DNA from: an uncultured virus (IMG/VR IMGVR_UViG_3300046169_000098) | Taxonomy: Duplodnaviria; Heunggongvirae; Uroviricota; Caudoviricetes | DNA: 64,000 nucleotides | IMG/VR virus record: IMGVR_UViG_3300046169_000098 | Direction: 5' to 3' (one strand) | Program-made: the position numbers and the translations under genes | Shown: piece by piece, positions 1 to 64,000 of the stretch | How positions within the stretch are numbered: position 1 is the stretch's first letter | How the letters are laid out: each line of letters begins with the position of its first letter | The notes under the pieces: model-generated | Seen by the model: only the letters and a program-made list of their open reading frames with translations | Told to the model about the DNA's origin: nothing | The model's database searches: none

Positions 1-323
1 AATGCTATTGGAAATATAGTTGCTGGCATTGGTTCTGAATTAGATTCTGATTCTATCCCTAGTACCATCTTAACACCGAAATATAGGAGAAGCATCGCGC
101 CTGCCAATGCAAAGTGAAATGTTTCAATTCCCAAAAGTCTAAATAAAGTTTGCCCTACAAATAGAATTGAGACCATAATAACCGTGGCTATTATTGTAGA
201 TTTTAGAGATTCTATTTCACCATTTTCTTTACGTAGCTTAATAATCAAAGGTACGTTTCCTGGCATATCTATGACAGCGAACAGTGTTAAAAACACCGTT
301 AAGACGTTTAATAAGAATTCCAT
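1..323 (-). CDS. marC: MarC family integral membrane protein (3-prime truncated by window edge)
   Basis: Manual translation from ATG at 323: MEFLLNVLTVFLTLFAVIDMPGNVPLIIKLRKENG...HFALAGAMLLLYFGVKMVLG...ATIFPIA, the MarC pattern (LFAVIDxxG, FxxAG, PxA). Not in the ORF track. Confidence 0.8.
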   Translation of the reverse strand, partial: MEFLLNVLTVFLTLFAVIDMPGNVPLIIKLRKENGEIESLKSTIIATVIMVSILFVGQTLFRLLGIETFHFALAGAMLLLYFGVKMVLGIESESNSEPMPATIFPIA

Positions 324-542
324 AAGATTTTATGCTGTTTACACGTTTCTCCATCTACGTCTATTAGACCATTGAACTTTCTTAGTTCTGCCTAACATAG
401 ATAGTTTACTAACTTTCTGATTGAAAGCGTTTCTGTCTTGATTTAACTGCGTGTTACCGTTTGCTGTTGCTCGTTGATTCCATTGCTTAATTTATTTCTT
501 ACTTTCCATGGCTAAAATAACTATGGCTAGTATATATTACTC

Positions 543-929
543 TTATTTCTTAAATTTATCTTTTACCCTTTGACTAATAGGAATTGCCTCCCCTTGTTCA
601 TCTATTCTAACAAATTTAATATTTGTAGCAAGAATAATAGCTTGCCTTCCATCATACACATTATGTGATCTAGCCTCAACCTTTAATATTACTGAAGTTC
701 TACCTATGGTTTCTACTTCTCCGTAAATTTTAAGTAAATGTCCTTCTTTTGCAGGTTTCTTAAATACACACTCGTCAATAAGTACTGTTACCATTCTTGG
801 CGTATCACATACCTGTGATGCATAAGATGCGCCAGCTGCATCTACCCATGCCAAAAGTTTACCACCGAAAAGATTACCATGAAAACCCAAATCTGATTTT
901 TTAACCGGGTGTGTTGAAATTAATTCCAT
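543..929 (-). CDS. Acyl-CoA thioesterase (hotdog fold, YciA-like)
   Basis: DLGFHGNLFGGKLLAWVD, VTV, GRTS and FVRID motifs. Confidence 0.85.
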   Translation of the reverse strand: MELISTHPVKKSDLGFHGNLFGGKLLAWVDAAGASYASQVCDTPRMVTVLIDECVFKKPAKEGHLLKIYGEVETIGRTSVILKVEARSHNVYDGRQAIILATNIKFVRIDEQGEAIPISQRVKDKFKK

Positions 930-2068
930 TAAATAGTCTTTTTAAATTTATCTGATTCTATTTGTTTTATCTTTATTGCAACTTCTGGTCCTTTGATGCC
1001 GAACTCTTTCATTACATCCTTACCATTAGTAGTTGGTTTATATTTAAAGAACGCCTTCAGTGTTTTAATATCTAATTTGTGTATTTTTGCAAATTCGAGA
1101 ACTTCTTTCTTGTCCATGTTAGTGTTTTTAAATTGCTTATGTAAATTAAACACGTCATTTACATCGAACGCCATGATTCTCTTTAAGAAAATACATGCAT
1201 CAATCTCATCATTAGTAAATGTAAGTTTGTTCATTTCTTTTTTATGTTCATTGGCAATAAACAGTGTACCTAATTGAACAAGCCAAGTATTGGTGTCTAT
1301 GAATTTTTTATTGATCTCTAATGTAGGAAACATAACAGACCACAAGTTGAATTCAGAGACCATCTCTAAGTACTTCTTAGCGGACTTAGCAGAAACTATA
1401 GATTTTTTAAACTCATCTCTAATTCTCTCTGCACTAATACCTTCTAAACTATTATCTGTTAAAATGGCATTAGCAGTTTCTTCTTCTAAGTTTGATCCAG
1501 TTCTACCAGCAAATCTTAAAGCTCTTAGTTTTCTTAAGGGATCTTCAGCAAATCTGTCAGCTGCAACACCAACAGTTCTAATCTTTGAATTTTTTATATC
1601 ATCTAAACCACCTACTAAATCAACAACCTCTTGTCTACCCATGTCATAGAACAGTGCATTGATTGTTAAATCTCGTCTTAGTACATCTTTATCAATGGTA
1701 GAATACTCAACTGCATCTGGCCTTCTACCCTTTCCAATATCTTCTCTAAAAGTGGCAATCTCAACACCTGCTGGATCAGAAGGTACATTTACAATAACTA
1801 CGCCAAATTGGTGTCCAACTTCGCCTGTTGTTGAATAACCTCCTTTAGTAACAATATCAATAACTTCTGCAGGAAATGCGTCAGTAGCCAAATCAAAATC
1901 TTTTGGTTTTTTACCTAATAATGCATCTCGTACTGCACCGCCAACTACGTACAATTCTTTACCATTCTTTTTGAAAAGATTGTATAAGTCTAATATATCC
2001 GAAGGTACATTAACTTTAAGTTTGGTTTCAGCTTCTCTAAGAAGCATAAAGTTACTAAATTTTTGCAT
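929..2068 (-). CDS. cca: Class II tRNA nucleotidyltransferase (CCA-adding enzyme/poly(A) polymerase family)
   Basis: VGGAVRD..LG..PKDFDLAT, EIATFR, DVLRRDLTINALFY, EDPLRKLRALRF and ISAERIRDE motifs; adjacent to the tRNA cluster. Confidence 0.9.
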   Translation of the reverse strand: MQKFSNFMLLREAETKLKVNVPSDILDLYNLFKKNGKELYVVGGAVRDALLGKKPKDFDLATDAFPAEVIDIVTKGGYSTTGEVGHQFGVVIVNVPSDPAGVEIATFREDIGKGRRPDAVEYSTIDKDVLRRDLTINALFYDMGRQEVVDLVGGLDDIKNSKIRTVGVAADRFAEDPLRKLRALRFAGRTGSNLEEETANAILTDNSLEGISAERIRDEFKKSIVSAKSAKKYLEMVSEFNLWSVMFPTLEINKKFIDTNTWLVQLGTLFIANEHKKEMNKLTFTNDEIDACIFLKRIMAFDVNDVFNLHKQFKNTNMDKKEVLEFAKIHKLDIKTLKAFFKYKPTTNGKDVMKEFGIKGPEVAIKIKQIESDKFKKTI

Positions 2069-2163
2069 AACAATAGTTTATTTTACATACTATATATCAT
2101 TCTTACCAGGGCCCCAAACTTGTCTTTTGTTTGGGACCCCGTCTTTTGCGCTTGCATGGCATG

Positions 2164-2236
2164 TGATCCCTCAGGGGCTCGAACCCTGGACCCTCACATT
2201 AAAAGTGTGATGCTCTACCAACTGAGCTAAGAGATC
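2164..2236 (-). tRNA. tRNA-Lys(UUU), no encoded CCA
   Basis: GATCTCTTAGCTCAGTTGGTAGAGCATCACACTTTTAATGTGAGGGTCCAGGGTTCGAGCCCCTGAGGGATCA cloverleaf. Confidence 0.95.
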
Positions 2237-2261
2237 TTAATAAATCATAGTTGCCTTTGGG

Positions 2262-2335
2262 TAGGGATGGCGGGGTTCGAACCCACGACCTTGACTATAT
2301 AAGAGTCCTGCTCTAACCAACTGAGCTACATCCCC
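2262..2335 (-). tRNA. tRNA-Ile(UAU), no exact CCA
   Basis: GGGGATGTAGCTCAGTTGGTTAGAGCAGGACT-CT-TAT-AT-AGTCAAGGTCGTGGGTTCGAACCCCGCCATCCCTA. Confidence 0.9.
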
Positions 2336-2489
2336 ATGTTGAAAACACCTATAATCTATGTAGAGGTGCAAGACTCGATCTATGATCTATTTGTTTAGCA
2401 AGTCAAATAACTTTTAAAATCTTGGTTTGTTAGATTTGATAGTTATATTAAGCTGATTTGAAAGGTTTCAGTGAAATGGTGTTAAAATG

Positions 2490-2564
2490 TCGGGGTGGCA
2501 GGATTCGAACCTGCGGCCTCCACGTCCCAAACGTGGCGCGATAACCGGGCTACGCTACACCCCG
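2490..2564 (-). tRNA. tRNA-Pro(UGG), no encoded CCA
   Basis: CGGGGTGTAGCGTAGCCCGGTTATCGCGCCACG-TT-TGG-GA-CGTGG...GTTCGAATC. Confidence 0.95.
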
Positions 2565-2572
2565 AAAAATTG

Positions 2573-2645
2573 TTGTCCCTACAGGGGTCGAACCTATACT
2601 CTTCTGGACCAAAACCAGACGTGTTGCCAATTACACCAAGGGACA
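2573..2645 (-). tRNA. tRNA-Gln(UUG), no encoded CCA
   Basis: TGTCCCTTGGTGTAATTGGCAACACGTCTGG-TT-TTG-GT-CCAGA...GGGACAA. Confidence 0.93.
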
Positions 2646-2671
2646 TTGTTTACTTATATAAACTTGCTATA

Positions 2672-2743
2672 TACTCCGTAGGAGAATCGAACTCCTATTT
2701 TTAGGATGAAAACCTAATGTCCTAACCGTTAGACGAACGGAGC
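2672..2743 (-). tRNA. tRNA-Glu(UUC), no encoded CCA
   Basis: GCTCCGTTCGTCTAACGGTTAGGACATTAGG-TT-TTC-AT-CCTAA...ACGGAGTA. Confidence 0.93.
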
Positions 2744-2747
2744 AAAT

Positions 2748-2870
2748 TAGAGAGGCTTCGGGTCTTTCGGGGTTTCTGGTTAAGTGCAATGAGTAACGCC
2801 TGTCTACTATAAACCCTTTTTCGACAATTAATACACTCTACTTCTTAACTACAGCTTCACTACCTCTCTA
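2748..2870 (-). ncRNA. Putative ~120-nt structured RNA of unknown class in the tRNA cluster
   Basis: Terminal stem TAGAGAGG/CCTCTCTA, long irregular hairpin (GTTAAG/CTTAAC, GAGT/ACTC, TGTC/GACA), own promoter motif at 2893-2920. Confidence 0.55.
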
Positions 2871-2926
2871 AAGCTTGACTGACAGCCAATACTTATACAA
2901 TACAGTATAATACTGTTTCATTTGAT

Positions 2927-3385
2927 TTATTGGATAGAGTCTGTAAGGATAATAATTTCAGGTAGAACTAGAGGCTTAATTTCTATATGATCTTTTTCGC
3001 CATTAACCTTTCTTTGTGAATAACAATAGACCGGATGTCCATCGGAATCATAATAAAAATATTCTTTAGTTTTAGGGTCTAGAAACGCTCTATAGATTCC
3101 ATTGTTCTCATCTACATAGATCATTTGTCCATTTTCAGTATCAGATCTAAGTCCGATAGAGAATGTTTTCTTCTTATTAGTTCTGTCACTTTCATATTGA
3201 TCTATGTGAGTTTCTATTCTCTGCATAGATTTATGAATTTGCTCGTACTCATTAACTAATTTATTAAGGTCAGATGCATAGTCAACAATTGGGCTAATGT
3301 AACCAATTAATGTAACCAATGCACCAATAGCAGTAACTGTAAAAATAACGTTACCGAATTTATTTTTGAATTCTGTGAATGACAT
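2927..3385 (-). CDS. Hypothetical membrane-anchored protein
   Basis: N-terminal hydrophobic helix followed by a coiled-coil-like stretch; late-type motif at 3406-3413. Confidence 0.7.
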   Translation of the reverse strand: MSFTEFKNKFGNVIFTVTAIGALVTLIGYISPIVDYASDLNKLVNEYEQIHKSMQRIETHIDQYESDRTNKKKTFSIGLRSDTENGQMIYVDENNGIYRAFLDPKTKEYFYYDSDGHPVYCYSQRKVNGEKDHIEIKPLVLPEIIILTDSIQ

Positions 3386-3417
3386 TTAAGGACATATATT
3401 TATTTTATATATCCTGA

Positions 3418-3843
3418 TTATAGCACAATTTTAAGTCCTACGTTAAGATAGTTTAAATCTCTTCTAATTTGCAAAATTCTACTCGTAAGCCAGATAGATT
3501 TATATAACTTAATATCTCCACCATATTGTGCAACCATTAAGCCACTATTGTTATTTAATTTATACAGAGGTCCAGCAGATAATTTAATTCTATCGAGTGG
3601 TTGATATTGATAGCTCAAGAACACGTATGCAGAATTCATATGGCCTTCGCCCATCAGATGAGTTCCTAAAGAGATGTTGTTATAATCCATTGAAAACGCT
3701 AAGCCAGATGCGTGGAAACAACTAACCCAAGCTGCAGTAAAATCTACATCATCATTTACTTCCCACTTATCAACCTTATGATATGGTGAGCAATCTTGAG
3801 CCCACATCATTGTACTAAAAAGAAGTGCCACCAACAACCTCAT
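3418..3843 (-). CDS. Secreted, probable outer-membrane beta-barrel protein
   Basis: True start is MRLLVALLFSTMMWAQ at 3843 (the longer ORF runs through tRNAs); signal peptide, amphipathic beta strands, C-terminal YLNVGLKIVL. Confidence 0.6.
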   Translation of the reverse strand: MRLLVALLFSTMMWAQDCSPYHKVDKWEVNDDVDFTAAWVSCFHASGLAFSMDYNNISLGTHLMGEGHMNSAYVFLSYQYQPLDRIKLSAGPLYKLNNNSGLMVAQYGGDIKLYKSIWLTSRILQIRRDLNYLNVGLKIVL

Positions 3844-3862
3844 ACTCTCTCTCTTTCTTTTT

Positions 3863-3939
3863 TGGCGGTCTGGACGAGACTCGAACTCGCGACCCCTTGC
3901 GTGACAGGCAAGTATTCTAACCAACTGAACTACCAGACC
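3863..3939 (-). tRNA. tRNA-Asp(GUC) with CCA
   Basis: GGTCTGGTAGTTCAGTTGGTTAGAATACTTGC-CT-GTC-AC-GCAAG...CAGACCGCCA. Confidence 0.95.
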
Positions 3940-3941
3940 AA

Positions 3942-4029
3942 TGGCGGAGAGGGAGGGATTCGAACCCCCGGTACCTTGCAGTACGCTTGATTTCAAGTCA
4001 AGTGCATTCGACCACTCTGCCACCTCTCC
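3942..4029 (-). tRNA. tRNA-Ser(UGA) with CCA
   Basis: GGAGAGGTGGCAGAGTGGTCGAATGCACTTGA-CT-TGA-AA-TCAAG, long variable arm, ends CTCTCCGCCA. Confidence 0.95.
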
Positions 4030-4131
4030 GAGGTTTATATATTTAAATTACTCCACTTAGACTCCGTCTTTCGACTTGTAGGCGTGAGATTTGACGCCTC
4101 GTTGTTCGGCTTGTTAAACCTATCTAAGAGC

Positions 4132-4248
4132 TGGGGAGTAGGGGACTTCGAACCCCTACTTCTGCCAACAAGCCTAATCACACCTCGTAACTAGTATGAT
4201 GTTTTCGGCCTTATAGCTGGAGCGTCGTACCTATTTGACTAACTCCCC
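4132..4248 (-). ncRNA. tRNA-like RNA with a greatly extended anticodon arm
   Basis: Acceptor stem GGGGAGT/ACTCCCC+A, D arm GTC/GAC with GG loop, T arm AGGGG-TTCGAAGT-CCCCT; a ~60-nt hairpin replaces the anticodon arm. Confidence 0.7.
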
Positions 4249-4256
4249 ATATTTAG

Positions 4257-4330
4257 TGAACCAGACAGGATTCGAACCTGTGACCGTCTGCTTAGAAGGC
4301 AGATGCTCTATCCAGCTGAGCTACTGGTCC
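4257..4330 (-). tRNA. tRNA-Arg(UCU), no encoded CCA
   Basis: GGACCAGTAGCTCAGCTGGATAGAGCATCTGC-CT-TCT-AA-GCAGA... Confidence 0.95.
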
Positions 4331-4391
4331 ATATCGCAGGGTTCTATTTTAAAGTTATATAGTTCCAACATGTATTGTATAACTCCCTGCT

Positions 4392-4480
4392 TGGTACCGG
4401 AAGACGGGCTCGAACCGTCACGGGCATTACTGCCCAAGGGATTTTAAGTCCCTCGTGTCTACCAATTCCACCATTCCGGC
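4392..4480 (-). tRNA. tRNA-Leu(UAA) with CCA
   Basis: GCCGGAATGGTGGAATTGGTAGACACGAGGGA-CT-TAA-AA-TCCCT, long variable arm, ends TCCGGTACCA. Confidence 0.95.
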
Positions 4481-4584
4481 ATTGATTTCTATCTACATTT
4501 CAAATTCGCTCTTCATTCAATCTGCCGTTGCTGATTGCTATCTTTATACTTGCGCTATTTGCAAGGTTTCAATTGGTGGGATAT

Positions 4585-5197
4585 TTATTTTGTCATTGAT
4601 TCTTGAATCAAAATCTTACCCCTACGGATACGATTCTTAACAGTTTGAAGAGGCACACCATACTTTGATGCAATATCTTCGTATTTCATGTTGTTAAGTA
4701 GACGATCTTCGATAATATCTCGATACATTGGCTTTAGATCTTGAATTGCTTTTAGTGCCAATTCATAAGAATTCATAAGTGCTTCGTCTTCTTCAATAAA
4801 ATCTGCTTCGGTTTTACTCTCAATCTCAATAAGAAGATCATGAGCTGATGTATGAGAATAGTGTTCTGAGATTTCAATACCATATTCTTTCATTGCATCG
4901 ATGCTATACTTTACGATTACGTTGACGAATCCAACCAAGACATTCATTAAAGGCAATACGATAAAGCCATGTAGTGATTTGATATTTAGGATCATACTGA
5001 TCTATCTTGGTCCACATCTTCGTAAGAGTATTTGTCAAAATATCATCTGTAGCTTCATTATCTTTGACCACATTATGAATGTAGTTTTTCAAACCTGGCT
5101 TCACACGAACGTAAAGCGCATTATAATCTTTTTCTGATTTAGAATTGATGAAATTCTCTGATAGCTGACGGTAGCTTAACTCTTTTGATTTTGACAT
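4585..5197 (-). CDS. ECF-type sigma-70 factor (one frameshift near 4910)
   Basis: Region 2 (DDILTNTLTKMW...TTWLYRIAFNECL) in ORF 4904-5197; region 4 HTH (YEDIASKYGVPLQTVKNRIRRGK) in ORF 4585-4995; the two join if one A is removed. Confidence 0.85.
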
Positions 5198-5225
5198 ATG
5201 TTTTCTTTTTTTAATTATTACTAGG

Positions 5226-5277
5226 CTAATATACCAAATCTTTTTGACATAAAAAAATCTGGGCTGAATTATTTTTA
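5226..5277 (-). promoter_or_regulatory. Early-type promoter (AAAATAA..TTTTTTATGTC-N~12-GTATATTAG); other copies at 5528, 13394, 14781, 32606
   Basis: Five intergenic copies; TATATTAG resembles the Bacteroidota sigmaA -7 box TAnnTTTG. Confidence 0.65.
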
Positions 5278-5278
5278 A

Positions 5279-5503
5279 TTATCTTTCTAAAATTACCACT
5301 GATCCGAATTCACGATCAAAAACTTGAATTAAGTTTTCGTAATCACCACTGGTCATTTCATCAAGAATTGATTGTGTATTTTTCTTTGTCATATCTAATT
5401 GCTTACAAAAATCCTTTGCAACTCCAAGTAGATAAAATGCATTTCCTTGCGGTCCTGTTAAATCGATAATTATTTCTGATTTTGGTTGTTTTGATCTAAT
5501 CAT
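5279..5503 (-). CDS. Hypothetical phage protein
   Basis: 74-aa ORF directly behind an early promoter. Confidence 0.7.
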   Translation of the reverse strand: MIRSKQPKSEIIIDLTGPQGNAFYLLGVAKDFCKQLDMTKKNTQSILDEMTSGDYENLIQVFDREFGSVVILER

Positions 5504-5595
5504 ATCTTTTAGCTTTTAAATACAGTACTAATATACCACAAATAACCGACATAAAAAAATTAAATGACGGTTATTTTACTAAAAGTTACGAACAA

Positions 5596-6114
5596 TTAGA
5601 AATCTGAAAATATTTCTAATAATTTATTAAGGTCTTGTGGTTGGTTCTTCCATAAATCAGTAGAAACATTAATGATTCTTTCTTTTGGATCTGATTTAAA
5701 TTTCTTTTCAGGATAACCTATAATGTTATATGCTTTTTTACCTCTTTTATTAGGCCACGCTTTTAATGGCCAATATGTTAAACTAAGATTGAGTTCTGGT
5801 AGGGTAGTAAGACAATCAATCATCTGTACTCTATTTCTAAGCATTCCCTTTTCGTCTAAAACTTCTAAAGCTTTATCGTGATCACCCCTTGTAAAATAAA
5901 TTCTACCGTTAAGGCGCAATAGCGCATCTTGTGCAGTCTTTGGATCCCAAGCAAAATTACCTAAATGATATACGGTATCCTCTTGTTTTACGACTTCGTT
6001 CCACTTCAGAATAAGATCTTCTGTCATTTGATCAACGTTGTCGTAATTCCTATTATATTTTTTGATTGCACCAGGTCTTCCGAGCTGGAGATTGGATGTT
6101 ACAAATATTGCCAT
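5596..6114 (-). CDS. Calcineurin-like metallophosphoesterase fold, degenerate active site
   Basis: TSNLQLG, WNEVV..DTVYHLGNF and RGDHD correspond to DxH, GD and GNHD motifs with substitutions. Confidence 0.7.
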   Translation of the reverse strand: MAIFVTSNLQLGRPGAIKKYNRNYDNVDQMTEDLILKWNEVVKQEDTVYHLGNFAWDPKTAQDALLRLNGRIYFTRGDHDKALEVLDEKGMLRNRVQMIDCLTTLPELNLSLTYWPLKAWPNKRGKKAYNIIGYPEKKFKSDPKERIINVSTDLWKNQPQDLNKLLEIFSDF

Positions 6115-6650
6115 TAAGCTACTATAAATTTTATGTTATATTGATTCCACAGATTATCTATGAATTCGGTTTCATTTACACCCGTTTGGGCATTCTTAAT
6201 ACGACTATCATCACTAGTATCAACAAATAAGTAGAGTACAAAATCATAATGTGTTGCATAGACCATAGATTGTCCAATACCACTTCTTAATTCTGATCCT
6301 TTTTGACCTCTTTTAAATTCAATACCAATCTTTAAACCGTTAATCTCTAAGACCATGTCTGGTCTATTTTGAGTACCCATAAATAGAATGTGGTTTACTG
6401 TTGTATTAACATTACCTTCCCATTTAAGGTTTTTCTTAACGAAGTCTTTGGCAGAATCCTTATCCTTGCCCTGTGTTTCCATAACATATTCTGTTAAGGA
6501 ACTCACAAGGTGTGGATAAATGAATTGTATGATTTTGTCTTCGCTTTTGTTCTTGTAGTCAATTGTTCCGAAGATGTCTTCGTGAGTAATAGCTTCTGTG
6601 ACTAAGTCTAAGAAGTCTATTCTTTTCTGACTTTTACTAGCTTGTTTCAT
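6114..6650 (-). CDS. PD-(D/E)xK nuclease-like protein
   Basis: RPDMVLE...IGIEFK and GIGQSMVY motifs. Confidence 0.6.
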   Translation of the reverse strand: MKQASKSQKRIDFLDLVTEAITHEDIFGTIDYKNKSEDKIIQFIYPHLVSSLTEYVMETQGKDKDSAKDFVKKNLKWEGNVNTTVNHILFMGTQNRPDMVLEINGLKIGIEFKRGQKGSELRSGIGQSMVYATHYDFVLYLFVDTSDDSRIKNAQTGVNETEFIDNLWNQYNIKFIVA

Positions 6651-6661
6651 ACTTGCTGGTT

Positions 6662-7201
6662 TTATTTACCGGCGTTTGCTGTCTCTTTATTCTCTTCTAG
6701 TTCTGCATCAATTTGTTCAGTAACAATAGTAGCATCAAGTTCTGCTAGTTTTGTGTGCATTTCATTGATCTCAGTGTTAAGATCTGCAAGCTCACTCATA
6801 GCGATAGAAACAGTTTCACCGACGTGTGTTAACATTGTAATAAATCTTCTAGCGTTTTCAACACCAGTTCCTGTAACATTTAAAAGCGCTTGATATAGTG
6901 CGTTTAGCTCATGACCTCTAAGTTCAATTGTATACGTTTCTAATTCTTCATTAGCTTTAGTATATGCTTTATTTTGATTTTTAAGCTGGTCATAAAGCGT
7001 CACTAGAACCGCAGCATCCGCAGTTTTCCAAGTATAACCTTTGTTAAGGTGATCCATTACTGTTTTGATCATCTTTTGATCAGAGAAATTAATTTCAAAT
7101 TTACGTTCAGCTGAAGCAACTTGTAGTTTGTTTACTTCTTGCTCTAACTCAAATCTTTCTTGAATTAATTGCTCATTAGTTTTAGTTTGTTCTGTACTCA
7201 T
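6662..7201 (-). CDS. Hypothetical coiled-coil protein
   Basis: 179-aa ORF, heptad-rich termini. Confidence 0.7.
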   Translation of the reverse strand: MSTEQTKTNEQLIQERFELEQEVNKLQVASAERKFEINFSDQKMIKTVMDHLNKGYTWKTADAAVLVTLYDQLKNQNKAYTKANEELETYTIELRGHELNALYQALLNVTGTGVENARRFITMLTHVGETVSIAMSELADLNTEINEMHTKLAELDATIVTEQIDAELEENKETANAGK

Positions 7202-7238
7202 TTTTAAAATATTTAAGTGTATTTATTATTTATCCTAA

Positions 7239-7712
7239 TTAAAAATCAGCGTTAGAGATTCGGATGTCATAATCTCTAAAGCCTTTAAATTGTTGATCAT
7301 CAGTGTCCATTCTTCTTACAATAGAATCATTTAAGTCATTTCTAGATTCTAGTCTTTTTAATCTTTCTAATCTAGAAGGATCTAAATATATTACAATACA
7401 TTGACTTCTGTATTTTTTTGGTAACATATCTAAACCATCTTTAGACATAATCATAATGTCAGCACCGTCAAAATCTTCTTCTGTTTGACCATAATACCAT
7501 CCATTAAATTCCATATACTCTATAAACTTACCCTGATCAATCATAATCAGAAATTCATCTTTACTGACAAAATGATAATCTACACCATTTGTTTCGTTTT
7601 GTCTGGGTGGTCTAGTAGTATGACTAACTCCAGCTTTAAACCCTCTATCTGAGAGTTTATTCTTTAAAAAGTCTTTTCCAGCAGCTGCTTTGCCTACGAG
7701 TATTATTTTCAT
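7239..7712 (-). CDS. gmk: Guanylate kinase-like NMP kinase
   Basis: GKAAAGKD P-loop, SHTTRPPRQNETNGVDYHFV, YYG. Confidence 0.85.
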   Translation of the reverse strand: MKIILVGKAAAGKDFLKNKLSDRGFKAGVSHTTRPPRQNETNGVDYHFVSKDEFLIMIDQGKFIEYMEFNGWYYGQTEEDFDGADIMIMSKDGLDMLPKKYRSQCIVIYLDPSRLERLKRLESRNDLNDSIVRRMDTDDQQFKGFRDYDIRISNADF

Positions 7713-7732
7713 ATAACTTATACGTAATGTGT

Positions 7733-8491
7733 TTATTTTGTTTCTTTTTCGTTTGCCTTTAACAGGCTTTCTCTATTTGGATTTTCAAATGTTTTAGTGT
7801 GTCCACTCACCATTGTAGTTTCTGCGTTAGAGTTTTGACCTATCCAATTTTTGTTTGTTGCTAATGCATTAATATTTTTAATTGGATATAATTCTTCTAT
7901 ATCTGATCTCCTGTGATTCATATATGTCGCCGTTATAAACTCGTCATTAATGAATATATTTTTTTGTAAATTATAATCTACTAATTTTTGAGCTCCTATG
8001 TTGGTCAGCACATATGCGTGCATGTTATAGTGTAAAGATGGGATACAATATGCATCGTTGATCATGATGTCATTTTCCTTATTAAAAATATATCGGCCTA
8101 GATTTAGATAGTCCCATTTATATGGCCAATTCTCATCGGGTTCTGGCAATTCTAAAAGTGGTAATTTGGGTACAAAGTCCTCTTCTAGAATTAATGCTCT
8201 TGAAACTCCGTCTTCTACTATTTTATTCCAAGCGGAGATGTGACTTAATGTACAGCCAACTTCTCCGGGTTGAACATCCTTTTTCCAAAAATCATTCCAA
8301 CTTTCAGGTTGACCCCAATTCTCATATATTTTTGCACCTTCAGGTAGCTCTTCTTGCCAACCATTGTGTCCGACCAAAATCTCATAGTTAGTTACACCAT
8401 CTGTTTCTAATGCAGATAATTTTTTTACAATAGAATCAATTTTCTCTTGTGTATGATTTATTGCTAATACGTAGATCTTGTCGAACTTCAT
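7733..8491 (-). CDS. Glycosyltransferase family 25
   Basis: KIYVLAI, GEVGCTLSHISAW..IVE, ALILEED, HAYVLTNIGAQKL. Confidence 0.8.
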   Translation of the reverse strand: MKFDKIYVLAINHTQEKIDSIVKKLSALETDGVTNYEILVGHNGWQEELPEGAKIYENWGQPESWNDFWKKDVQPGEVGCTLSHISAWNKIVEDGVSRALILEEDFVPKLPLLELPEPDENWPYKWDYLNLGRYIFNKENDIMINDAYCIPSLHYNMHAYVLTNIGAQKLVDYNLQKNIFINDEFITATYMNHRRSDIEELYPIKNINALATNKNWIGQNSNAETTMVSGHTKTFENPNRESLLKANEKETK

Positions 8492-8770
8492 TTATTTTAC
8501 AGGTGCTTTGTAAACAGAATCTTTAACTTGTCTAATCTCGTTAATTGATCTTTTCTTACTCTTTTTATTTCTTTTTCTGGGAGCTGGTTCAGTAGAAGGA
8601 AACCTACTAAAGTTTCCCATGCCATCCATATCCACTTCATCTGATACTCTATTCACAGTAGGGTAGTTTTCTTCTCTGCTTTTTCTTGAACTATAGAATA
8701 TGTTCCATATAGTAAAATACATGTAAGCTGCGAAAATAATTCCACCTACTAGAAAAAACGTTGGACTCAT
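8492..8770 (-). CDS. Hypothetical membrane protein
   Basis: Likely start MSPTFFLVGG at 8770, overlapping the upstream stop (ATGA). Confidence 0.6.
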   Translation of the reverse strand: MSPTFFLVGGIIFAAYMYFTIWNIFYSSRKSREENYPTVNRVSDEVDMDGMGNFSRFPSTEPAPRKRNKKSKKRSINEIRQVKDSVYKAPVK

Positions 8771-8946
8771 GATGTGCGTCTTTGTCTGATTGCTATCGCA
8801 AAAAGGAGGATAGTTCCTGGCCAATGTGCTGAGTATTGGGCCTCTTCTGTATGACCAGCTAATCCCAAACCTACTGAATAGAGTAGACACATAAACGCGA
8901 AGATCACTGGATACCAGCTCTGAAAGAATTTGTTAATCTTTTTCAT
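8767..8946 (-). CDS. Small membrane protein (59 aa)
   Basis: MKKINKFFQSWYPVIFAFMCLLYSVGLGLAGHTEEAQYSAHWPGTILLFAIAIRQRRTS; overlaps both neighbours by ATGA. Confidence 0.65.
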   Translation of the reverse strand: MKKINKFFQSWYPVIFAFMCLLYSVGLGLAGHTEEAQYSAHWPGTILLFAIAIRQRRTS

Positions 8947-9566
8947 TTTACTTGTTTTATTTGATGTTTCTTAATATCTTTTATGATGTCTTTCTTAACT
9001 GTTTCTAAATATTTAGCTCTTTTTTCTGCACTTACAAATGGTACTGCCCAAAATTGTTTAGTTTTTAGCCATCTAGAAATGTTCCATCCGAACACAAATG
9101 TAAATACTCCCATTACTAATCTTAGTTTAACTGAGTTCAAATAGAGTGTTTTTACCGGAAGCGCAGGAGCACCGTGAGTGATGTACGTTCTTACCTTTTT
9201 ATCACTTAAGAATGGCTTAGGATATGCATAGTTACCAAAAAGAGGTATAAATTTATATGCAAAACCAGGTGTCATCACCTCATCAAAAAAGATTTCTGTT
9301 CTTGGTGTAAGTCTAAACCACCAAACAGGAGATACAAAATAGATTCTGTCTGCCCATGTCACTAGTTCTTGATATTTCTTAATAAGATCTGTTCTCGGCT
9401 GAGAGAAATCATCTCTGTAAAGATCAATTACTTCGATCTCATTTAAATATCCATCTTGCGACAATAACGTCTCTTGAATTGTTTTAAAGATCCCATCGTA
9501 ACAGAATGATTTTTGATCTGGATGACCAACTACAATCAAGTTCTGCATTCTTTCTAATTTTTTCAT
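8943..9566 (-). CDS. NAD(P)H:quinone oxidoreductase, flavodoxin-2 fold
   Basis: GHPDQKSF, IDLY..F, WADRIYFVSPVWW, FFDEVMTPGFAY. Confidence 0.85.
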   Translation of the reverse strand: MKKLERMQNLIVVGHPDQKSFCYDGIFKTIQETLLSQDGYLNEIEVIDLYRDDFSQPRTDLIKKYQELVTWADRIYFVSPVWWFRLTPRTEIFFDEVMTPGFAYKFIPLFGNYAYPKPFLSDKKVRTYITHGAPALPVKTLYLNSVKLRLVMGVFTFVFGWNISRWLKTKQFWAVPFVSAEKRAKYLETVKKDIIKDIKKHQIKQVK

Positions 9567-9802
9567 CTATTTGCTTTTTGATTCTTGCTTTTAAATCTGG
9601 TACCTTCACTATTTTTGGCATGTTTTGTTTTTCTGCCTTTAACTCTTTCTCTCCACATTTTAAACGAGGATTCTTTCATGTGTTTCCTCATTAACTTTCT
9701 AACATCATTCTCTTTAAGACCAAATTGGAATTCTATGGCTTCAAATGGAGTTCTATCCTCCCAAGCCATTTCTATAATTCTATCAATTTGTTCTTCTGTC
9801 AT
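9563..9802 (-). CDS. TIGR03643/DUF2805 family protein
   Basis: IDRIIEMAWEDRTPFEAIEFQFGL.E..V..LMR...SSFKMWRERV.GRKTKH signature. Confidence 0.85.
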   Translation of the reverse strand: MTEEQIDRIIEMAWEDRTPFEAIEFQFGLKENDVRKLMRKHMKESSFKMWRERVKGRKTKHAKNSEGTRFKSKNQKANR

Positions 9803-9878
9803 TTTGATCCTAGTATCATTAGAGTAAAAAATCCAATCACTGTAAGAATATTAATTATTGTATAAATTCTTTCTTCTT

Positions 9879-10163
9879 TCATCTCTCTTTGGTGTTAAAG
9901 GTTTCTAATATATGTAGAGCAAAGTCTGCCATCATATCATAGTGATAATGAGCATAGGTTTGTCCTTCACTACGATTAGACTGAACAAAGTCATCAGTCA
10001 TAGATAGAATCTTGTCGTGTGTATCAGTACCATATTCTGCTAATACTTTATCCCACTCCTTTTTTAGCACCTCTTTAGGTGTTGTCTTAACGATGTGTTC
10101 CATCTCTTCACCAAAGTTGTCAAAATCTGCTTGTGGATTGTAATTTGGATTTACTTCACTCAT
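9879..10163 (-). CDS. Hypothetical protein (array member, ends ETFNTKER)
   Basis: Bounded by junction repeats. Confidence 0.7.
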   Translation of the reverse strand: MSEVNPNYNPQADFDNFGEEMEHIVKTTPKEVLKKEWDKVLAEYGTDTHDKILSMTDDFVQSNRSEGQTYAHYHYDMMADFALHILETFNTKER

Positions 10164-10175
10164 TTCTCTTTGGTG

Positions 10176-10334
10176 TTAAAGACAATGGTCATTTAATGGT
10201 ATATCATTCTCATTCTTATACCCAAGTCCAAGTGTAATATCCTCTTTAGTGGTAAGTGTTGTACCATCTTTATAAGTGATGGTTACTACCCCTTCTTTGA
10301 CTTCAATCATTTGAACATTGTCTAATGGTCTCAT
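10176..10334 (-). CDS. Hypothetical 52-aa protein (array member)
   Basis: MRPLDNVQMIEVKEGVVTITYKDG...NDHCL; start and stop both lie inside junction repeats. Confidence 0.6.
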   Translation of the reverse strand: MRPLDNVQMIEVKEGVVTITYKDGTTLTTKEDITLGLGYKNENDIPLNDHCL

Positions 10335-10480
10335 CTCTCTTTGGTTTTAAAGGTTTCTGCATTATAGTTCTTTATGCATTCTTCTTCCATCAACTCTACC
10401 ATTTTAGAGTAAGAGATTTCTTCTCTGTTGAGTTTCCATTCCAACTCTCTTACAAATCCTTGCTTTAAGTAATTACCCAT
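10331..10480 (-). CDS. Hypothetical 49-aa protein (array member, ends ETFKTKER)
   Basis: MGNYLKQGFVRELEWKLNREEISYSKMVELMEEECIKNYNAETFKTKER. Confidence 0.65.
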   Translation of the reverse strand: MGNYLKQGFVRELEWKLNREEISYSKMVELMEEECIKNYNAETFKTKER

Positions 10481-10491
10481 TGTCTTTGGTG

Positions 10492-10743
10492 TTAAACATA
10501 CATTGGAAAATCTACACCATGTCGGTGTACAAATGAGTTATGTACTTCTTCATCTAATTCAATTCTTACATCAACATCACCGTCCTTAAACATTCCAGTT
10601 AAAGCAGTAATATCAAAGTCAGTATATTCTTGATCATCTGTTTTATCTTCTAACGTTCTTAATGCTGTTTGATAAACTTGTAAGGCTTTTACAATAATAT
10701 CCTTTTGTGGCTGTGGTAATTTAACTGTGTTTCTCATTATCAA
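10492..10743 (-). CDS. Hypothetical protein (array member)
   Basis: 83-aa ORF; its TAA is inside a junction repeat. Confidence 0.65.
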   Translation of the reverse strand: MIMRNTVKLPQPQKDIIVKALQVYQTALRTLEDKTDDQEYTDFDITALTGMFKDGDVDVRIELDEEVHNSFVHRHGVDFPMYV

Positions 10744-10748
10744 TTTAT

Positions 10749-11604
10749 TTATGATTTATATGCTGAAGGACTTGGTAAGCCGCTATAATAATCCCAATCT
10801 TTTAAATCGTCTCTGTGCATCGGTGCGTTCCATTTAGGATCATACCAAAATCTACGTCCCCTTAGGATCTATACGAGTATCCATCGTTTTGTTTCCATAA
10901 CAGAGCATAAATTTTTCTTGGATGGCATCAGATCCAAATGGATTGTCCCAGTCTCGAATACTTCCGCCTCCTTTGGCATACGCCAACATCGGAATATCTC
11001 TACATAGTTCCAAGATCTTTGGGTACTTAGCAATTTGCTGGGATGCTGGAAGAAATGGATCAACATTCTCTGCTCTGAATATAATTTCAGCTCTTAAATA
11101 ATTACCAATCCCATTAAACCATTTTTGGTCCATAAGAACTTCATAAAGTGGCTTACGAAATGTTCTTTTAGTAAGATTAGTCATAATATTCAAAAAGAAG
11201 GCATCGAAATCTGACGTTGGATCTGGTCCTCTGTCCTCGTTCCATGCAACACCTTGTGTCCATTTACCAAATCTACGTACATCTACAAACGATAGTGTAG
11301 TGCCGTCTTTTCGATGGAACTTAAGGTGTGCGTGCTTTGGCTCTTGGCCAGTATTTGTTAGTTGAAAATGGCCTGACATTCCCATAGTAATACGAATAGG
11401 AATAAAATCTTTGCTATCTTCATCTTTAATAGTTAGTACAATTTCTTTACCTTTACTTTCTGATTTAAGCCTAAAATATTTAAATGGAATATCTAGCTCC
11501 TTACCTTTGTGTTGGGGATTCTTTTCTACGCGAGCATATGTTACTCCTTCTGAGCAATTATTTACGTAATCTGATGTTAATTTAAGTTCGGCTAATTCTG
11601 GCAT
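10749..11604 (-). CDS. nei: Fpg/Nei DNA glycosylase, NEIL1-like (frameshift near 10858)
   Basis: N-terminal MPE, MGMSG, FVDVRRFG, H2TH DQKWFNGIGNYLRAEI; C-terminus continues GRRFWYDP after removing one G. Confidence 0.85.
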
Positions 11605-11606
11605 AA

Positions 11607-11831
11607 TTAAAATGGTAAATCTTCTTTTAGTAATTTTTCTGTTCTAATAGCATCAATATCGACTTCTTTTACATTTAATGATGCAAATGGAGTGATATGT
11701 AGTTTATGTACATCCCATCTTTGACTCGGATGTAATGCGTTTTGATTTTTGGCTATTAGTTCTGCCTTAGAAAGGGCATGTTTGTCATTGTCGCCTTCAA
11801 TGTAAACCTCGTAAGTTACTGTATATCTCAT
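11607..11831 (-). CDS. Hypothetical protein
   Basis: 74-aa ORF tightly packed in the operon. Confidence 0.65.
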   Translation of the reverse strand: MRYTVTYEVYIEGDNDKHALSKAELIAKNQNALHPSQRWDVHKLHITPFASLNVKEVDIDAIRTEKLLKEDLPF

Positions 11832-11842
11832 ATTATTTATAT

Positions 11843-13133
11843 TTAAATGTCTCTTGGTGTTTCATACACCGCTTTAATTACTGGAAATCTTAGTGAGTGA
11901 GTTCCATTCATATTTGTTGTTTCTTCAAAGTATTGAACTGTGATTTGTTTTCCTAAAATCTGATTAGGATTTTGGAAATAGTATCTACGTTGCTCATGAT
12001 TAAAGCCACTGCCGACTTGTACGCGATTTCCTTTGTGTTCAATAATAACATTCTTCAACATTACTTCTTCAACCTCTGCACCATCGACAATAACCCTATG
12101 TGTATCATTTTCAAGATCAACGACAATATATTCATCGTCAAAGAATTTCTTAACTTTAAGAACATCATTAGAACGCTTGCCTTTATAAGTTGTATCTTTA
12201 CGCAACATAAGACCTTCCCAACCTTCACGTTTTGACTTTTCCATCATAGTTTCCATCACCATGTCATCTGCCAAAATCTGTTTTAAAACTCCAATGTAAT
12301 CGTCATCCATTACATATGCTCTTGCAGTTTCAAGTCTTTCAGAAAGTGTAGTGATAGATTCTTTATCTGCAAAATCTTTAGAAGTCAATAAATCAAAGAT
12401 ATAATAGAATGGCTTTTCAATAGTATGATCTTTTCGTTTGATCTCTTTAATAATACCTTGAAAATCTTCATTACCATTTTCATCTACTACACAAACTTCT
12501 CCGTCAAAAACCATGTTAGTTAGGACCAAGCTTCTCAATAGATGGCTTAAGATTGTCAAGAGTCAAAAACTCTTTACCTTGTCTTGAGTAAAATTTAACT
12601 TTACCTTTATCATCAATAACACCAAGACACCTAACTCCATCAAGTTTACGACTTGCATACCAACCATCGTTCCAATCTACTTTTTTCTTAGTCTTCTCGT
12701 CGTATGCTTGAGCGAGTGCCACATCAAATGTAGGAATTAAGCCGGGTTTTACTTTATTGATCATAGATGTGGTAGACCTAGTCTTTAAGTTACGATCGAT
12801 GATATTCCAAATAAGATCTGCATAAAGCGGATTATCTGACACATATCGGTTAACTGATTTAATTGCATCGTGACCGGTAAGAGTTCTATCGTTTAGATAA
12901 TCTAACAACAAGAAAAAGTCTTCAAATTGGTGGTAAGGACTTACCAAATCTGAATTTTTCTTACAATTAGCAGAAGTTACACCATATTGTTTAAATGTGT
13001 CGTAAGTATAATTAAGTGCCTTACACACAATATCATACTGAGTATATTCTTTGATAACTTCTAGTTTATCTGAATTAGAGTTCGTAGCATTTGATGCTTC
13101 AACGAAATCTGCAATAAGTTGAAAATCTGTCAT
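11843..13133 (-). CDS. lig: ATP-dependent DNA ligase (frameshift near 12523)
   Basis: KLDGVR, FDGE, EGLMLR, LKVK and SLRFP motifs across two ORFs. Confidence 0.9.
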
Positions 13134-13138
13134 GTCTT

Positions 13139-13369
13139 TTATTTTTTTAACCATAAATTATAAACGTAATCGTAACTCGTGTTTAATTGTTCTGCTAATT
13201 TAGAAAATAATCTTTCTCTAATAATACTATCACCTACACCAATATATGAATACACGTCGTTGGTTGTAATTATATTATTTAGCAAACCTGCAAAAGTTGC
13301 GCTTTCATCGATCTCAGTACCCAAATCATCGCTTGGATAGTTCTCTAAGTAAAATTGTTTAATTGTCAT
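13139..13369 (-). CDS. Hypothetical early protein
   Basis: Directly behind the duplicated early promoter/leader. Confidence 0.7.
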   Translation of the reverse strand: MTIKQFYLENYPSDDLGTEIDESATFAGLLNNIITTNDVYSYIGVGDSIIRERLFSKLAEQLNTSYDYVYNLWLKK

Positions 13370-13442
13370 ATCTTTTAGCTTTTAAATACAATACTAATAT
13401 ACCACAAATAATTGACATAAAAAAATCTGGGACTAATTATTT

Positions 13443-13868
13443 TCAATTTATTTTTAAACGAGTAATAATTTCTTCAAAATGTTTATGCATACTCATTCCA
13501 CTATACCATCCTTTGTTTTTCCATGTGTCACATTGACCTGATTTGGTTTTTTCAAATATCTCTGCAGCTTGATCATGATTATAAATACAAAGCTCATTTG
13601 TTTTACGATCTGTATATGCAATCCAAATGTTTTTACCAGAATACTTACGATCCAGTGTAGCCCTGGAGCCTTTTAGCTGAATAGAATATGGAGTAGCTGT
13701 ATCTATATGATATGCAATCATGTCTGCGCCATGCTTATCTGCTGTGATCTGAGAACACGCAAATCCATATTCTACTAGTACTGCTGCTGTTTTAGCAAAA
13801 TTATAAACCTCTTGCTCTTTGCCACCTAATTTGTTATAATTAACTCTTTCTTTAAATAATTCTTGCAT
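13443..13868 (-). CDS. Hypothetical protein, possible PD-(D/E)xK fold
   Basis: GADMIAY...IQLK pattern. Confidence 0.5.
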   Translation of the reverse strand: MQELFKERVNYNKLGGKEQEVYNFAKTAAVLVEYGFACSQITADKHGADMIAYHIDTATPYSIQLKGSRATLDRKYSGKNIWIAYTDRKTNELCIYNHDQAAEIFEKTKSGQCDTWKNKGWYSGMSMHKHFEEIITRLKIN

Positions 13869-14059
13869 TAGTATTCTGTTTTAATTTTCATTTCGTGCCA
13901 CTCTTGAGCAAACCAGCACATTATCTTCTGTTCTTTCTTAAGCATTCGCTTAGAAATTTCAATCGCATATTGTAATCCTTGACGAGTGCTACTGTGATGT
14001 AGCTCTGACTCAAATTGCTCAATTAATTCTACGATTGGTGTTTTGATTTTGTTTTCCAT
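13868..14059 (-). CDS. Hypothetical protein
   Basis: 63-aa ORF, stop/start overlap. Confidence 0.6.
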   Translation of the reverse strand: MENKIKTPIVELIEQFESELHHSSTRQGLQYAIEISKRMLKKEQKIMCWFAQEWHEMKIKTEY

Positions 14060-14204
14060 ATAAGTATAATTACATACTTTCTGGAAAATTTACATCATTT
14101 TCAAAAGATTTGAAATTAAAAGAGTTAAATACAAGCCGAATGCCGTAATCAAAAAGATGTCGGTTGCTTCTATTTTTCTAATAATTGTTTTGATTTTTTT
14201 CATA

Positions 14205-14372
14205 TTAACTAAAGTATATAAATTCTACACATGCTACATGATCCTCTAGATCATCGTCTTCAAATTGAATTGCTGCAGTATCTGGATCAGAGAGATTGAC
14301 GATGGCAATAACCTCGTCAACCACATCTTTACCAAAAATATTTACAGCTTCCAAAAACTTTTCGTTTTTCAT
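14205..14372 (-). CDS. Hypothetical 55-aa acidic protein
   Basis: MKNEKFLEAVNIFGKDVVDEVIAIV...; TAATG-coupled to the upstream gene. Confidence 0.55.
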   Translation of the reverse strand: MKNEKFLEAVNIFGKDVVDEVIAIVNLSDPDTAAIQFEDDDLEDHVACVEFIYFS

Positions 14373-14746
14373 TATTTTTTAATAGTATATGGTTTGTCCC
14401 ATTTACCGATATGTACCCAAGTGTAATATGACGGCACATGTCCATAATCACTGTCTTCAAATCCTTCACCTTTGCCCTCGTTTAAAATAGGCATAATAAC
14501 ATCCATAACGTCTGCTATTTGTGGATTAGATTCATACTGTTCGGTGTCTCTATTCCATCTTTCTTCTCTGTAATCGTGAAAATGATTAAGCTGCTCGTAT
14601 GTAGACCCAAAATCTGTAGGTCCTTCCATAATGGCAACTTTAATACCACTATAGTGTTCAGTAGTAATAGATAATTTGTACTCAGGAAGAGCTTCTTTAA
14701 GAGCTTTTCTCTTTGCTTTAACTTGTTCTTTTGTAATGTAAGGCAT
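14372..14746 (-). CDS. Hypothetical early protein
   Basis: Likely start MPYITKEQ at 14746, behind the early promoter at 14781. Confidence 0.7.
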   Translation of the reverse strand: MPYITKEQVKAKRKALKEALPEYKLSITTEHYSGIKVAIMEGPTDFGSTYEQLNHFHDYREERWNRDTEQYESNPQIADVMDVIMPILNEGKGEGFEDSDYGHVPSYYTWVHIGKWDKPYTIKK

Positions 14747-14839
14747 AATTTTTCTTTTAGTTAATAATTTAATTACTCTACTAATATACCAAAAAAAAGC
14801 CAAATAAAAAAATATTTGGCTGATTATTTTCAAAAAAGT

Positions 14840-15172
14840 TTAAAGTATTTTTCCAAGTATCTTTAATTTCATCTCATCCCATCTGGAAAGAGGACCTGAC
14901 CACATTTTTCTATCATCTAACTTTTCCCACTGTTTATACATATAACCTCTAAGAAATAAGAAATCCCAATTGTCAATGCTAAATTTTTTAACATTACCAC
15001 CATTTGGTAATCTAAATTCAAATGCAAGTAAAGATCTTGTTTCGAAATTATGAACTACTTCTAATAAAGTAAATCCCCAACACCCATCACCATCGTGTAA
15101 AAATAGGTCGAATAAATTAATCTTCAGGTTCCACTTGCGTGTCTTCCACGCTATCTTTTGTAGTATCTTCAT
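14840..15172 (-). CDS. Hypothetical protein
   Basis: 110-aa ORF. Confidence 0.6.
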   Translation of the reverse strand: MKILQKIAWKTRKWNLKINLFDLFLHDGDGCWGFTLLEVVHNFETRSLLAFEFRLPNGGNVKKFSIDNWDFLFLRGYMYKQWEKLDDRKMWSGPLSRWDEMKLKILGKIL

Positions 15173-15237
15173 TTTTAATTGCTTTTTTTAGTTTCTTACT
15201 TGACATGTTCCACATATCATCCCAAAATATCATATCA

Positions 15238-15447
15238 TCATCCATTTTCTACTAAATATGTTAATTCACATTCTGGATCATCGATTATATCTACGATGTT
15301 TGGTTTCTTAGATCCATTTGATTCTAGGATGTCACATGCTCTATCGAATGCAGTTGCGAGTATACAACCGTTGATCCCAGAACTAAGATCACCAGGAACA
15401 TCTAATATGCTCTCAATGTGTCTGTGTATAAAATCTTCTTGCTTCAT
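15238..15447 (-). CDS. Hypothetical protein
   Basis: 69-aa ORF with ATGA overlap. Confidence 0.6.
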   Translation of the reverse strand: MKQEDFIHRHIESILDVPGDLSSGINGCILATAFDRACDILESNGSKKPNIVDIIDDPECELTYLVENG

Positions 15448-15650
15448 TGTGTCTTACTTTCTCCGATTACTGTTACTGATTTCACATTTTCATCAGATGC
15501 TAATATATGATTAGCGTATGCTTCTGTGTTTTTAATATTGGAATAAATTCTCTTTTCTAGAGTTTTATATTCTACTTCAACGTCCCATCCTCCTGGAACA
15601 AGACTTTTTGAATTAGTTCTATACTCATCACCTATATAATATCCATTCAT
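15444..15650 (-). CDS. Hypothetical protein
   Basis: 68-aa ORF. Confidence 0.6.
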   Translation of the reverse strand: MNGYYIGDEYRTNSKSLVPGGWDVEVEYKTLEKRIYSNIKNTEAYANHILASDENVKSVTVIGESKTQ

Positions 15651-15907
15651 GTTAGAACAGCTTTAAATATTGTTGACCAAAGTGCATATGATATTGTCAT
15701 AAGAATAGACCATGTAATTATCATGGTCCAATTCCATTTAGAATTCTTCTTCATAGTCATCTAAATCTTTTAAACTTCTAACTCTACGGTGGTCAAAAGT
15801 TGGTTCTTGATTACGTTGTCTCTTCTTTTTAAAGTTGAGTTTACGTTTACGATCTTCGGGATTAATATCCTCACGCGATAGTTTACGCTTCTTCATTAGT
15901 AAATAGT

Positions 15908-16099
15908 TTAATCGATGTTACTTGTTGTGTTATCTTCGCACCAAACTGGTGGTGGTGATGACCAATCTGGTCTAGTGTAATAAGGATTAGGTGTATACAT
16001 TGGAATATTTACAGTTTCTGACTGTAACAAAATTACCGCTTCTTCTGCTGTAATTCTTTTTTCATCTAGCAATCTCTGTACAATGCTTGCTTTTGTCAT
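15908..16099 (-). CDS. Hypothetical protein
   Basis: 63-aa ORF (ITAEEAVILL). Confidence 0.6.
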   Translation of the reverse strand: MTKASIVQRLLDEKRITAEEAVILLQSETVNIPMYTPNPYYTRPDWSSPPPVWCEDNTTSNID

Positions 16100-16110
16100 G
16101 ATTTGATATA

Positions 16111-16407
16111 TTAATTATCTAGTTGATAATCCGCGGGTGGTAATTCATTTAATAGACTACCCTTTGGATATTTAGTATCTATATTCTCATCAACTAATTT
16201 ATCATACTCGTATTTACCTTTAATAAATTCGTTTAGTGCTTTACCTTGAGAATCGGCTTGATCAAAGGCATTAAAGTCTGCAGGCTCTACACCCTCATAC
16301 ATGTAACTAGCATGGTTAAAATTTACAATTAATGTCTTTTCTTTAAAATCATATTCAGCTGATGTTAAAGTAGAACTATTATAATGTGAAGTTGTTGATG
16401 TTCTCAT
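16111..16407 (-). CDS. KTSC-domain protein
   Basis: SSTL..AEYD..EKTL.V.F...Y.YEGV......F..ADSQGKALNEFIKGKY. Confidence 0.8.
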   Translation of the reverse strand: MRTSTTSHYNSSTLTSAEYDFKEKTLIVNFNHASYMYEGVEPADFNAFDQADSQGKALNEFIKGKYEYDKLVDENIDTKYPKGSLLNELPPADYQLDN

Positions 16408-16466
16408 TTATTTTGTTTAGTAGTTATACCGCGTCGTGTATAAAAGGTTTCAAAATAAATTATTTA

Positions 16467-19400
16467 TTAGACTAAGTCGTCAATATTACTAATCTTAACA
16501 CCACTTCTAACTAATACTTTAGTTAATGTATTAACGGCTGCAACTACTTGAGCAGAGTCTCCGCCACCACCACCAGGTGATTCCATCTTTAAATGCACCA
16601 ATGGCACCACCGATGCCACCTGCTGCTTTTTCAAGAATACTTGCATTTTCTGCATTACCTTCACCGACCGAAGTTTTAAATTGCTCAATCATATCTGCTA
16701 AATTCTGTAATGCATCTTCTAAAGATTCTCCCATTGCAGCAAGTATATCATCTGGACTATCTCCGCTTGCAAGAACCGCAAGTGCTTCAAACATTTGTCT
16801 GGATTCTTTAAGTTTAGTAAGATCCATTGAATTAATAGATTCAGCAACTTTAGGGAATGCAGAAGAGTTAGCAGTCATGTTTCTGCCGATAGCATTCCAC
16901 AATTCAGCTTGAGCTCGGTATCCTGCGATAGGTCTTAGGTAGCTTACAGGACCAATGAACATTTCCTTCATAGTCACTGCGTTGACTTGATTTAAACCAT
17001 TGATAGCTGCTGTAATTTTTGGAATAGAATTACCCATTATACCAAATGTGGTACCAACTGTCATAAATAATGCCATTTTGGCTCCTGCCAATGCAGGATT
17101 CCAAGCATTACCTCCAATTACTTTAACAAACGAGTCCATTTGTTCTTTTACTAAACTGTTAATAGCTGCAGTCATTTTTGGAATTGCCCATGACATTTTA
17201 CCATATGCTGTACTAAGTCCCTTTAACATCATTAGTTTAGGAACTAAAGTTTTCGGTGTTGATTCACCACCAAAAATACTCATAAATGCTTTACCCTTTT
17301 TAGCTTCGAACCCATTTACAGCGGTTACTATTTTGGGTATAGCATAACTAAATATATCGTAGTTGTGGCCTAGGGCATTTATCATCCTAATTGCCGTTTC
17401 TATTTCTGATTGTGATTTTTCTCCACCAGCTTCAGTAATAGCTTGAATCATAGCTTTAACCTTTTCTTGAACCTCTTGAGCGTTCGAAATATCCTTAACT
17501 ATATTTGCAGCGTTCTTTGCAGCTCCCGCTAATTTCTTAAATGGATCTGCAATTTTTTCAACTAGAGCAATACCCTTTTCAAACTTGGTAGGTTTCCAGA
17601 ATGACCATCCTCTACCTTTAGCAGCTTCACTACCACCAATAGTAGTAAATACGTTTGTTAATGCCTTAATTAGCATTTGTGAATTTTTTTCAATCTTAGG
17701 TACAATTTTATCTAGATCTGAAATAGTGTAATATCCAGTGGCTTTACCTTCAGCATCATATCCTTTAGCAAATTTTAAATTAGCCATATCTTGAACACCT
17801 GTTGCCAAGTTTTTAAGAGGTGTTCCCATGCCCTTGTGCTAGATCAATACCTTTTTGTATTGTAGACTTTCCTCCCCACCAACTAGTTTTGGCATTAGGC
17901 GAATTACCTATTTGTGCAAAAGTACCTGATAATGCTGTTATCAAAGTTTTAGTGTTTGCTGTAACTGTTTTAGCATGTTCTAAATTAAAAACCTCAAATC
18001 CTGTCGGTTCGCCCGTTTCTGGATCAAAACCTGTTGGCATTTTAAGCATTGCCATGGCTTGTACACCCATTGCTATACCAGTTAAAGCTTCACCCATACC
18101 CTGTACAGAAGAAATACCGTCTGCTACTGGATTAGATTCACCTCCACCAAATATAGAAGCTAAAAGTCCTTTTTTACCACCACCTGGTAATTTAATTTGT
18201 TGACCAGTTTCTGGATCTGTTATTGTAAGACCATTACCAATCATAGCAAATGGAACTGCTAATGAACCGACCATAGTTACTGTATTTTCAATAACTGTTT
18301 TCCAAATATCTCCAGATAGTGTTTCATATCCTGTAGCATTACCTTCTTTATCAAATCCTGTTGGGAATTTAAGATTTGCCATGTTTTGAACACCTTTAGC
18401 AATACCTGTTAATGCTGCTCCCATTCCATGTACAGAAGAAATACCCATAGCTACTGGATTACTACCACCTAAGCCGAAGAAACCACCTCCACCACCAGTG
18501 AATTTAATTTCTGTGTCTTTCCCAGTCATTGGATCCTTAACAGTAAGCGTTCCACCTCCACCTATTAAATTAAAAGGAACTGCTAATGAACCGACCATAA
18601 ACGCTATATTTTCAGCTAGCGTAGGTAAATCAGCCTTCTCAGATATTTTTTGGAATTTATTAATACCTATACCAATTGATATTAATGCTAAACCTGCGGT
18701 TAACATTGCTGCTGATCCTAATAATATACCAGCTGCTTCCCATGGCCACATATTGAAACTATCTCCAATTTGACTCATTAGTACACCTAAATTTGTTCCA
18801 TCACCAGATGGGTGCTGTGCTAATAACTTTTTAGATTTATCCATTCGCTGCGCCCATGGCTGCAACACCACCTGCAACAGTGATCAATGCAACACCAGAA
18901 ACTAACATTGCCGCGGCACCTGCCAATATAAACGGAGATGCTAAACCAAGTAAACCGAATTCTACGGCTATCATCGCTACTAAAGCACCTATTTGACCGA
19001 TAAGTTCCCAACCTCCTTTTTCAAGTGGCTTTTGGATCATTCTTACTGCAAGCGCTATTAATATTATAGACACACCTGCTAAAATCATTGCGATAGCACC
19101 TTGTTGAATTAAACTAGCTCCTAAACCTATAACTACGAATGCAGCTGCTATTCCTGCTACTACTAAAAGAGGCATAAATGATTCGAGTGTCATTTCTCCA
19201 GGTGGAATTAATGCATTTAAGATTAGAAATGCTAATGCTACAACTACTATCGCCAATGAAGCCCATAATAGAGCTTTAGCACCTGTCATGATTGGTTTTT
19301 GGAACACCCCTATTATTGCAAATGTTACACCAATAATTGCTAACATTTTAATAGCTGCCCAAATTGTTTCCATATCTGGAATTAAATACTTAAATATTGC

Positions 19401-20351
19401 GAATGCAAGACCTAAACCAACAATGGCGATACCTGCCATGGCAATTGCCATAATACCTTCTCGCATGCTTTTGTCAACTCCCATCTTATCTAGCATCCAG
19501 AACATTAATCCCATTACTAATATAATACCTAGTGCCCATATAGCACCTTTCATTGCTTGTGGCATTATTAATTGAACTAATGCGAATGAAACAGCCATGG
19601 CTAATATACCAAGACCCAATAACATCATTCCCGTTCCAAATTCTTTTAATCTTTTACCGTCTAGGATACCTAACATCTCAAGCACCTTTAGAGTTATACC
19701 TATTATACCTAACATAATAGCAACCCCTACAGCTCCTTTAATTGCAGGTCCTATAAATAAAGATATTAAAGCCAGTGATCCAGCAAAAACTAAAAGGGCT
19801 AAACCTACTTTTTTAAGCTGTGCTAATGCCTTTAACTTCTTTTTATCTAGTATTTTGGCCACTAACATCACTGCACCAATTGTCGCAAAAAGAGCTATCG
19901 CTATTAAGGGCGATGCCATTGCTGTTATTATTAAAAGTGGAATTGAAAGTGCCATATACCCCGCGAATGCGAATATAGACTTACCGACTGCCCCTAGTTT
20001 TGATAAAGCGCCAGCAATGCTTTCCATTTGCTTAGCCTTTTTCTCACCGTCAGGTCCTAATTTGTTAAGTGCTTCAACTATGTAACCTAAACCTGTACCT
20101 ATTGGTTTTAGTGTAGGTGCCATGATAGCCATGGCCATAGCTTCTTTAATACTTGTCTTATTACCTCCGCCTCCAGATTTACCGGAAGCCATATCCTCTA
20201 ATACTGTTACTAGAGCGTCGATTCTAGAATACAAATCTCCACCTACTGAAACTGCCGCAGCAGTTACTTTAGCTGATTCATTGAGTTCTTCAATCGCCTT
20301 GCTCTGCGCCCCCATTCTATCGAAGGCGTTTTTCATGAAATTTAAATTCAA
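16467..20351 (-). CDS. Tape-measure-like protein (~1290 aa; frameshifts near 18840, 17828, 16575)
   Basis: Ala/Gly/hydrophobic-rich with internal repeats; follows tube and chaperone genes; four consecutive ORFs join by single-base shifts. Confidence 0.7.
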
Positions 20352-20427
20352 GTTTTAGAGAAATATTTTTTAAGTATGTGGTGTGCTGATCGTTAGACCA
20401 GCACACCGTCTCTCATACTATATATCT

Positions 20428-20710
20428 TTACAATTTCGGCATCTTAAACGAAGGTGCTTTCATTGATGGAACTTTGGGCATCTTAGGAGAGGACTGCGAT
20501 CTCATAGCGGCCGATTGTTTCTCCTGTTGTTCTTGTTGTTCCGATGTTTGTTTATTCTTAGCCTTAATGTACTCTTGAAGATTTTGAACATAATACCAAT
20601 ATTCATAGTAGTACATTTCTTCAATCTCCGAGGGCTGCATTCTAAGATGTATACCCAGGTAGAACTTAGTCTTAAAGTAGTTCTGCAGAGAGATCTGAAA
20701 TAATGAAAAG
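20428..20710 (-). CDS. Tail/baseplate assembly chaperone, second ORF
   Basis: SLQNYFKTKFYL...SEIEEM..YE...YV..L resembles the small T4-like baseplate-hub chaperone ORF; overlaps the upstream gene in the +1 frame. Confidence 0.55.
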
Positions 20711-21667
20711 ACTTTTGATGCCACCTGGGAAGTCAAGAGGGGCCGTTGCGATCTCCCCATCGATTTCTGTTTCAAGTGTTGTTTGTACACCAATTCTCAT
20801 TTTTTCTGCTAATCTATAAACGATCATGTATTTTCTATCATCCCAACCTTTATAATCAACTTCTAATTGAAATATCTTAGGAAGTGATAAAGATCTCCAA
20901 TCACCAACAATATATGGTAAAACTTGAATAAATGCTTTATCCATTTCGATCTCTTTTTCTTGACGATCTTTTAAGTAAGCAGTTACTTCTTCCATTACAC
21001 CAATTGTAGGTGGTTTCATTCTGATTTCACCAGCTGATCTAGTTTGGATTGTGTAGATTCTTTCTCCAGAATTGTAATATTTTTCAATTTCTGGTTCAAT
21101 CACAGTAGGTACTAAGTTTTTAGTTGCTAATTCAATTTCAACTGTCTTTTTACCTTTTTTAGTTTTACCCTTTAGGATTAACTTATTTTCAGGTTCTGGG
21201 AAAGTTAAGTCTCTAATACTCAAAAGAAGTACAATTCTGTCTTCTTCTAAAATATCTTTGTAAGATAATCTTCTATCACCTGACATGATTTTAGCACAAG
21301 ATTCTACAATAGCGTTTAGCTTTTCTTCCATGTCGATATAATTGTTATCGTCCATTGTAGAGAAATGTCTAATCTCTGCTGCCTTTGCAGATCTAATCTT
21401 AATAATAGTATCTGCTGGATAGAATTTACCCTTTGAAGGCAAATTATCTAAATTCTCAACATGCCATCCTAATAGATCATCAGAAGGTGCAGCTTTTGGT
21501 GGGTTAAATGAACCCATATTAACTTTACCTAATCCTTGACTATCGATTACGGCTTCCATGTTAGAAACTTCTTCTGTGTTTTCTGGAACAGAAGATTGAT
21601 TAATAGCGTCCTTTGACTCTAGAGCCCTTTTAGCCGCTTCTTCTTTTTTGTTTAATTCGTCACTCAT
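20672..21667 (-). CDS. Baseplate hub/tail assembly chaperone (T4 gp26/gp51-like)
   Basis: LPSKGKFY, DRIVLLLSIR and MKPPTI motifs; lies between tube and tape measure genes. Confidence 0.65.
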   Translation of the reverse strand: MSDELNKKEEAAKRALESKDAINQSSVPENTEEVSNMEAVIDSQGLGKVNMGSFNPPKAAPSDDLLGWHVENLDNLPSKGKFYPADTIIKIRSAKAAEIRHFSTMDDNNYIDMEEKLNAIVESCAKIMSGDRRLSYKDILEEDRIVLLLSIRDLTFPEPENKLILKGKTKKGKKTVEIELATKNLVPTVIEPEIEKYYNSGERIYTIQTRSAGEIRMKPPTIGVMEEVTAYLKDRQEKEIEMDKAFIQVLPYIVGDWRSLSLPKIFQLEVDYKGWDDRKYMIVYRLAEKMRIGVQTTLETEIDGEIATAPLDFPGGIKSLFIISDLSAELL

Positions 21668-21668
21668 A

Positions 21669-21890
21669 TTATTTGTCTTTTAGGTTTTTAAGTGTTTGTT
21701 TTAAAATTGATTTTTGATCGGGTGTTTTTAAAGATAACTCTTTTTGAATAAGATCTCGTATCCATGCACTTACTGATACTGGGCGAGTTTCTGTTTCTAA
21801 TGCTTCATTTAAAATAACCCGATTAACCTCTCGTACTTCGGCTTCTGTTAGAAGCACTTGGAGTTTTTTGGTTAATTTATTGTTATTCAT
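21669..21890 (-). CDS. Small ribbon-helix-helix-like protein
   Basis: KKLQVLLTEAE...SVSAWIRDLIQKEL; likely start MNNNK. Confidence 0.5.
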   Translation of the reverse strand: MNNNKLTKKLQVLLTEAEVREVNRVILNEALETETRPVSVSAWIRDLIQKELSLKTPDQKSILKQTLKNLKDK

Positions 21891-21977
21891 AATATTTTGA
21901 TATGTTAATAATATAATATATTTTCTGTGCAAAATAAAAGGAGAAGATACAGAAGCATCCTCTCCTTTAAATTTATC

Positions 21978-22535
21978 TTAGTTTAGTTCTTCAGCCCAAA
22001 CATCAGCTCTCCAAGTGATCTCTAATGTTTGTGGATCAGCAGTTTCATAGTTTAATTCACCTGTGAAACCAACTCCAGAAGTAATGAAACAATCATCAAG
22101 TGTTACCTTTCTGTAAATATCTCCTTCTCTGTTGAATTGTACGATTACAATTGTACCTACGTAATTCTTTTTAAGACCCATTTCACCAGTTTCTGGATTA
22201 TATTGAGATCTGTACCATTGTCTTATAGTCTTGTATAAGTAAGCTTGGTTAGAATCGTTTAGGTTTAATGTAAAGTTAACTGTTACGTCAATCGCAGTTC
22301 CGTCAGGCATACCAGCAAATGATCTGGTAGCAAACTTGTACTTTTGTTCAACCGCAGCTACTTCCCTGTGTAGAGTGTCAAGTCCTGAGATAGAGTTAAT
22401 GTGCTGTAATAACATTCCTTGTCCTGTTACACCGTCTGGTGGTAAGATTGTTACTTCGAACAGGTTAGCCTGTACAGCTTCAAAATTTCTACCTTTCTTT
22501 TGAGTTTGATCCTCTGAATAATGTGGTAAAGCCAT
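21978..22535 (-). CDS. gp19: Tail tube protein (gp19-like)
   Basis: NLFEV, IRQW...YNPETG, LDDCF..ELNY; downstream of the sheath gene. Confidence 0.8.
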   Translation of the reverse strand: MALPHYSEDQTQKKGRNFEAVQANLFEVTILPPDGVTGQGMLLQHINSISGLDTLHREVAAVEQKYKFATRSFAGMPDGTAIDVTVNFTLNLNDSNQAYLYKTIRQWYRSQYNPETGEMGLKKNYVGTIVIVQFNREGDIYRKVTLDDCFITSGVGFTGELNYETADPQTLEITWRADVWAEELN

Positions 22536-22572
22536 AATTTTTATCTTTGTTTATTTTATATATCTAGTTTTC

Positions 22573-25444
22573 TTATGCAAAGTTACCTGTTGCGATTTCT
22601 CCTGTATTCAAGATTGTTACTCTCGATACTAAGATTTCAAGACCTTTAACTGGCTCAACGTAAGTATCTAAAATACCCATGTTGTTGTCAATAACTTCGT
22701 TAGTGTTGTTAGTTCCGTCCATGATGTTTCTGTAATCGTAAACACCTTGATCTTTCTTAACTGACTCCATAAAGTTGTCTGCTAAAGTTTTAATCTCTAA
22801 TCTAGTTTGAGCAGTATTAAACTCGAACAAGTAGTTCTTCAATATCTCAGCTAAACCATCTTCGATGTAGATCATTGCTTCTCTAACGTGTGCAGAAGAT
22901 AATGCTGATTGAATTCCTTGTTGTGCAGTTTTGTTACCTTTGATTGTAAGACCAACGCCTCTTTCGAATACGATTGGGTTGTAACCAAATGGCTCAAGTA
23001 CATCTCTGTCATTCTTATCGAATGCAAATTCAACACTTTGTACACCTGTACCACCAACAACACCTCTTCTTGGTCCTGCGATGATTGACCATGGTAAAGC
23101 ACTTGTATACTTATCAATGTAGTTGTTAGATACGTAACCTGCTGGTGGAATTACCAACGTTTTACCGTTCTCAAGTACATTTAAACCAGGACCATAGTAG
23201 AATCCGTAGTTAGCACCTTCGTTGATTGAAGGTAGTGTATACAATAATGATGGATTTAAATCTAAATTACCACCAGTTGCTATTCGTGTTAACATCAAAT
23301 GCTCCAGATAAAGTATTTAAGAATGAAGGATTTGTTGATTTCTTCAATTCTTTTACCATTGGTGCATTTAGGATAGCTGATGCGTTTTGTCTTTCTTTAC
23401 AAAGAAGTGTTAATTCTTCTTTATTTAAGATAGTACCATCTTCTAATGATCCAAAAGTATCAACAACATATCTAAATGTAATGTTATCTTTGTCTACTAA
23501 TGCATTACCTAAACCAGTACCTGGCTTAATTGCTGCCATTAATTCTGCAATTTTCTTAGGCGTATGTGTTGCGCCATTTAATGGGAACATTGTATAAAGT
23601 TCAGTAGATTCTTCGTATCTCTTAAGAGCATGTCCAGGTCTTTCGTTCTCAACATCTCTATGAACTTGGAATTCATATTTAGTAGTTGTACCATCTACAA
23701 CTTTTACTTTTCTTTGAATTTTAGCTAAGTTTCCGCTTTTAGTAGGAATGTACATTCCAACCTTAACGTCTGCCCAGTTAAATGGATCTAGTTCTGTACC
23801 AGTGTAAGAGTAAATAATTTTACCTGCACCCATATCATCAAAGCTCCATCCTGAACCAACGTTTGGTAATAATACCGCTCTGTCGTTAGGATCAACCACA
23901 GATACTAATGCCGTTTCGGTTGCTTTTCTAACTGAAGCTTGTAATGTAGTAATACCTGTTAAGCCGTTGAAAGATGCAGAGAATGCTTCTCCACCTGCAG
24001 GTGCGATTCTAATTTGATCTCCGTCTTGACCATAATTAACATCAACTGCTGAAATAGCAACAAATTCACCATTAGATGCACTTGGTAAGAAGTTTCCTTC
24101 TAATACTTGACCTTGTGTCCATGCGTTACTTGATATGATAAGAGAACCATCAACATCAACTGTAATATCTACGCCTGTTACCCATGTAGCCGGTGCAACA
24201 TTTGCAGCGTCACTGTCATATGCTTCATATTCAACTTTGTCAAAAGTACCTTCTTCAGTTTTAATAGTAGAACCTATAATGTTGCCAGATCCGTCTACTC
24301 TGTTTTCAACAGATGAGATTTGTAACCATTCTCCTGAAACTGATGAGTTTAAGAATTTACCAGGTACAACTGGAGTTGATAATAGTGCTAAATCTGCAGC
24401 AGATAAATCAGCTACTTCTAATTCATTACCATCAACAATCATTACTTTACCAAATTCAACGTCATCTGATGTTACAGTTTGGTCAACTCTGTGTGAAAGT
24501 ACTTGATAATCTTGGTAGATATTAAAGTTTTTACCTACTAGATCGATTCTTTCTAATGCTTCTTCATTAATTGCACAGAATAAACCAGTTCTTCTAGCTT
24601 CAAGATTAATTAAAGTCTCAATGTATAATTGACGACCTTCATTATCCATAAAGTCAGGAATAAGTGATCCAGTGTATTGTGCTAATAAAGTAACTTCTCT
24701 TAGTGCAGCAAATTTTGAAAGCTCAGATCTTTTAAGACCGCTTTGTTCAAACATTTCACCATATGTTGGGTCATTGTTTAATGTAGCTGCATCAAACTTA
24801 CCTTTGAAGATCATTACATCTACCATGTAGTCAGATACGTATTCTAATTCTTCGATTCCTTCTGGAATGTTAGCTTCTCCGTACCATTCTCTTGCTGTTA
24901 AGTTAAAACCTTCAGTGTTAGCAGCTTGTCTGATAATGATAGTAATAGGATCTTGCTTGATATTTACAAATGAAATTGCGTTATCAGAAGTCTCTTCTTC
25001 ATTATTTGCAGCAGCTAATAATTTATAGTCAGCTGGATTCCAGAATTTATCTGTATCGAAAACTGCACTATATTGTGCTTCTAAGTTTATTGCCGTTCCA
25101 CCTTCTTGACCAGAATTAGTTGAAGGAGATACAATTGCTACTTTGTCAGCTGCGTCTGCTTCAGTTAAGTTTAATGCCAAGATTGGGCCTCTTGATAGAG
25201 TTTCGATTGCAGATCTGTGGAAAAACATTCCTTTCTTTTCTAAAGACTTATCTACACCGCCAAAAACTTGTGTGAACTGTTCAACATCTTCGATGAATAC
25301 TGGAGTATTGTAAGGACCTTTTTTAGATCTACCTACAACTAATCTAATAGTTTCAGCTGGAATGTTAACAGTCTGTGATTTGTCAAACTCTAGACGATAT
25401 ACGCCTGAGCTTTTGAACTGTTGTAATTGAGGACTTAATGCCAT
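22573..25444 (-). CDS. gp18: Tail sheath protein (gp18-like; frameshift near 23288)
   Basis: SSGVYRLEFDKS, KGPYNTP, PWSIIAGPRRG, GNKT, LFEFNT..TR motifs. Confidence 0.9.
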
Positions 25445-25502
25445 AATTTTTCTAGTTTATTTTTTTGTTCTTTTATTATATATCCGTTTCCGTTTAGTAA
25501 AT

Positions 25503-27336
25503 TTATTTAAGCAGATCATAAATGTCAAACTGTAAATCCCCTTGCTCAGAGTTATCTTTAAATAAGATCCTTTCCATTGCATCGTGGACATCAGGGTCAA
25601 TGACATCTAAGAGTTCCTCAATATAATCTGCATAGTCTGTAGTATTAAAAAATTCTGTTCCAGTAATCGCTGTCATAATGGTATCGTCATTTCCCATTTG
25701 AGCTCCGTAACTTCCATTTCTTAATGTACCAAACAAACTAGCTTCTACTATCGTTGATTCATCTGTCAAATCTAATCTATTTATCTTGTATAATTTTGCA
25801 AAATTCTGACAAAATATTGCTTTATTATCTGTTTTTAATTTTATTCCTGGTTTTAGTGTTTTACTATCATGCCTGTGTTTAAATCTAACAATCATCTCTT
25901 CATCAAAATCGTTTCTTTGCGGAAACACAGTTCCTAAGTATTGGAAAAGTACAGTACCATATGTGTTGTATTCTACTACCATCTTAACATTCTCTGGATT
26001 GAAAATATCAACACTTAGCGTATATAGTATTTTAGCAAAATCTTCAATAACGTGTTCGTTAGACCTAAAGACTGCAACTTGTTTAAATTTAAAGAAATCA
26101 TACATCGCTCCAGGATTTACAACGTTTTGTATTTCTTGTTCATTCATGTGATCTATTTTAAAAATATTAATCACCTGAATAATCCCCTCCATTTCCTTCT
26201 GCTATATCTACTGAAAATAACCAAAAATTACCACCATCTTTACATGTTTCAATATCAAAGTCAGGGTCCCATGTTAAATAGTCTTTTACATCAATACTAA
26301 TGTAATCAAATTGATCAAACTCGTTATGAATATATTTTTTCATACGCTTACGCATTTTCTTCATATCGACAGGATCTAAAAGAAGGTTTGAAGACGAAAC
26401 AAATTCATTTCCATATTGTTTATTAAATGCTTCAATAGTACCTAAATTTGCCAGCTCTCTTTCATACCAAGCGTCATCTCTGTCGGGGTGTTCCCACCAA
26501 TCAATACGCATTGCATGGTATTCGTTATCACCTCGTTCTGCAGCGGCATAAATATTATAAAATTTATTAAATCCGTTTGGTGTAGAAGTAATAGTAATTC
26601 TAGAAACTTTAGAAGACGATAGCGTTGGATATACATTTTCATAAAAAGTATCGGCTATCGATGGGTGAATGTGGGCAAACTCATCTAAGTATAGGTTGTG
26701 AATTGTAAAACCAATACCTGATTTTGCTGTAGTTGATTGTCCTATTAATCGACAACCATTATCACATCTCACATTCATCACGTCATATTTGATAATACCA
26801 GGCTTCATGAAGAATGGTAAATTTTCAACTACAACTTTTGCTTTATCTATAATTTCCTTTGTTGAGTCAGATTTATTAGCTAATAAAAGTGTATTTTTGT
26901 CTGTGTTAAAAGTAACATACCACGCATTAAATATTGATGCAGTTACTGTTTTACCCATTTGTCGAGATGCAAGAACAATGTTAAATCTTTCATTTTGAAA
27001 GTTTCTCAACATTCTTTTTTGATATTCTCTAAGTTTTACTTGTTGAATACCATCATCTGTCATTACTACTGCATATTTTTCTGCAAAGTAAACGATGTCT
27101 TGAGCACATCTAGCTAATTCAGTAATTTCTTCATCTGTGTATTCAAATACAATATTACCTTTACGTAGAAACTGTTTACCTTCATAAAATGGCATTGCAA
27201 CCTTTGGCCTGTACCCTTGATCAAGTGCAAGCATAAGATCGTCTACTTGTTTAGTAGACCAAACAATCCTATCAGAAGCTGCTTGTGCAGTGTCTTCTTT
27301 TGGTATCCATTTATTGTCTCCTACGTAATCGCTCAT
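25503..27336 (-). CDS. gp17: Terminase large subunit (gp17-like; frameshift near 26173)
   Basis: SRQMGKT, LYLDEFAH, ITSTPNGFNKFY, VDIAEGNGGDYS, NDDTIM. Confidence 0.93.
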
Positions 27337-28001
27337 TATTCTTCGTCAGACTCTTCTATATCGACGTCTTCTATATCTTCTTCTTTTGTTTGATTAATAC
27401 CTGCTTGAATTGCAGCCATTAGATCTTTTGTACCCCTTTGTACATTTCTTTCTGATGAATCTCCACCGGCTGCTTCAATTTCTGCAACATCATCTCTTTT
27501 TCTATAAATCTCAATATCTCTGGCTATTCTTTTAGTAGATTCTTCTGCAGCCATTAAATACATGGTCTGAGATTTAATAATATCTAACATTGATTTCTGT
27601 AGAGTTGCAAGTACTTCGAACATTCTTGGTGCCAATTCTCCAGAATCTATAGTTTCTAATAGTGTTGTAAGTGCTCTTTCGCCTGCCTGTAGTTGATAGA
27701 TCAATGACGACATTGTCATTTCATCCATTTTCTTTTTTGCTTGAATATATTCGTCCTTTTCAATAATATCTGCATCGAGATAAAATTTCATCAGGGACGT
27801 AATAGTTTTTGTTGCTTTTTTAGCAGCACTTGATTTTAATTCGGTATAATTTACAGGAGCTAAACTAGTTTCTCTCTGTATCATTGGTAAATCGGTCGGA
27901 TCTGTTTCTACATCCATTTGATTTTCACCTATTAAAGCATCTAATTCTTTTCTGATTTCATCAGCTTGATCCGAAATGCTTTTCTTTTTGTCTTCGCTCA
28001 T
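27336..28001 (-). CDS. gp16: Terminase small subunit (gp16-like)
   Basis: PRMFEVLATL motif; coupled to the large subunit. Confidence 0.7.
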   Translation of the reverse strand: MSEDKKKSISDQADEIRKELDALIGENQMDVETDPTDLPMIQRETSLAPVNYTELKSSAAKKATKTITSLMKFYLDADIIEKDEYIQAKKKMDEMTMSSLIYQLQAGERALTTLLETIDSGELAPRMFEVLATLQKSMLDIIKSQTMYLMAAEESTKRIARDIEIYRKRDDVAEIEAAGGDSSERNVQRGTKDLMAAIQAGINQTKEEDIEDVDIEESDEE

Positions 28002-28060
28002 ATTATTATATTATAATCTATATATCTAATAAACCATTGTAACAAATATTTGTTACTAAT

Positions 28061-30022
28061 TTATCTAGCTTGATTGTAGCGTCTTAATTGAATAGAAGGT
28101 ATTGCATTGTCGATAATATGTGCATATTGATTATCTCTAACGACATACTGTTGTAAAAGATTAATATGTTGTTCATCTCCAATAACTTTATTAAATAACC
28201 TTATGTTTGTTATTTCATGAGGACCTGGCATCAGAGACCATCTGTCAGGCGTTGTCCAACCGTATGGGGTAATGCTATCTAGTTTTTCTGATAATACTGA
28301 AGTCAATGTATCTTGTATTGATTGGCCGTTTTGCCAATTGCTCATAGGATCTAATCTATAAACATCAACACCTAGCCCGAAATAAGTATTACTTAAATTA
28401 AATACAACACCATACCATACATTGTGTTCTAATTCAGAATTGTAATTAAATATATGTGTATCGTTATTTAACTTTACTGTAATTGAATCTTTAGAAGTTT
28501 CTAAGCTTAATCCCTTAGATCCTGTTCTACCCTTTACTAAGTTTATATTTGGATTAATTGAAGTAAATGATTTATCACCAGGTCTAAACCAAAGTGTCAT
28601 TGCTAGATTTTTATCAACTGCTAATTGTGATTTTTTTACATACTGTAATGCTTCAACACCAACATCTTTAATGCTAGACATATCATAACAGTTTTTAGCT
28701 ATGATTGTCCACTGATTTCTAATTTCAGTATCTTTGATAGTTAAATCATTATGTATTTTATATCTAGTACCATCATTAACTTCACTAAAAATTGTTTTAT
28801 ATTGTTCTGGTTTAGTTACCTTTGCATATTCGTCTTGTAACTCTTCACCAAATACCTCTTCTATTCCAGTAACTAAATCGTCTACTTCTTGTTCAATTGC
28901 AGTATCAGTATGTATAGAGCTTGTTCTTTCTTCGTATTTAGTTAGCATTACTCTCCAATATGTCATATCCATATTGAATTCATCTGCGAAAGAAACCGTA
29001 CGTACTTCGTACATCCTATTCATTAGTGGGAAATATAAGTAATCTCTAGATCTAGGACTTGGTCCTAAACCAAATGCCGCTTTAAATTGACCTTGCGTAA
29101 TATGCACCTCAAAGTCTTCAAACCCCATTCCAAAAATATCATATTGAAATTCTTGGGTAGGCATTGCGTTGTCTGGTACCATTATTTTAAGTTCCGCGTT
29201 TTCTGTTACATTATACAGCGAATATTCCATTAACACCACATCACTCGACCTTTTGTCAGGTTCTACTCTAAAGTATTTTACTGGGTGACCCCACATTTCT
29301 GAAGATAATTCACTTATATCTCTATAAGTATCAACTGGCCTCTGTAAATTATATGGATCATATAACGGTGCATCACAGTCTATAACAATATTAGCACATC
29401 CACTCATTGACCATGCGTCATCACAATCCCCACAAAATTGTGGACAACTTTCTATTACACCGTTCTCAGAAAGTAATTCAAATGTAACACTTAATAATGT
29501 TATTGTGTTGTAGTCACTTAATCTGTTAACTTCTGCTTTAACGTCTAACCAAAGTGGCTTTGTAGGATCAAATGTTTGGCCCAATAAATCATTAGGTCCA
29601 GTACCCATATTTAATACCCTAGATGGAGACATTTGTCCTCCATCTGTACTAGGACCATTTTGAGACCATCTATATGAATATTCAAAATGATTATTAGAAT
29701 CTGGTTTTTTATAGAATTTAATTCCTGTAGTTGAAATCGGAGATCCTTCTAAAATAGTAAACTCGTTAGGGCTAATTATAGCATCAACAGTAACTGTATA
29801 ATTAGAAATCAATATTTTTTCACCTGGAACTAAATCTAAGTTAGTGTCTATTCCTGTGATATTGAAACCGCCAAGAGACATAGATAAAAGTCCAACTGTA
29901 TTTGGTGTAGAAACACCCACAGTAACATTCCAGCCCGTAACTTTAGTAATATCCTCATAAGGATCTACAAGTTTAGCGAACATAAAGTCACCGATTTGAT
30001 TTGCTGTAAAATTAGTTACCAT
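28061..30022 (-). CDS. Virion structural protein with neck (gp14-like) core and extra beta-rich domains
   Basis: MWGHPVKYF, FGMGFEDFEVHI, DYLYFPLMNRMYEV; late promoter motif upstream. Confidence 0.55.
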   Translation of the reverse strand: MVTNFTANQIGDFMFAKLVDPYEDITKVTGWNVTVGVSTPNTVGLLSMSLGGFNITGIDTNLDLVPGEKILISNYTVTVDAIISPNEFTILEGSPISTTGIKFYKKPDSNNHFEYSYRWSQNGPSTDGGQMSPSRVLNMGTGPNDLLGQTFDPTKPLWLDVKAEVNRLSDYNTITLLSVTFELLSENGVIESCPQFCGDCDDAWSMSGCANIVIDCDAPLYDPYNLQRPVDTYRDISELSSEMWGHPVKYFRVEPDKRSSDVVLMEYSLYNVTENAELKIMVPDNAMPTQEFQYDIFGMGFEDFEVHITQGQFKAAFGLGPSPRSRDYLYFPLMNRMYEVRTVSFADEFNMDMTYWRVMLTKYEERTSSIHTDTAIEQEVDDLVTGIEEVFGEELQDEYAKVTKPEQYKTIFSEVNDGTRYKIHNDLTIKDTEIRNQWTIIAKNCYDMSSIKDVGVEALQYVKKSQLAVDKNLAMTLWFRPGDKSFTSINPNINLVKGRTGSKGLSLETSKDSITVKLNNDTHIFNYNSELEHNVWYGVVFNLSNTYFGLGVDVYRLDPMSNWQNGQSIQDTLTSVLSEKLDSITPYGWTTPDRWSLMPGPHEITNIRLFNKVIGDEQHINLLQQYVVRDNQYAHIIDNAIPSIQLRRYNQAR

Positions 30023-30052
30023 TAACGATTAAAGTCTACGACCTATTTTTAT

Positions 30053-30704
30053 TTATATATCTGATTTTTTGTCAGCTATTAAAAGCATCTCTGGGTCATC
30101 AGATTCGTATACCTCTACTCGTTGAATGATTGCGTTGATTATGTTATAAACTTCAGTGGTATTATTCTCTGATAAGAATAAATCTAATGTAGATAAAAAC
30201 TTTCTAACTCTCATGACCATGAAATGATCTTCAGGTCCCAATAGATTAGCCCTTCTTAGAATCATTCCCTGCTACATCAGCTTCGTGTTCATTAAAAATA
30301 TCAAATAGTCTAATACTACCTCTAAGTGTTTTTGTACTAAATTTAATAGTTTTAATTTGATCGATATTGACGATTCTACTATAACTAGAATTAGTGTTAA
30401 GCGTAAATTTAACCCACATCAAATTAGACATCGTATCTAGTATTTGATTTATAAAGTAGATAGATGTGGCTTCTTTGTGAATGGCAACATCACTTATTGC
30501 TTTAAACCTAGATATTTCAGATTTAAATGCATTGTAGATTATTTTTCTAAGATCTTCTACTGAAAGTAACATAGTGTTGTCCCCTAAAGTTTTAGCGGTA
30601 GAAAATCTAGAGATTATTCCCCACAATCTTAGATCAATAGAATTATATTTATGTAATGTAATATCTATTACCTCTGAAAAATTATCTCTATTTCCTGTAG
30701 ACAT
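30053..30704 (-). CDS. Hypothetical protein (frameshift near 30268)
   Basis: Two abutting ORFs in adjacent frames. Confidence 0.55.
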
Positions 30705-31121
30705 CGACCTGGGCTTCTATTTTTTTTAAATCAGAATAAAGTTCTTCTTTTGCAAAAACTTTAAGTTCATTAAACTCTCTCATTCCTATCTCGTTTTTAT
30801 TAAGATATATTTGAATAGATTGTTCTGTTGGAATATATTTATCAGCTTTATTTTTTGTGGCCGATTTCTTGGTTTTTGTATAAAACCACCCTGGTACAGA
30901 TTTAAATCTTTGAGCTACCATTGCCCAAGATTCTACAACATTAGCACCACTAATTCCATTGAACGTTAAACAACTGTGCATTCGCTGGATATTTAATAGC
31001 CATAAAAGCGATTGATCATAAAATGATGGCGTTTTTTGTTGTGATTTTTTATTTTATCGTATTGACTTTTTTTCGTAAACATTATCTTTACGAAGTCAAA
31101 TAATTTAGTTTCGTCTAGCAT
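30688..31121 (-). CDS. Probable clamp-loader small subunit (gp62-like; frameshift near 31003)
   Basis: MLDETKLFDFVKIMF...FMINRF continuing into ORF 30688-30981; near gp44. Confidence 0.5.
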
Positions 31122-31150
31122 ACTTATTATATGTTATTAGGTAAGAAAGT

Positions 31151-31312
31151 TTACCCTATAAGTGTATTAAATGCATGTTGATATGCATCTACTTTTGAAA
31201 AATCATGGAGCATTTCTATTTTGTTAGCTAGCTCAATAACTTCTGGCTTTAGATTATGTGCATTTGCTTCTGCTAATATTTCTTCTATTTGAATATAATC
31301 AGTCAGTGTCAT
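31151..31312 (-). CDS. Hypothetical 53-aa protein
   Basis: MTLTDYIQIEEILAEANAHNLKPEVIELA... Confidence 0.55.
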   Translation of the reverse strand: MTLTDYIQIEEILAEANAHNLKPEVIELANKIEMLHDFSKVDAYQHAFNTLIG

Positions 31313-31313
31313 A

Positions 31314-32582
31314 TTAAAATAACTTTTTAGTTGGATCCTTAGTTACTTTTTTAGTTTTCTTACCTACCAATTTCATAGGCTTTCTTTTAGGTTTGCTATC
31401 TTCTTTTGGAATGTCCATGCCTGCAAATGCATCGGGAGCAAAACTATTTTCTTTGTCCAACCATCCAGTGCCTTCTAATATTTTATCCATTTCCATAATA
31501 GAATCCTTATTCTCGATTGCACCTTCCCAATCCTTTTCAATAGAATCATAGATAGCACGTTGTATTGCATCTGGTATGGTTTTATTATGCAATAACATTA
31601 GTGCAATATTCGTTGACAGTGCTACTTTAATGAGTGTGGGCGTACTATGACCAACTACACGATAGATTATATCAGATAACTTATCTTTGTATTCAGAAGA
31701 GAACAGGTGATCTATAATAAAATTGTCGTATTCTTTAATAAACTGATCATATATGGTGTCAGCATGTTTCATTGTTAAAGAATAATTACGAAGCTTACCT
31801 GTCTTCATTTCTTTTTGCCATGTAACACATGCGGGAATATTATCTGATTTGTCACCCGTTAAGATCTTCTTAAGAATAAACTCGTCGCAGTCTATTTCTT
31901 CAATAGAAATTTTATTAGCATTAATCCAACCCATAATGTCGCCTTGATAATTATCTCTTAACATAGTTTGTCCACCCATATTAAATAACATATCATCTGT
32001 AGATAAATCTGCAGCGGCCGAAGTTACCATGTCTTGTTCAAATCCTTTATATGCATACAACTGCTTTCTAGTATTGTAGTACCATAATGTATGTGCATCA
32101 TTGGTGTTAGAATAGTTAACTAACTGAATAAGATCTTTATCACCGGACCACACAATACACGATTTACCACGTGCGTTAAGCATCGTAGACCATCCAAAGA
32201 TGACATCATCTGCTTCTGCGCCCTGTATTTGATGTACAGTAACACCTTTTTTGGCAACAATTTTTTGGAATTCTTCGTATACTCCATAAACTGCAGTCCA
32301 ATCTACGGATGAACTTTGTTTTCTAGTACCTTTGTAATCTGCCTCGGGATATAGATCCTTACGCCATGATTTAGAATCAACTGTTAATACAACGTCATCT
32401 ACGAACATTTTTAACTTACGCATCTCTGATGCAAAGTCAATGGCCAATTTTCGCATAAATTGAGATTTTTGCTTATCATCACCTAATAGCTGTTCGCCAT
32501 TCTTTGGTTTAGGTAGAACAAATAATCTACTAAATACAAAATAGTTACCGTCAATCAATAATGTGTGTTTTCCCACTTTCAT
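31314..32582 (-). CDS. rnh: 5-prime to 3-prime exonuclease/RNase H (FEN family)
   Basis: LLIDGN, SWRK..YKGTR, EADD, SGDKDLIQL, GDKSDNIP. Confidence 0.88.
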   Translation of the reverse strand: MKVGKHTLLIDGNYFVFSRLFVLPKPKNGEQLLGDDKQKSQFMRKLAIDFASEMRKLKMFVDDVVLTVDSKSWRKDLYPEADYKGTRKQSSSVDWTAVYGVYEEFQKIVAKKGVTVHQIQGAEADDVIFGWSTMLNARGKSCIVWSGDKDLIQLVNYSNTNDAHTLWYYNTRKQLYAYKGFEQDMVTSAAADLSTDDMLFNMGGQTMLRDNYQGDIMGWINANKISIEEIDCDEFILKKILTGDKSDNIPACVTWQKEMKTGKLRNYSLTMKHADTIYDQFIKEYDNFIIDHLFSSEYKDKLSDIIYRVVGHSTPTLIKVALSTNIALMLLHNKTIPDAIQRAIYDSIEKDWEGAIENKDSIMEMDKILEGTGWLDKENSFAPDAFAGMDIPKEDSKPKRKPMKLVGKKTKKVTKDPTKKLF

Positions 32583-32654
32583 ATCTTTATTTCTTTTATC
32601 TACTGCCAATATACTAAAAATAAATGACAATAAAAAATTTATACTAACTTATTT

Positions 32655-33611
32655 TTAAGAGTTAACAATAGATTGTATTTCATATACACAGCTTAACATT
32701 GTAATCACTGGATCAATAACATGTACTCGTTGCGCTTGGTGTTTTGCAACAGTAATGATAATTTGAGGAATGTGTTTAATATGTTGTAATTTCTCTTGTT
32801 GTATATATTCAACAAATTCTTCACCTAATGTTTGTAAAACATCATCTACTTTATTTCCATAATTACTAACAAGTAATTGGTAATTCTTAGCAGGATCAGT
32901 CTCATTAAATACAAGCTCAAATACATCTTTATAAACAGAATTAAACTTCTTAACATCTTCTACTGTAATATTAGAAGTACCTTGAGTTTTATATCCTTGT
33001 AATTTATTAAGCGTAGTTCTTAAATCTGGAAAATTACGCCTAACAAATTCAACCAATGCTGGTTTTTCAATTGTCATGCCTTCATCACCACATATCTGGT
33101 ATACTCGCTTAATGTATTTCTTTGTCAATTCTGATTCTTCTTCTTTATCAAAGTCAAAATTAATAACTTCAAATCTTGAAAGAATTGGATCTGGTAGTTT
33201 GTTAATGTAATTACATGTAGCAATAAATCTAGAATTACTAGCAAATTGTTCCATTGTTGCACGCAAAGCTTTAAAGAATTGATCTGATACTCCATCAACC
33301 TCATCTAGTATTACTACTTTGAACATTCCAGGTGCATCCATAATAGACACAGTTGAACAGAAATCTATAATCTTAGTTCTAATAACATCAACTGAAGTAT
33401 CAGTAGACGCATTAATGTAAAGATATGGTAGCTTAAACTGATTAACAATTGCTTTTGCACATGAAGTTTTACCAGTTCCTGGTGAACCTGATAACAACAT
33501 GTTTTGGACTAATCCATCTTTAAATTTTGCCATGACTCTATCTGGCAAAATCAAATCATCTAAATTTTTTGGACGATACTTCTCTGTAAAGAGTTGATTT
33601 ATTGACTGCAT
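32655..33611 (-). CDS. gp44: Clamp loader AAA+ subunit (gp44-like)
   Basis: EKYRP, GSPGTGKT, LDEVD, TCNY, ILSRF, FPDLR. Confidence 0.92.
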   Translation of the reverse strand: MQSINQLFTEKYRPKNLDDLILPDRVMAKFKDGLVQNMLLSGSPGTGKTSCAKAIVNQFKLPYLYINASTDTSVDVIRTKIIDFCSTVSIMDAPGMFKVVILDEVDGVSDQFFKALRATMEQFASNSRFIATCNYINKLPDPILSRFEVINFDFDKEEESELTKKYIKRVYQICGDEGMTIEKPALVEFVRRNFPDLRTTLNKLQGYKTQGTSNITVEDVKKFNSVYKDVFELVFNETDPAKNYQLLVSNYGNKVDDVLQTLGEEFVEYIQQEKLQHIKHIPQIIITVAKHQAQRVHVIDPVITMLSCVYEIQSIVNS

Positions 33612-33673
33612 ATAATATGTTTTGGTAATTATACACACACAATGCGTTAAAGTTTCAAAGATAAATATAATAT

Positions 33674-34180
33674 ATGGCTAGAAAGGTTGACATACAAATA
33701 ATAAGAACAAATGGTCCAAATCCTAGGAATAGACATGGGATAATTTTAGGTTGTCTAAAAAAGAATCATCGAAAATTCTTAATAGAACACAGGCATATTA
33801 AAACATGGTCAGATAGTGATCAATTTATGGGCTGCATTCTGAGAATGCACAGAACCAGTAGTAAATCTGCAAGTAGTTTAAAATTATATTGGGATCATAG
33901 TACTAACGAGGTCGTTGATATTGACACTTTACACGCTTCTTATAATAGTGTAGATTGGTTATGCGCAATAAGCTTAAAACCAATTAAGGCCAAATTTATG
34001 AACTTTGATCTAGAAAACTTTATTCATCCAGAATACTTAGATGTTTTAGACGCTCCTATGATTGACAGTCGTATACTTAAATCTTCAATTGAGTTTCGCA
34101 AGGAATGTAAAAAACTCCTGCTCGCAGAACGAGAGGAGTTTCTTAAGTTGGCTAAAAAGAACGCTAGGCGCTCTCTTTAA
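33674..34180 (+). CDS. Hypothetical protein (only convincing plus-strand gene)
   Basis: 168-aa ORF filling a gap with no minus-strand gene. Confidence 0.7.
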   Translation: MARKVDIQIIRTNGPNPRNRHGIILGCLKKNHRKFLIEHRHIKTWSDSDQFMGCILRMHRTSSKSASSLKLYWDHSTNEVVDIDTLHASYNSVDWLCAISLKPIKAKFMNFDLENFIHPEYLDVLDAPMIDSRILKSSIEFRKECKKLLLAEREEFLKLAKKNARRSL

Positions 34181-34182
34181 TA

Positions 34183-36036
34183 TTACATTAATGCTTTAAA
34201 TCTATCAGCAATTGACATACCTACATAAAGCTTAACTTTCTTGGGTAGTTCTTCTGATTCATTTATTGAATTTTCAAACGCTAATAGCTCAGCTTCTAAT
34301 ACAGCTATAAAATCTGGATCTAAAAATTTAGATTCTTCTGTTTTACTTAGCTTGTCTATTTTATCTTGATACTTCTTTTTCTTTTCTTCATCATCAGTGC
34401 CGTCAATTAATTTTTTGTATCTAGCAATCATGTCTTTCTTAGAATTCTTTTCTGGTGTTTCATCATCAGATGTATCGTCTTTTGAAGTGTCATCATCGGT
34501 GGCAGTGTCGTCTGATTTACCGGTAGCACTTGCAATTGCATCGTCTACGCTAGCTAAAATTTCATCTGCTATTTTAATAGGTGAATAATCTTCTTTACCT
34601 ACTATAGAAGATCCGCCTCCGTATTTGTCAATAAAGTTACCGAGAGTATAACCGTCTTCACCTTCTTTGGCAGACTCGTCGTCTCCACCTGCTAGAATTA
34701 TAATAGTTTTAGGAACTTCTTTTCCTGAAATTTTATTTGCTAATGCGGTTTTTGCCGCTAATTCTTCAGCAGCTGCCGATTTTAAGGCTGATGCTAATTC
34801 TTTAGCTTTGTTTAACGCTCCTTCATCATTAGCGCCCTTTGCTTTGGAATAAAGATCTTCTACTTTAGCGTTTTCTACAATATTGTCTATGTCTAAAGAT
34901 TCTTCTTTTATTTTATTCTTATCATCGTCAGTCTCGGTATCGTCGTCAGTCTTCGTGTTGTCAGTCTTGGTATCGTTGCCAGTCTTCGTGTTGTCAGTCT
35001 TGGTATCGTTGCCAGTCTTCGTGTCGTCTGTTGTCGTGTCGTCAGTTGTCGTGTCGTCTGTTGTCGTGTCGTCTGTTGTCGTGTCGTCTGTTGTTTCTTC
35101 CTTTTTAGCAGGCTTTAATTTATTTATATGAGCGTCTGCTTGATCTCCGATTTTCTTTATAGCAACCGAAGTTTTTTGAATAGCTTCAATTTCAGGAAGG
35201 AATGCTTTAACACCTTCTAGTTCTTTAATATCGTCACTTGCTTCTTTTTCTCCGTCTGCTATTGCCTGAGCTAATTCTTTTCCCTTTTGTTGAACTTCTT
35301 TTAATTCTCCAGCTGCAGCTAATGCCGCTTCTTTTTTACCCATAGCTTTAAATACCTTCGCCTTATTCTCTAAACCTTCTTCTGCGACTATGTTCTTTAA
35401 AACTGCCTTTCTTTTAAAATATACCTTTCCTAATGGACTGTCTTTAGCTATGTTTTTTTCAGCTTCTCCTAGTTCATCTTCGAATTCTTGAAGAGCATTT
35501 TTTAATTTTTCAGCGTTAACTTCTTTATTATGATCTAATTCTGTTTTAGCATTCTTCTTAGCTTCTTTAAGTTTTACCTTTTTTTCACCTTCTGCTGCTT
35601 CTATCTGCTTATCAAATTTGGCCATTGTTTTAAATTCACCCTGTATGTTATCTGCAGTTTGTTGATCTTTATTTGCCATCAATGCAATCTTTTTATACTT
35701 TCCTAGTTTACTTTCGCATTTAGCTATAGCGAAAGAAGATTTAAGAGAAGCTAAAACACTTTCCATAGAAACCTCTTCATTGATCATATAATGTTCTTTG
35801 ATCTGATCTGATAATTTAGATAAGTTTGTTAAAATAGCATCTACATCCTTAATAACACTAGCTCTTACTTTTTCACCTTCTGCTTTTTTTGTAGCATCAT
35901 CTGATTTAACGTTAGTCTTGTCAACTGCTACAGAATTAGACGTAGTTTTAGAAGCAGGTGCCGTATTATTTGAAGAATCCATTGCAGTTCCTGCAAATTC
36001 TTCATACAATTTGATTCTTTTATTAAGTTTCATCAT
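34183..36036 (-). CDS. Large acidic/Lys-rich late protein with DDTTT tandem repeats, possible internal head protein
   Basis: Follows MCP; late motif at 36067; N-terminal KRIKLYEEF. Confidence 0.6.
   Translation of the reverse strand: MMKLNKRIKLYEEFAGTAMDSSNNTAPASKTTSNSVAVDKTNVKSDDATKKAEGEKVRASVIKDVDAILTNLSKLSDQIKEHYMINEEVSMESVLASLKSSFAIAKCESKLGKYKKIALMANKDQQTADNIQGEFKTMAKFDKQIEAAEGEKKVKLKEAKKNAKTELDHNKEVNAEKLKNALQEFEDELGEAEKNIAKDSPLGKVYFKRKAVLKNIVAEEGLENKAKVFKAMGKKEAALAAAGELKEVQQKGKELAQAIADGEKEASDDIKELEGVKAFLPEIEAIQKTSVAIKKIGDQADAHINKLKPAKKEETTDDTTTDDTTTDDTTTDDTTTDDTKTGNDTKTDNTKTGNDTKTDNTKTDDDTETDDDKNKIKEESLDIDNIVENAKVEDLYSKAKGANDEGALNKAKELASALKSAAAEELAAKTALANKISGKEVPKTIIILAGGDDESAKEGEDGYTLGNFIDKYGGGSSIVGKEDYSPIKIADEILASVDDAIASATGKSDDTATDDDTSKDDTSDDETPEKNSKKDMIARYKKLIDGTDDEEKKKKYQDKIDKLSKTEESKFLDPDFIAVLEAELLAFENSINESEELPKKVKLYVGMSIADRFKALM
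34948..35094. repeat. Coding tandem repeats: 33-bp x2 and 15-bp x~5
   Basis: gtcttcgtgttgtcagtcttggtatcgttgcca repeated; gtcgtctgttgtcgt repeated. Confidence 0.9.
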
Positions 36037-36101
36037 TTGTGTATATTTTTTAAAATGTCTATGGTTTATATATCTTCTTAAATAAGCCTAAAGTTTAAAG
36101 C

Positions 36102-36132
36102 AAAAAAAAAGACCCTCAAAAAGAGGGCCTTT
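36102..36132 (-). terminator. Intrinsic terminator after MCP
   Basis: AGGCCCTC-TTTTT-GAGGGTCT followed by a T run. Confidence 0.75.
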
Positions 36133-36157
36133 TAATTTAAATATTGCTATTTAACTC

Positions 36158-37618
36158 TTATAGTTGGATGTTCTTAACCTCGAACGTAGAGTATTGAGTT
36201 TGTGGGTGGAATCCAGCTTCAACTAATGCGTATCTAGATTTTACAGCTACCTTTGGAGCCATAGTACCTTCAGCAATAGTTTGTACTGATTCAGCCATTA
36301 AGTATGGCATGAATACTAAACCAGGACCGTTACCGTCACCTTTTCTACCAACTAATACGTCACCTGACTCAAATTTCTGAGTAGGGTCAGTGTATATGTT
36401 GATACCTGCAACTGAACCTAATGGATAGATTGCACCTGCAACTTGGTTAACTGTGTTAGCCATTGGGTTAGGTACGAAACCTGCAACACCTTGTAAAACT
36501 GATGCCATTTTTGCAGAAACAACTGCAAAGTTACCAGCACCTCTTCTACCTTTGTTAGCGATGAAGTTAGCGTGAGCTAAGATGTGAGTAAGGACTCTTC
36601 TGTTTACATCACCGAAAGTGTTACCACCTAAATCGTATGCTGTAGTGAAATCAACTGAAGCAGCTAATTCAGTACCAGCATTTTCTTTAGCTAATCTTCT
36701 CATTTCAGCTAAGATGTGTTGGTTGATAGACTGAGTCAATTCGTTAGTTAATACTGCTTCTACTTGAGCAACAGCGTCAACACCGAATTGCTTAAGATCT
36801 TGTACTTGCTCTCTTGTAACTGCAGCAGCAACTTGGAAAGTTTCAGCAGCAACTGACTTAGAGAATAAGCTTAGACCCATTAATTTGTCTGGAGTTCTTT
36901 CCCCTGTCTCTCTTGACATTGGATAAACATTGCTTACACCGCCTTCGCCGCTAAATGCACCAGCACCAGAGAATCCTGGAATGTGGTCTTCTAACGCTTT
37001 TACTAATTCGATATCAGCATCATCAGCAGCATTAGTAGCTCTAAATGCAGCTAGTAAAGTAACAGGAGCACCGTTAGCGTCAACGTGTGCATCAGTTTCT
37101 TCAACTTCATAGATAGCAAAACCATCAATTCTTGATGCTTTGTCTAATTTAGTGAATTTGTAACCGCTTGCTTCACCAGCACCGTCAGCATCTTCTGACT
37201 TGATGAATGTTGGAGCAACACCACCGTCAATTCTACCACCTTCGTATACGAAGTCTAAGTAAGATAGTAAGCCCATAGGACCTGCCATTGGTACAACTGG
37301 TACTAAGTCTAATGCAATCGTTTGAGCAGCAACTTGCATTGCTAAAGGTAATAAAGTTGGAGCTTTGTCACCTGAACCTCTTTGATTTGCGAAAGATGCA
37401 GTTGCATCTGGAAGGACTACAGAGCCCATACCACCGATGTTTTGAGTTCCCGGAGAAACTGGGTTTAACGCCATCATTTGAGCGTCTTCATAAAGCTTGT
37501 GATTGTGACAGTAAGTCGACATCCAAGCTAGCTTTTCTGATTCATTGATTCCTGTTGCTTCCTCAATAATAGGAGCCCAAGTACCTCTGATCTCAGATTC
37601 GTTAATTAAATTTGCCAT
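36158..37618 (-). CDS. gp23: Major capsid protein (gp23-like)
   Basis: VVPMAGPMG, EQVQDLK, ELTQSINQ, RRGAGNFAV, GLVFMPY, VKSRYAL. Confidence 0.93.
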   Translation of the reverse strand: MANLINESEIRGTWAPIIEEATGINESEKLAWMSTYCHNHKLYEDAQMMALNPVSPGTQNIGGMGSVVLPDATASFANQRGSGDKAPTLLPLAMQVAAQTIALDLVPVVPMAGPMGLLSYLDFVYEGGRIDGGVAPTFIKSEDADGAGEASGYKFTKLDKASRIDGFAIYEVEETDAHVDANGAPVTLLAAFRATNAADDADIELVKALEDHIPGFSGAGAFSGEGGVSNVYPMSRETGERTPDKLMGLSLFSKSVAAETFQVAAAVTREQVQDLKQFGVDAVAQVEAVLTNELTQSINQHILAEMRRLAKENAGTELAASVDFTTAYDLGGNTFGDVNRRVLTHILAHANFIANKGRRGAGNFAVVSAKMASVLQGVAGFVPNPMANTVNQVAGAIYPLGSVAGINIYTDPTQKFESGDVLVGRKGDGNGPGLVFMPYLMAESVQTIAEGTMAPKVAVKSRYALVEAGFHPQTQYSTFEVKNIQL

Positions 37619-37711
37619 TTTGTAAATGTTCTTTTTTTGTTTGTGTTTATAGTTAAACTCGACATGCTTGGGTTTTCTGCTTCTGTCACCCGTTTTCGTC
37701 GATTATATTAT

Positions 37712-37719
37712 TATATATC
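37712..37719 (-). promoter_or_regulatory. Late-type promoter GATATATA; other copies at 2091, 3406, 20419, 22557, 25477, 28019, 30054, 36067, 40191, 42245, 44990, 46080, 55633, 59437
   Basis: Lies just upstream of most structural genes; analogue of T4 TATAAATA. Confidence 0.75.
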
Positions 37720-37722
37720 CTT

Positions 37723-40167
37723 TTATTTGTTGAATCTTTTCTTAAACGCGTCAGCGTAGCTAGATGCATCATATCCAAGTGAAGGCTTATCTTCTGTCTT
37801 AGATTCGTTAACCATTGCTACTTTGTTTAAATCAACCTTAGTTTCTCTAAGATCTCTAGTTTGCCAAAAGTTTCTTACTTGGTATTCAGTGTTTAAAGTG
37901 TGATACTTAGATTGTGCACCAATTTGAGATTTTTTAGCTTCGCTTAAGTTTTCCCATGTTTCTTTGTATTCTAGTGGCATAGCCGCTAGGAAAAATGGTT
38001 CAGCGTTTTTATTCTCAACGATTAATTGAGATGATTCAATAATAGAAGTAATTTCTCTTTCAGTCATAAAACCTCTTTTAGATACTGCTGATCTAACTTC
38101 TGTTTTAGCGTCTTCGTTAAGAGCGTTATACTTTTCTATTGTAGATGATGATACGACTCTAAAGAAAGATGGATTTTCATTTTCTTTAATTTGAGCTGTT
38201 TCGATCAAATTGTTTAGTTTTGCAGAGATTTCGCTTTTATAAGCTTCTAATGGATCTTGTGCGCCATCTTCGCCTTCAGCTTCTTCTTCGCCTTCACCAG
38301 GTTCTGCTTCGTCAGTATTACCTGTTGGTGGAATTTCTTGATCACTGTTATCTAAATCAGATTCTAGATCTTCGCCTTCTTCACCAGCTTTGTGAGAATC
38401 AACATCACCTTCAGCTGAGTTATCGCCTATTTTGTCTAGTTCTTCTTCGCCTTTCTTAACAACTTCTTCACCTTCTTCTCCAGCGTCTTCACCTTCAACG
38501 TCTTCAGTCATTTCTTCAACTTCTTCTTCAGCTTCAACTTCTTCTTCAGCTTCAACTTCTTCTTCAGCTTCAACTTCTTCTTCAGCTTCTTCTTCACCTT
38601 CAGCTTCTTCTTCACCTTTAGAGTGCATTTCTTCTTCGTGATCTTCGATTTCATCTTTAGCAATATCAGAAACTTCATCTTCTAAATCTTCGCCTACGTG
38701 ATCTTCAGCATTATCAACTTCTTCTGGAGTATCTTCTACTTTGTCGTCTAGATCTTCAACTTCACCTTTGTCGTTGATGTCGTCTTCGATTTCTTCAGCT
38801 TTATCTTCACCAAGATCTTCAGCTGCGTCGTCTTCAATTTCTTCAACTTCTTTGCCAGCTTCTTCACCTTCGTCTTCAGTAACTTCTTTAGCACCTTCTT
38901 CGCCGTCTTCGATTTCATCTTCTAATTCGTCTGAATTATCTTCTGCTCTATCGTCAGCTTTTTCGTACTCTTCGCCGTCTGCGTCAACAACGTCTGGTGT
39001 TTCATCGACAGTTTCGTCTTCTAAGTCTTCAGCATCTACACCTGCACCGTCTTCAACTACTAAGTTTTCGTTGATTGATTCTGCAATGTATTCTGCATAT
39101 TCTGAAATAGATTGTAAGTTTTCTCTTAAGTATTCTACATAACCTAAAATATTAGCAGCTGAATCAGCGCCTTCGTTATGAGATTCTGCTAAATAGTTAG
39201 CGAAATCTTTTACTTTAGTAATAGACTCAGCTAAATGCTCAGAATATTGAATACCTTGATCTAATTTCTCAGCAACTGACTCAGTATATGAAATACCTTG
39301 ATCTGCTTTTTCAGCAACGTGCTCAGAATATTGAATAGATTGGTCTAGTTTCTCAGCTAAATAAGTAACATACTCTGATAATGTATTAACGTTATCAGCA
39401 ATATGATCATTGTGAGATTTAATGTTTTCTACAGTCATGTCTTCACTAGCATCAGCAGCTTTAGCGTCCATTGACTCTTTTATGCCTTTAATTTCTTTTG
39501 CTAGATATTCAGAATATCTATTAAAGTCTTCGGCTTTTACGAATTCCTCCATGTTTTTATTTTCTTTTATTTCTGTATTTAAGTTTTGAGTTTCAATATT
39601 TTCGGTAACGTTAGCTTCGCCCATTTCGTAAATGTATAAACCACCGTCTGTTGCATATCCGTAAGATTCATTAACTCTCTTAAGTTCTGCATTTTCAAAA
39701 CCAGGGTCAGCTACTAAATCGTAGGTGAATAGTTGTTTGATTTTTACTTTACCGTTTGATTCGACAGCGCCCGCTGCTCTTGATGAGATTTGTAATGGTA
39801 CACCAGCATCAACTAATGCTTTAGCTTGTCTACCTGCATCAGTATCTAATAGTCTGATTTTACCTCTTACTTCTTTGCTTTCTTTATCGTAAAAAAGTTC
39901 TTCAACGATGTGAGATACATTCTTTAATGAAGTGTCAAATTGCTGCGGGTGATCTAATTCACCTAACAATTTAGAAGATTCAATTTTCTGCTGAAGAGCC
40001 TCAATTTGAGGAACATATTCATCTTCAGTGTAGATTCTATTGTTTCTATTTTTTTGATCAATTTGACCAAATACTCCTTCGAGAACGTAATCTTTCTCCT
40101 CTGATGATGTTACATTCAGAGCCGATGACGACATTTCAACGATTAGCAAATCCTTTGCTTTTTTCAT
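37723..40167 (-). CDS. Prohead protease (gp21-like) fused to scaffold/core protein (gp22-like)
   Basis: LEGVF..NRNNRIY, LGELDHP, VSH, ISSRAAG, DLVADPG; then YSEYLAE repeats and a long acidic tract. Confidence 0.85.
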   Translation of the reverse strand: MKKAKDLLIVEMSSSALNVTSSEEKDYVLEGVFGQIDQKNRNNRIYTEDEYVPQIEALQQKIESSKLLGELDHPQQFDTSLKNVSHIVEELFYDKESKEVRGKIRLLDTDAGRQAKALVDAGVPLQISSRAAGAVESNGKVKIKQLFTYDLVADPGFENAELKRVNESYGYATDGGLYIYEMGEANVTENIETQNLNTEIKENKNMEEFVKAEDFNRYSEYLAKEIKGIKESMDAKAADASEDMTVENIKSHNDHIADNVNTLSEYVTYLAEKLDQSIQYSEHVAEKADQGISYTESVAEKLDQGIQYSEHLAESITKVKDFANYLAESHNEGADSAANILGYVEYLRENLQSISEYAEYIAESINENLVVEDGAGVDAEDLEDETVDETPDVVDADGEEYEKADDRAEDNSDELEDEIEDGEEGAKEVTEDEGEEAGKEVEEIEDDAAEDLGEDKAEEIEDDINDKGEVEDLDDKVEDTPEEVDNAEDHVGEDLEDEVSDIAKDEIEDHEEEMHSKGEEEAEGEEEAEEEVEAEEEVEAEEEVEAEEEVEEMTEDVEGEDAGEEGEEVVKKGEEELDKIGDNSAEGDVDSHKAGEEGEDLESDLDNSDQEIPPTGNTDEAEPGEGEEEAEGEDGAQDPLEAYKSEISAKLNNLIETAQIKENENPSFFRVVSSSTIEKYNALNEDAKTEVRSAVSKRGFMTEREITSIIESSQLIVENKNAEPFFLAAMPLEYKETWENLSEAKKSQIGAQSKYHTLNTEYQVRNFWQTRDLRETKVDLNKVAMVNESKTEDKPSLGYDASSYADAFKKRFNK

Positions 40168-40229
40168 ATTTATGGATTTTCTATTTTTAATATATATCCT
40201 TTAGTTATTATGTAATTATCTTATTACCT

Positions 40230-40598
40230 TTAGATGTCTCCTAGAGGATCATCCTCACCGCCTTCTTCGCCGTCTCCGCCTTCTTCTTTTTCAGCTTCTT
40301 TTTCAGCTTCAGCTTCTTCGGTTTTGACGTCATTGTAATATTTAATAATCACTTCAATTTCACCTTCACCAAATGCATTCTCTCCATACTGATCATAGAA
40401 ATACTTTTTAAATTCTTTCTCTGTTGGAAATGCATTAATAGCTCCAATAATTTCAACAGCTTTTACTGTTTTACCTGAATCTAGATCGATGTCATCGACA
40501 TAAACCTTTGATTCTTCGCCTACTCTTGTAGCTGCCTCAATAACTTTATTGTAGCTTTTCTCTTTAGCAAACGCTTCTATTGTTTTAATTACTTTCAT
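40230..40598 (-). CDS. Small acidic prohead core-like protein
   Basis: Position between portal and protease genes. Confidence 0.5.
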   Translation of the reverse strand: MKVIKTIEAFAKEKSYNKVIEAATRVGEESKVYVDDIDLDSGKTVKAVEIIGAINAFPTEKEFKKYFYDQYGENAFGEGEIEVIIKYYNDVKTEEAEAEKEAEKEEGGDGEEGGEDDPLGDI

Positions 40599-40622
40599 AA
40601 TAATTTATATATTCAATTTATT

Positions 40623-42221
40623 TTAGATGCCCATCCCATCATCTTCTTCTTCAGGAGCCTCAGCGTCTTCTCTAGCTTTTGCTGCTTTTGCAGCTTCATT
40701 TGATCTAATTTCATCATCAGACAATTTTAGATATTTTTTAACTAGGTATTCCTGATCGAAGTAATATTCTTCTTCCATTGTTTCTTGATTAGTAGTCATT
40801 AAGCTATCTCTCATAGATCCAATAAATTCAAGTCTTTTTTCCATGATTTCCATGTGCTTCATTTCAGCAAACATGTTTTCTTCATTGAATCTTAAAGCTA
40901 CTTGAGTTTTAAATTGTGGATCATCTACAAACTCTGGATATTTTAAACAGATTTGTAAATACAATGGCTTAACTAATATTTCTTGGAACGTAGATCTTAA
41001 ACGCTTGATAAATTTACCAAACTTAATCTCGTCTCTAATCATACCATCGGCTGCAAGGTTAAATTCCCCACCACCATCTTCATATAAGAATCTATTAAAT
41101 GGTATCTTAGATACGTGTTTTAATTTATCTGAGAAATATTTAAGTGCTTCAGTGTCGTTTAGTTCTGGACCTTCACCACCAAGAGTTTCAATTTCTGGTG
41201 AATCACCGTCCTTAGAAGGTAACCAATATTCTTTACTAAACTGGAGCATTGGTTTACCATCAGTTGAAAGAGAAGCTGAGTCCCAATCGAAATCTACTTG
41301 TTCTTTATAAGAATTCATTAACTGAGAAAGTGATTGCTTTGCTCTTGTTTTAGATTTACCACCAACTGGGATAATAAACTTCATTCTAAACGAAGCATTG
41401 GTAACAGACCAGATCACTCTAGTGTGTTCCATAATTCTAAGTAGGTTAAATGCTCTTACTAATCTTTCTAAGTAAGAGACTCTTGATGCTGTTGTAATAG
41501 ACGAATAAGATACGTATATGATTTGTGAATCGTATAATTTTCTTTCTTTTACTGGATCATCTTTATATTGTACCCAAACCTTTTTACCATCGTCAGTATT
41601 ATAACCTGGGATTAATGTAACAGGATCAAGTTCTTTAAAACCTATAATTTCTTTTTGGTCAGGGGAATAAATTATTTCAAATGCCAAATAACCATCTATC
41701 AAGAATTTTCTATAGTAGTACCATGCCGATTGATCTTCTGTAAAACCAAAATAGTGATAGATTTGTCTAAAGTATCTGTTAAGATCTTTGTTTACCTTAT
41801 CAGATATGTCAAGTCCTAATACTTCAGGTTGAGCGAAGAAATTCTTTTCATCATATACGATAGTCTCATCACATAGAATATCTAAAATATCTTCAATTTC
41901 ATCATTGGTTGAGAATCTTCTTAATTCATCTCTTTTTGTTAGATAATCTTTATCAAAGAATGGAATATTCTTCTTAAGATTAATGTCGGTCATGGACATG
42001 GCTGCGAATGCACCGTAGATGTCGTCATTGTCATATCCAAATGGGTTCATTTCCCCATACCCTATTTGGGCTTCCATTGGACCGATGGCTTGTGACTGTC
42101 TAAGTACTAGATCATCATAGCGCATACCGAAACTACTCAAGGTTTTAAGTGCACTTGAGAGGCTAAACGGTTTTGTATTGACGCTCAATGGCCCGTTTCT
42201 TTTATCTGTAAATCCTGCCAT
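40623..42221 (-). CDS. gp20: Portal protein (gp20-like)
   Basis: SYLERLVRAFNLLRIME, EYWLP.KDG..EIETL.G, RDEIKFGKFIKRLR. Confidence 0.93.
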   Translation of the reverse strand: MAGFTDKRNGPLSVNTKPFSLSSALKTLSSFGMRYDDLVLRQSQAIGPMEAQIGYGEMNPFGYDNDDIYGAFAAMSMTDINLKKNIPFFDKDYLTKRDELRRFSTNDEIEDILDILCDETIVYDEKNFFAQPEVLGLDISDKVNKDLNRYFRQIYHYFGFTEDQSAWYYYRKFLIDGYLAFEIIYSPDQKEIIGFKELDPVTLIPGYNTDDGKKVWVQYKDDPVKERKLYDSQIIYVSYSSITTASRVSYLERLVRAFNLLRIMEHTRVIWSVTNASFRMKFIIPVGGKSKTRAKQSLSQLMNSYKEQVDFDWDSASLSTDGKPMLQFSKEYWLPSKDGDSPEIETLGGEGPELNDTEALKYFSDKLKHVSKIPFNRFLYEDGGGEFNLAADGMIRDEIKFGKFIKRLRSTFQEILVKPLYLQICLKYPEFVDDPQFKTQVALRFNEENMFAEMKHMEIMEKRLEFIGSMRDSLMTTNQETMEEEYYFDQEYLVKKYLKLSDDEIRSNEAAKAAKAREDAEAPEEEDDGMGI

Positions 42222-42252
42222 ACTTTTTAATTTATGTTATGTTTTATATATC

Positions 42253-42847
42253 TCATTTCTTTAAGTGGTTTCTAAATGCTTCCTGGATCTTGTTCAAGTC
42301 GCTACCATTAATGTCTGCAAAGTCTAAAATCGCTATTTTGGCCCAACTTTCATAAGACACAGCCTTTTGATTTGATTTAAGATTTGGAATGTATTGTCTG
42401 ATTGCAAAATCGAAGCCATACTCTTTTAGAAATCTCTTTGCACCTTCATAAGTGAACTTAAGCTCACTTTGTTTTTTTGCATTATCTGCAGAACCACCTT
42501 TCTTTTGGTTTTCTATTTGACCTTTCATTTGTTCATAAACAAAATCTAGTAAGTCTTCTTTTATATTGGGTGGTAATAAGTTTAAATTTATGCCACAGTC
42601 ATTTCCAAAATCAGTTGGATCTAATGCTAGTACAACTGGATTAGCATCGAACCATGCTATTCTGTCAATGTGTTTGGGTTTTTTATATTCAAAAACATAT
42701 ATCTTTCCTGGTTCAAATGGTCCTACGAGTATCTGCAATACTTTTTGTTTTACCCTTATCAAACCATTTTTTAGCCTCATTGATGGCTTTGCCTTTATTA
42801 CCAGCTGATTTAAATAGTTGCTTTATGTCTTTTTTGATTTGACCCAT
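42253..42847 (-). CDS. gp2: DNA end protector (gp2-like; frameshift near 42722)
   Basis: PGKIYVFEY, D.NPVV, GINLNLLPP, AIRQY; start MGQIKKD at 42847. Confidence 0.7.
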
Positions 42848-42850
42848 TAT

Positions 42851-43321
42851 TTAAGTGACTTTTCTGTAAGTACGATAAATCTCCAGCCCCTGTTTTCTGA
42901 CCAGGCTCCTGGCATACTTATATTTATCCATATTCTTGACATACTGCTCAGCTAAAAACTTATAGGATTTAATAGCTCCCTTGCTTCTCTTTTTTGGTGG
43001 TTGTGGTTTTTTAATTTGAGCTTCTGGTTTTATTTCAACTAGAAACTCTTCGAATCCATCTTCGGTTTTAGTTTTCATGTAAAAGTCAGGATAATATTTA
43101 TGCTCTCTTTTATCAAAAGACCAGATATACTTGATTTCAACTGGCTCACTTGCCCATTTTACAACATTATCTTTAGTGTCACACATTATCATAAACTTTC
43201 TTTCCCAAGAGGATCTGTATATTATCGGTGTTGGGCCAATATATTTTTCTGGATTAGTTGGGGTAAAATATCCCTGTACAAATCCTGAATTATTAGTTGG
43301 TCTAACATTTTTTATTGACAT
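42851..43321 (-). CDS. gp4: Head completion nuclease (gp4-like)
   Basis: P.NPEKY.G, YRSSWE, WASEP, YYPDF, VEIKP. Confidence 0.85.
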   Translation of the reverse strand: MSIKNVRPTNNSGFVQGYFTPTNPEKYIGPTPIIYRSSWERKFMIMCDTKDNVVKWASEPVEIKYIWSFDKREHKYYPDFYMKTKTEDGFEEFLVEIKPEAQIKKPQPPKKRSKGAIKSYKFLAEQYVKNMDKYKYARSLVRKQGLEIYRTYRKVT

Positions 43322-43699
43322 TATATATTGAACATTCCACTTTCGCCGCTAGAATCTTTAGATGAAATCTTATCCATTGAAAGCGTATTTTTATATTTTT
43401 GAGGGTGTATTTTATTCCATCCCTTTGGCATATCCTCTCTTTGCTATCTCTGTAAAATACGCAAATGCATTGGTATACTTTGGGTTGAAATTACGCCAGT
43501 ATTTTAGTAAATCTAACATTGCAAATTGTAAACAGTCATCTCTGTCATCATTATTTACATACGTTAATTTATTTATTGCTCTTTCTGCGAGTAACATTAA
43601 CATTTTCTCTGCAGTAGGTGTCAATTTATCTTGATCTTTAGATTCTACGATTGCGTTGTAAAGATCTTTATTGTTGAGGTAATTTTTCTTTCTAGCCAC
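43321..43699 (-). CDS. gp55: Late-transcription sigma factor (gp55-like; frameshift near 43420)
   Basis: YLNNKDL, DDCLQFAM..LKYW.NFNP...NAFAYFTEI. Confidence 0.8.
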
Positions 43700-43720
43700 T
43701 TTGTCCTATTTAGTTTAAGG

Positions 43721-43748
43721 TTATACGAAAAAAAGCCCATTTGTTTCC
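43721..43748 (-). promoter_or_regulatory. Middle-type promoter GAAAC-N17/18-TATAA; other copies at 2443, 2893, 4544, 7718, 16424, 31127, 33629, 52645, 55053, 56287
   Basis: Eleven copies at gene boundaries with fixed 17-18 nt spacing (31127 copy reads TAAAC). Confidence 0.8.
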
Positions 43749-43782
43749 AAACGGGCTTAAGTATTAATTATATTAGATTAGT

Positions 43783-44964
43783 TTAGACTCCTGAGCCTGC
43801 TTCTAACTCAACTCTAAATTTTTCAATTCTAAGCGGTTCGTCATTTGCAAAAACAGTTAGTGTGTCATCTTTTCCAGCTGCCGCGTATTCTACTGCATCT
43901 ACTTTGATGGCATCTCCAATTTTTAAACCTTCAGCTTCTCTAGAAATAGTTGCATCTAAATATCCGTCAGATAGTCCAAGTAACTCTTCATTTTGAGCGT
44001 CTGTTAATTCTTCACTCAATCTAGCTATTTCTGTATTGATCAAATTATCCGCTGCTTTAATATCTGGTAGATTTCTATCAGCTTCTGCTATACGTCCTTT
44101 TTGATCTTTTAGAAATGCGATCATTTCATGTAGTTGAGCAATTTTAGTTCTTTTAGCATCTCTTCTCTCAGAAAATGATTCTAAAATATCTTCAACTAAA
44201 AATGTCACATCTGCACCTGTGTGTTCTGCAACATAATCAATCGCTGCGTCTGGTAATAATTTAGAAAATTTACCGATAGTAGTTTCTTCGTTTAATCTCC
44301 AAACATAAACGTTATGTCCAGCTTTCATTGTTGCTATAGAAATATTGTTAGATCTAGATTCTACTATAAAATCTAATCTTTTATAAACGCTGTGGTTTTT
44401 ACCAGTAAATTCAAATAATCTAAATAATGATTTATCTTCATATTTGATATATCCTGAAGCAAATATAGATTCTACTACAGAATCACTGTGATTTAAGATC
44501 TCAATGTTATTTGCGAAAACTGTATTTTCACTTACGTTGTATGTGAATCTAATTGCTCTAGGAGATCTATTCATTGTAGAAAGAAACGCTTCTAATAGAG
44601 CGATTTCATTCTTAGCTTCATTTAAAGCTTCTGTAGATTTTCCTAGCTTTACAGTTTTAGTACTTTCTTTTAAGAAAGCTAATTTTTCCTGAGCTTCGAT
44701 TGTTTTGTTGAAATTATCGAATGCACTTTCATCTATCGAAGACACTATTGATTTATTATTGTAGTCGTAGATAAAGTCAACACTATTTTCGTTAATGTTA
44801 AATGTTCTTTGACCTGCTATTAATGAATTAAAATCTGCATTAGCCTCGTTGAACATGTCAATGTGGCTTCCAACTATTTTAAAATTTTGGCCAGCAACAT
44901 TGAAAACATAGCCATTTCCGTGTTCTAAAACAGGTGAAATAATGTTTTTATTTAATTTTGCCAT
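43783..44964 (-). CDS. Hypothetical late (structural) protein
   Basis: 393-aa ORF with late motif upstream. Confidence 0.65.
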   Translation of the reverse strand: MAKLNKNIISPVLEHGNGYVFNVAGQNFKIVGSHIDMFNEANADFNSLIAGQRTFNINENSVDFIYDYNNKSIVSSIDESAFDNFNKTIEAQEKLAFLKESTKTVKLGKSTEALNEAKNEIALLEAFLSTMNRSPRAIRFTYNVSENTVFANNIEILNHSDSVVESIFASGYIKYEDKSLFRLFEFTGKNHSVYKRLDFIVESRSNNISIATMKAGHNVYVWRLNEETTIGKFSKLLPDAAIDYVAEHTGADVTFLVEDILESFSERRDAKRTKIAQLHEMIAFLKDQKGRIAEADRNLPDIKAADNLINTEIARLSEELTDAQNEELLGLSDGYLDATISREAEGLKIGDAIKVDAVEYAAAGKDDTLTVFANDEPLRIEKFRVELEAGSGV

Positions 44965-45003
44965 CTCTTTTAAGATTTTTTATTTACTATATATATCATT
45001 CTA

Positions 45004-46050
45004 CTATTCATCGAATGGTAAGTCACGCCCTGTGACGTTATAATTGTCCCCCAACATAGTTCTTTCTTGGTCGGTTAATTTATCTTCTAGATTTATTGAA
45101 GAATTACCAATTGTGAACATTCTATTACTTTGTTTTCTTCTTTTGGTAACGTTAACGATCTCTTCTCTAAGCTCTAGTCTTTCTCCTAAGTTCTCGTCAT
45201 CGCATATACCTGTTTGTAGCCAAACTTCACCGTTAAATTCCCATTTTGCACCCGTTGAATTATCACAATATACGTGTCCAACTGGAATACCAGTTATAAA
45301 TCCATTAGGATCTCCGAAATTACCTTTAGCTCCAAGTGAAAAGTATTCAGTGGTATATTTTCTAATTTGATCTTCTTCAAATTGGAAATCAGGAATAAAT
45401 GAATTTATCTCTAAGCTAAAAGTTACTTTATGATTTCCTTTATCGTCGAATCCATATTCAATTGGTCTTTCTTGTGTGTAATCATCTGGCATCATGTATT
45501 GTGAACTTATTCTATATGTACCGTCTTCAATATGTCCAGCATCTACATGATAGAAATTAGCCTTATACATTTTTTTAACAAGTGCTTCTGTTACTTTAAA
45601 CAAATCTAATTGACTTGAAAGCAAAATTTCAATATCTACACCTACATTAACAGGAATCATTTGAAATTCTGCAACAAAACCTTCCATAAAACCCTCATCG
45701 TTGATTCTGTTATAATTACCTAAATTTCTTTTGTTAACTAATTTAGATGGATCAACTGCAAATGATGTTAGATTAACAATTCCTCTTGGAACTTTGTCAT
45801 AGTTTCCATCTGCAAATTCTCCATCTGGATCACAACCAACTCCATTTGCATTAGAAAATAAAAATGCATCTTTTAGGAAGTTTTCATCCCCAGAAACAGA
45901 ATAAAAAAATGGAACATCGACAACTACTCTATTATCATTCGTAAGTTGTCTCTTAAAACTTAATTTACTATTTAGATCTGCTAATAGACCTATAATGATA
46001 TGTCTAATAACTGAATCGTCTTTGTTGTATTTAAGATTATATGTAGCCAC
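45004..46050 (-). CDS. Tail completion/sheath stabilizer (gp15-like)
   Basis: SVIRHIII, VPFFY, VPR....FAVDPSK, PVNV..DI.IL. Confidence 0.6.
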   Translation of the reverse strand: MATYNLKYNKDDSVIRHIIIGLLADLNSKLSFKRQLTNDNRVVVDVPFFYSVSGDENFLKDAFLFSNANGVGCDPDGEFADGNYDKVPRGIVNLTSFAVDPSKLVNKRNLGNYNRINDEGFMEGFVAEFQMIPVNVGVDIEILLSSQLDLFKVTEALVKKMYKANFYHVDAGHIEDGTYRISSQYMMPDDYTQERPIEYGFDDKGNHKVTFSLEINSFIPDFQFEEDQIRKYTTEYFSLGAKGNFGDPNGFITGIPVGHVYCDNSTGAKWEFNGEVWLQTGICDDENLGERLELREEIVNVTKRRKQSNRMFTIGNSSINLEDKLTDQERTMLGDNYNVTGRDLPFDE

Positions 46051-46093
46051 TTAATTAAAGTATGTATTTATGGTTGTTTTATATATCATGACT

Positions 46094-47764
46094 TTATTCT
46101 ATGCTTTCTATAGATAGTTTTGAAAAGCCATTTTCTCTATAAATTTGTATCTTCTTGTCAAATATTTCATGAGGTAGTACAGTGTGATTAATTACAAATG
46201 TATTAATCTTATTTTCTTTAATAACTTGATTTAAAATCTTTAAGATATTGTATACACCATCATGGTCAACTGAAGACAGAAGCTCATCTAAAAACAACAT
46301 GTTAAGTTGTGGAAATCTTAGTTTAAGTATTTTAATAATTGCAATGATAATAATAAAATCTGCCTTCTTTCTTTCACCAGTAGACAAAGTCATTGGATTA
46401 ATATCTTCACCTAAGTGATTAATAATACAATTAAATTTTTCATCGAATCTTATATGAAATGGCAAGTGCATGGTTTGAGCCATTGCTGCAATATTAGTAT
46501 TAAGTCCTGGTAAAATAGTTTTTACTGCTAGGTTTTTGACACCATCCTCACCTAAAATGTTTTCAACTATTTCCATGAAGCTATAATCTCCATTTAGGTT
46601 ATCTTTGCTTTTAGATTTTTCAGATTCTTTTTCTTCAAACTCTGTAATTAAATTTCTTAAATGATCAAAATCACCTCCGGCTGGTGTGTTCTTTAATTTA
46701 AGCAATTCACCTTTAAGGCCTCTCATTGTAACTTTATGATCAGAAATTTGAGACTCTAATTCTAGTTTAGATTCTCTAGCATCCGTTACTCTTTCTGATA
46801 AACCATCCATCTCGCCCTTAAGCGACTTAATAGTGTCCATGTTGGTTTTAATATTATCTTCAAATTCACATATTTGGTTTGTGTGCCAATCAGAAGTTAA
46901 TTTAGTTTCACACGTTGGACAATGGCCACTTTCATATAATTTTAACTTCTTATTTAGATAATCAATTTCTCTTTTAATGTCTTTGGCCTCTGAATGCTTA
47001 TCATTATATTGGGTATTGAACTTATTCATCTCACTTTCGTGATTTGTTCTATCTTTGTCTAATGCATCTACTGTGGACTTAAGAGAAACTAAACTTTCTT
47101 TTAATTCCTCTATTTTTGATTTATTTGCAGTGGTTGATTCTTCTAATAAAGTATTAAGCTTACCTCTAACAGAACCTATTGAATTCATAATTTCATTGAG
47201 TTCACTTTCATATGAATCAATATCCATCTTAACCTGTCTTCTTTCATCCTTTATTTGACGTTGCATGTCATTAAGAATAGAAAAACCAAACATCTTATCG
47301 ATGATTTGTTTTTTATCTTGATTAGACATGGTTAAAAATGATTTAAAATCATTTACTGATAAAATAATAATGTTTTTGAATACGTGATATGGAATACCGA
47401 AAACCTCTTCTTCTAGATAATCTTGTACAGATTTTTTGCCAGCTTTATCGAATTCTACGCCATTTAATTTGACACTAAATTTATTAGGCAATAATCCTCT
47501 TTCTATTTCGACATTAAGTGCTCCGCATTTTAATCCAATACGGACATACAGTTCTTTATTGATTCTATTTGGTAGATCAGATAATTTGACACCTTCGACT
47601 TTACCGTAAAGCGCATATATCATTGCGTTAGCAATAGTAGTTTTACCATCACCGTTTTTACCAAGCGTCAAAAATAATTCAGAAGTTGTTTGTTCAAATT
47701 CTAATCTTTGCAACTGGTTTCCATAACTCGCAAAATTCTTAAACTCTATAAAATCTATTCTCAT
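46094..47764 (-). CDS. gp46: Recombination ATPase (gp46/SbcC/Rad50)
   Basis: GKNGDGKTT, CPTC hook, LSTGE, LFLDE. Confidence 0.92.
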   Translation of the reverse strand: MRIDFIEFKNFASYGNQLQRLEFEQTTSELFLTLGKNGDGKTTIANAMIYALYGKVEGVKLSDLPNRINKELYVRIGLKCGALNVEIERGLLPNKFSVKLNGVEFDKAGKKSVQDYLEEEVFGIPYHVFKNIIILSVNDFKSFLTMSNQDKKQIIDKMFGFSILNDMQRQIKDERRQVKMDIDSYESELNEIMNSIGSVRGKLNTLLEESTTANKSKIEELKESLVSLKSTVDALDKDRTNHESEMNKFNTQYNDKHSEAKDIKREIDYLNKKLKLYESGHCPTCETKLTSDWHTNQICEFEDNIKTNMDTIKSLKGEMDGLSERVTDARESKLELESQISDHKVTMRGLKGELLKLKNTPAGGDFDHLRNLITEFEEKESEKSKSKDNLNGDYSFMEIVENILGEDGVKNLAVKTILPGLNTNIAAMAQTMHLPFHIRFDEKFNCIINHLGEDINPMTLSTGERKKADFIIIIAIIKILKLRFPQLNMLFLDELLSSVDHDGVYNILKILNQVIKENKINTFVINHTVLPHEIFDKKIQIYRENGFSKLSIESIE

Positions 47765-48876
47765 GCCTCTGTATCGTAGTTATATGCACACTGTGTGTAT
47801 AGTTGTTTTAATTTGGTCTTGAGCTTTTGTTTCATCTCTTCATCATCTGCTATGCTATCAACATACATATCACATAAATTTAAGATATTGTAATTCTTAT
47901 ACATTTCTTCTATCTCATCTATATCGTAAAAATCTTTGTCGATGTAGTTTTCTTCTTGATAGATGTTTGGCTCTAGTTTTCTGCTTATGTGTTGAATCTT
48001 ATTGATCAATAAACTTAGAGCATTAGTAGTGGCTATTTGACTAGGCACAAATAAGTCAACAAAATTATTTTCTATTTGTGATTTAAATGTCCCTAGTGTA
48101 ATGTCGAATAGTTGTGTAATATTGTATTTAAGAAATTTGGGAGAAATGTGATTTTCATAAAATGATTCTTCCATATTTGATAGATCTACAACATCAAATC
48201 CTTTAGCATTATTAGCGTCAGATCTTGTTAGTTGATATGGTGTGCCAACCATTAATAATTTACCACGCTCTTGTCTAAAGTGAATATGACCACTGTAAAC
48301 TCGAGTGTACTTATCATAAATATTAGAATCTGTACCATGATCATTCTTAACTTTAGCATTAAGGTAAATACCTTTAACTTCAGAATGACAAAATACAATA
48401 TCTGTTTGCGGGAAATCTGCAAGCGTTTCAGCCTCATGATTTGCATCTTTTCTCCAAGGCATCATTAGCACGTTTCTATTATTCCATTTTAGCAATTCTG
48501 GTTCTTTATAGATCTGAACGTTTGGTATCCATTTAAGAGAATCGATTGATGTAATCTCATTAGATTTTTTGGCCCATATGTCATGGTTACCACATATGAT
48601 GTGTGTTGGAAGTATTTCTCCAAGTCTTTCAAATAAATCTACTGCATAGTTCAATACTTTAATATTAATAGATTGTCTATTATCAAAAGTATCTCCCACT
48701 TGTACTAGAACATCTCCAGGTTGTACGTGTTCCTTTAATGTAGGTATAAATAAATTCTCAAAGAAATCTTTTTGAATTTCTAACCATTCCATAGAATTGG
48801 CTCTTACGCCAAAGTGTAAATCGCCAAGAATCCAAACTCTTTTGACTTCTTGACCTAATGTCTTTTGGTCAATCAT
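47761..48876 (-). CDS. gp47: Recombination nuclease (gp47/SbcD/Mre11)
   Basis: GDLHFG, GDTFD, GNHD, SGHIH. Confidence 0.92.
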   Translation of the reverse strand: MIDQKTLGQEVKRVWILGDLHFGVRANSMEWLEIQKDFFENLFIPTLKEHVQPGDVLVQVGDTFDNRQSINIKVLNYAVDLFERLGEILPTHIICGNHDIWAKKSNEITSIDSLKWIPNVQIYKEPELLKWNNRNVLMMPWRKDANHEAETLADFPQTDIVFCHSEVKGIYLNAKVKNDHGTDSNIYDKYTRVYSGHIHFRQERGKLLMVGTPYQLTRSDANNAKGFDVVDLSNMEESFYENHISPKFLKYNITQLFDITLGTFKSQIENNFVDLFVPSQIATTNALSLLINKIQHISRKLEPNIYQEENYIDKDFYDIDEIEEMYKNYNILNLCDMYVDSIADDEEMKQKLKTKLKQLYTQCAYNYDTEA

Positions 48877-49313
48877 TAAAATAATTTGTTAATGTTCTTC
48901 TTTCCTAAAACGCCAGTCTTTTTATCTAATTCTTGTATTAGATCTTCTTTATAAACATTTGAAAGTGAACTATAAAATTTAGTTGGATTAATATCAAAAT
49001 ATACACACAATTCGCTAAATAAATCTATACGGCTAAATTTAGCTCCCATCTCGTCTGAGATATAACCATATACATCATTAATGTCTGATTTTTTAAGCTT
49101 ATTGCATCTTCCTAAATCATCAACTTCATTAAAGCTTTTAAATCTAGAAACTTCTATAAGAGCATGTATTTTTGTAGCGATCATGTCGAAATGAATTTTT
49201 ATCTCTTCATCTCTATTGTCCTTGAATGTAGGATCTAAATCAAATGTTATGTCTGTTAATTCGAAGTCTGGTGCGTCGAATGAATTGTTAAATATTTTGT
49301 CGTTTGCTCCCAT
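48876..49313 (-). CDS. Hypothetical protein
   Basis: 145-aa ORF in the replication operon. Confidence 0.65.
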   Translation of the reverse strand: MGANDKIFNNSFDAPDFELTDITFDLDPTFKDNRDEEIKIHFDMIATKIHALIEVSRFKSFNEVDDLGRCNKLKKSDINDVYGYISDEMGAKFSRIDLFSELCVYFDINPTKFYSSLSNVYKEDLIQELDKKTGVLGKKNINKLF

Positions 49314-49315
49314 AA

Positions 49316-50634
49316 TTATATTCCGTGTAAGTTTGAATTTGTAATGTCGTCGGTTTCAATTAGCCTCATGTAATTCCAATTAATATTCAATTTACACTTA
49401 GTTCCTTTGCCCTCGCCGTCCCTAATTTTTAAAATCTTAAGCCAATATTCGTCATTAGCTCGCATAAGATCATCTTGTATAATACCTAACATGATGTCTG
49501 CTGTGTGAGAAAGACCTGCAGATTCTGCAACGTCTGTCATTGAAATGTCTGAAGAATTGTAGCCATTTCTATTTATCTGAGTCGCTGTGACTATCAACCA
49601 ATCATTTCTAATACCCATAGCCCTAAGATCTTCTGCAATTTGCTTGATCTTCATATAAGTATTTTCCGTATTTAAATTTCTGTAGTTTGCTAAGATGTTT
49701 ATGTAATCTACCACAACTGCACCAATCTTAATCTGACGCTCTTCTTCAATTTGACTAACATATGCTTCAATATCTAATACTGTTGCCTGTGACGTTGGCA
49801 TTTGCTTAATAAATAGTTGACCAGGGTGGTGTAAATCCATCACCAACTGTTTCTAATCTTCTCTTAATGTGATCTTTATTCTTTGCCTTTTTCTGCGTAT
49901 TCATTAATGTTTACACTAAGAAGATTTGATCCAATTCTCTTTACAAATTTATGAGCTGCCATTTCTGCGGTAATAACCACAGTGTTGGTTCCCATTTTTA
50001 CAAAGTTTGCTGCATCATTTGCTAGATATATTGACTTACCAATATTTTGTTCTCCGGCATATACGATTAGGTTACCTCCCTTATCATATCCACCTCCTAA
50101 AAGCCTGTCAATAAAATTATATCCTGAACTTACCTTTTCTGATTCTTTTTGATCGTGTGATTCTACATCAAAGAAATCTAAACCAAGATCAGAATTAAAA
50201 CTAAGATTGTTTCTTTCATTAATAAGACCTTTAACCTTTTGGATAACAGTGTCTGCGTTCTCAGGTGTTACCTTAGTAGTCTTAATAAATTCTATAGTAT
50301 CTATTAGTGTGGTGTCAAAGGTGCGCCATTTAATCCAAGATTCAGCTGTAGTAGTTAACCATTCTTCGTCATATTGATCAAGATCTGTTTTAAATACTAG
50401 GTCTAATAAATCTTCATTAATCTTTTCCTTTGCCCTTTCATGTCTATTAACCAATAACCATAACTGCTCTTTACTTGGTGTTTCATGAAATTTATCATAA
50501 AACTTATTAGCTAAATAACTTAACAGATCTATTTCTTCAGAAGTATAAAAACTTTTCTTAATACTCTGTAGATATTTAGGCTTGATTAATGATAACCTAA
50601 AAAATATTTTTTCAAAATCTTGACCGAATTGCAT
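49316..50634 (-). CDS. gp41: Replicative DnaB-like helicase (gp41-like; frameshift near 49890)
   Basis: GEQNIGKS, ITAEM, VVDYIN, IAEDLR, TATQINR, ESAGL..TAD, KIRDG. Confidence 0.9.
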
Positions 50635-50644
50635 ATAATGTTGT

Positions 50645-51226
50645 TTATCCTTCTATGGTAAATTTACCAATTTGTTTACTATAAGGCTCCTCGTCCCATA
50701 AATTTATGGCCACTGCGTATCTAGTTCCTTTTGTAACTACTGTGACCTGGTGCGGATGTTTACCAGCTTCGAATATAATCAGCCTATTTGGTTTAGCATA
50801 AAGTACTTCTGGTGGATTTTCATCTCCATTAGAATATATTTCTAACATTCCACCTTCAAACTCGTCTTGGTGCGGATAATAAATAGATCCCATTATTGGG
50901 GTTTTAAATTCTCCTGTTTTTTCAAACCAAGCTTCGTCTTTATCGAAATGCATTTCTAAATAGTCATCAAAATCTTGACCGTTTTGATTTGACTGTTGAA
51001 TGCCAGTCCAATATTCAAATCCAGAAATATCATATGATGTTGAAATTGGACAATTCTGTCCCCATGCATATTCTATAATTTTTTTAGTAGTATTATTTAC
51101 CGGTGAATTCCACCAACCATCATACCACTTGTAAACACCTGGATCTTTAAATATATCCTGTGCATTTGATTGTATCTCTTCTAAGAGATTTTTATCTTTT
51201 ATAAAATCGTCAATTACTGTTATCAT
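50645..51226 (-). CDS. 2OG-Fe(II) oxygenase
   Basis: HFD...GGML...NRLIIF...H.V...R; likely start MITVIDDF. Confidence 0.8.
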   Translation of the reverse strand: MITVIDDFIKDKNLLEEIQSNAQDIFKDPGVYKWYDGWWNSPVNNTTKKIIEYAWGQNCPISTSYDISGFEYWTGIQQSNQNGQDFDDYLEMHFDKDEAWFEKTGEFKTPIMGSIYYPHQDEFEGGMLEIYSNGDENPPEVLYAKPNRLIIFEAGKHPHQVTVVTKGTRYAVAINLWDEEPYSKQIGKFTIEG

Positions 51227-51522
51227 GCGAATGGGTTTTGAATTATTTTCCAAGAAAGCTTGCCCTTCTCAGTGTTTACTGGTTCTACAATACCTAGATT
51301 AACTAAATCTTCGATAGATTCTAATAATTTAGATTCGTCGGTTTCTATAAACCTATATGTTTTTAGGGCATGTAAAGTAAAATTGCCTTTATGTCTATCT
51401 GGCATTCTAACACACAATTGTATCTCTTTGTAAAGTATGTCAAAGCCGGTTGGATATTCAGGTAAATCTTTTTCTATGCCCATAACATATTTTATGGGTA
51501 GATTATCCTGATTAATTTGCAT
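51223..51522 (-). CDS. Hypothetical protein (possible winged helix)
   Basis: 99-aa ORF between UvsX and helicase genes. Confidence 0.6.
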   Translation of the reverse strand: MQINQDNLPIKYVMGIEKDLPEYPTGFDILYKEIQLCVRMPDRHKGNFTLHALKTYRFIETDESKLLESIEDLVNLGIVEPVNTEKGKLSWKIIQNPFA

Positions 51523-52621
51523 CCTCTTCTAATATTTCGTCTAAGTCTATTTCTCTTTCTTCAGTATTGTAATTAAAGACATGTTTGATTCTAGCTTCAA
51601 TCTTTTCTAATACTTCTTGTGTGAATACTTTCTCTGAGAAGAAATCTTTATTAGGTACTGACTCATCTAAATGTTTACAGATCCAATTTCTTGCAGTTTT
51701 CTTAGGGATCTTCTCACCCTTTTCGATAACACCTTTTGTAATACCAATTTCTTCCCAATCAATATATTGTTCTAACCCAACATATCTGTTCATACCTTCT
51801 GTAAAGTGTAGGTGAAATTTAATATTATGTGGTTTTGCAAAACGATTCTTATTTGGCTTAGCAGTTACAATAATACCTGCTTTTTCACCACTAGATTCTT
51901 TAAGTTGCGCCTTTCCTAAGAATAGAACAATAGATGCTGCATATTCTGGTCCAGTTCCACCACCGGCTACTTGTCTTGAGATAAAATCTTGAGTCTGATA
52001 AGTATGGTTGGTAAAAATAAACGGTATCTTAAGATCTGCTAAAGGTGTCATAATGATTCTAAAAATAGATTTTAGCACCTTAGATCTTGTCATATCTGCT
52101 TTTTCAGATCCTGATTTTGCATCTTCAATTTCTTTTTGTGTTGCTAAGTTACCTGCAGAATCTAGAATCATCATAACCTTTGGTGTTTTACCACCAACTC
52201 TTTTGATGTCTTGCATCTTACTAGTTAATGTAGTAACCGATGTTCTAAATTCTTGAACAGTGTTAATTGGTTGATAATTTACTTTAGTAACATCAATACC
52301 AAACTTTTCCATTTGATCTTTATCTACCGCAGCTTCACTATCATAATAGATCACATTATATCCCATATCGATTGCTCTTTTTACTGAGTTCAATACTAAG
52401 AATGTTTTACCAGTTCCTGAGGGTCCTGCGATTGAACATGTTCTACTGTTTGGCCATCCACCGAAAAGTGAACCACTAACACATGCATTCAAGTGATAGT
52501 TACCAGTGTCAATCCACTCTGTAACTTCACTAAAAGTTGAGTCTGCCATAATTGATCCCATAGGATTCAATTGTTTTAACTCAGCGTTTATATCGTCAAA
52601 ACTAAAATCTTTCTTTGCCAT
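51512..52621 (-). CDS. uvsX: RecA-like recombinase
   Basis: GPSGTGKT, YDSE, LDSAGNL, DMTRSK, TNHTY, GGG. Confidence 0.92.
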   Translation of the reverse strand: MAKKDFSFDDINAELKQLNPMGSIMADSTFSEVTEWIDTGNYHLNACVSGSLFGGWPNSRTCSIAGPSGTGKTFLVLNSVKRAIDMGYNVIYYDSEAAVDKDQMEKFGIDVTKVNYQPINTVQEFRTSVTTLTSKMQDIKRVGGKTPKVMMILDSAGNLATQKEIEDAKSGSEKADMTRSKVLKSIFRIIMTPLADLKIPFIFTNHTYQTQDFISRQVAGGGTGPEYAASIVLFLGKAQLKESSGEKAGIIVTAKPNKNRFAKPHNIKFHLHFTEGMNRYVGLEQYIDWEEIGITKGVIEKGEKIPKKTARNWICKHLDESVPNKDFFSEKVFTQEVLEKIEARIKHVFNYNTEEREIDLDEILEEDAN

Positions 52622-52688
52622 GTAATTATACTTTTTGTTTAAGGTTATATCACTATAACTTCGTTTGTTTCTAAATAAAAAAACCGAC

Positions 52689-52898
52689 TTACTCGTCGGC
52701 TTCTTTTAATGTTTCTATTAAGTTTGCATTTGGAAATTCAATAGATTCAGCCTCTCTTAATTCTTGAAGATTTTTGATAAGGTCTGTTGATTCTTGACCA
52801 AGAGCACTTAATTCTTTTTGAATTTGGTTTAATCTATTTAAAATATATTGATACTGTTCAACATATTCTTTTTGCCTAGTTGTTAATTCTACGTGCAT
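52689..52898 (-). CDS. Hypothetical coiled-coil protein
   Basis: 69-aa ORF. Confidence 0.6.
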   Translation of the reverse strand: MHVELTTRQKEYVEQYQYILNRLNQIQKELSALGQESTDLIKNLQELREAESIEFPNANLIETLKEADE

Positions 52899-52899
52899 G

Positions 52900-53055
52900 T
52901 TATTCTTCCGGAAAATTAATTTTTAATTGATTTGGATCTGATGCTTCAGCTGCATCTAATTTCCAAATTAATCTTCTTACTGCATTACCTAGTTCCATGT
53001 CATTAGGTGTTTGCTTTGTTAAACTTAAAATAGTTTCGTAAAATGTTGGTGTCAT
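52900..53055 (-). CDS. Hypothetical 51-aa protein
   Basis: MTPTFYETILSLTKQTPNDMELGNAVRRLIW... Confidence 0.55.
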   Translation of the reverse strand: MTPTFYETILSLTKQTPNDMELGNAVRRLIWKLDAAEASDPNQLKINFPEE

Positions 53056-53065
53056 AATGTTTTTT

Positions 53066-54274
53066 TTAAAATAACGACGATGCGTAAATTAGATTAGTGT
53101 CCAGTGTTTGTAGACCAATTGCTGTCAATACTCTATTAAGAGGATCAATCATTGCTTTTTCAAATTGAGTGTCGTAATCAATTTCTGGAGCAATTTCATA
53201 AGGGTGTTCATTTGGCATATATGCATATACTTCAGATATCGGTGATTTACAGTTATAAATCTTTAGCTTTTCACCGTTACCAATAACCTTATATTTGTTT
53301 TTATACTTTTTATTGTTATTTAGTAGATAGTTATAATATCCTGCGGCTTTAACATTGGCTGGACATTTTAGTCCTATCTGAAATTCTGTCTGATCATCTA
53401 CAATATACTTATCGATATTGTTGGTTCTTCTATTAAATGAAATCTCATCAATATCTGCTAGTTTAAATTGTTTCTTGGTTTCCTTCATAAAAACAACCAA
53501 TGATTGTAGATCTTCTGCAGTTGGAGTTACTCTACTTTTAAAGATAATTTTAAGTGCTTCTACTAGTTTTTCTCTAACAAATTTGGGTGTTGAAGATTGA
53601 ATCGTATCAAACCCAATTGTCTTAATTTTCTTCAATGATTTATGACGGTCTGTGATCTCTAACTTATCGTCCCACGCTATGTTTTGAATATACTTTTTCT
53701 TAGACATCCAAATACCATTGTATGCGAGTGCCTCTAGTTCGAACATTAAATAATTATCTGTGTTTCTTTTCTCTGCGTATTTTTCCATGGTTTTAGATAT
53801 GTAATCTTTTAATCTAAATCCATAAAGTGCTAAAATAAACACATCAATTTCCATCTTCTCTGTTTCTTCTGGCCAAATTATTGATTCATACAAATCTTGG
53901 AACTGTACGTAACATGAATCTGTATCAATATAAATTACTGCAGGTTTTTCAATTTTACCTTTTACTTTAATGCCGAAGTGTGAGTGGACTGCTGTGTCTT
54001 TGTGCCAAAACTCATTAACGTATTTATTGAGAATTGTTTCTGAGTAGAGAATTGCATTTTTGCCTTGTTTTGTAATTGACTCGGCAATGTCAATATTAAA
54101 AAAGTGGAACCACTTATTACCGAAGGCTCCGTAGATCGAGTTTAGTGTTAACTTAACTGCTTGTTCATATGCTGTATATTTGGCTGAAAGCTGCTTGTAG
54201 TGATCTACAAGCAGCTTCGCCTCATTATCAGTCAATTCCTCGATAGATTTATTTTCTAGCGCTTCGATGTTCAT
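53066..54274 (-). CDS. Family B DNA polymerase, C-terminal subunit (gp43B-like)
   Basis: KLTLNSIYGAFGN (motif B), YIDTDS (motif C), KKKY. Confidence 0.9.
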   Translation of the reverse strand: MNIEALENKSIEELTDNEAKLLVDHYKQLSAKYTAYEQAVKLTLNSIYGAFGNKWFHFFNIDIAESITKQGKNAILYSETILNKYVNEFWHKDTAVHSHFGIKVKGKIEKPAVIYIDTDSCYVQFQDLYESIIWPEETEKMEIDVFILALYGFRLKDYISKTMEKYAEKRNTDNYLMFELEALAYNGIWMSKKKYIQNIAWDDKLEITDRHKSLKKIKTIGFDTIQSSTPKFVREKLVEALKIIFKSRVTPTAEDLQSLVVFMKETKKQFKLADIDEISFNRRTNNIDKYIVDDQTEFQIGLKCPANVKAAGYYNYLLNNNKKYKNKYKVIGNGEKLKIYNCKSPISEVYAYMPNEHPYEIAPEIDYDTQFEKAMIDPLNRVLTAIGLQTLDTNLIYASSLF

Positions 54275-54276
54275 AC

Positions 54277-55020
54277 TTATGCTGTTTGACAAGTTGAAAC
54301 AGTTAGTAATGTATTTGTGTCATTGGAGTTAAAAACAACCTTTGATCCTGAAACATATACTGTTTGTTCGTCTTTGTCAAGTAAGCTTAAGTACTTTTTA
54401 TAAACTGTTACTTCACCATTTCCGCTTGTATCTGGATTGATTACAACGCTAAATGATTTACCACTTACGCTTACACCTGATACATCAGATTTAATGCTAA
54501 ATGTTTCATCTTTATCTAGTGAAAATAGATTTTTAACTTTACCTATCATGTGAGTGTCAAAGCTAAAGTCAAATTTACTATCTTCTCTTGCAAAGATTGC
54601 ATCAATCTGATCTTGTGTAAGATCTTTAAAGCCAAGTGAAGGCTCTGAACAAGCTAAAGTAATTTCTAGCTCATCATTGAAAATACGTAGCGAAGATGCT
54701 ACTAATTCATTGTCGTTTTCGATGAATTCAATTTCACCTTTAATTGCATCTGCATCAAAGTGCTTAATAGCTTCGATTACTTTGTTACCTTCAAAGAATG
54801 CAATTTTCATTTCTTTGTCAGTTTCTGGCCATTCTTCTACTTGAAAAATAGTACTTACTTCTACTGAGTGATGTTTTACTGCATCTCTTTGTGGAAGATA
54901 AACTGTTGAATTAATTGTTCCATCTGCAATTTTCATGTAAATGAAAGAATCAATCGGTTTTACTCTGTTGATGAATGCTGTTAAAGCATGCTGGTCAATA
55001 CGATCTAATTTAAGTTTCAT
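54277..55020 (-). CDS. Probable sliding clamp (gp45-like)
   Basis: 247 aa, acidic, beta-rich, adjacent to the polymerase gene. Confidence 0.6.
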   Translation of the reverse strand: MKLKLDRIDQHALTAFINRVKPIDSFIYMKIADGTINSTVYLPQRDAVKHHSVEVSTIFQVEEWPETDKEMKIAFFEGNKVIEAIKHFDADAIKGEIEFIENDNELVASSLRIFNDELEITLACSEPSLGFKDLTQDQIDAIFAREDSKFDFSFDTHMIGKVKNLFSLDKDETFSIKSDVSGVSVSGKSFSVVINPDTSGNGEVTVYKKYLSLLDKDEQTVYVSGSKVVFNSNDTNTLLTVSTCQTA

Positions 55021-55125
55021 AAATATTTGTTTTTGATAATGATATTTGAATATTATACTGAATAGTTTAAATTAGTTTCATTAATTATTAGACAAAAAAA
55101 AAGCCAGACATTAGTCTGGCTTAAA

Positions 55126-55611
55126 TCAGTCTCTTTTTGATCTTAACCTTGTCGCTTCGTTTACGAAAGCTTCAAATAATTTTACGTGTTTCATAGTTGT
55201 TTTATTTTCATAAATATTTCCATGGTAGAATTGCCATAATGCACCCGTATGAGTAGGTGCGCGTTTAACAAAACTATCACCATATCCATTCTTTAGCTTA
55301 ACCGGAAAATATGCTCCTGATCCATCTATTTCTTCCACTTTAGATTTAGCATCTTCCTCTGACATATCTTCCATCTTTACGTCTGCTGTTTCTCTTTCTC
55401 TATAAAATAGTAGACCCTTTTTTATATCGATTTCTCCAGAGTAGATAGATTTAAGACCAAACCCAAGGGTCGGGATCTTTTCACCGTCTAAACCAAATTC
55501 AAAATCATCGTAAATGTATTCTCCCTTTTTCTGCGCCTTTCTTTTATCGTTAAAGAAATAGCCCATTACCTGTTTTTCATCTTTAAGATGTATATAAAAT
55601 ATCTTTGCCAT
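55126..55611 (-). CDS. Hypothetical late protein
   Basis: Own late motif (55633) and terminator (55094-55122). Confidence 0.6.
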   Translation of the reverse strand: MAKIFYIHLKDEKQVMGYFFNDKRKAQKKGEYIYDDFEFGLDGEKIPTLGFGLKSIYSGEIDIKKGLLFYRERETADVKMEDMSEEDAKSKVEEIDGSGAYFPVKLKNGYGDSFVKRAPTHTGALWQFYHGNIYENKTTMKHVKLFEAFVNEATRLRSKRD

Positions 55612-55726
55612 AGTTTATTACTTATTATATATTATATATCCATCTTTGTCTTATTAAAACGTTTCAATAAAAAAAGCCCGAGATCCTAGAAACTCGGGCT
55701 TATAATTTAACCAAATCAGTTTTAGT

Positions 55727-56143
55727 TTAGAACTTTAAACCAAAGCCGATTTGAAGGTTAGTTGTCTCAGTTCCTAAATCGTAAACGATTTTTGGATCTA
55801 CAAACATAGATCCTTTATGGAATGCGAACATTTTACCTACACCTAATTGAAGTTGATCGAAATCAAAATCATTAAGTCCTACATATCCAAAAAACCCTTT
55901 GTGGAAATATCTTCCTTCTAGGCCTAAAGACATGTCTTCAGTTGAATCTGCCTGTGAAAGGCTCATTCCTACCATGTAGTTATCTGCAAATGCATAACCG
56001 ATTGTTGGTTGGATTGATAATTCAGTCCAAGCCGTGTTAGTAATATCGCCAGTACCTACGTACCAGTCACCTTTTGCATTCTGTGCATTTGCACCGAATG
56101 TTGTCAATGCCGCAAGGGCTAATGTTAAAATAAAATTTTTCAT
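55727..56143 (-). CDS. Outer-membrane beta-barrel protein, Bacteroidota type
   Basis: Signal peptide MKNFILTLALAALTTFGANAQ, KGDWYVG, C-terminal GFGLKF; own promoter and terminator (55669-55701). Confidence 0.75.
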   Translation of the reverse strand: MKNFILTLALAALTTFGANAQNAKGDWYVGTGDITNTAWTELSIQPTIGYAFADNYMVGMSLSQADSTEDMSLGLEGRYFHKGFFGYVGLNDFDFDQLQLGVGKMFAFHKGSMFVDPKIVYDLGTETTNLQIGFGLKF

Positions 56144-56365
56144 ATTAAAATGTTTTGGTTAAAATAAATCTATCAGTCTGTGATAACAGTTCTAGGAGTA
56201 AAGATAGATGTGCTGCTGTTATTTTTAGCAGTCTTTGTTAGTAAGTATAATGAATTTGTGTTCATTTTTCTTTGTTAATTGGTCTATTATACCAAGTAAA
56301 CAAAAAAGGTTTCATTTTTTATCTAAAATAATTAACATTTGATTGTTAATATGATAATTCTTTAT

Positions 56366-56404
56366 AAAAAGCGAGGCCAGACAGTAGCGATACGTCTGGC
56401 CTCT
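56366..56404 (-). terminator. Strong terminator after nrdA
   Basis: GAGGCCAGAC/GTCTGGCCTC stem followed by GC and a T run. Confidence 0.75.
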
Positions 56405-56459
56405 TTCCGAGAACTATCCCGGTCCTAAGACGAGGTCTTCAAACCTCACCTTTTTATTT

Positions 56460-58294
56460 TTATCCGTCACACGCTGCACAGTCAGGATCTGTAGCGGATG
56501 CAGCAATATCTCCTCTAAGTACACTTTCAGTTCTCATATAGTAAAGTGTTTTTACGCCCTTTCTGTATGCCTCTAAGTGTACTTGATTTATGAATTTAGG
56601 GTTCAGCTTCTTTTGGGAAAGCTAGATTTAAACTTGCAGCTTGATCAACATATTGTTGTCTAATACCCGCTTGTCTTACTAGATCTAATTGATTAATTTC
56701 CTTAAATGTTCTAAATACATCTTTCATAGGAATATAATCGGCCTTGCTCTAACGTTGGTAATTTTTCCAATTGTTTTTGAGTCAATGGTTTTTGAATACC
56801 TGCAGTTCCATCGTTATCTGAAAACGAAGAAACAAAATAATCTTCAATCCATGGTAAACCTAAAACCGAACCACCATCTTCTAATATCTTGTCCCATGTT
56901 GTTTTAGTATTTTTACCGATAGTTTCTAAAACCTTTTCTAATGTTGGGTTTTTTCTGATGAAAGTGCCCTTAGCTGTTTGTTCTGTTAATAGATTTGCTG
57001 CCCATGGCTCAATACCAGGTGAAACATTTCCACTAAGTTTTGAATTAGTTACTGTAGGAGCAATAGCTCTTAGGTGTGTGTTTCTCATTCCAGTCCCTAC
57101 GCACCAAAGTGGTTCACCATATTCTGTAGCTAAATCTCTAGATGCTCTTTCAGATTCTATCTTTAATTGTGAAAATATTTTACGTGTTTCAAATTGAGCA
57201 GATAGAGAATCAAATGGAATATTTTTTTCTTGTAGATATGTATGCCATCCTAATACACCAAGTCCTAATGCTCTTCCTTTTTCAGCTGATCTAATTGAGT
57301 TTTCAAAACCTCTCATAAATTTAGCCTTTTGGATAAATTCTTCCATAACACCATCTAAAAACCAAGTCGCGGTGTAAATAAGATCAGTATCTTTCCATTC
57401 GTTGTATTTTGCTAAGTTTACAGATGATAAACAACATACAAATGAATGCGATTCATCTGTGTGCAATGTAATTTCAGAACAAATATTGGTCATATAAACT
57501 TTTAATCCATTTTTATGATATGCTTCTGGATTAGCTCTATTTACATTTCCTTTATACATGATATATGGTTCTCCTGTAGATCTACGCTTTCTTAAAAGTG
57601 CAGCCCATCTTTTACGAGATTCCTTATCACCTGCTTCTACTTTTTGCATAAAACCATCTGGCACAACAGCACATTGATGTAGATTTAAAGATTGTCTATT
57701 TACATCACCTTTAGGTTCTCTAATTTCTAGCCATTCCCAGAAATCATCATGTTCAATATCAATATTAACTGACGCAGCTCCACGTCTGACAGACCCTTGG
57801 TTAGTAGCAAGGATTGTAGAGTCATATATTTTACAGAACGGTACGACTCCGTCGCTTGTTCCATTACCTGTGATTTTTGCACCCGCTGGTCTAATTTGAT
57901 TAATACCTAGTCCAACACCTCCACCGTGCTTAGCGAGTAACATCATTTCTAAGTTTTTAGCTCCAATGTCATGAATAGAATCAGCGACATCAATACCAAA
58001 ACATGAAATAGGAAGTCCTCTTTCTAGGCCAGTGTTTGAAAGAACTGGTGAGGCTAGATTCAACCAACCTTTCCATATATAATCAAAAAATTTCGATGCA
58101 AGTTCAGGTTTACCTAATCTTTTAGCAATTGTAGTTGCAACTCTCCAATATGCATCCTTTGGTGTTTCATCTTGGTAACAATATCCTTTGCTTATTGTCT
58201 TAACGTATATCTCTGTGTTTCCCCACGTTGGGAAATCAACACCTAGCTCCCAACCTAATGAAGCTCCATAGTTTACTTTATTTTCTTTACTCAT
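56460..58294 (-). CDS. nrdA: Class I ribonucleotide reductase alpha (frameshifts near 56741 and 56600)
   Basis: PISCF, GGGVG, TNICSEI, APTVTNS, KTLYY, C-terminal CAACDG. Confidence 0.93.
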
Positions 58295-58308
58295 TTTTAT
58301 TATCTGTA

Positions 58309-59319
58309 TTAGTCGAACAAGTCATCCTCGTCCCAATTCTCGTCTTCTCCTGCTTTTGCGTAGTCAGTAGGTCTGATAGCAAAAAAGTCGGTGTGCGTAT
58401 GTCCACCTGTTAGGTGATAAAACCAATCTAAGTTACTTGCTTTTTCATCATCTAATTCCATAAAAGGACCATCGGTGTATCCAAGCTCTGCAATCTTTTC
58501 ATTAGCTCTTTTAACAATAAAATGTTTTAGATTTTCTGCTTCCATATTTGCAAGATCACCTTGCTCAAACATTTTATCAATAAACTTGTGTTCCATTTCA
58601 ACCATTAATCTAGCAGCTTCTAAAACTTCTGATTCTACTTGATCCTTTAATTCTGGATACTCTGTACACATGTGTCTGAATAACTGGCATCCCATCTTTG
58701 AGTGCAAAGACTCATCTCTTACTGACCACTTCATTTGTTGGCCAATTCCTTTAAGTAAGTTTCTCATTTGGAAACTATATAAAACCGCAAAAGAACTGTA
58801 GAGTGAAACACCTTCAGCAAATGCTGAGAAAATAGCTAATGATCTAGCGACTTCTTTTCTAGCATCTTCATTAACTGCTAGATCTTCATGTGTGTAATCT
58901 GCAGAAGTTGAAGTTAATAGGTCAAACTTTTCGGCAATTGCAGGTTCGTGTAAAAATGCTGCAAAATCCTCTAAGCCCAATGTTTCATTAAGATATGAAT
59001 ATGCAACTGCATGTATTGTTTCTTGTGATCCAAACATCATAGCCATTTGTCTAATCTCATGTTTAGGAAACCAACTCGTTACCATATTAGTCCAATAGTC
59101 TGAAACTGCACATTCGGTTTGAGCAAAACCCAAAAGAATATTACCTACAAGGTTTTTTTCATGTGGCATAAGATTTTCATTCCAATCTTTTACATCACCT
59201 TGCATTGAGATTTCAGTGTGTAACCAAAAGGCTTGGGCCTGTTTAAGCCAACCTTCGTTATAGTATTCAGGATATTCGAACGGTTTGTATTCTAAGCGTT
59301 CTTTAAAGAGATTTGACAT
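58309..59319 (-). CDS. nrdB: Class I ribonucleotide reductase beta
   Basis: FWLHTEI, ETIHAVAY, EGVSLYSSF, DESLH, DFF. Confidence 0.93.
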   Translation of the reverse strand: MSNLFKERLEYKPFEYPEYYNEGWLKQAQAFWLHTEISMQGDVKDWNENLMPHEKNLVGNILLGFAQTECAVSDYWTNMVTSWFPKHEIRQMAMMFGSQETIHAVAYSYLNETLGLEDFAAFLHEPAIAEKFDLLTSTSADYTHEDLAVNEDARKEVARSLAIFSAFAEGVSLYSSFAVLYSFQMRNLLKGIGQQMKWSVRDESLHSKMGCQLFRHMCTEYPELKDQVESEVLEAARLMVEMEHKFIDKMFEQGDLANMEAENLKHFIVKRANEKIAELGYTDGPFMELDDEKASNLDWFYHLTGGHTHTDFFAIRPTDYAKAGEDENWDEDDLFD

Positions 59320-59470
59320 ATTGCTATTATTTTTTTAAGTTTTTTTACAGAATCCAGTTAAGACTACAATGGGCCTTATGTAAGACCCAGTCTAATCTAT
59401 TTAGATGTAAGAATAATAGCAGCGCTGCTAGGATTTTATATATCATGCTACTATTTCTTTTTTCTAAAAA

Positions 59471-60886
59471 TTAGACCTTAATTTTTTTCTTTAATTTTTT
59501 TTCTAGTTCATGGGCTTTTTCATAATACTCGTAAGAAGTTCTTTTATAGTCCTTTCTTTGACCATATAAATCTGCTAGTATCTTTTTAAGAATACTATCT
59601 TCTTTCTTATATACAACACCGTTTTCGCAGACAATGACATCTTTGTCTTTTCTTCTTTCTGGAATTTCCATTTCATTCACTTGTTCAATAAATGCATCCG
59701 GAGATATATTAAATTGACGCATGATTGATGGATACAGAGATGCAAAGTCAAACGCAGAAACTCCAGAGTAATAGCCTACAATAGGCTGTTTAACAAATGC
59801 TCCTTCGAATTTGCCATCTTTTTTAGCATCTTCTTTATTCCATTCCATTCCAATTTTTTTATTTTGACCTATCAACTTTCTAGCTATAAGTGCTTCAGTT
59901 ACTGCCACTGGAGATGCTGCTTTATAAAGCGGCATTCTTGTGATAGTTGCCAATGTCAATAGTACTTCCATGGATCTAAGTTGTTGATCTATGTAATATA
60001 CCAGGCAAGAATCGACTACGTTATAGTAAATGTACTTTTGAAAATTATCTTCATAAAGTTCTTGTAATCCACCAGTGTATTTGATTTTTGCAACATCTAA
60101 TACTGAGCTCGATACAAAATCTAAAGAATTAGATTCTTTTACTGCAACTGATCTATCATATTTATCATATAATTGCATGTAATCGAGAATACCCATGTGC
60201 AATGGTCTACTATCATTTCGATCTAGTGATCCAGTGATAGCCACATCAGTCAGGTCGATTTGTAATCTCTTACATCTGTTTACTATATACTGCCAGTCAT
60301 AGTTAATGAAGTTCCAACCAGTCATCATTGGGAACTTAGGTAAAAACTTATGTAAGAAACTATAAACCATGTTATACTCGTCGTCAAACTTGTAATAACT
60401 AAATTCCCAGTCTTGATCATAATCTTTGAAGTGTTTATTGGTATCTTCTTCAATTTTCTTGATCTGATCAGAACTCATGTCTTCTAAACCTAAAACAATT
60501 GCTTTGCGCTCGGGTGTAATAATAGAAAACGATAGAATTCTAGTTTTTGCTTCTTCTGCTTTTGGGAATCCATCTACAATTTCAGTTTCAATATCCACAA
60601 AGTATGTACGTGGCATATTAAATTCAAAGATTTCTTCTTGATCTTTTTCAGGCAATGAATCCATGAAATAGAGCAGGCTAAATTTATTAAAACTTCTAGA
60701 GATAGATCTTTTAATAGGTCTATTATCCCAATTCCTAAACTTAACATCTTTCCAACGATCCTTTTCTTCAGTAACTACCCAATTTTCAAATTTATTTACA
60801 GAATATCTTTTAAAGGAAACTTTACCTTCCTTATCGTAGTAACTAATAATAACTTCGTTTTCTTTTTGCTCTATGTCTAGTAACAT
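59471..60886 (-). CDS. Family B DNA polymerase, N-terminal subunit (exonuclease + motif A; gp43A-like)
   Basis: DIET, GWNFINYD, YNVVD, FDFASLYPSIM; ends in the fingers helix. Confidence 0.9.
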   Translation of the reverse strand: MLLDIEQKENEVIISYYDKEGKVSFKRYSVNKFENWVVTEEKDRWKDVKFRNWDNRPIKRSISRSFNKFSLLYFMDSLPEKDQEEIFEFNMPRTYFVDIETEIVDGFPKAEEAKTRILSFSIITPERKAIVLGLEDMSSDQIKKIEEDTNKHFKDYDQDWEFSYYKFDDEYNMVYSFLHKFLPKFPMMTGWNFINYDWQYIVNRCKRLQIDLTDVAITGSLDRNDSRPLHMGILDYMQLYDKYDRSVAVKESNSLDFVSSSVLDVAKIKYTGGLQELYEDNFQKYIYYNVVDSCLVYYIDQQLRSMEVLLTLATITRMPLYKAASPVAVTEALIARKLIGQNKKIGMEWNKEDAKKDGKFEGAFVKQPIVGYYSGVSAFDFASLYPSIMRQFNISPDAFIEQVNEMEIPERRKDKDVIVCENGVVYKKEDSILKKILADLYGQRKDYKRTSYEYYEKAHELEKKLKKKIKV

Positions 60887-60904
60887 ATTATGTGTGTTGT
60901 TTGA

Positions 60905-61369
60905 TTAATATCCTCGCTCTTGTCTATCGTGATTCTCAGCATTCTTTGCCATGTACAAGTTAACTATATCTTTACTTGTCATACCAATAGAAATTGCAAA
61001 GTTCATATAAAAATGAAGACCATCAATCCACTCATAAAATAATTCTAGCTTATCTTCTTCGCTAAGATCTTCGATTTTCATTTCAGGAGTCTTAACATTG
61101 TCCTTCTTCCAGTATTTCCAACCTGCGTTTCCAATACCGTCATTAATTCCACCTAGTGCATCAAACATTTCATTAAGCTCATCGCTCATTGCATGTTTGT
61201 TTACCATCCAGAAATCTGCAATCTCTTTAATGCTCCAACCTTCAAAGTCAAAGCCCAATCTAGATTGCAATTCTTTTTGCTTGTCAAAGAGTAAACCAAA
61301 AGTATCTTTAGTATCTTTGTGATAATCTTGAATATCAAGATCTGCGCATTTGTTGTCTATGTTTGCCAT
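60905..61369 (-). CDS. All-alpha dUTP/dCTP pyrophosphatase (gp56-like)
   Basis: DELNEM, WKYWK, EWIDGLHF, KNAENHDRQERGY. Confidence 0.8.
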   Translation of the reverse strand: MANIDNKCADLDIQDYHKDTKDTFGLLFDKQKELQSRLGFDFEGWSIKEIADFWMVNKHAMSDELNEMFDALGGINDGIGNAGWKYWKKDNVKTPEMKIEDLSEEDKLELFYEWIDGLHFYMNFAISIGMTSKDIVNLYMAKNAENHDRQERGY

Positions 61370-61419
61370 ATTTTTTTGTGTATATTAATTCTATGATCTT
61401 TAGTGAGATAGTTTCAGTA

Positions 61420-62316
61420 TTATTTGTCCATTTCTAAAACTTCTCCCCATTCTCTTTTTGAATTTGTTTTTTCTTTAGTTTCCTCTGATTCTGGGTAAGG
61501 TTGTCCACCTACATTCCAAAACCAAGCTCCTTGATTTCCATGCTTAACCATAAATTCCCAAGCCTTTGCATCGTAGTTCATTGCAGATGGAAACGGAGGT
61601 GCAAATTCTGGATTAACATCTGATGCAAACGCCTTTGGATGTGACCAAACTTTAGCTCTACCTAATTCACCTGTCTGTATATTTCTAGAAACCGCGACTG
61701 CATTAAATTCAGCATCTGGCCATGCAATTTGTAAAGATCTAGATAAAACGCCAGTAGATATTGCTGACCACACTTCTTCTGGATAACCATGTTTTTCTGC
61801 TACATCATATGCAACCTTTACTGCGGCTGCAGTTACTAGTTCATGTTTAAGTCCTAATGGAATAAATGTTGCATTGTTATCTTCTGCCCATTGTTTTGCA
61901 ATTCTATTTAAATTAGGCATTGCTGCAATTCTTCTAAATTTAGGTATTGCTCCTCTCTCAATACATATTGCTTGATGATCTGATATTACTTTGCCCGATG
62001 GCATGAATAATACCAGTTTCTTATTATATTTTTTGGCTAAATATGCAAGAGATATTCCTGCAAAACCAAACCTGGGCTGTACGTATACTAAAGTATCCGT
62101 TGGTGCCTTTTGAACTAGAATATCACCAAATCTACATTTAGATCCAAATCCCATTAAATCATCTCTAACTACATTAAATCCTTCATGATTCACAATAACT
62201 GGATCATCTAGTGGATCTTGCCAATCACCAGCCAAATCTAACCACGCCTGTCTATTTGGCATCATTAGATTTAAATCTTGATTCATTGTGCTTGTTGTGT
62301 GTTTATTATGTGCCAT
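61420..62316 (-). CDS. PLP-dependent fold-type II enzyme (DNA hypermodification-associated)
   Basis: VVRDDL..GSKCR (PLP Lys), GFAGISLA, STGVL, YDAKAW, FWNVG. Confidence 0.75.
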   Translation of the reverse strand: MAHNKHTTSTMNQDLNLMMPNRQAWLDLAGDWQDPLDDPVIVNHEGFNVVRDDLMGFGSKCRFGDILVQKAPTDTLVYVQPRFGFAGISLAYLAKKYNKKLVLFMPSGKVISDHQAICIERGAIPKFRRIAAMPNLNRIAKQWAEDNNATFIPLGLKHELVTAAAVKVAYDVAEKHGYPEEVWSAISTGVLSRSLQIAWPDAEFNAVAVSRNIQTGELGRAKVWSHPKAFASDVNPEFAPPFPSAMNYDAKAWEFMVKHGNQGAWFWNVGGQPYPESEETKEKTNSKREWGEVLEMDK

Positions 62317-62319
62317 ATA

Positions 62320-63427
62320 TTATTCGTTTGGATAGTCTCTGCCCCACAAATATTTAGTTGTGTCTGCATTAACTAATATTTCTTTTTCTGGATGTTTAGC
62401 TAAATTAAAGTTACCATCGAATATCCAAGTATATGGAATTCTCTTTGTAGGTGACTTAATACCATGGCTAATCGCAATGTGTTTATAGAAGAAACATGTT
62501 TTATCTTCTACATTTAAATACTTTTGACTTTCCATTGGATTATTTGGATGATTTACAAGTACATCCATTTGTCTTAGCCATTCTTCAGCGTGTTTGTTTT
62601 CTGCAATAAATTGACCATCTTTGTCAATTGTGTATTTTACTTTTCCATTTAAATTAACTCCTCCAAATATCTGTTGCATACCATCAAAGTGTCCAGTTCC
62701 TCCAAATAAAATAGATTCTGGATCAACCAGATCTGGTCTACTCATTGCAACATATCTTGCTGTGTTTTTACACGGATATAATGGTGACCTAAATCCTTGA
62801 TGTTCTTTAAAATAAGCTTCTAATAGTTTAGCAAATTCCATCATCGTATATGGTCTTTCTAAATCTTCAAGAATATGGACCATATCTTTTGCGGCTTTTT
62901 TAGGTCCATCAATTAACCAATCTTTGACGATGGTGCCCTTTGGATAATAGATTTGAAATAAATCATTTCTTGCATGTCTATTATTAACAAAGTGTGCCCT
63001 TGGTCTTTTCTTCACCTTCATTAATTAGGCGAGTTATTGTACCCCAATGTTCATTTGAAAAAGAGAAAACAATAGTATAATAAAGTAGTTTCTCTAAGTC
63101 TGTTTCTTTTTGCATCATATAGCAATAAGGATGCTCGTGCCAATGTAGTCTATGGGAAAATATCTGATAATCTTCTAACAAAAGTTTATCTTCTCTCTTA
63201 TCAAACTCGTGACAAAATTCAAAGAACTTTGCTAGCCTCATTTCTTCTGACCAATCTTTCATCCAACTTTCTGCTGGCTTTTTCTTTTTAAATGCAACAT
63301 TTGTAGAAGTACCATCATATGTAATATTTCTATACTCTTGTGTAACATCGTCTTCAAACGTAAACAAAACACCCAGATCAGGTGTTTGTTTAGCTACTTT
63401 TTTTATTTCTTTTATAGTGTTACTCAT
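62320..63427 (-). CDS. aG/PT-PPlase-like (HhH-glycosylase fold) DNA modification enzyme (frameshift near 63000)
   Basis: F..F.....D.LL..Y..F, ES..FGGTG..G...F, VEDKTCFFYK resemble family motifs. Confidence 0.55.
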
Positions 63428-64000
63428 ATTTTTGCTACCATTTTTTTGTACTCTTCAACTGATACTCCAGCGCTTTGTAATATTTTATCGTCTGATGGAA
63501 ATGAAGTCATTCCATTAAATGTTTTTACAAGCCCCAAATCTAGCATTGCTTTTTGTCTGCCATATGGATGGTCTTTAATTTCAGAAGAATTCCAAAGAGT
63601 GTCCATATTAATATGCGCATAGTCTGCGCCTGGCCTTAAATAATTTTCAATCCATCTAATAAAATCACAAGCAACATCTTCTGCGTTATACGGTAAAGAC
63701 CCAGTATCTTCGTATATTTTTGTCATAACAGCATCTAAGAATTCTTCACTCTTTTTACCTTTCTTTTCTACAGGATCTGCAAGATAACCGATGCATTCTA
63801 CTGCATTAGTACCATAATAGAACATTGATTCTCTATTCATAAATTCTGGGTACCAGTCACATACATCTGCAATAACTGCAGCATATTGGAATCTATAAGC
63901 TCTTAGGCCGTTGTCTGCATTCCACTTAAACATCCACTCGCCCAATTCTCTTAAATCTTTTTTGCCACCCTGTCTTAAAAAGTTTGCCATGTCTCTGGCC
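63424..64000 (-). CDS. Second aG/PT-PPlase-like paralog (5-prime truncated by window edge)
   Basis: FQYAAVIAD, ESMFYYGTNA, AEDVACDFIRW align with the neighbouring paralog. Confidence 0.55.
   Translation of the reverse strand, partial: ARDMANFLRQGGKKDLRELGEWMFKWNADNGLRAYRFQYAAVIADVCDWYPEFMNRESMFYYGTNAVECIGYLADPVEKKGKKSEEFLDAVMTKIYEDTGSLPYNAEDVACDFIRWIENYLRPGADYAHINMDTLWNSSEIKDHPYGRQKAMLDLGLVKTFNGMTSFPSDDKILQSAGVSVEEYKKMVAKI

What the first reader, a model, noticed from the sequence alone, without database searches (positions are those of the whole stretch)
4132..4248. tRNA-like RNA with intact acceptor, D and T arms but a ~60-nt anticodon arm
Seen on the minus strand: GGGGAGT TA GTC AAATAGGTAC GAC G [CT CCAGC TATA AGGCC GAAAAC ATCATAC TAGTTACGAG GTGTGAT TA GGCTT GTTGG C AG] AAGT AGGGG TTCGAAGT CCCCT ACTCCCC A. 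The bracket folds as nested stems CCAGC/GTTGG, AGGCC/GGCTT and ATCATAC/GTGTGAT. It starts 8 nt after tRNA-Arg in the cluster. It has no G3-U70 and no tag ORF (not tmRNA), is not circularly permuted like YrlA Y RNAs, and the insert is too short for a group I intron. Inference: a processed, CCA-addable tRNA mimic (decoy for anticodon nucleases, or ribosome/synthetase ligand), or a tRNA with a protein-spliced intron.
Basis: partly seen in the sequence, partly recalled or inferred. Interest (0 to 1): 0.75.

Follow-up and report, generated by a model that had tools for sequence, protein, structure and literature searches.

The report
tRNA-shaped phage RNA with knotted tail
The odd tRNA look-alike is real, but it is only the front half of a roughly 200-base RNA gene shared by many uncultured marine phages, whose back half is a tightly conserved, knotted RNA fold that matches no described RNA family and whose job is still unknown.

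Summary
The 117-nt element (window 4132-4248, minus strand) is as described. It has intact acceptor, D and T arms and a roughly 60-nt rod in place of the anticodon arm. ARAGORN misses it. Rfam's tRNA model scores 39.6 bits (cut-off 29) only with relaxed filters, with a 57-nt insertion.

This domain is a four-way junction locked by a pseudoknot.

Pattern scans of viral and metagenome collections gave 91 distinct tRNA-like plus 3' domain composites, all from uncultured marine phage contigs. The 3' domain was always preceded by an anticodon-less tRNA-like.

Covariation supports the acceptor and T stems, the middle of the rod, and helix P1 and the pseudoknot of the 3' domain. Two divergent members keep P1 and the pseudoknot with entirely different sequences.

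No Rfam family, GenBank phage record or paper found in four searches matches it.

In two divergent lineages a CCA-adding-type nucleotidyltransferase gene lies downstream.

Best reading: a non-decoding tRNA mimic fused to a conserved effector or processing domain, acting at the discriminator junction. The function is untested. A new self-cleaving ribozyme remains possible.

The scan has noted other tRNA-shelled phage RNAs before, but not this family.

The parts
4132..4248 (-). tRNA-like 5' domain (117 nt): acceptor 4242-4248 with 4133-4139, discriminator A at 4132, D arm 4224-4239, T arm 4140-4157
   Evidence: RF00005 39.6 bits with a 57-nt insertion; MFE cloverleaf, z -3.83. Across 89 distinct homologues the acceptor pairs are 87-100% canonical and the T stem pairs 98-100%, with several pair types at each position.
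4162..4222 (-). Long arm replacing the anticodon arm. It has a basal stem with a bulged C, a CUAUAAG heptamer (a possible vestige of an anticodon loop), a middle stem AGGCC/GGCUU, and an apex carrying AUACUAGUUAC.
Evidence: The middle stem covaries at two pairs (A-U to G-C in 10 of 24, C-G to U-A in 8 of 24). An apex motif containing CUAG occurs in 67 of 89 distinct arms and in the divergent member L225.
4146..4146 (-). Private extra G in the T loop, giving an 8-nt loop
   Evidence: Absent from G001, L018, L019 and L020. It is the only 8-nt T loop among 89. It is left out in contigs of all 4 runs laid.
4051..4131 (-). Conserved 3' domain (81 nt): a four-way junction plus pseudoknot that starts directly after the discriminator. 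Parts: invariant G1 C2 U3 (4129-4131); P1 4123-4128 with 4056-4061; hairpin A 4108-4120; junction GAACAACGA 4099-4107; hairpin B 4081-4098; junction UACAA 4076-4080; hairpin C (GAAA loop) 4066-4075; GGAG 4062-4065.
   Evidence: Covariance model R1 scores 101.6 bits here; the next best hit in the 64-kb window is 11.2 bits. In 61 distinct sequences 97.7% of cells pair, against 29-45% when partners are slid. 9 of 21 pairs change on both sides, and 0 of 500 shuffles reach the covariation score. No Rfam match.
4086..4088 (-). Pseudoknot, 5' strand: CUC in the loop of hairpin B
   Evidence: Pairs with the 3' tail GAG. It is 100% paired in 61 distinct sequences, with C-G 46 / U-A 10 / U-G 5 and U-A 44 / C-G 13 / U-G 4 at the two variable pairs. 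L224 has CUAGC/GCUAG and L225 has UCC/GGA instead.
4051..4053 (-). Pseudoknot, 3' strand: GAG, the last three bases of the domain
   Evidence: As above.
4110..4110 (-). Private extra G in hairpin A
   Evidence: Absent from G001, L018 and L020. Left out in contigs of all 4 runs laid.
4257..4330 (-). tRNA-Arg(UCU), the upstream neighbour with an 8-nt spacer; it has no encoded CCA
   Evidence: A tRNA-Arg(UCU) precedes 24 of 91 distinct composites.
3942..4029 (-). tRNA-Ser(UGA), the downstream neighbour, 21 nt after the 3' domain
   Evidence: 18 of 91 composites have a tRNA within 40 nt downstream.
929..2068 (-). CCA-adding-type tRNA nucleotidyltransferase gene, same strand, about 2 kb downstream at the end of the tRNA cluster
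   Evidence: Pfam PolyA_pol head domain at 2e-32 plus the RNA-binding domain; PHROG tRNA nucleotidyltransferase at 1.5e-57. A 29%-identical homologue starts about 100 nt after the composite in 17 distinct loci of another lineage.

Best explanation
Window 4051-4248 (minus strand) is one gene for a roughly 198-nt composite small RNA of marine T4-like phages.

The 5' half is a tRNA shell. It keeps the acceptor stem, D arm and T arm but carries a lineage-variable rod where the anticodon arm should be, so it cannot decode.

The 3' half begins at the very next base after the discriminator. It folds into a four-way junction whose hairpin-B loop pairs with the last three bases (a pseudoknot).

Proposed mechanism: the tRNA shell makes the transcript a client of the tRNA end-processing machinery. 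RNase P cuts at the conserved AAAYAY|G 5' junction. The functional site is the discriminator|G1 junction, where the two halves are separated, either by an RNase Z-type cut or by the 3' domain cutting itself. The shell is then a substrate for the phage's CCA-adding enzyme, and the 3' domain is released as a compact, exonuclease-resistant RNA.

Shown here: the family exists, the two halves are obligately linked with fixed spacing, the structures hold, the element is restricted to phage contigs, and a nucleotidyltransferase gene is a neighbour.

Inferred: every enzymatic step, the cleavage itself, and what either product then does.

The confidence given is for the mechanism. That this is a selected composite RNA family I hold at about 0.9.
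For: Linkage: a pattern from the 3' domain core alone found 24 viral loci, all preceded by a long-armed tRNA-like. Wider patterns gave 165 complete matches out of 170, the other 5 being cut by contig ends. These make 91 distinct composites. None of the 91 is called a tRNA by default ARAGORN. RF00005 recognises 11 of 15 sampled at 36-51 bits.

Fixed spacing: with exactly one discriminator base assumed before G1, acceptor pairs are 87-100% canonical over 89 distinct sequences. The discriminator is A in 71, C in 13, U in 6 and G in 1 of 91.

3' domain structure. P1 and the pseudoknot are fully compensated in L224 and L225, which R1 scores at 39.6 and 60.7 bits.

Junction sequences: they stay invariant even when left free in the search pattern (31 of 31).

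Copy number: single copy per genome.

Context: no CCA is encoded, and a CCA-adding-type gene lies downstream in two lineages that are 29% identical. The leader AAAYAY precedes G+1 both in tRNA-cluster and stand-alone contexts.

Precedent: theta ribozymes abut phage tRNA 3' ends. Those tRNAs rarely encode CCA, and those phages are 250-fold enriched for the CCA enzyme gene (PMC10879173, passages read).
Against: No cleavage, CCA addition or even transcription is shown.

In three marine RNA-library runs, contigs run unbroken across the discriminator|G1 junction and on past the 3' domain. This is what an uncleaved unit, a precursor or carried-over DNA would give.

The 3' domain never follows an ordinary tRNA, not even the CCA-less tRNA-Arg next door. 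That is odd if its only role were 3' processing.

The CCA-enzyme link is not universal. The records G002 and G003 (65% and 56% complete) show no homologue.

All members were found by exact sequence patterns, so the apparent invariance of the anchor motifs is partly ascertainment.
Confidence: 0.45

Rival explanations
1. [quoted passage not shown] It cuts between the discriminator and its own G1, releasing the tRNA-like with a 2',3'-cyclic phosphate. This would make it a marine counterpart of the gut-phage theta (HDV-like) ribozymes.
For: The first base G1 abuts the discriminator in all 91 composites, and the base before it varies freely.

G1 and C2 are conserved even in the divergent L224 and L225.

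The fold is compact and pseudoknotted with invariant junction nucleotides.

P1 is followed directly by a mini-helix formed with a hairpin loop. By inspection this recalls P1/P1.1 of HDV-like ribozymes.

The same genomic signature holds as for theta ribozymes: CCA-less tRNA partners plus a phage CCA-enzyme gene.
Against: No known ribozyme family matches.

The order of helices does not fit the HDV fold, and no candidate catalytic C in a J4/2-like strand can be named (inspection).

Hatchet has a P1 hairpin after its cleavage site, unlike here (PMC4604424, passages).

Contigs from RNA libraries bridge the junction.

New ribozyme classes are rare.
Confidence: 0.25
2. The RNA works uncleaved, as one tRNA-shaped adaptor or decoy. 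The shell docks on a tRNA-binding partner (RNase P, CCA-adding enzyme, EF-Tu, the ribosome or a tRNA-targeting defence nuclease). The 3' domain sits where CCA-aminoacyl would be and blocks or exploits that partner's active site.
For: The two halves are obligately linked and rigidly spaced, with at most two to three unpaired bases between the acceptor helix and P1.

The rod apex carries a motif kept across very divergent members, AAUACUAGUU in the window type and in L225. Both ends therefore look functional.

Contigs from RNA libraries cross the junction.
Against: No partner is identified. Neighbouring genes other than the nucleotidyltransferase are unannotated or unrelated. The contig evidence cannot separate RNA from DNA.
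Confidence: 0.3
3. It is a real decoding tRNA gene interrupted by a roughly 40-nt intron next to the anticodon loop, removed by an unknown protein or RNA activity.
For: With introns allowed, ARAGORN of 91 as intron-bearing tRNAs.

In the L027/L106 subgroup, deleting exactly 40 nt leaves a 5-6-bp stem and a canonical loop. The loop is CUUCUAA (Arg UCU), CUUUUAA (Lys UUU) or UUCUUAA (Lys CUU).

These are anticodons that AT-rich phages commonly carry, as in this window's own tRNA set.
Against: The calls are inconsistent: 40 different isotype/anticodon/intron combinations, including Stop and Tyr(AUA). The middle anticodon base differs among near-identical bodies.

Only 19 of 89 pass a strict Y32-U33..R37 test, and the window does not. 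Its heptamer CUAUAAG would give anticodon AUA.

The 'loop' bases are largely paired within the rod, and the rod's middle stem covaries.

No bulge-helix-bulge motif was seen by inspection.

Contigs of RNA libraries keep the insert, and no internal joint was seen.

This reading does not explain the 3' domain.
Confidence: 0.08
4. It is a decaying pseudo-tRNA or an insertion scar with no function.
For: The window's own copy has two private 1-nt insertions, one in the T loop and one in hairpin A. Close relatives with a 94%-identical CCA enzyme lack the whole block.
Against: There are 91 distinct composites with compensatory changes in the acceptor, T, rod, P1 and pseudoknot helices. The element is single copy and occurs in both stand-alone and tRNA-cluster contexts.
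Confidence: 0.03
5. It is a cis-regulatory leader of the nucleotidyltransferase gene. The enzyme, or uncharged or CCA-less tRNA, binds the tRNA-like leader and controls expression downstream.
For: In 17 distinct loci the enzyme gene starts about 100 nt downstream on the same strand, and no terminator was called between them.
Against: In the window five tRNAs and two ORFs lie between the two. In G002 the composite sits among unrelated genes, and no homologue of the enzyme was found in that (65% complete) record. AT-rich promoter-like boxes lie between the RNA and the ORF.
Confidence: 0.1

Closest known systems
Bacteriophage T4 species 1 and 2 stable RNAs (rnaC 139 nt, rnaD 119 nt)
   Same: They are small stable RNAs of unknown function inside a T4-type tRNA cluster, placed directly after tRNA-Arg (T4 order: tRNA-Arg, rnaD, rnaC). 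rnaC has a tRNA-type T arm and long extra arms.
   Different: No sequence or model similarity. R1 finds nothing in the T4 tRNA region. RF00005 does not match rnaC or rnaD; the best hit is a tRNA-Sec match at 17.5 bits. In T4 the two RNAs are separate genes 6 nt apart, and the tRNA-like one comes second. That they are processed by RNase P and receive CCA is my recollection and was not checked here.
Theta (minimal HDV-like) ribozymes of gut phages (PMC10879173; abstract and passages read)
   Same: A structured RNA whose first base G1 abuts the 3' end of a phage tRNA. The partner tRNAs mostly lack encoded CCA, and a CCA-adding enzyme gene is enriched in those phages.
   Different: Theta ribozymes have the HDV double-pseudoknot fold, follow ordinary decoding tRNAs of many isotypes, and are mostly from gut phages. 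Here the fold is a four-way junction plus a loop-tail pseudoknot, the partner is always an anticodon-less tRNA-like, and all members come from marine samples. Catalysis is untested here.
Canonical tRNA (Rfam RF00005)
   Same: Acceptor stem, D arm, T arm with a GTTCGAATC-type loop, U8/A9, and a 4-5-nt variable region.
   Different: There is no 5-bp/7-nt anticodon arm. A 57-90-nt rod stands in its place. No CCA is encoded and there is no free 3' end in the gene. ARAGORN's default run rejects all 91.
Murine gammaherpesvirus 68 tRNA-miRNA units, and mascRNA at the MALAT1 3' end (both recalled from memory, not read here)
   Same: A non-decoding viral or cellular tRNA-like fused directly to another functional RNA. 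The tRNA-processing enzymes cut at the tRNA-like's ends to define both products.
   Different: These are eukaryotic systems using RNase Z and RNase P. The partner RNAs (pre-miRNA hairpins, a triple-helix lncRNA end) are unrelated to the 3' domain here.
tmRNA and YrlA-type bacterial Y RNAs
   Same: RNAs that combine a tRNA-like module with a second functional domain.
   Different: There is no G3-U70, no tag reading frame kept across members (domain lengths differ by non-multiples of 3), no permutation, and no Rfam match.

Membership tests
tRNA (RF00005) | Cloverleaf core: 7-bp acceptor stem, D arm, 5-bp T stem with a 7-nt T loop | tested here: met
   39.6 bits with a full-length model match. 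Stems are 87-100% paired over 89 distinct homologues. The window's own T loop has 8 nt.
tRNA (RF00005) | 5-bp anticodon stem with a 7-nt loop (U33, R37) presenting an anticodon | tested here: not met
   A 57-nt insertion replaces it. ARAGORN's default run of 91. The strict loop test is passed by 19 of 89, not by the window.
tRNA (RF00005) | 3' CCA end and aminoacylation | not testable with these tools
   No CCA is encoded; the discriminator is followed by GCUCUU.
tmRNA | G3-U70 alanine identity pair, tag reading frame, and detection by ARAGORN or Rfam tmRNA models | tested here: not met
   G3 pairs with C70. ARAGORN reports no tmRNA. The best Rfam tmRNA-type hit is 16.2 bits against a cut-off of 47, and it lies elsewhere.
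YrlA / bacterial Y RNA | Match to RF02553; permuted tRNA-like module on a Ro-binding stem | tested here: not met
   The only YrlA hit (20.8 bits, cut-off 69) lies on tRNA-Ser/Asp, not on this element. The element is collinear with tRNA.
HDV-like / theta ribozyme | First nucleotide G1 placed at the 3' end of a tRNA | tested here: met
   G1 follows the discriminator in all 91 distinct composites.
HDV-like / theta ribozyme | Nested double pseudoknot in the order P1-P2-P3-P1-P1.1-P4-J4/2(C)-P2 | tested here: not met
   The supported helices form a four-way junction. The only pseudoknot is between the hairpin-B loop and the 3' tail, and nothing follows it. No Rfam HDV-type hit.
HDV-like / theta ribozyme | Self-cleavage in vitro | not testable with these tools
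   Needs a transcription and cleavage assay.
Hatchet ribozyme | Cleavage site 5' of a P1 hairpin, then P2-P4, usually with a P0 hairpin upstream; match to the Rfam model | tested here: not met
   P1 here closes a four-way junction. Hatchet architecture taken from PMC4604424 passages. No Rfam hit.
T4 rnaC / rnaD | Position directly after tRNA-Arg in a T4-type tRNA cluster | tested here: met
   T4 order is tRNA-Arg, rnaD, rnaC. In the window the order is tRNA-Arg, an 8-nt spacer, then the composite. 24 of 91 composites follow tRNA-Arg.
T4 rnaC / rnaD | Sequence or structure homology | tested here: not met
   R1 finds no hit in the T4 region. No family is shared in Rfam. blastn of the window element against 50,697 phage records finds nothing.
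Intron-bearing tRNA (group I or protein-spliced) | A group I intron fold, or a consistent splice position that restores one conserved anticodon arm | tested here: inconclusive
   No group I hit, and the insert is only 57 nt. ARAGORN -i of 91 but with inconsistent anticodons. One subgroup has a clean 40-nt deletion solution; the window does not.

The most novel reading that the evidence does not exclude
The 81-nt 3' domain is a previously unknown class of self-cleaving ribozyme that trims the 3' end of a dedicated, non-decoding tRNA mimic in marine T4-like phages. If so, ribozyme-made tRNA-type 3' ends arose at least twice in phages (theta ribozymes in the gut, this fold in the sea), and the released CCA-tailed mimic would be the active product.
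Probability: 0.25. Interest if true: 0.9.

Novelty: new variant of a known kind. Interest (0 to 1): 0.72.

Why it matters
Phage tRNA clusters have held unexplained tRNA-like stable RNAs since the T4 species 1 and 2 RNAs. This finding gives a large, covariation-supported family in which the tRNA mimic is welded to a second, more conserved fold. That offers a concrete handle on what such mimics do.

The 3' domain is an 80-nt pseudoknotted motif with about 30 invariant junction bases and no match in Rfam. It is therefore a candidate new ribozyme, ligand sensor or protein-binding RNA.

Its recurrent pairing with a phage CCA-adding-type enzyme points to tRNA 3'-end biology in abundant ocean phages, such as repair, quality control or counter-defence.

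A bench test is cheap: transcribe 200 nt and look for cleavage, RNase P or RNase Z processing, and CCA addition.

Tried and rejected
1. GenBank phage records: blastn with the element and with the 3' domain gave nothing usable. A wider query matched only neighbouring tRNAs.

2. Close relatives found through the CCA enzyme (16 loci) did not carry the element, so homologues had to be found by DNA patterns.

3. Prokaryote genomes: the full pattern gave 0 hits. The core pattern gave 2 MAG contigs, which are probably phage contigs binned into MAGs. I draw no host from them.

4. Sequencing runs: only assembled contigs were served, so no starts, ends, strand, CCA tails or expression level can be read.
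   - Contigs of 3 RNA-library runs cover 4046-4239 at depth 3-15.
   - Two of them end at 4239, 9 nt inside the 5' end. This is a weak hint at most.
   - The single joint (4029 to 4267) is a tRNA-to-tRNA join, either a variant without the block or cross-similarity. It is not splicing.

5. Threading the 3' domain onto the HDV-like, hatchet, hammerhead, pistol and twister layouts by hand gave no fit, and Rfam is negative.

6. A tmRNA-like tag reading frame through the 3' domain is rejected. Members differ in length by 1-2 nt within the would-be frame, and the stop is not kept.

7. Pairing of the 3' tail GUGGAG with the 5' GCUC, or with the acceptor 3' strand, is rejected. The tail covaries with the hairpin-B loop instead, and the acceptor sequences vary independently.

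8. Kissing-loop dimerisation through apex palindromes (ACUAGU, GCUAGC, GAUAUC, GAGCUC, UGAUCA): 87 of 90 arms have a 6-nt palindrome, but 62.7 are expected in shuffles. Folding places them only partly in loops. I keep this as an observation only.

9. The sigma-70 consensus scan calls no promoter in front of a stand-alone copy. A TATAA box 12-17 nt upstream occurs in 24 of 41 distinct flanks. Its likeness to the T4 late promoter is my recollection.

10. Flanking ORFs other than the nucleotidyltransferase had no informative family.

11. I suspected that the window's two 1-nt insertions were assembly errors because several genes look split. However, G001 matches at 100% identity (as reported) over the same length at the tail-sheath split, so that test says nothing.

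12. Literature:
   - Searches for the core sequence strings found no paper.
   - So did searches for tRNA-like/long anticodon/ribozyme/bacteriophage and for tRNA-like/CCA-adding enzyme/phage/marine.
   - A search for the T4 species 1 RNA found nothing describing this RNA.
   - Subscription-only papers and supplements were not seen.

13. The scan's earlier notes hold no look-alike by sequence or in this genome.
Full report
OBSERVATION

It starts 8 nt after the discriminator of tRNA-Arg(UCU).
- On its own it folds to -43.0 kcal/mol. None of 200 dinucleotide shuffles folds as well (z = -3.83). The minimum-energy structure is a cloverleaf with one long central arm.
- ARAGORN's default run finds 9 tRNAs in the window but not this element. 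Rfam at gathering thresholds finds the same 9.
- When 801 bases are searched with relaxed filters, the tRNA model RF00005 matches 4132-4248 from model position 1 to 71. The score is 39.6 bits (curated cut-off 29), with 57 bases where the model expects 13.
- No other Rfam family reaches significance on the element or on the 100 bases after it.

The window is a roughly 34% GC phage genome with a T4-type portal, sheath, terminase, UvsX and clamp loader. The nearest held record, G001 (212 kb), shares 82% of sampled words.

THE ELEMENT IS HALF OF A LARGER CONSERVED UNIT

Relatives found through the downstream CCA-adding enzyme did not help. Two with 94% identical enzymes have a compact tRNA cluster without the element, and the rest have no tRNAs nearby.

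DNA patterns did help.
- The three first homologues (G001, L018, L019/L020) showed that the roughly 80-100 bases after the tRNA-like are conserved with it. They change in a compensatory way: UUAGA/UCUAA becomes UUGGA/UCCAA, and small hairpins swap stems but keep GNRA loops.
- A pattern drawn only from the core of that downstream stretch found 24 viral contigs. In every one the stretch is directly preceded by a long-armed tRNA-like, often of very different sequence.
- Looser patterns found 32 true viral contigs plus one coding false positive, and 108 stretches in marine metagenome contigs.
- Of 170 pattern matches held, 165 are complete and 5 are cut by contig ends.
- They collapse to 91 distinct composites, 61 distinct 3' domains and 89 distinct tRNA-likes.
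- A pattern that leaves the junction strands free returned 31 contigs. All 31 still carry GAACAACGA, UACAA and GAGUYYAAGUGG.
- The full pattern has no match in one genome each of 185,579 prokaryote species. The core pattern hits two MAG contigs, L224 and L225, which are divergent members.
- GenBank phage records hold nothing similar.

THE 3' DOMAIN (WINDOW 4051-4131)

Numbering starts from G1, the base after the discriminator.
- G1-C2-U3 are invariant and unpaired.
- P1 pairs C4-A9 with U71-G76.
- Hairpin A runs from G12 to C24.
- The junction GAACAACGA follows.
- Hairpin B has stem GGCGU/ACGCC with loop CAAAUCUC.
- The junction UACAA follows.
- Hairpin C has 2-3 bp and mostly a GAAA loop.
- GGAG follows, then the P1 3' strand, then U77-G78.
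- The last three bases G79-A80-G81 pair with C44-U45-C46 of the hairpin-B loop.

Counts on 61 distinct sequences aligned to a covariance model (the unfitted MAFFT alignment gives 96.7%):
- 97.7% of cells form standard pairs. The figure is 29-45% when the 3' partners are slid by 1-3 columns.
- 9 of 21 pairs change on both sides.
- No shuffle out of 500 reaches the observed covariation score.
- The pseudoknot is paired in every sequence, with C-G 46 / U-A 10 / U-G 5 at one pair and U-A 44 / C-G 13 / U-G 4 at the next.
- Some members carry an extra covarying mini-hairpin inside the hairpin-B loop.

The two divergent members, by inspection:
- L225 has P1 AUU(U)CC/GGAAU and pseudoknot UCC/GGA.
- L224 has P1 UUUAU/AUAAA, hairpin A CUGG/CCAG and a 5-bp pseudoknot CUAGC/GCUAG.
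- Both keep G1-C2, UAG before hairpin A, both junction strands, the hairpin-B stem and GAG.
- Model R1 scores them at 60.7 and 39.6 bits.

R1 finds exactly one copy in the window (101.6 bits; the next hit is 11.2 bits) and one each in G001-G003. It finds none in eight relatives that lack the element.

Caveat: the family was collected with exact patterns, so more divergent members are unseen. The model-fitted alignment also leans towards the structure it was built from.

THE tRNA-LIKE DOMAIN ACROSS THE FAMILY

With the acceptor 3' strand taken as the 7 bases before a single discriminator, results over 89 distinct sequences are:
- The seven acceptor pairs are 87-100% canonical, with many pair types (for example GGGGAGU/ACUCCCC, GGCCCGG/UCGGGCC, GGUGAUA/UAUCAUC).
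- The T stem is 98-100% canonical.
- U8-A9-G10 is TAG in 75.
- 88 have a 7-nt T loop.
- The fit at a fixed offset shows that the spacing between the acceptor stem and G1 is always exactly one base. That base is A in 71, C in 13, U in 6 and G in 1 of the 91 distinct composites.

RF00005 recognises 11 of 15 sampled members at 35.8-51.5 bits. Default ARAGORN recognises none of 91. Lengths run from 110 to 146 nt because the central arm varies.

In the window's own subgroup (24 distinct sequences):
- The basal stem is 91% paired.
- The middle stem covaries at two pairs.
- A 4-bp helix in another register fits better (93.5%).

The apex motif AUACUAGUU, or AUGCUAGC in another subgroup, is widely kept and recurs in the very divergent L225. 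Six-base palindromes at that spot vary but stay palindromic (GCUAGC, GAUAUC, GAGCUC in the same context). Palindromes are common by chance in these AT-rich arms, with 87 of 90 observed against 62.7 in shuffles.

IS IT A SPLIT tRNA?

With introns allowed, ARAGORN of 91 as intron-bearing tRNAs. It makes 40 different isotype/anticodon/intron calls. The window comes out as Val(UAC) with a 27-nt intron, which cuts across the covarying stem.

In one large subgroup, removing exactly 40 nt after the heptamer leaves a 5-6-bp stem and a canonical loop (CUUCUAA, CUUUUAA or UUCUUAA). That is clean enough to suggest the family arose from a tRNA, perhaps tRNA-Arg(UCU), by an insertion next to the anticodon loop.

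Against a working intron:
- The middle 'anticodon' base differs among nearly identical bodies.
- Only 19 of 89 pass a strict loop test, and the window's heptamer CUAUAAG would give the unnatural anticodon AUA.
- Contigs from RNA libraries retain the insert.

I treat the loop as a vestige and give the intron reading about 0.08.

CONTEXT

- 36 of 91 composites follow a tRNA by 6-22 nt: 24 follow Arg(UCU), 4 Ile, 4 Gln, 3 Phe and 1 Leu. The other 55 have no tRNA in front. 18 are followed by a tRNA within 40 nt.
- In G002 the gene lies more than 20 kb from any other tRNA, among unannotated genes.
- Stand-alone copies have a TATAA box 12-17 nt upstream in 24 of 41 distinct flanks. In every context AAAYAY precedes the 5' G.
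- The simple sigma-70 scan calls no promoter or terminator there.
- In 17 distinct loci a 241-aa PolyA_pol-head nucleotidyltransferase starts about 100 nt downstream on the same strand. It is 29% identical to the window's 379-aa tRNA nucleotidyltransferase (ORF 929-2068), which closes the window's tRNA cluster on the same strand.
- G002 and G003 (65% and 56% complete) show no homologue.
- The composite encodes no CCA. Of the neighbouring tRNAs, Arg also lacks one, while Leu, Ser and Asp encode it.

THE WINDOW'S OWN COPY

It has two private one-base insertions, an extra G in the T loop (4146) and an extra G in hairpin A (4110). Both are absent from G001, L018 and L020 (the T-loop base also from L019), and from contigs of all four sequencing runs laid. 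Three of those four runs also read C instead of A at the discriminator. I cannot tell whether these are real or assembly errors.

RNA EVIDENCE

Only assembled contigs were served. Contigs of three marine RNA-library runs cover 4046-4239 continuously at depth 3-15. They therefore cross the discriminator|G1 junction and run on beyond the 3' domain. Two of them end at 4239. This cannot separate RNA from carried-over DNA, and it shows no ends. It mildly disfavours complete cleavage.

HOW IT MOST LIKELY WORKS

Established here:
- A single-copy, phage-restricted gene.
- A selected tRNA shell that cannot decode.
- A selected pseudoknotted 3' domain.
- The two are always together at fixed register.
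- A recurrent nucleotidyltransferase neighbour.

My committed reading (about 0.45) is that the shell recruits the tRNA end-processing enzymes and that the action is at the discriminator|G1 junction.
1. RNase P defines the 5' end.
2. The halves are separated after the discriminator.
3. The shell is CCA-tailed by the phage enzyme.
4. The 3' domain is released as a stable structured RNA.

Who cuts is open.
- A protein (RNase Z-type) is the conservative choice.
- Self-cleavage by the 3' domain (0.25) would explain the invariant G1-C2, the free choice of the base before it, and the parallel with theta ribozymes. Those also abut CCA-less phage tRNAs in phages enriched 250-fold for a CCA enzyme (PMC10879173, passages).
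- The main rival (0.3) is that nothing is cut and the RNA acts whole, as a tRNA-shaped adaptor or decoy whose 3' domain occupies the place of the CCA-aminoacyl end. This fits the exclusive pairing with anticodon-less shells and the bridging contigs.

KNOWN RELATIVES AND NOVELTY

- The nearest in kind are the T4 species 1 and 2 RNAs. They have the same position after tRNA-Arg but no detectable homology.
- Next are theta ribozymes, which have the same placement and genomic signature but a different fold and different partners.
- By recollection, herpesviral tRNA-miRNA units and mascRNA are also comparable.
- It is not a tmRNA, Y RNA, hatchet or HDV-type RNA by the tests listed.
- Four literature searches and Rfam 15 found no description. 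Subscription journals and supplementary files were not seen.
- The scan's earlier notes describe other tRNA-shelled phage RNAs (e1-5381408, e1-5350245), but no look-alike of this family.

I class it as a new variant of a known kind: phage tRNA-like stable RNAs, or tRNA-abutting structured RNAs. The 3' domain is a new RNA motif.

Noticed in passing
window 3860-4250 and 2480-2570, compared with L002/L003: Two phages whose CCA enzyme is 94% identical have a compact cluster Leu-Arg-Asp-Glu-Gln-Ile-Lys. The window additionally has the composite RNA plus tRNA-Ser between Arg and Asp, two ORFs (2927-3385, 3418-3858) between Asp and Glu, and a tRNA-Pro. The cluster gains and loses blocks between close relatives. 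In L018 the composite is followed by a second tRNA-Leu instead of Ser.
   Followed up: partly
window 22576-25444; 11846-13154; 49319-50634; 53069-54292 with 59474-60886: Several core genes appear as two adjacent or overlapping ORFs: tail sheath, ATP-dependent DNA ligase, DnaB-like helicase, and family-B DNA polymerase (its halves are 5 kb apart with ribonucleotide reductase genes between them). G001 matches at 100% identity (as reported) over the same length at the sheath split, so that one is not a private error of this assembly.
   Followed up: partly
window 4585-4995 (-): A 136-aa protein consisting of little more than sigma-70 region 4 sits directly upstream of the tRNA cluster.
   Followed up: no
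window 546-929 (-): A 4HBT-type thioesterase gene directly follows the CCA-adding enzyme gene.
   Followed up: no
apex of the long arm, window about 4190-4197; same place in L053, L106, L117, L126, L066: The apex carries six-base palindromes that differ between subgroups but stay palindromic (ACUAGU, GCUAGC, GAGCUC, GAUAUC, UGAUCA). This is reminiscent of kissing-loop dimerisation sites. Overall enrichment over shuffles is modest (87 of 90 against 62.7).
   Followed up: partly
L053, L106 and relatives (tRNA-like positions about 27-40): In one subgroup the rod still contains a perfect anticodon-loop heptamer (CUUCUAA, CUUUUAA, CUUAUAA, UUCUUAA) followed by an insert of exactly 40 nt. This suggests the family arose from a tRNA-Arg(UCU)-like gene by insertion at position 38/39.
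   Followed up: partly
6 nt before the 5' G of the tRNA-like in all contexts (window 4249-4254): The leader AAAYAY (AAAUAU here) is conserved whether the element follows a tRNA or stands alone behind a TATAA box. It is possibly a preferred RNase P context.
   Followed up: no
L225 (MAG contig), both flanks of the composite: Near-identical strong promoter-like repeats (TTGACT, then 17 nt, then CATAAT or TACTTAT) flank the composite on both sides. This looks like a phage early region binned into a bacterial MAG.
   Followed up: no
window 2258-2336 (-): ARAGORN gives tRNA-Ile(UAU) as 79 nt with the anticodon at position 36, while Rfam places the tRNA at 2262-2335. The ends disagree by 1-4 nt.
   Followed up: no
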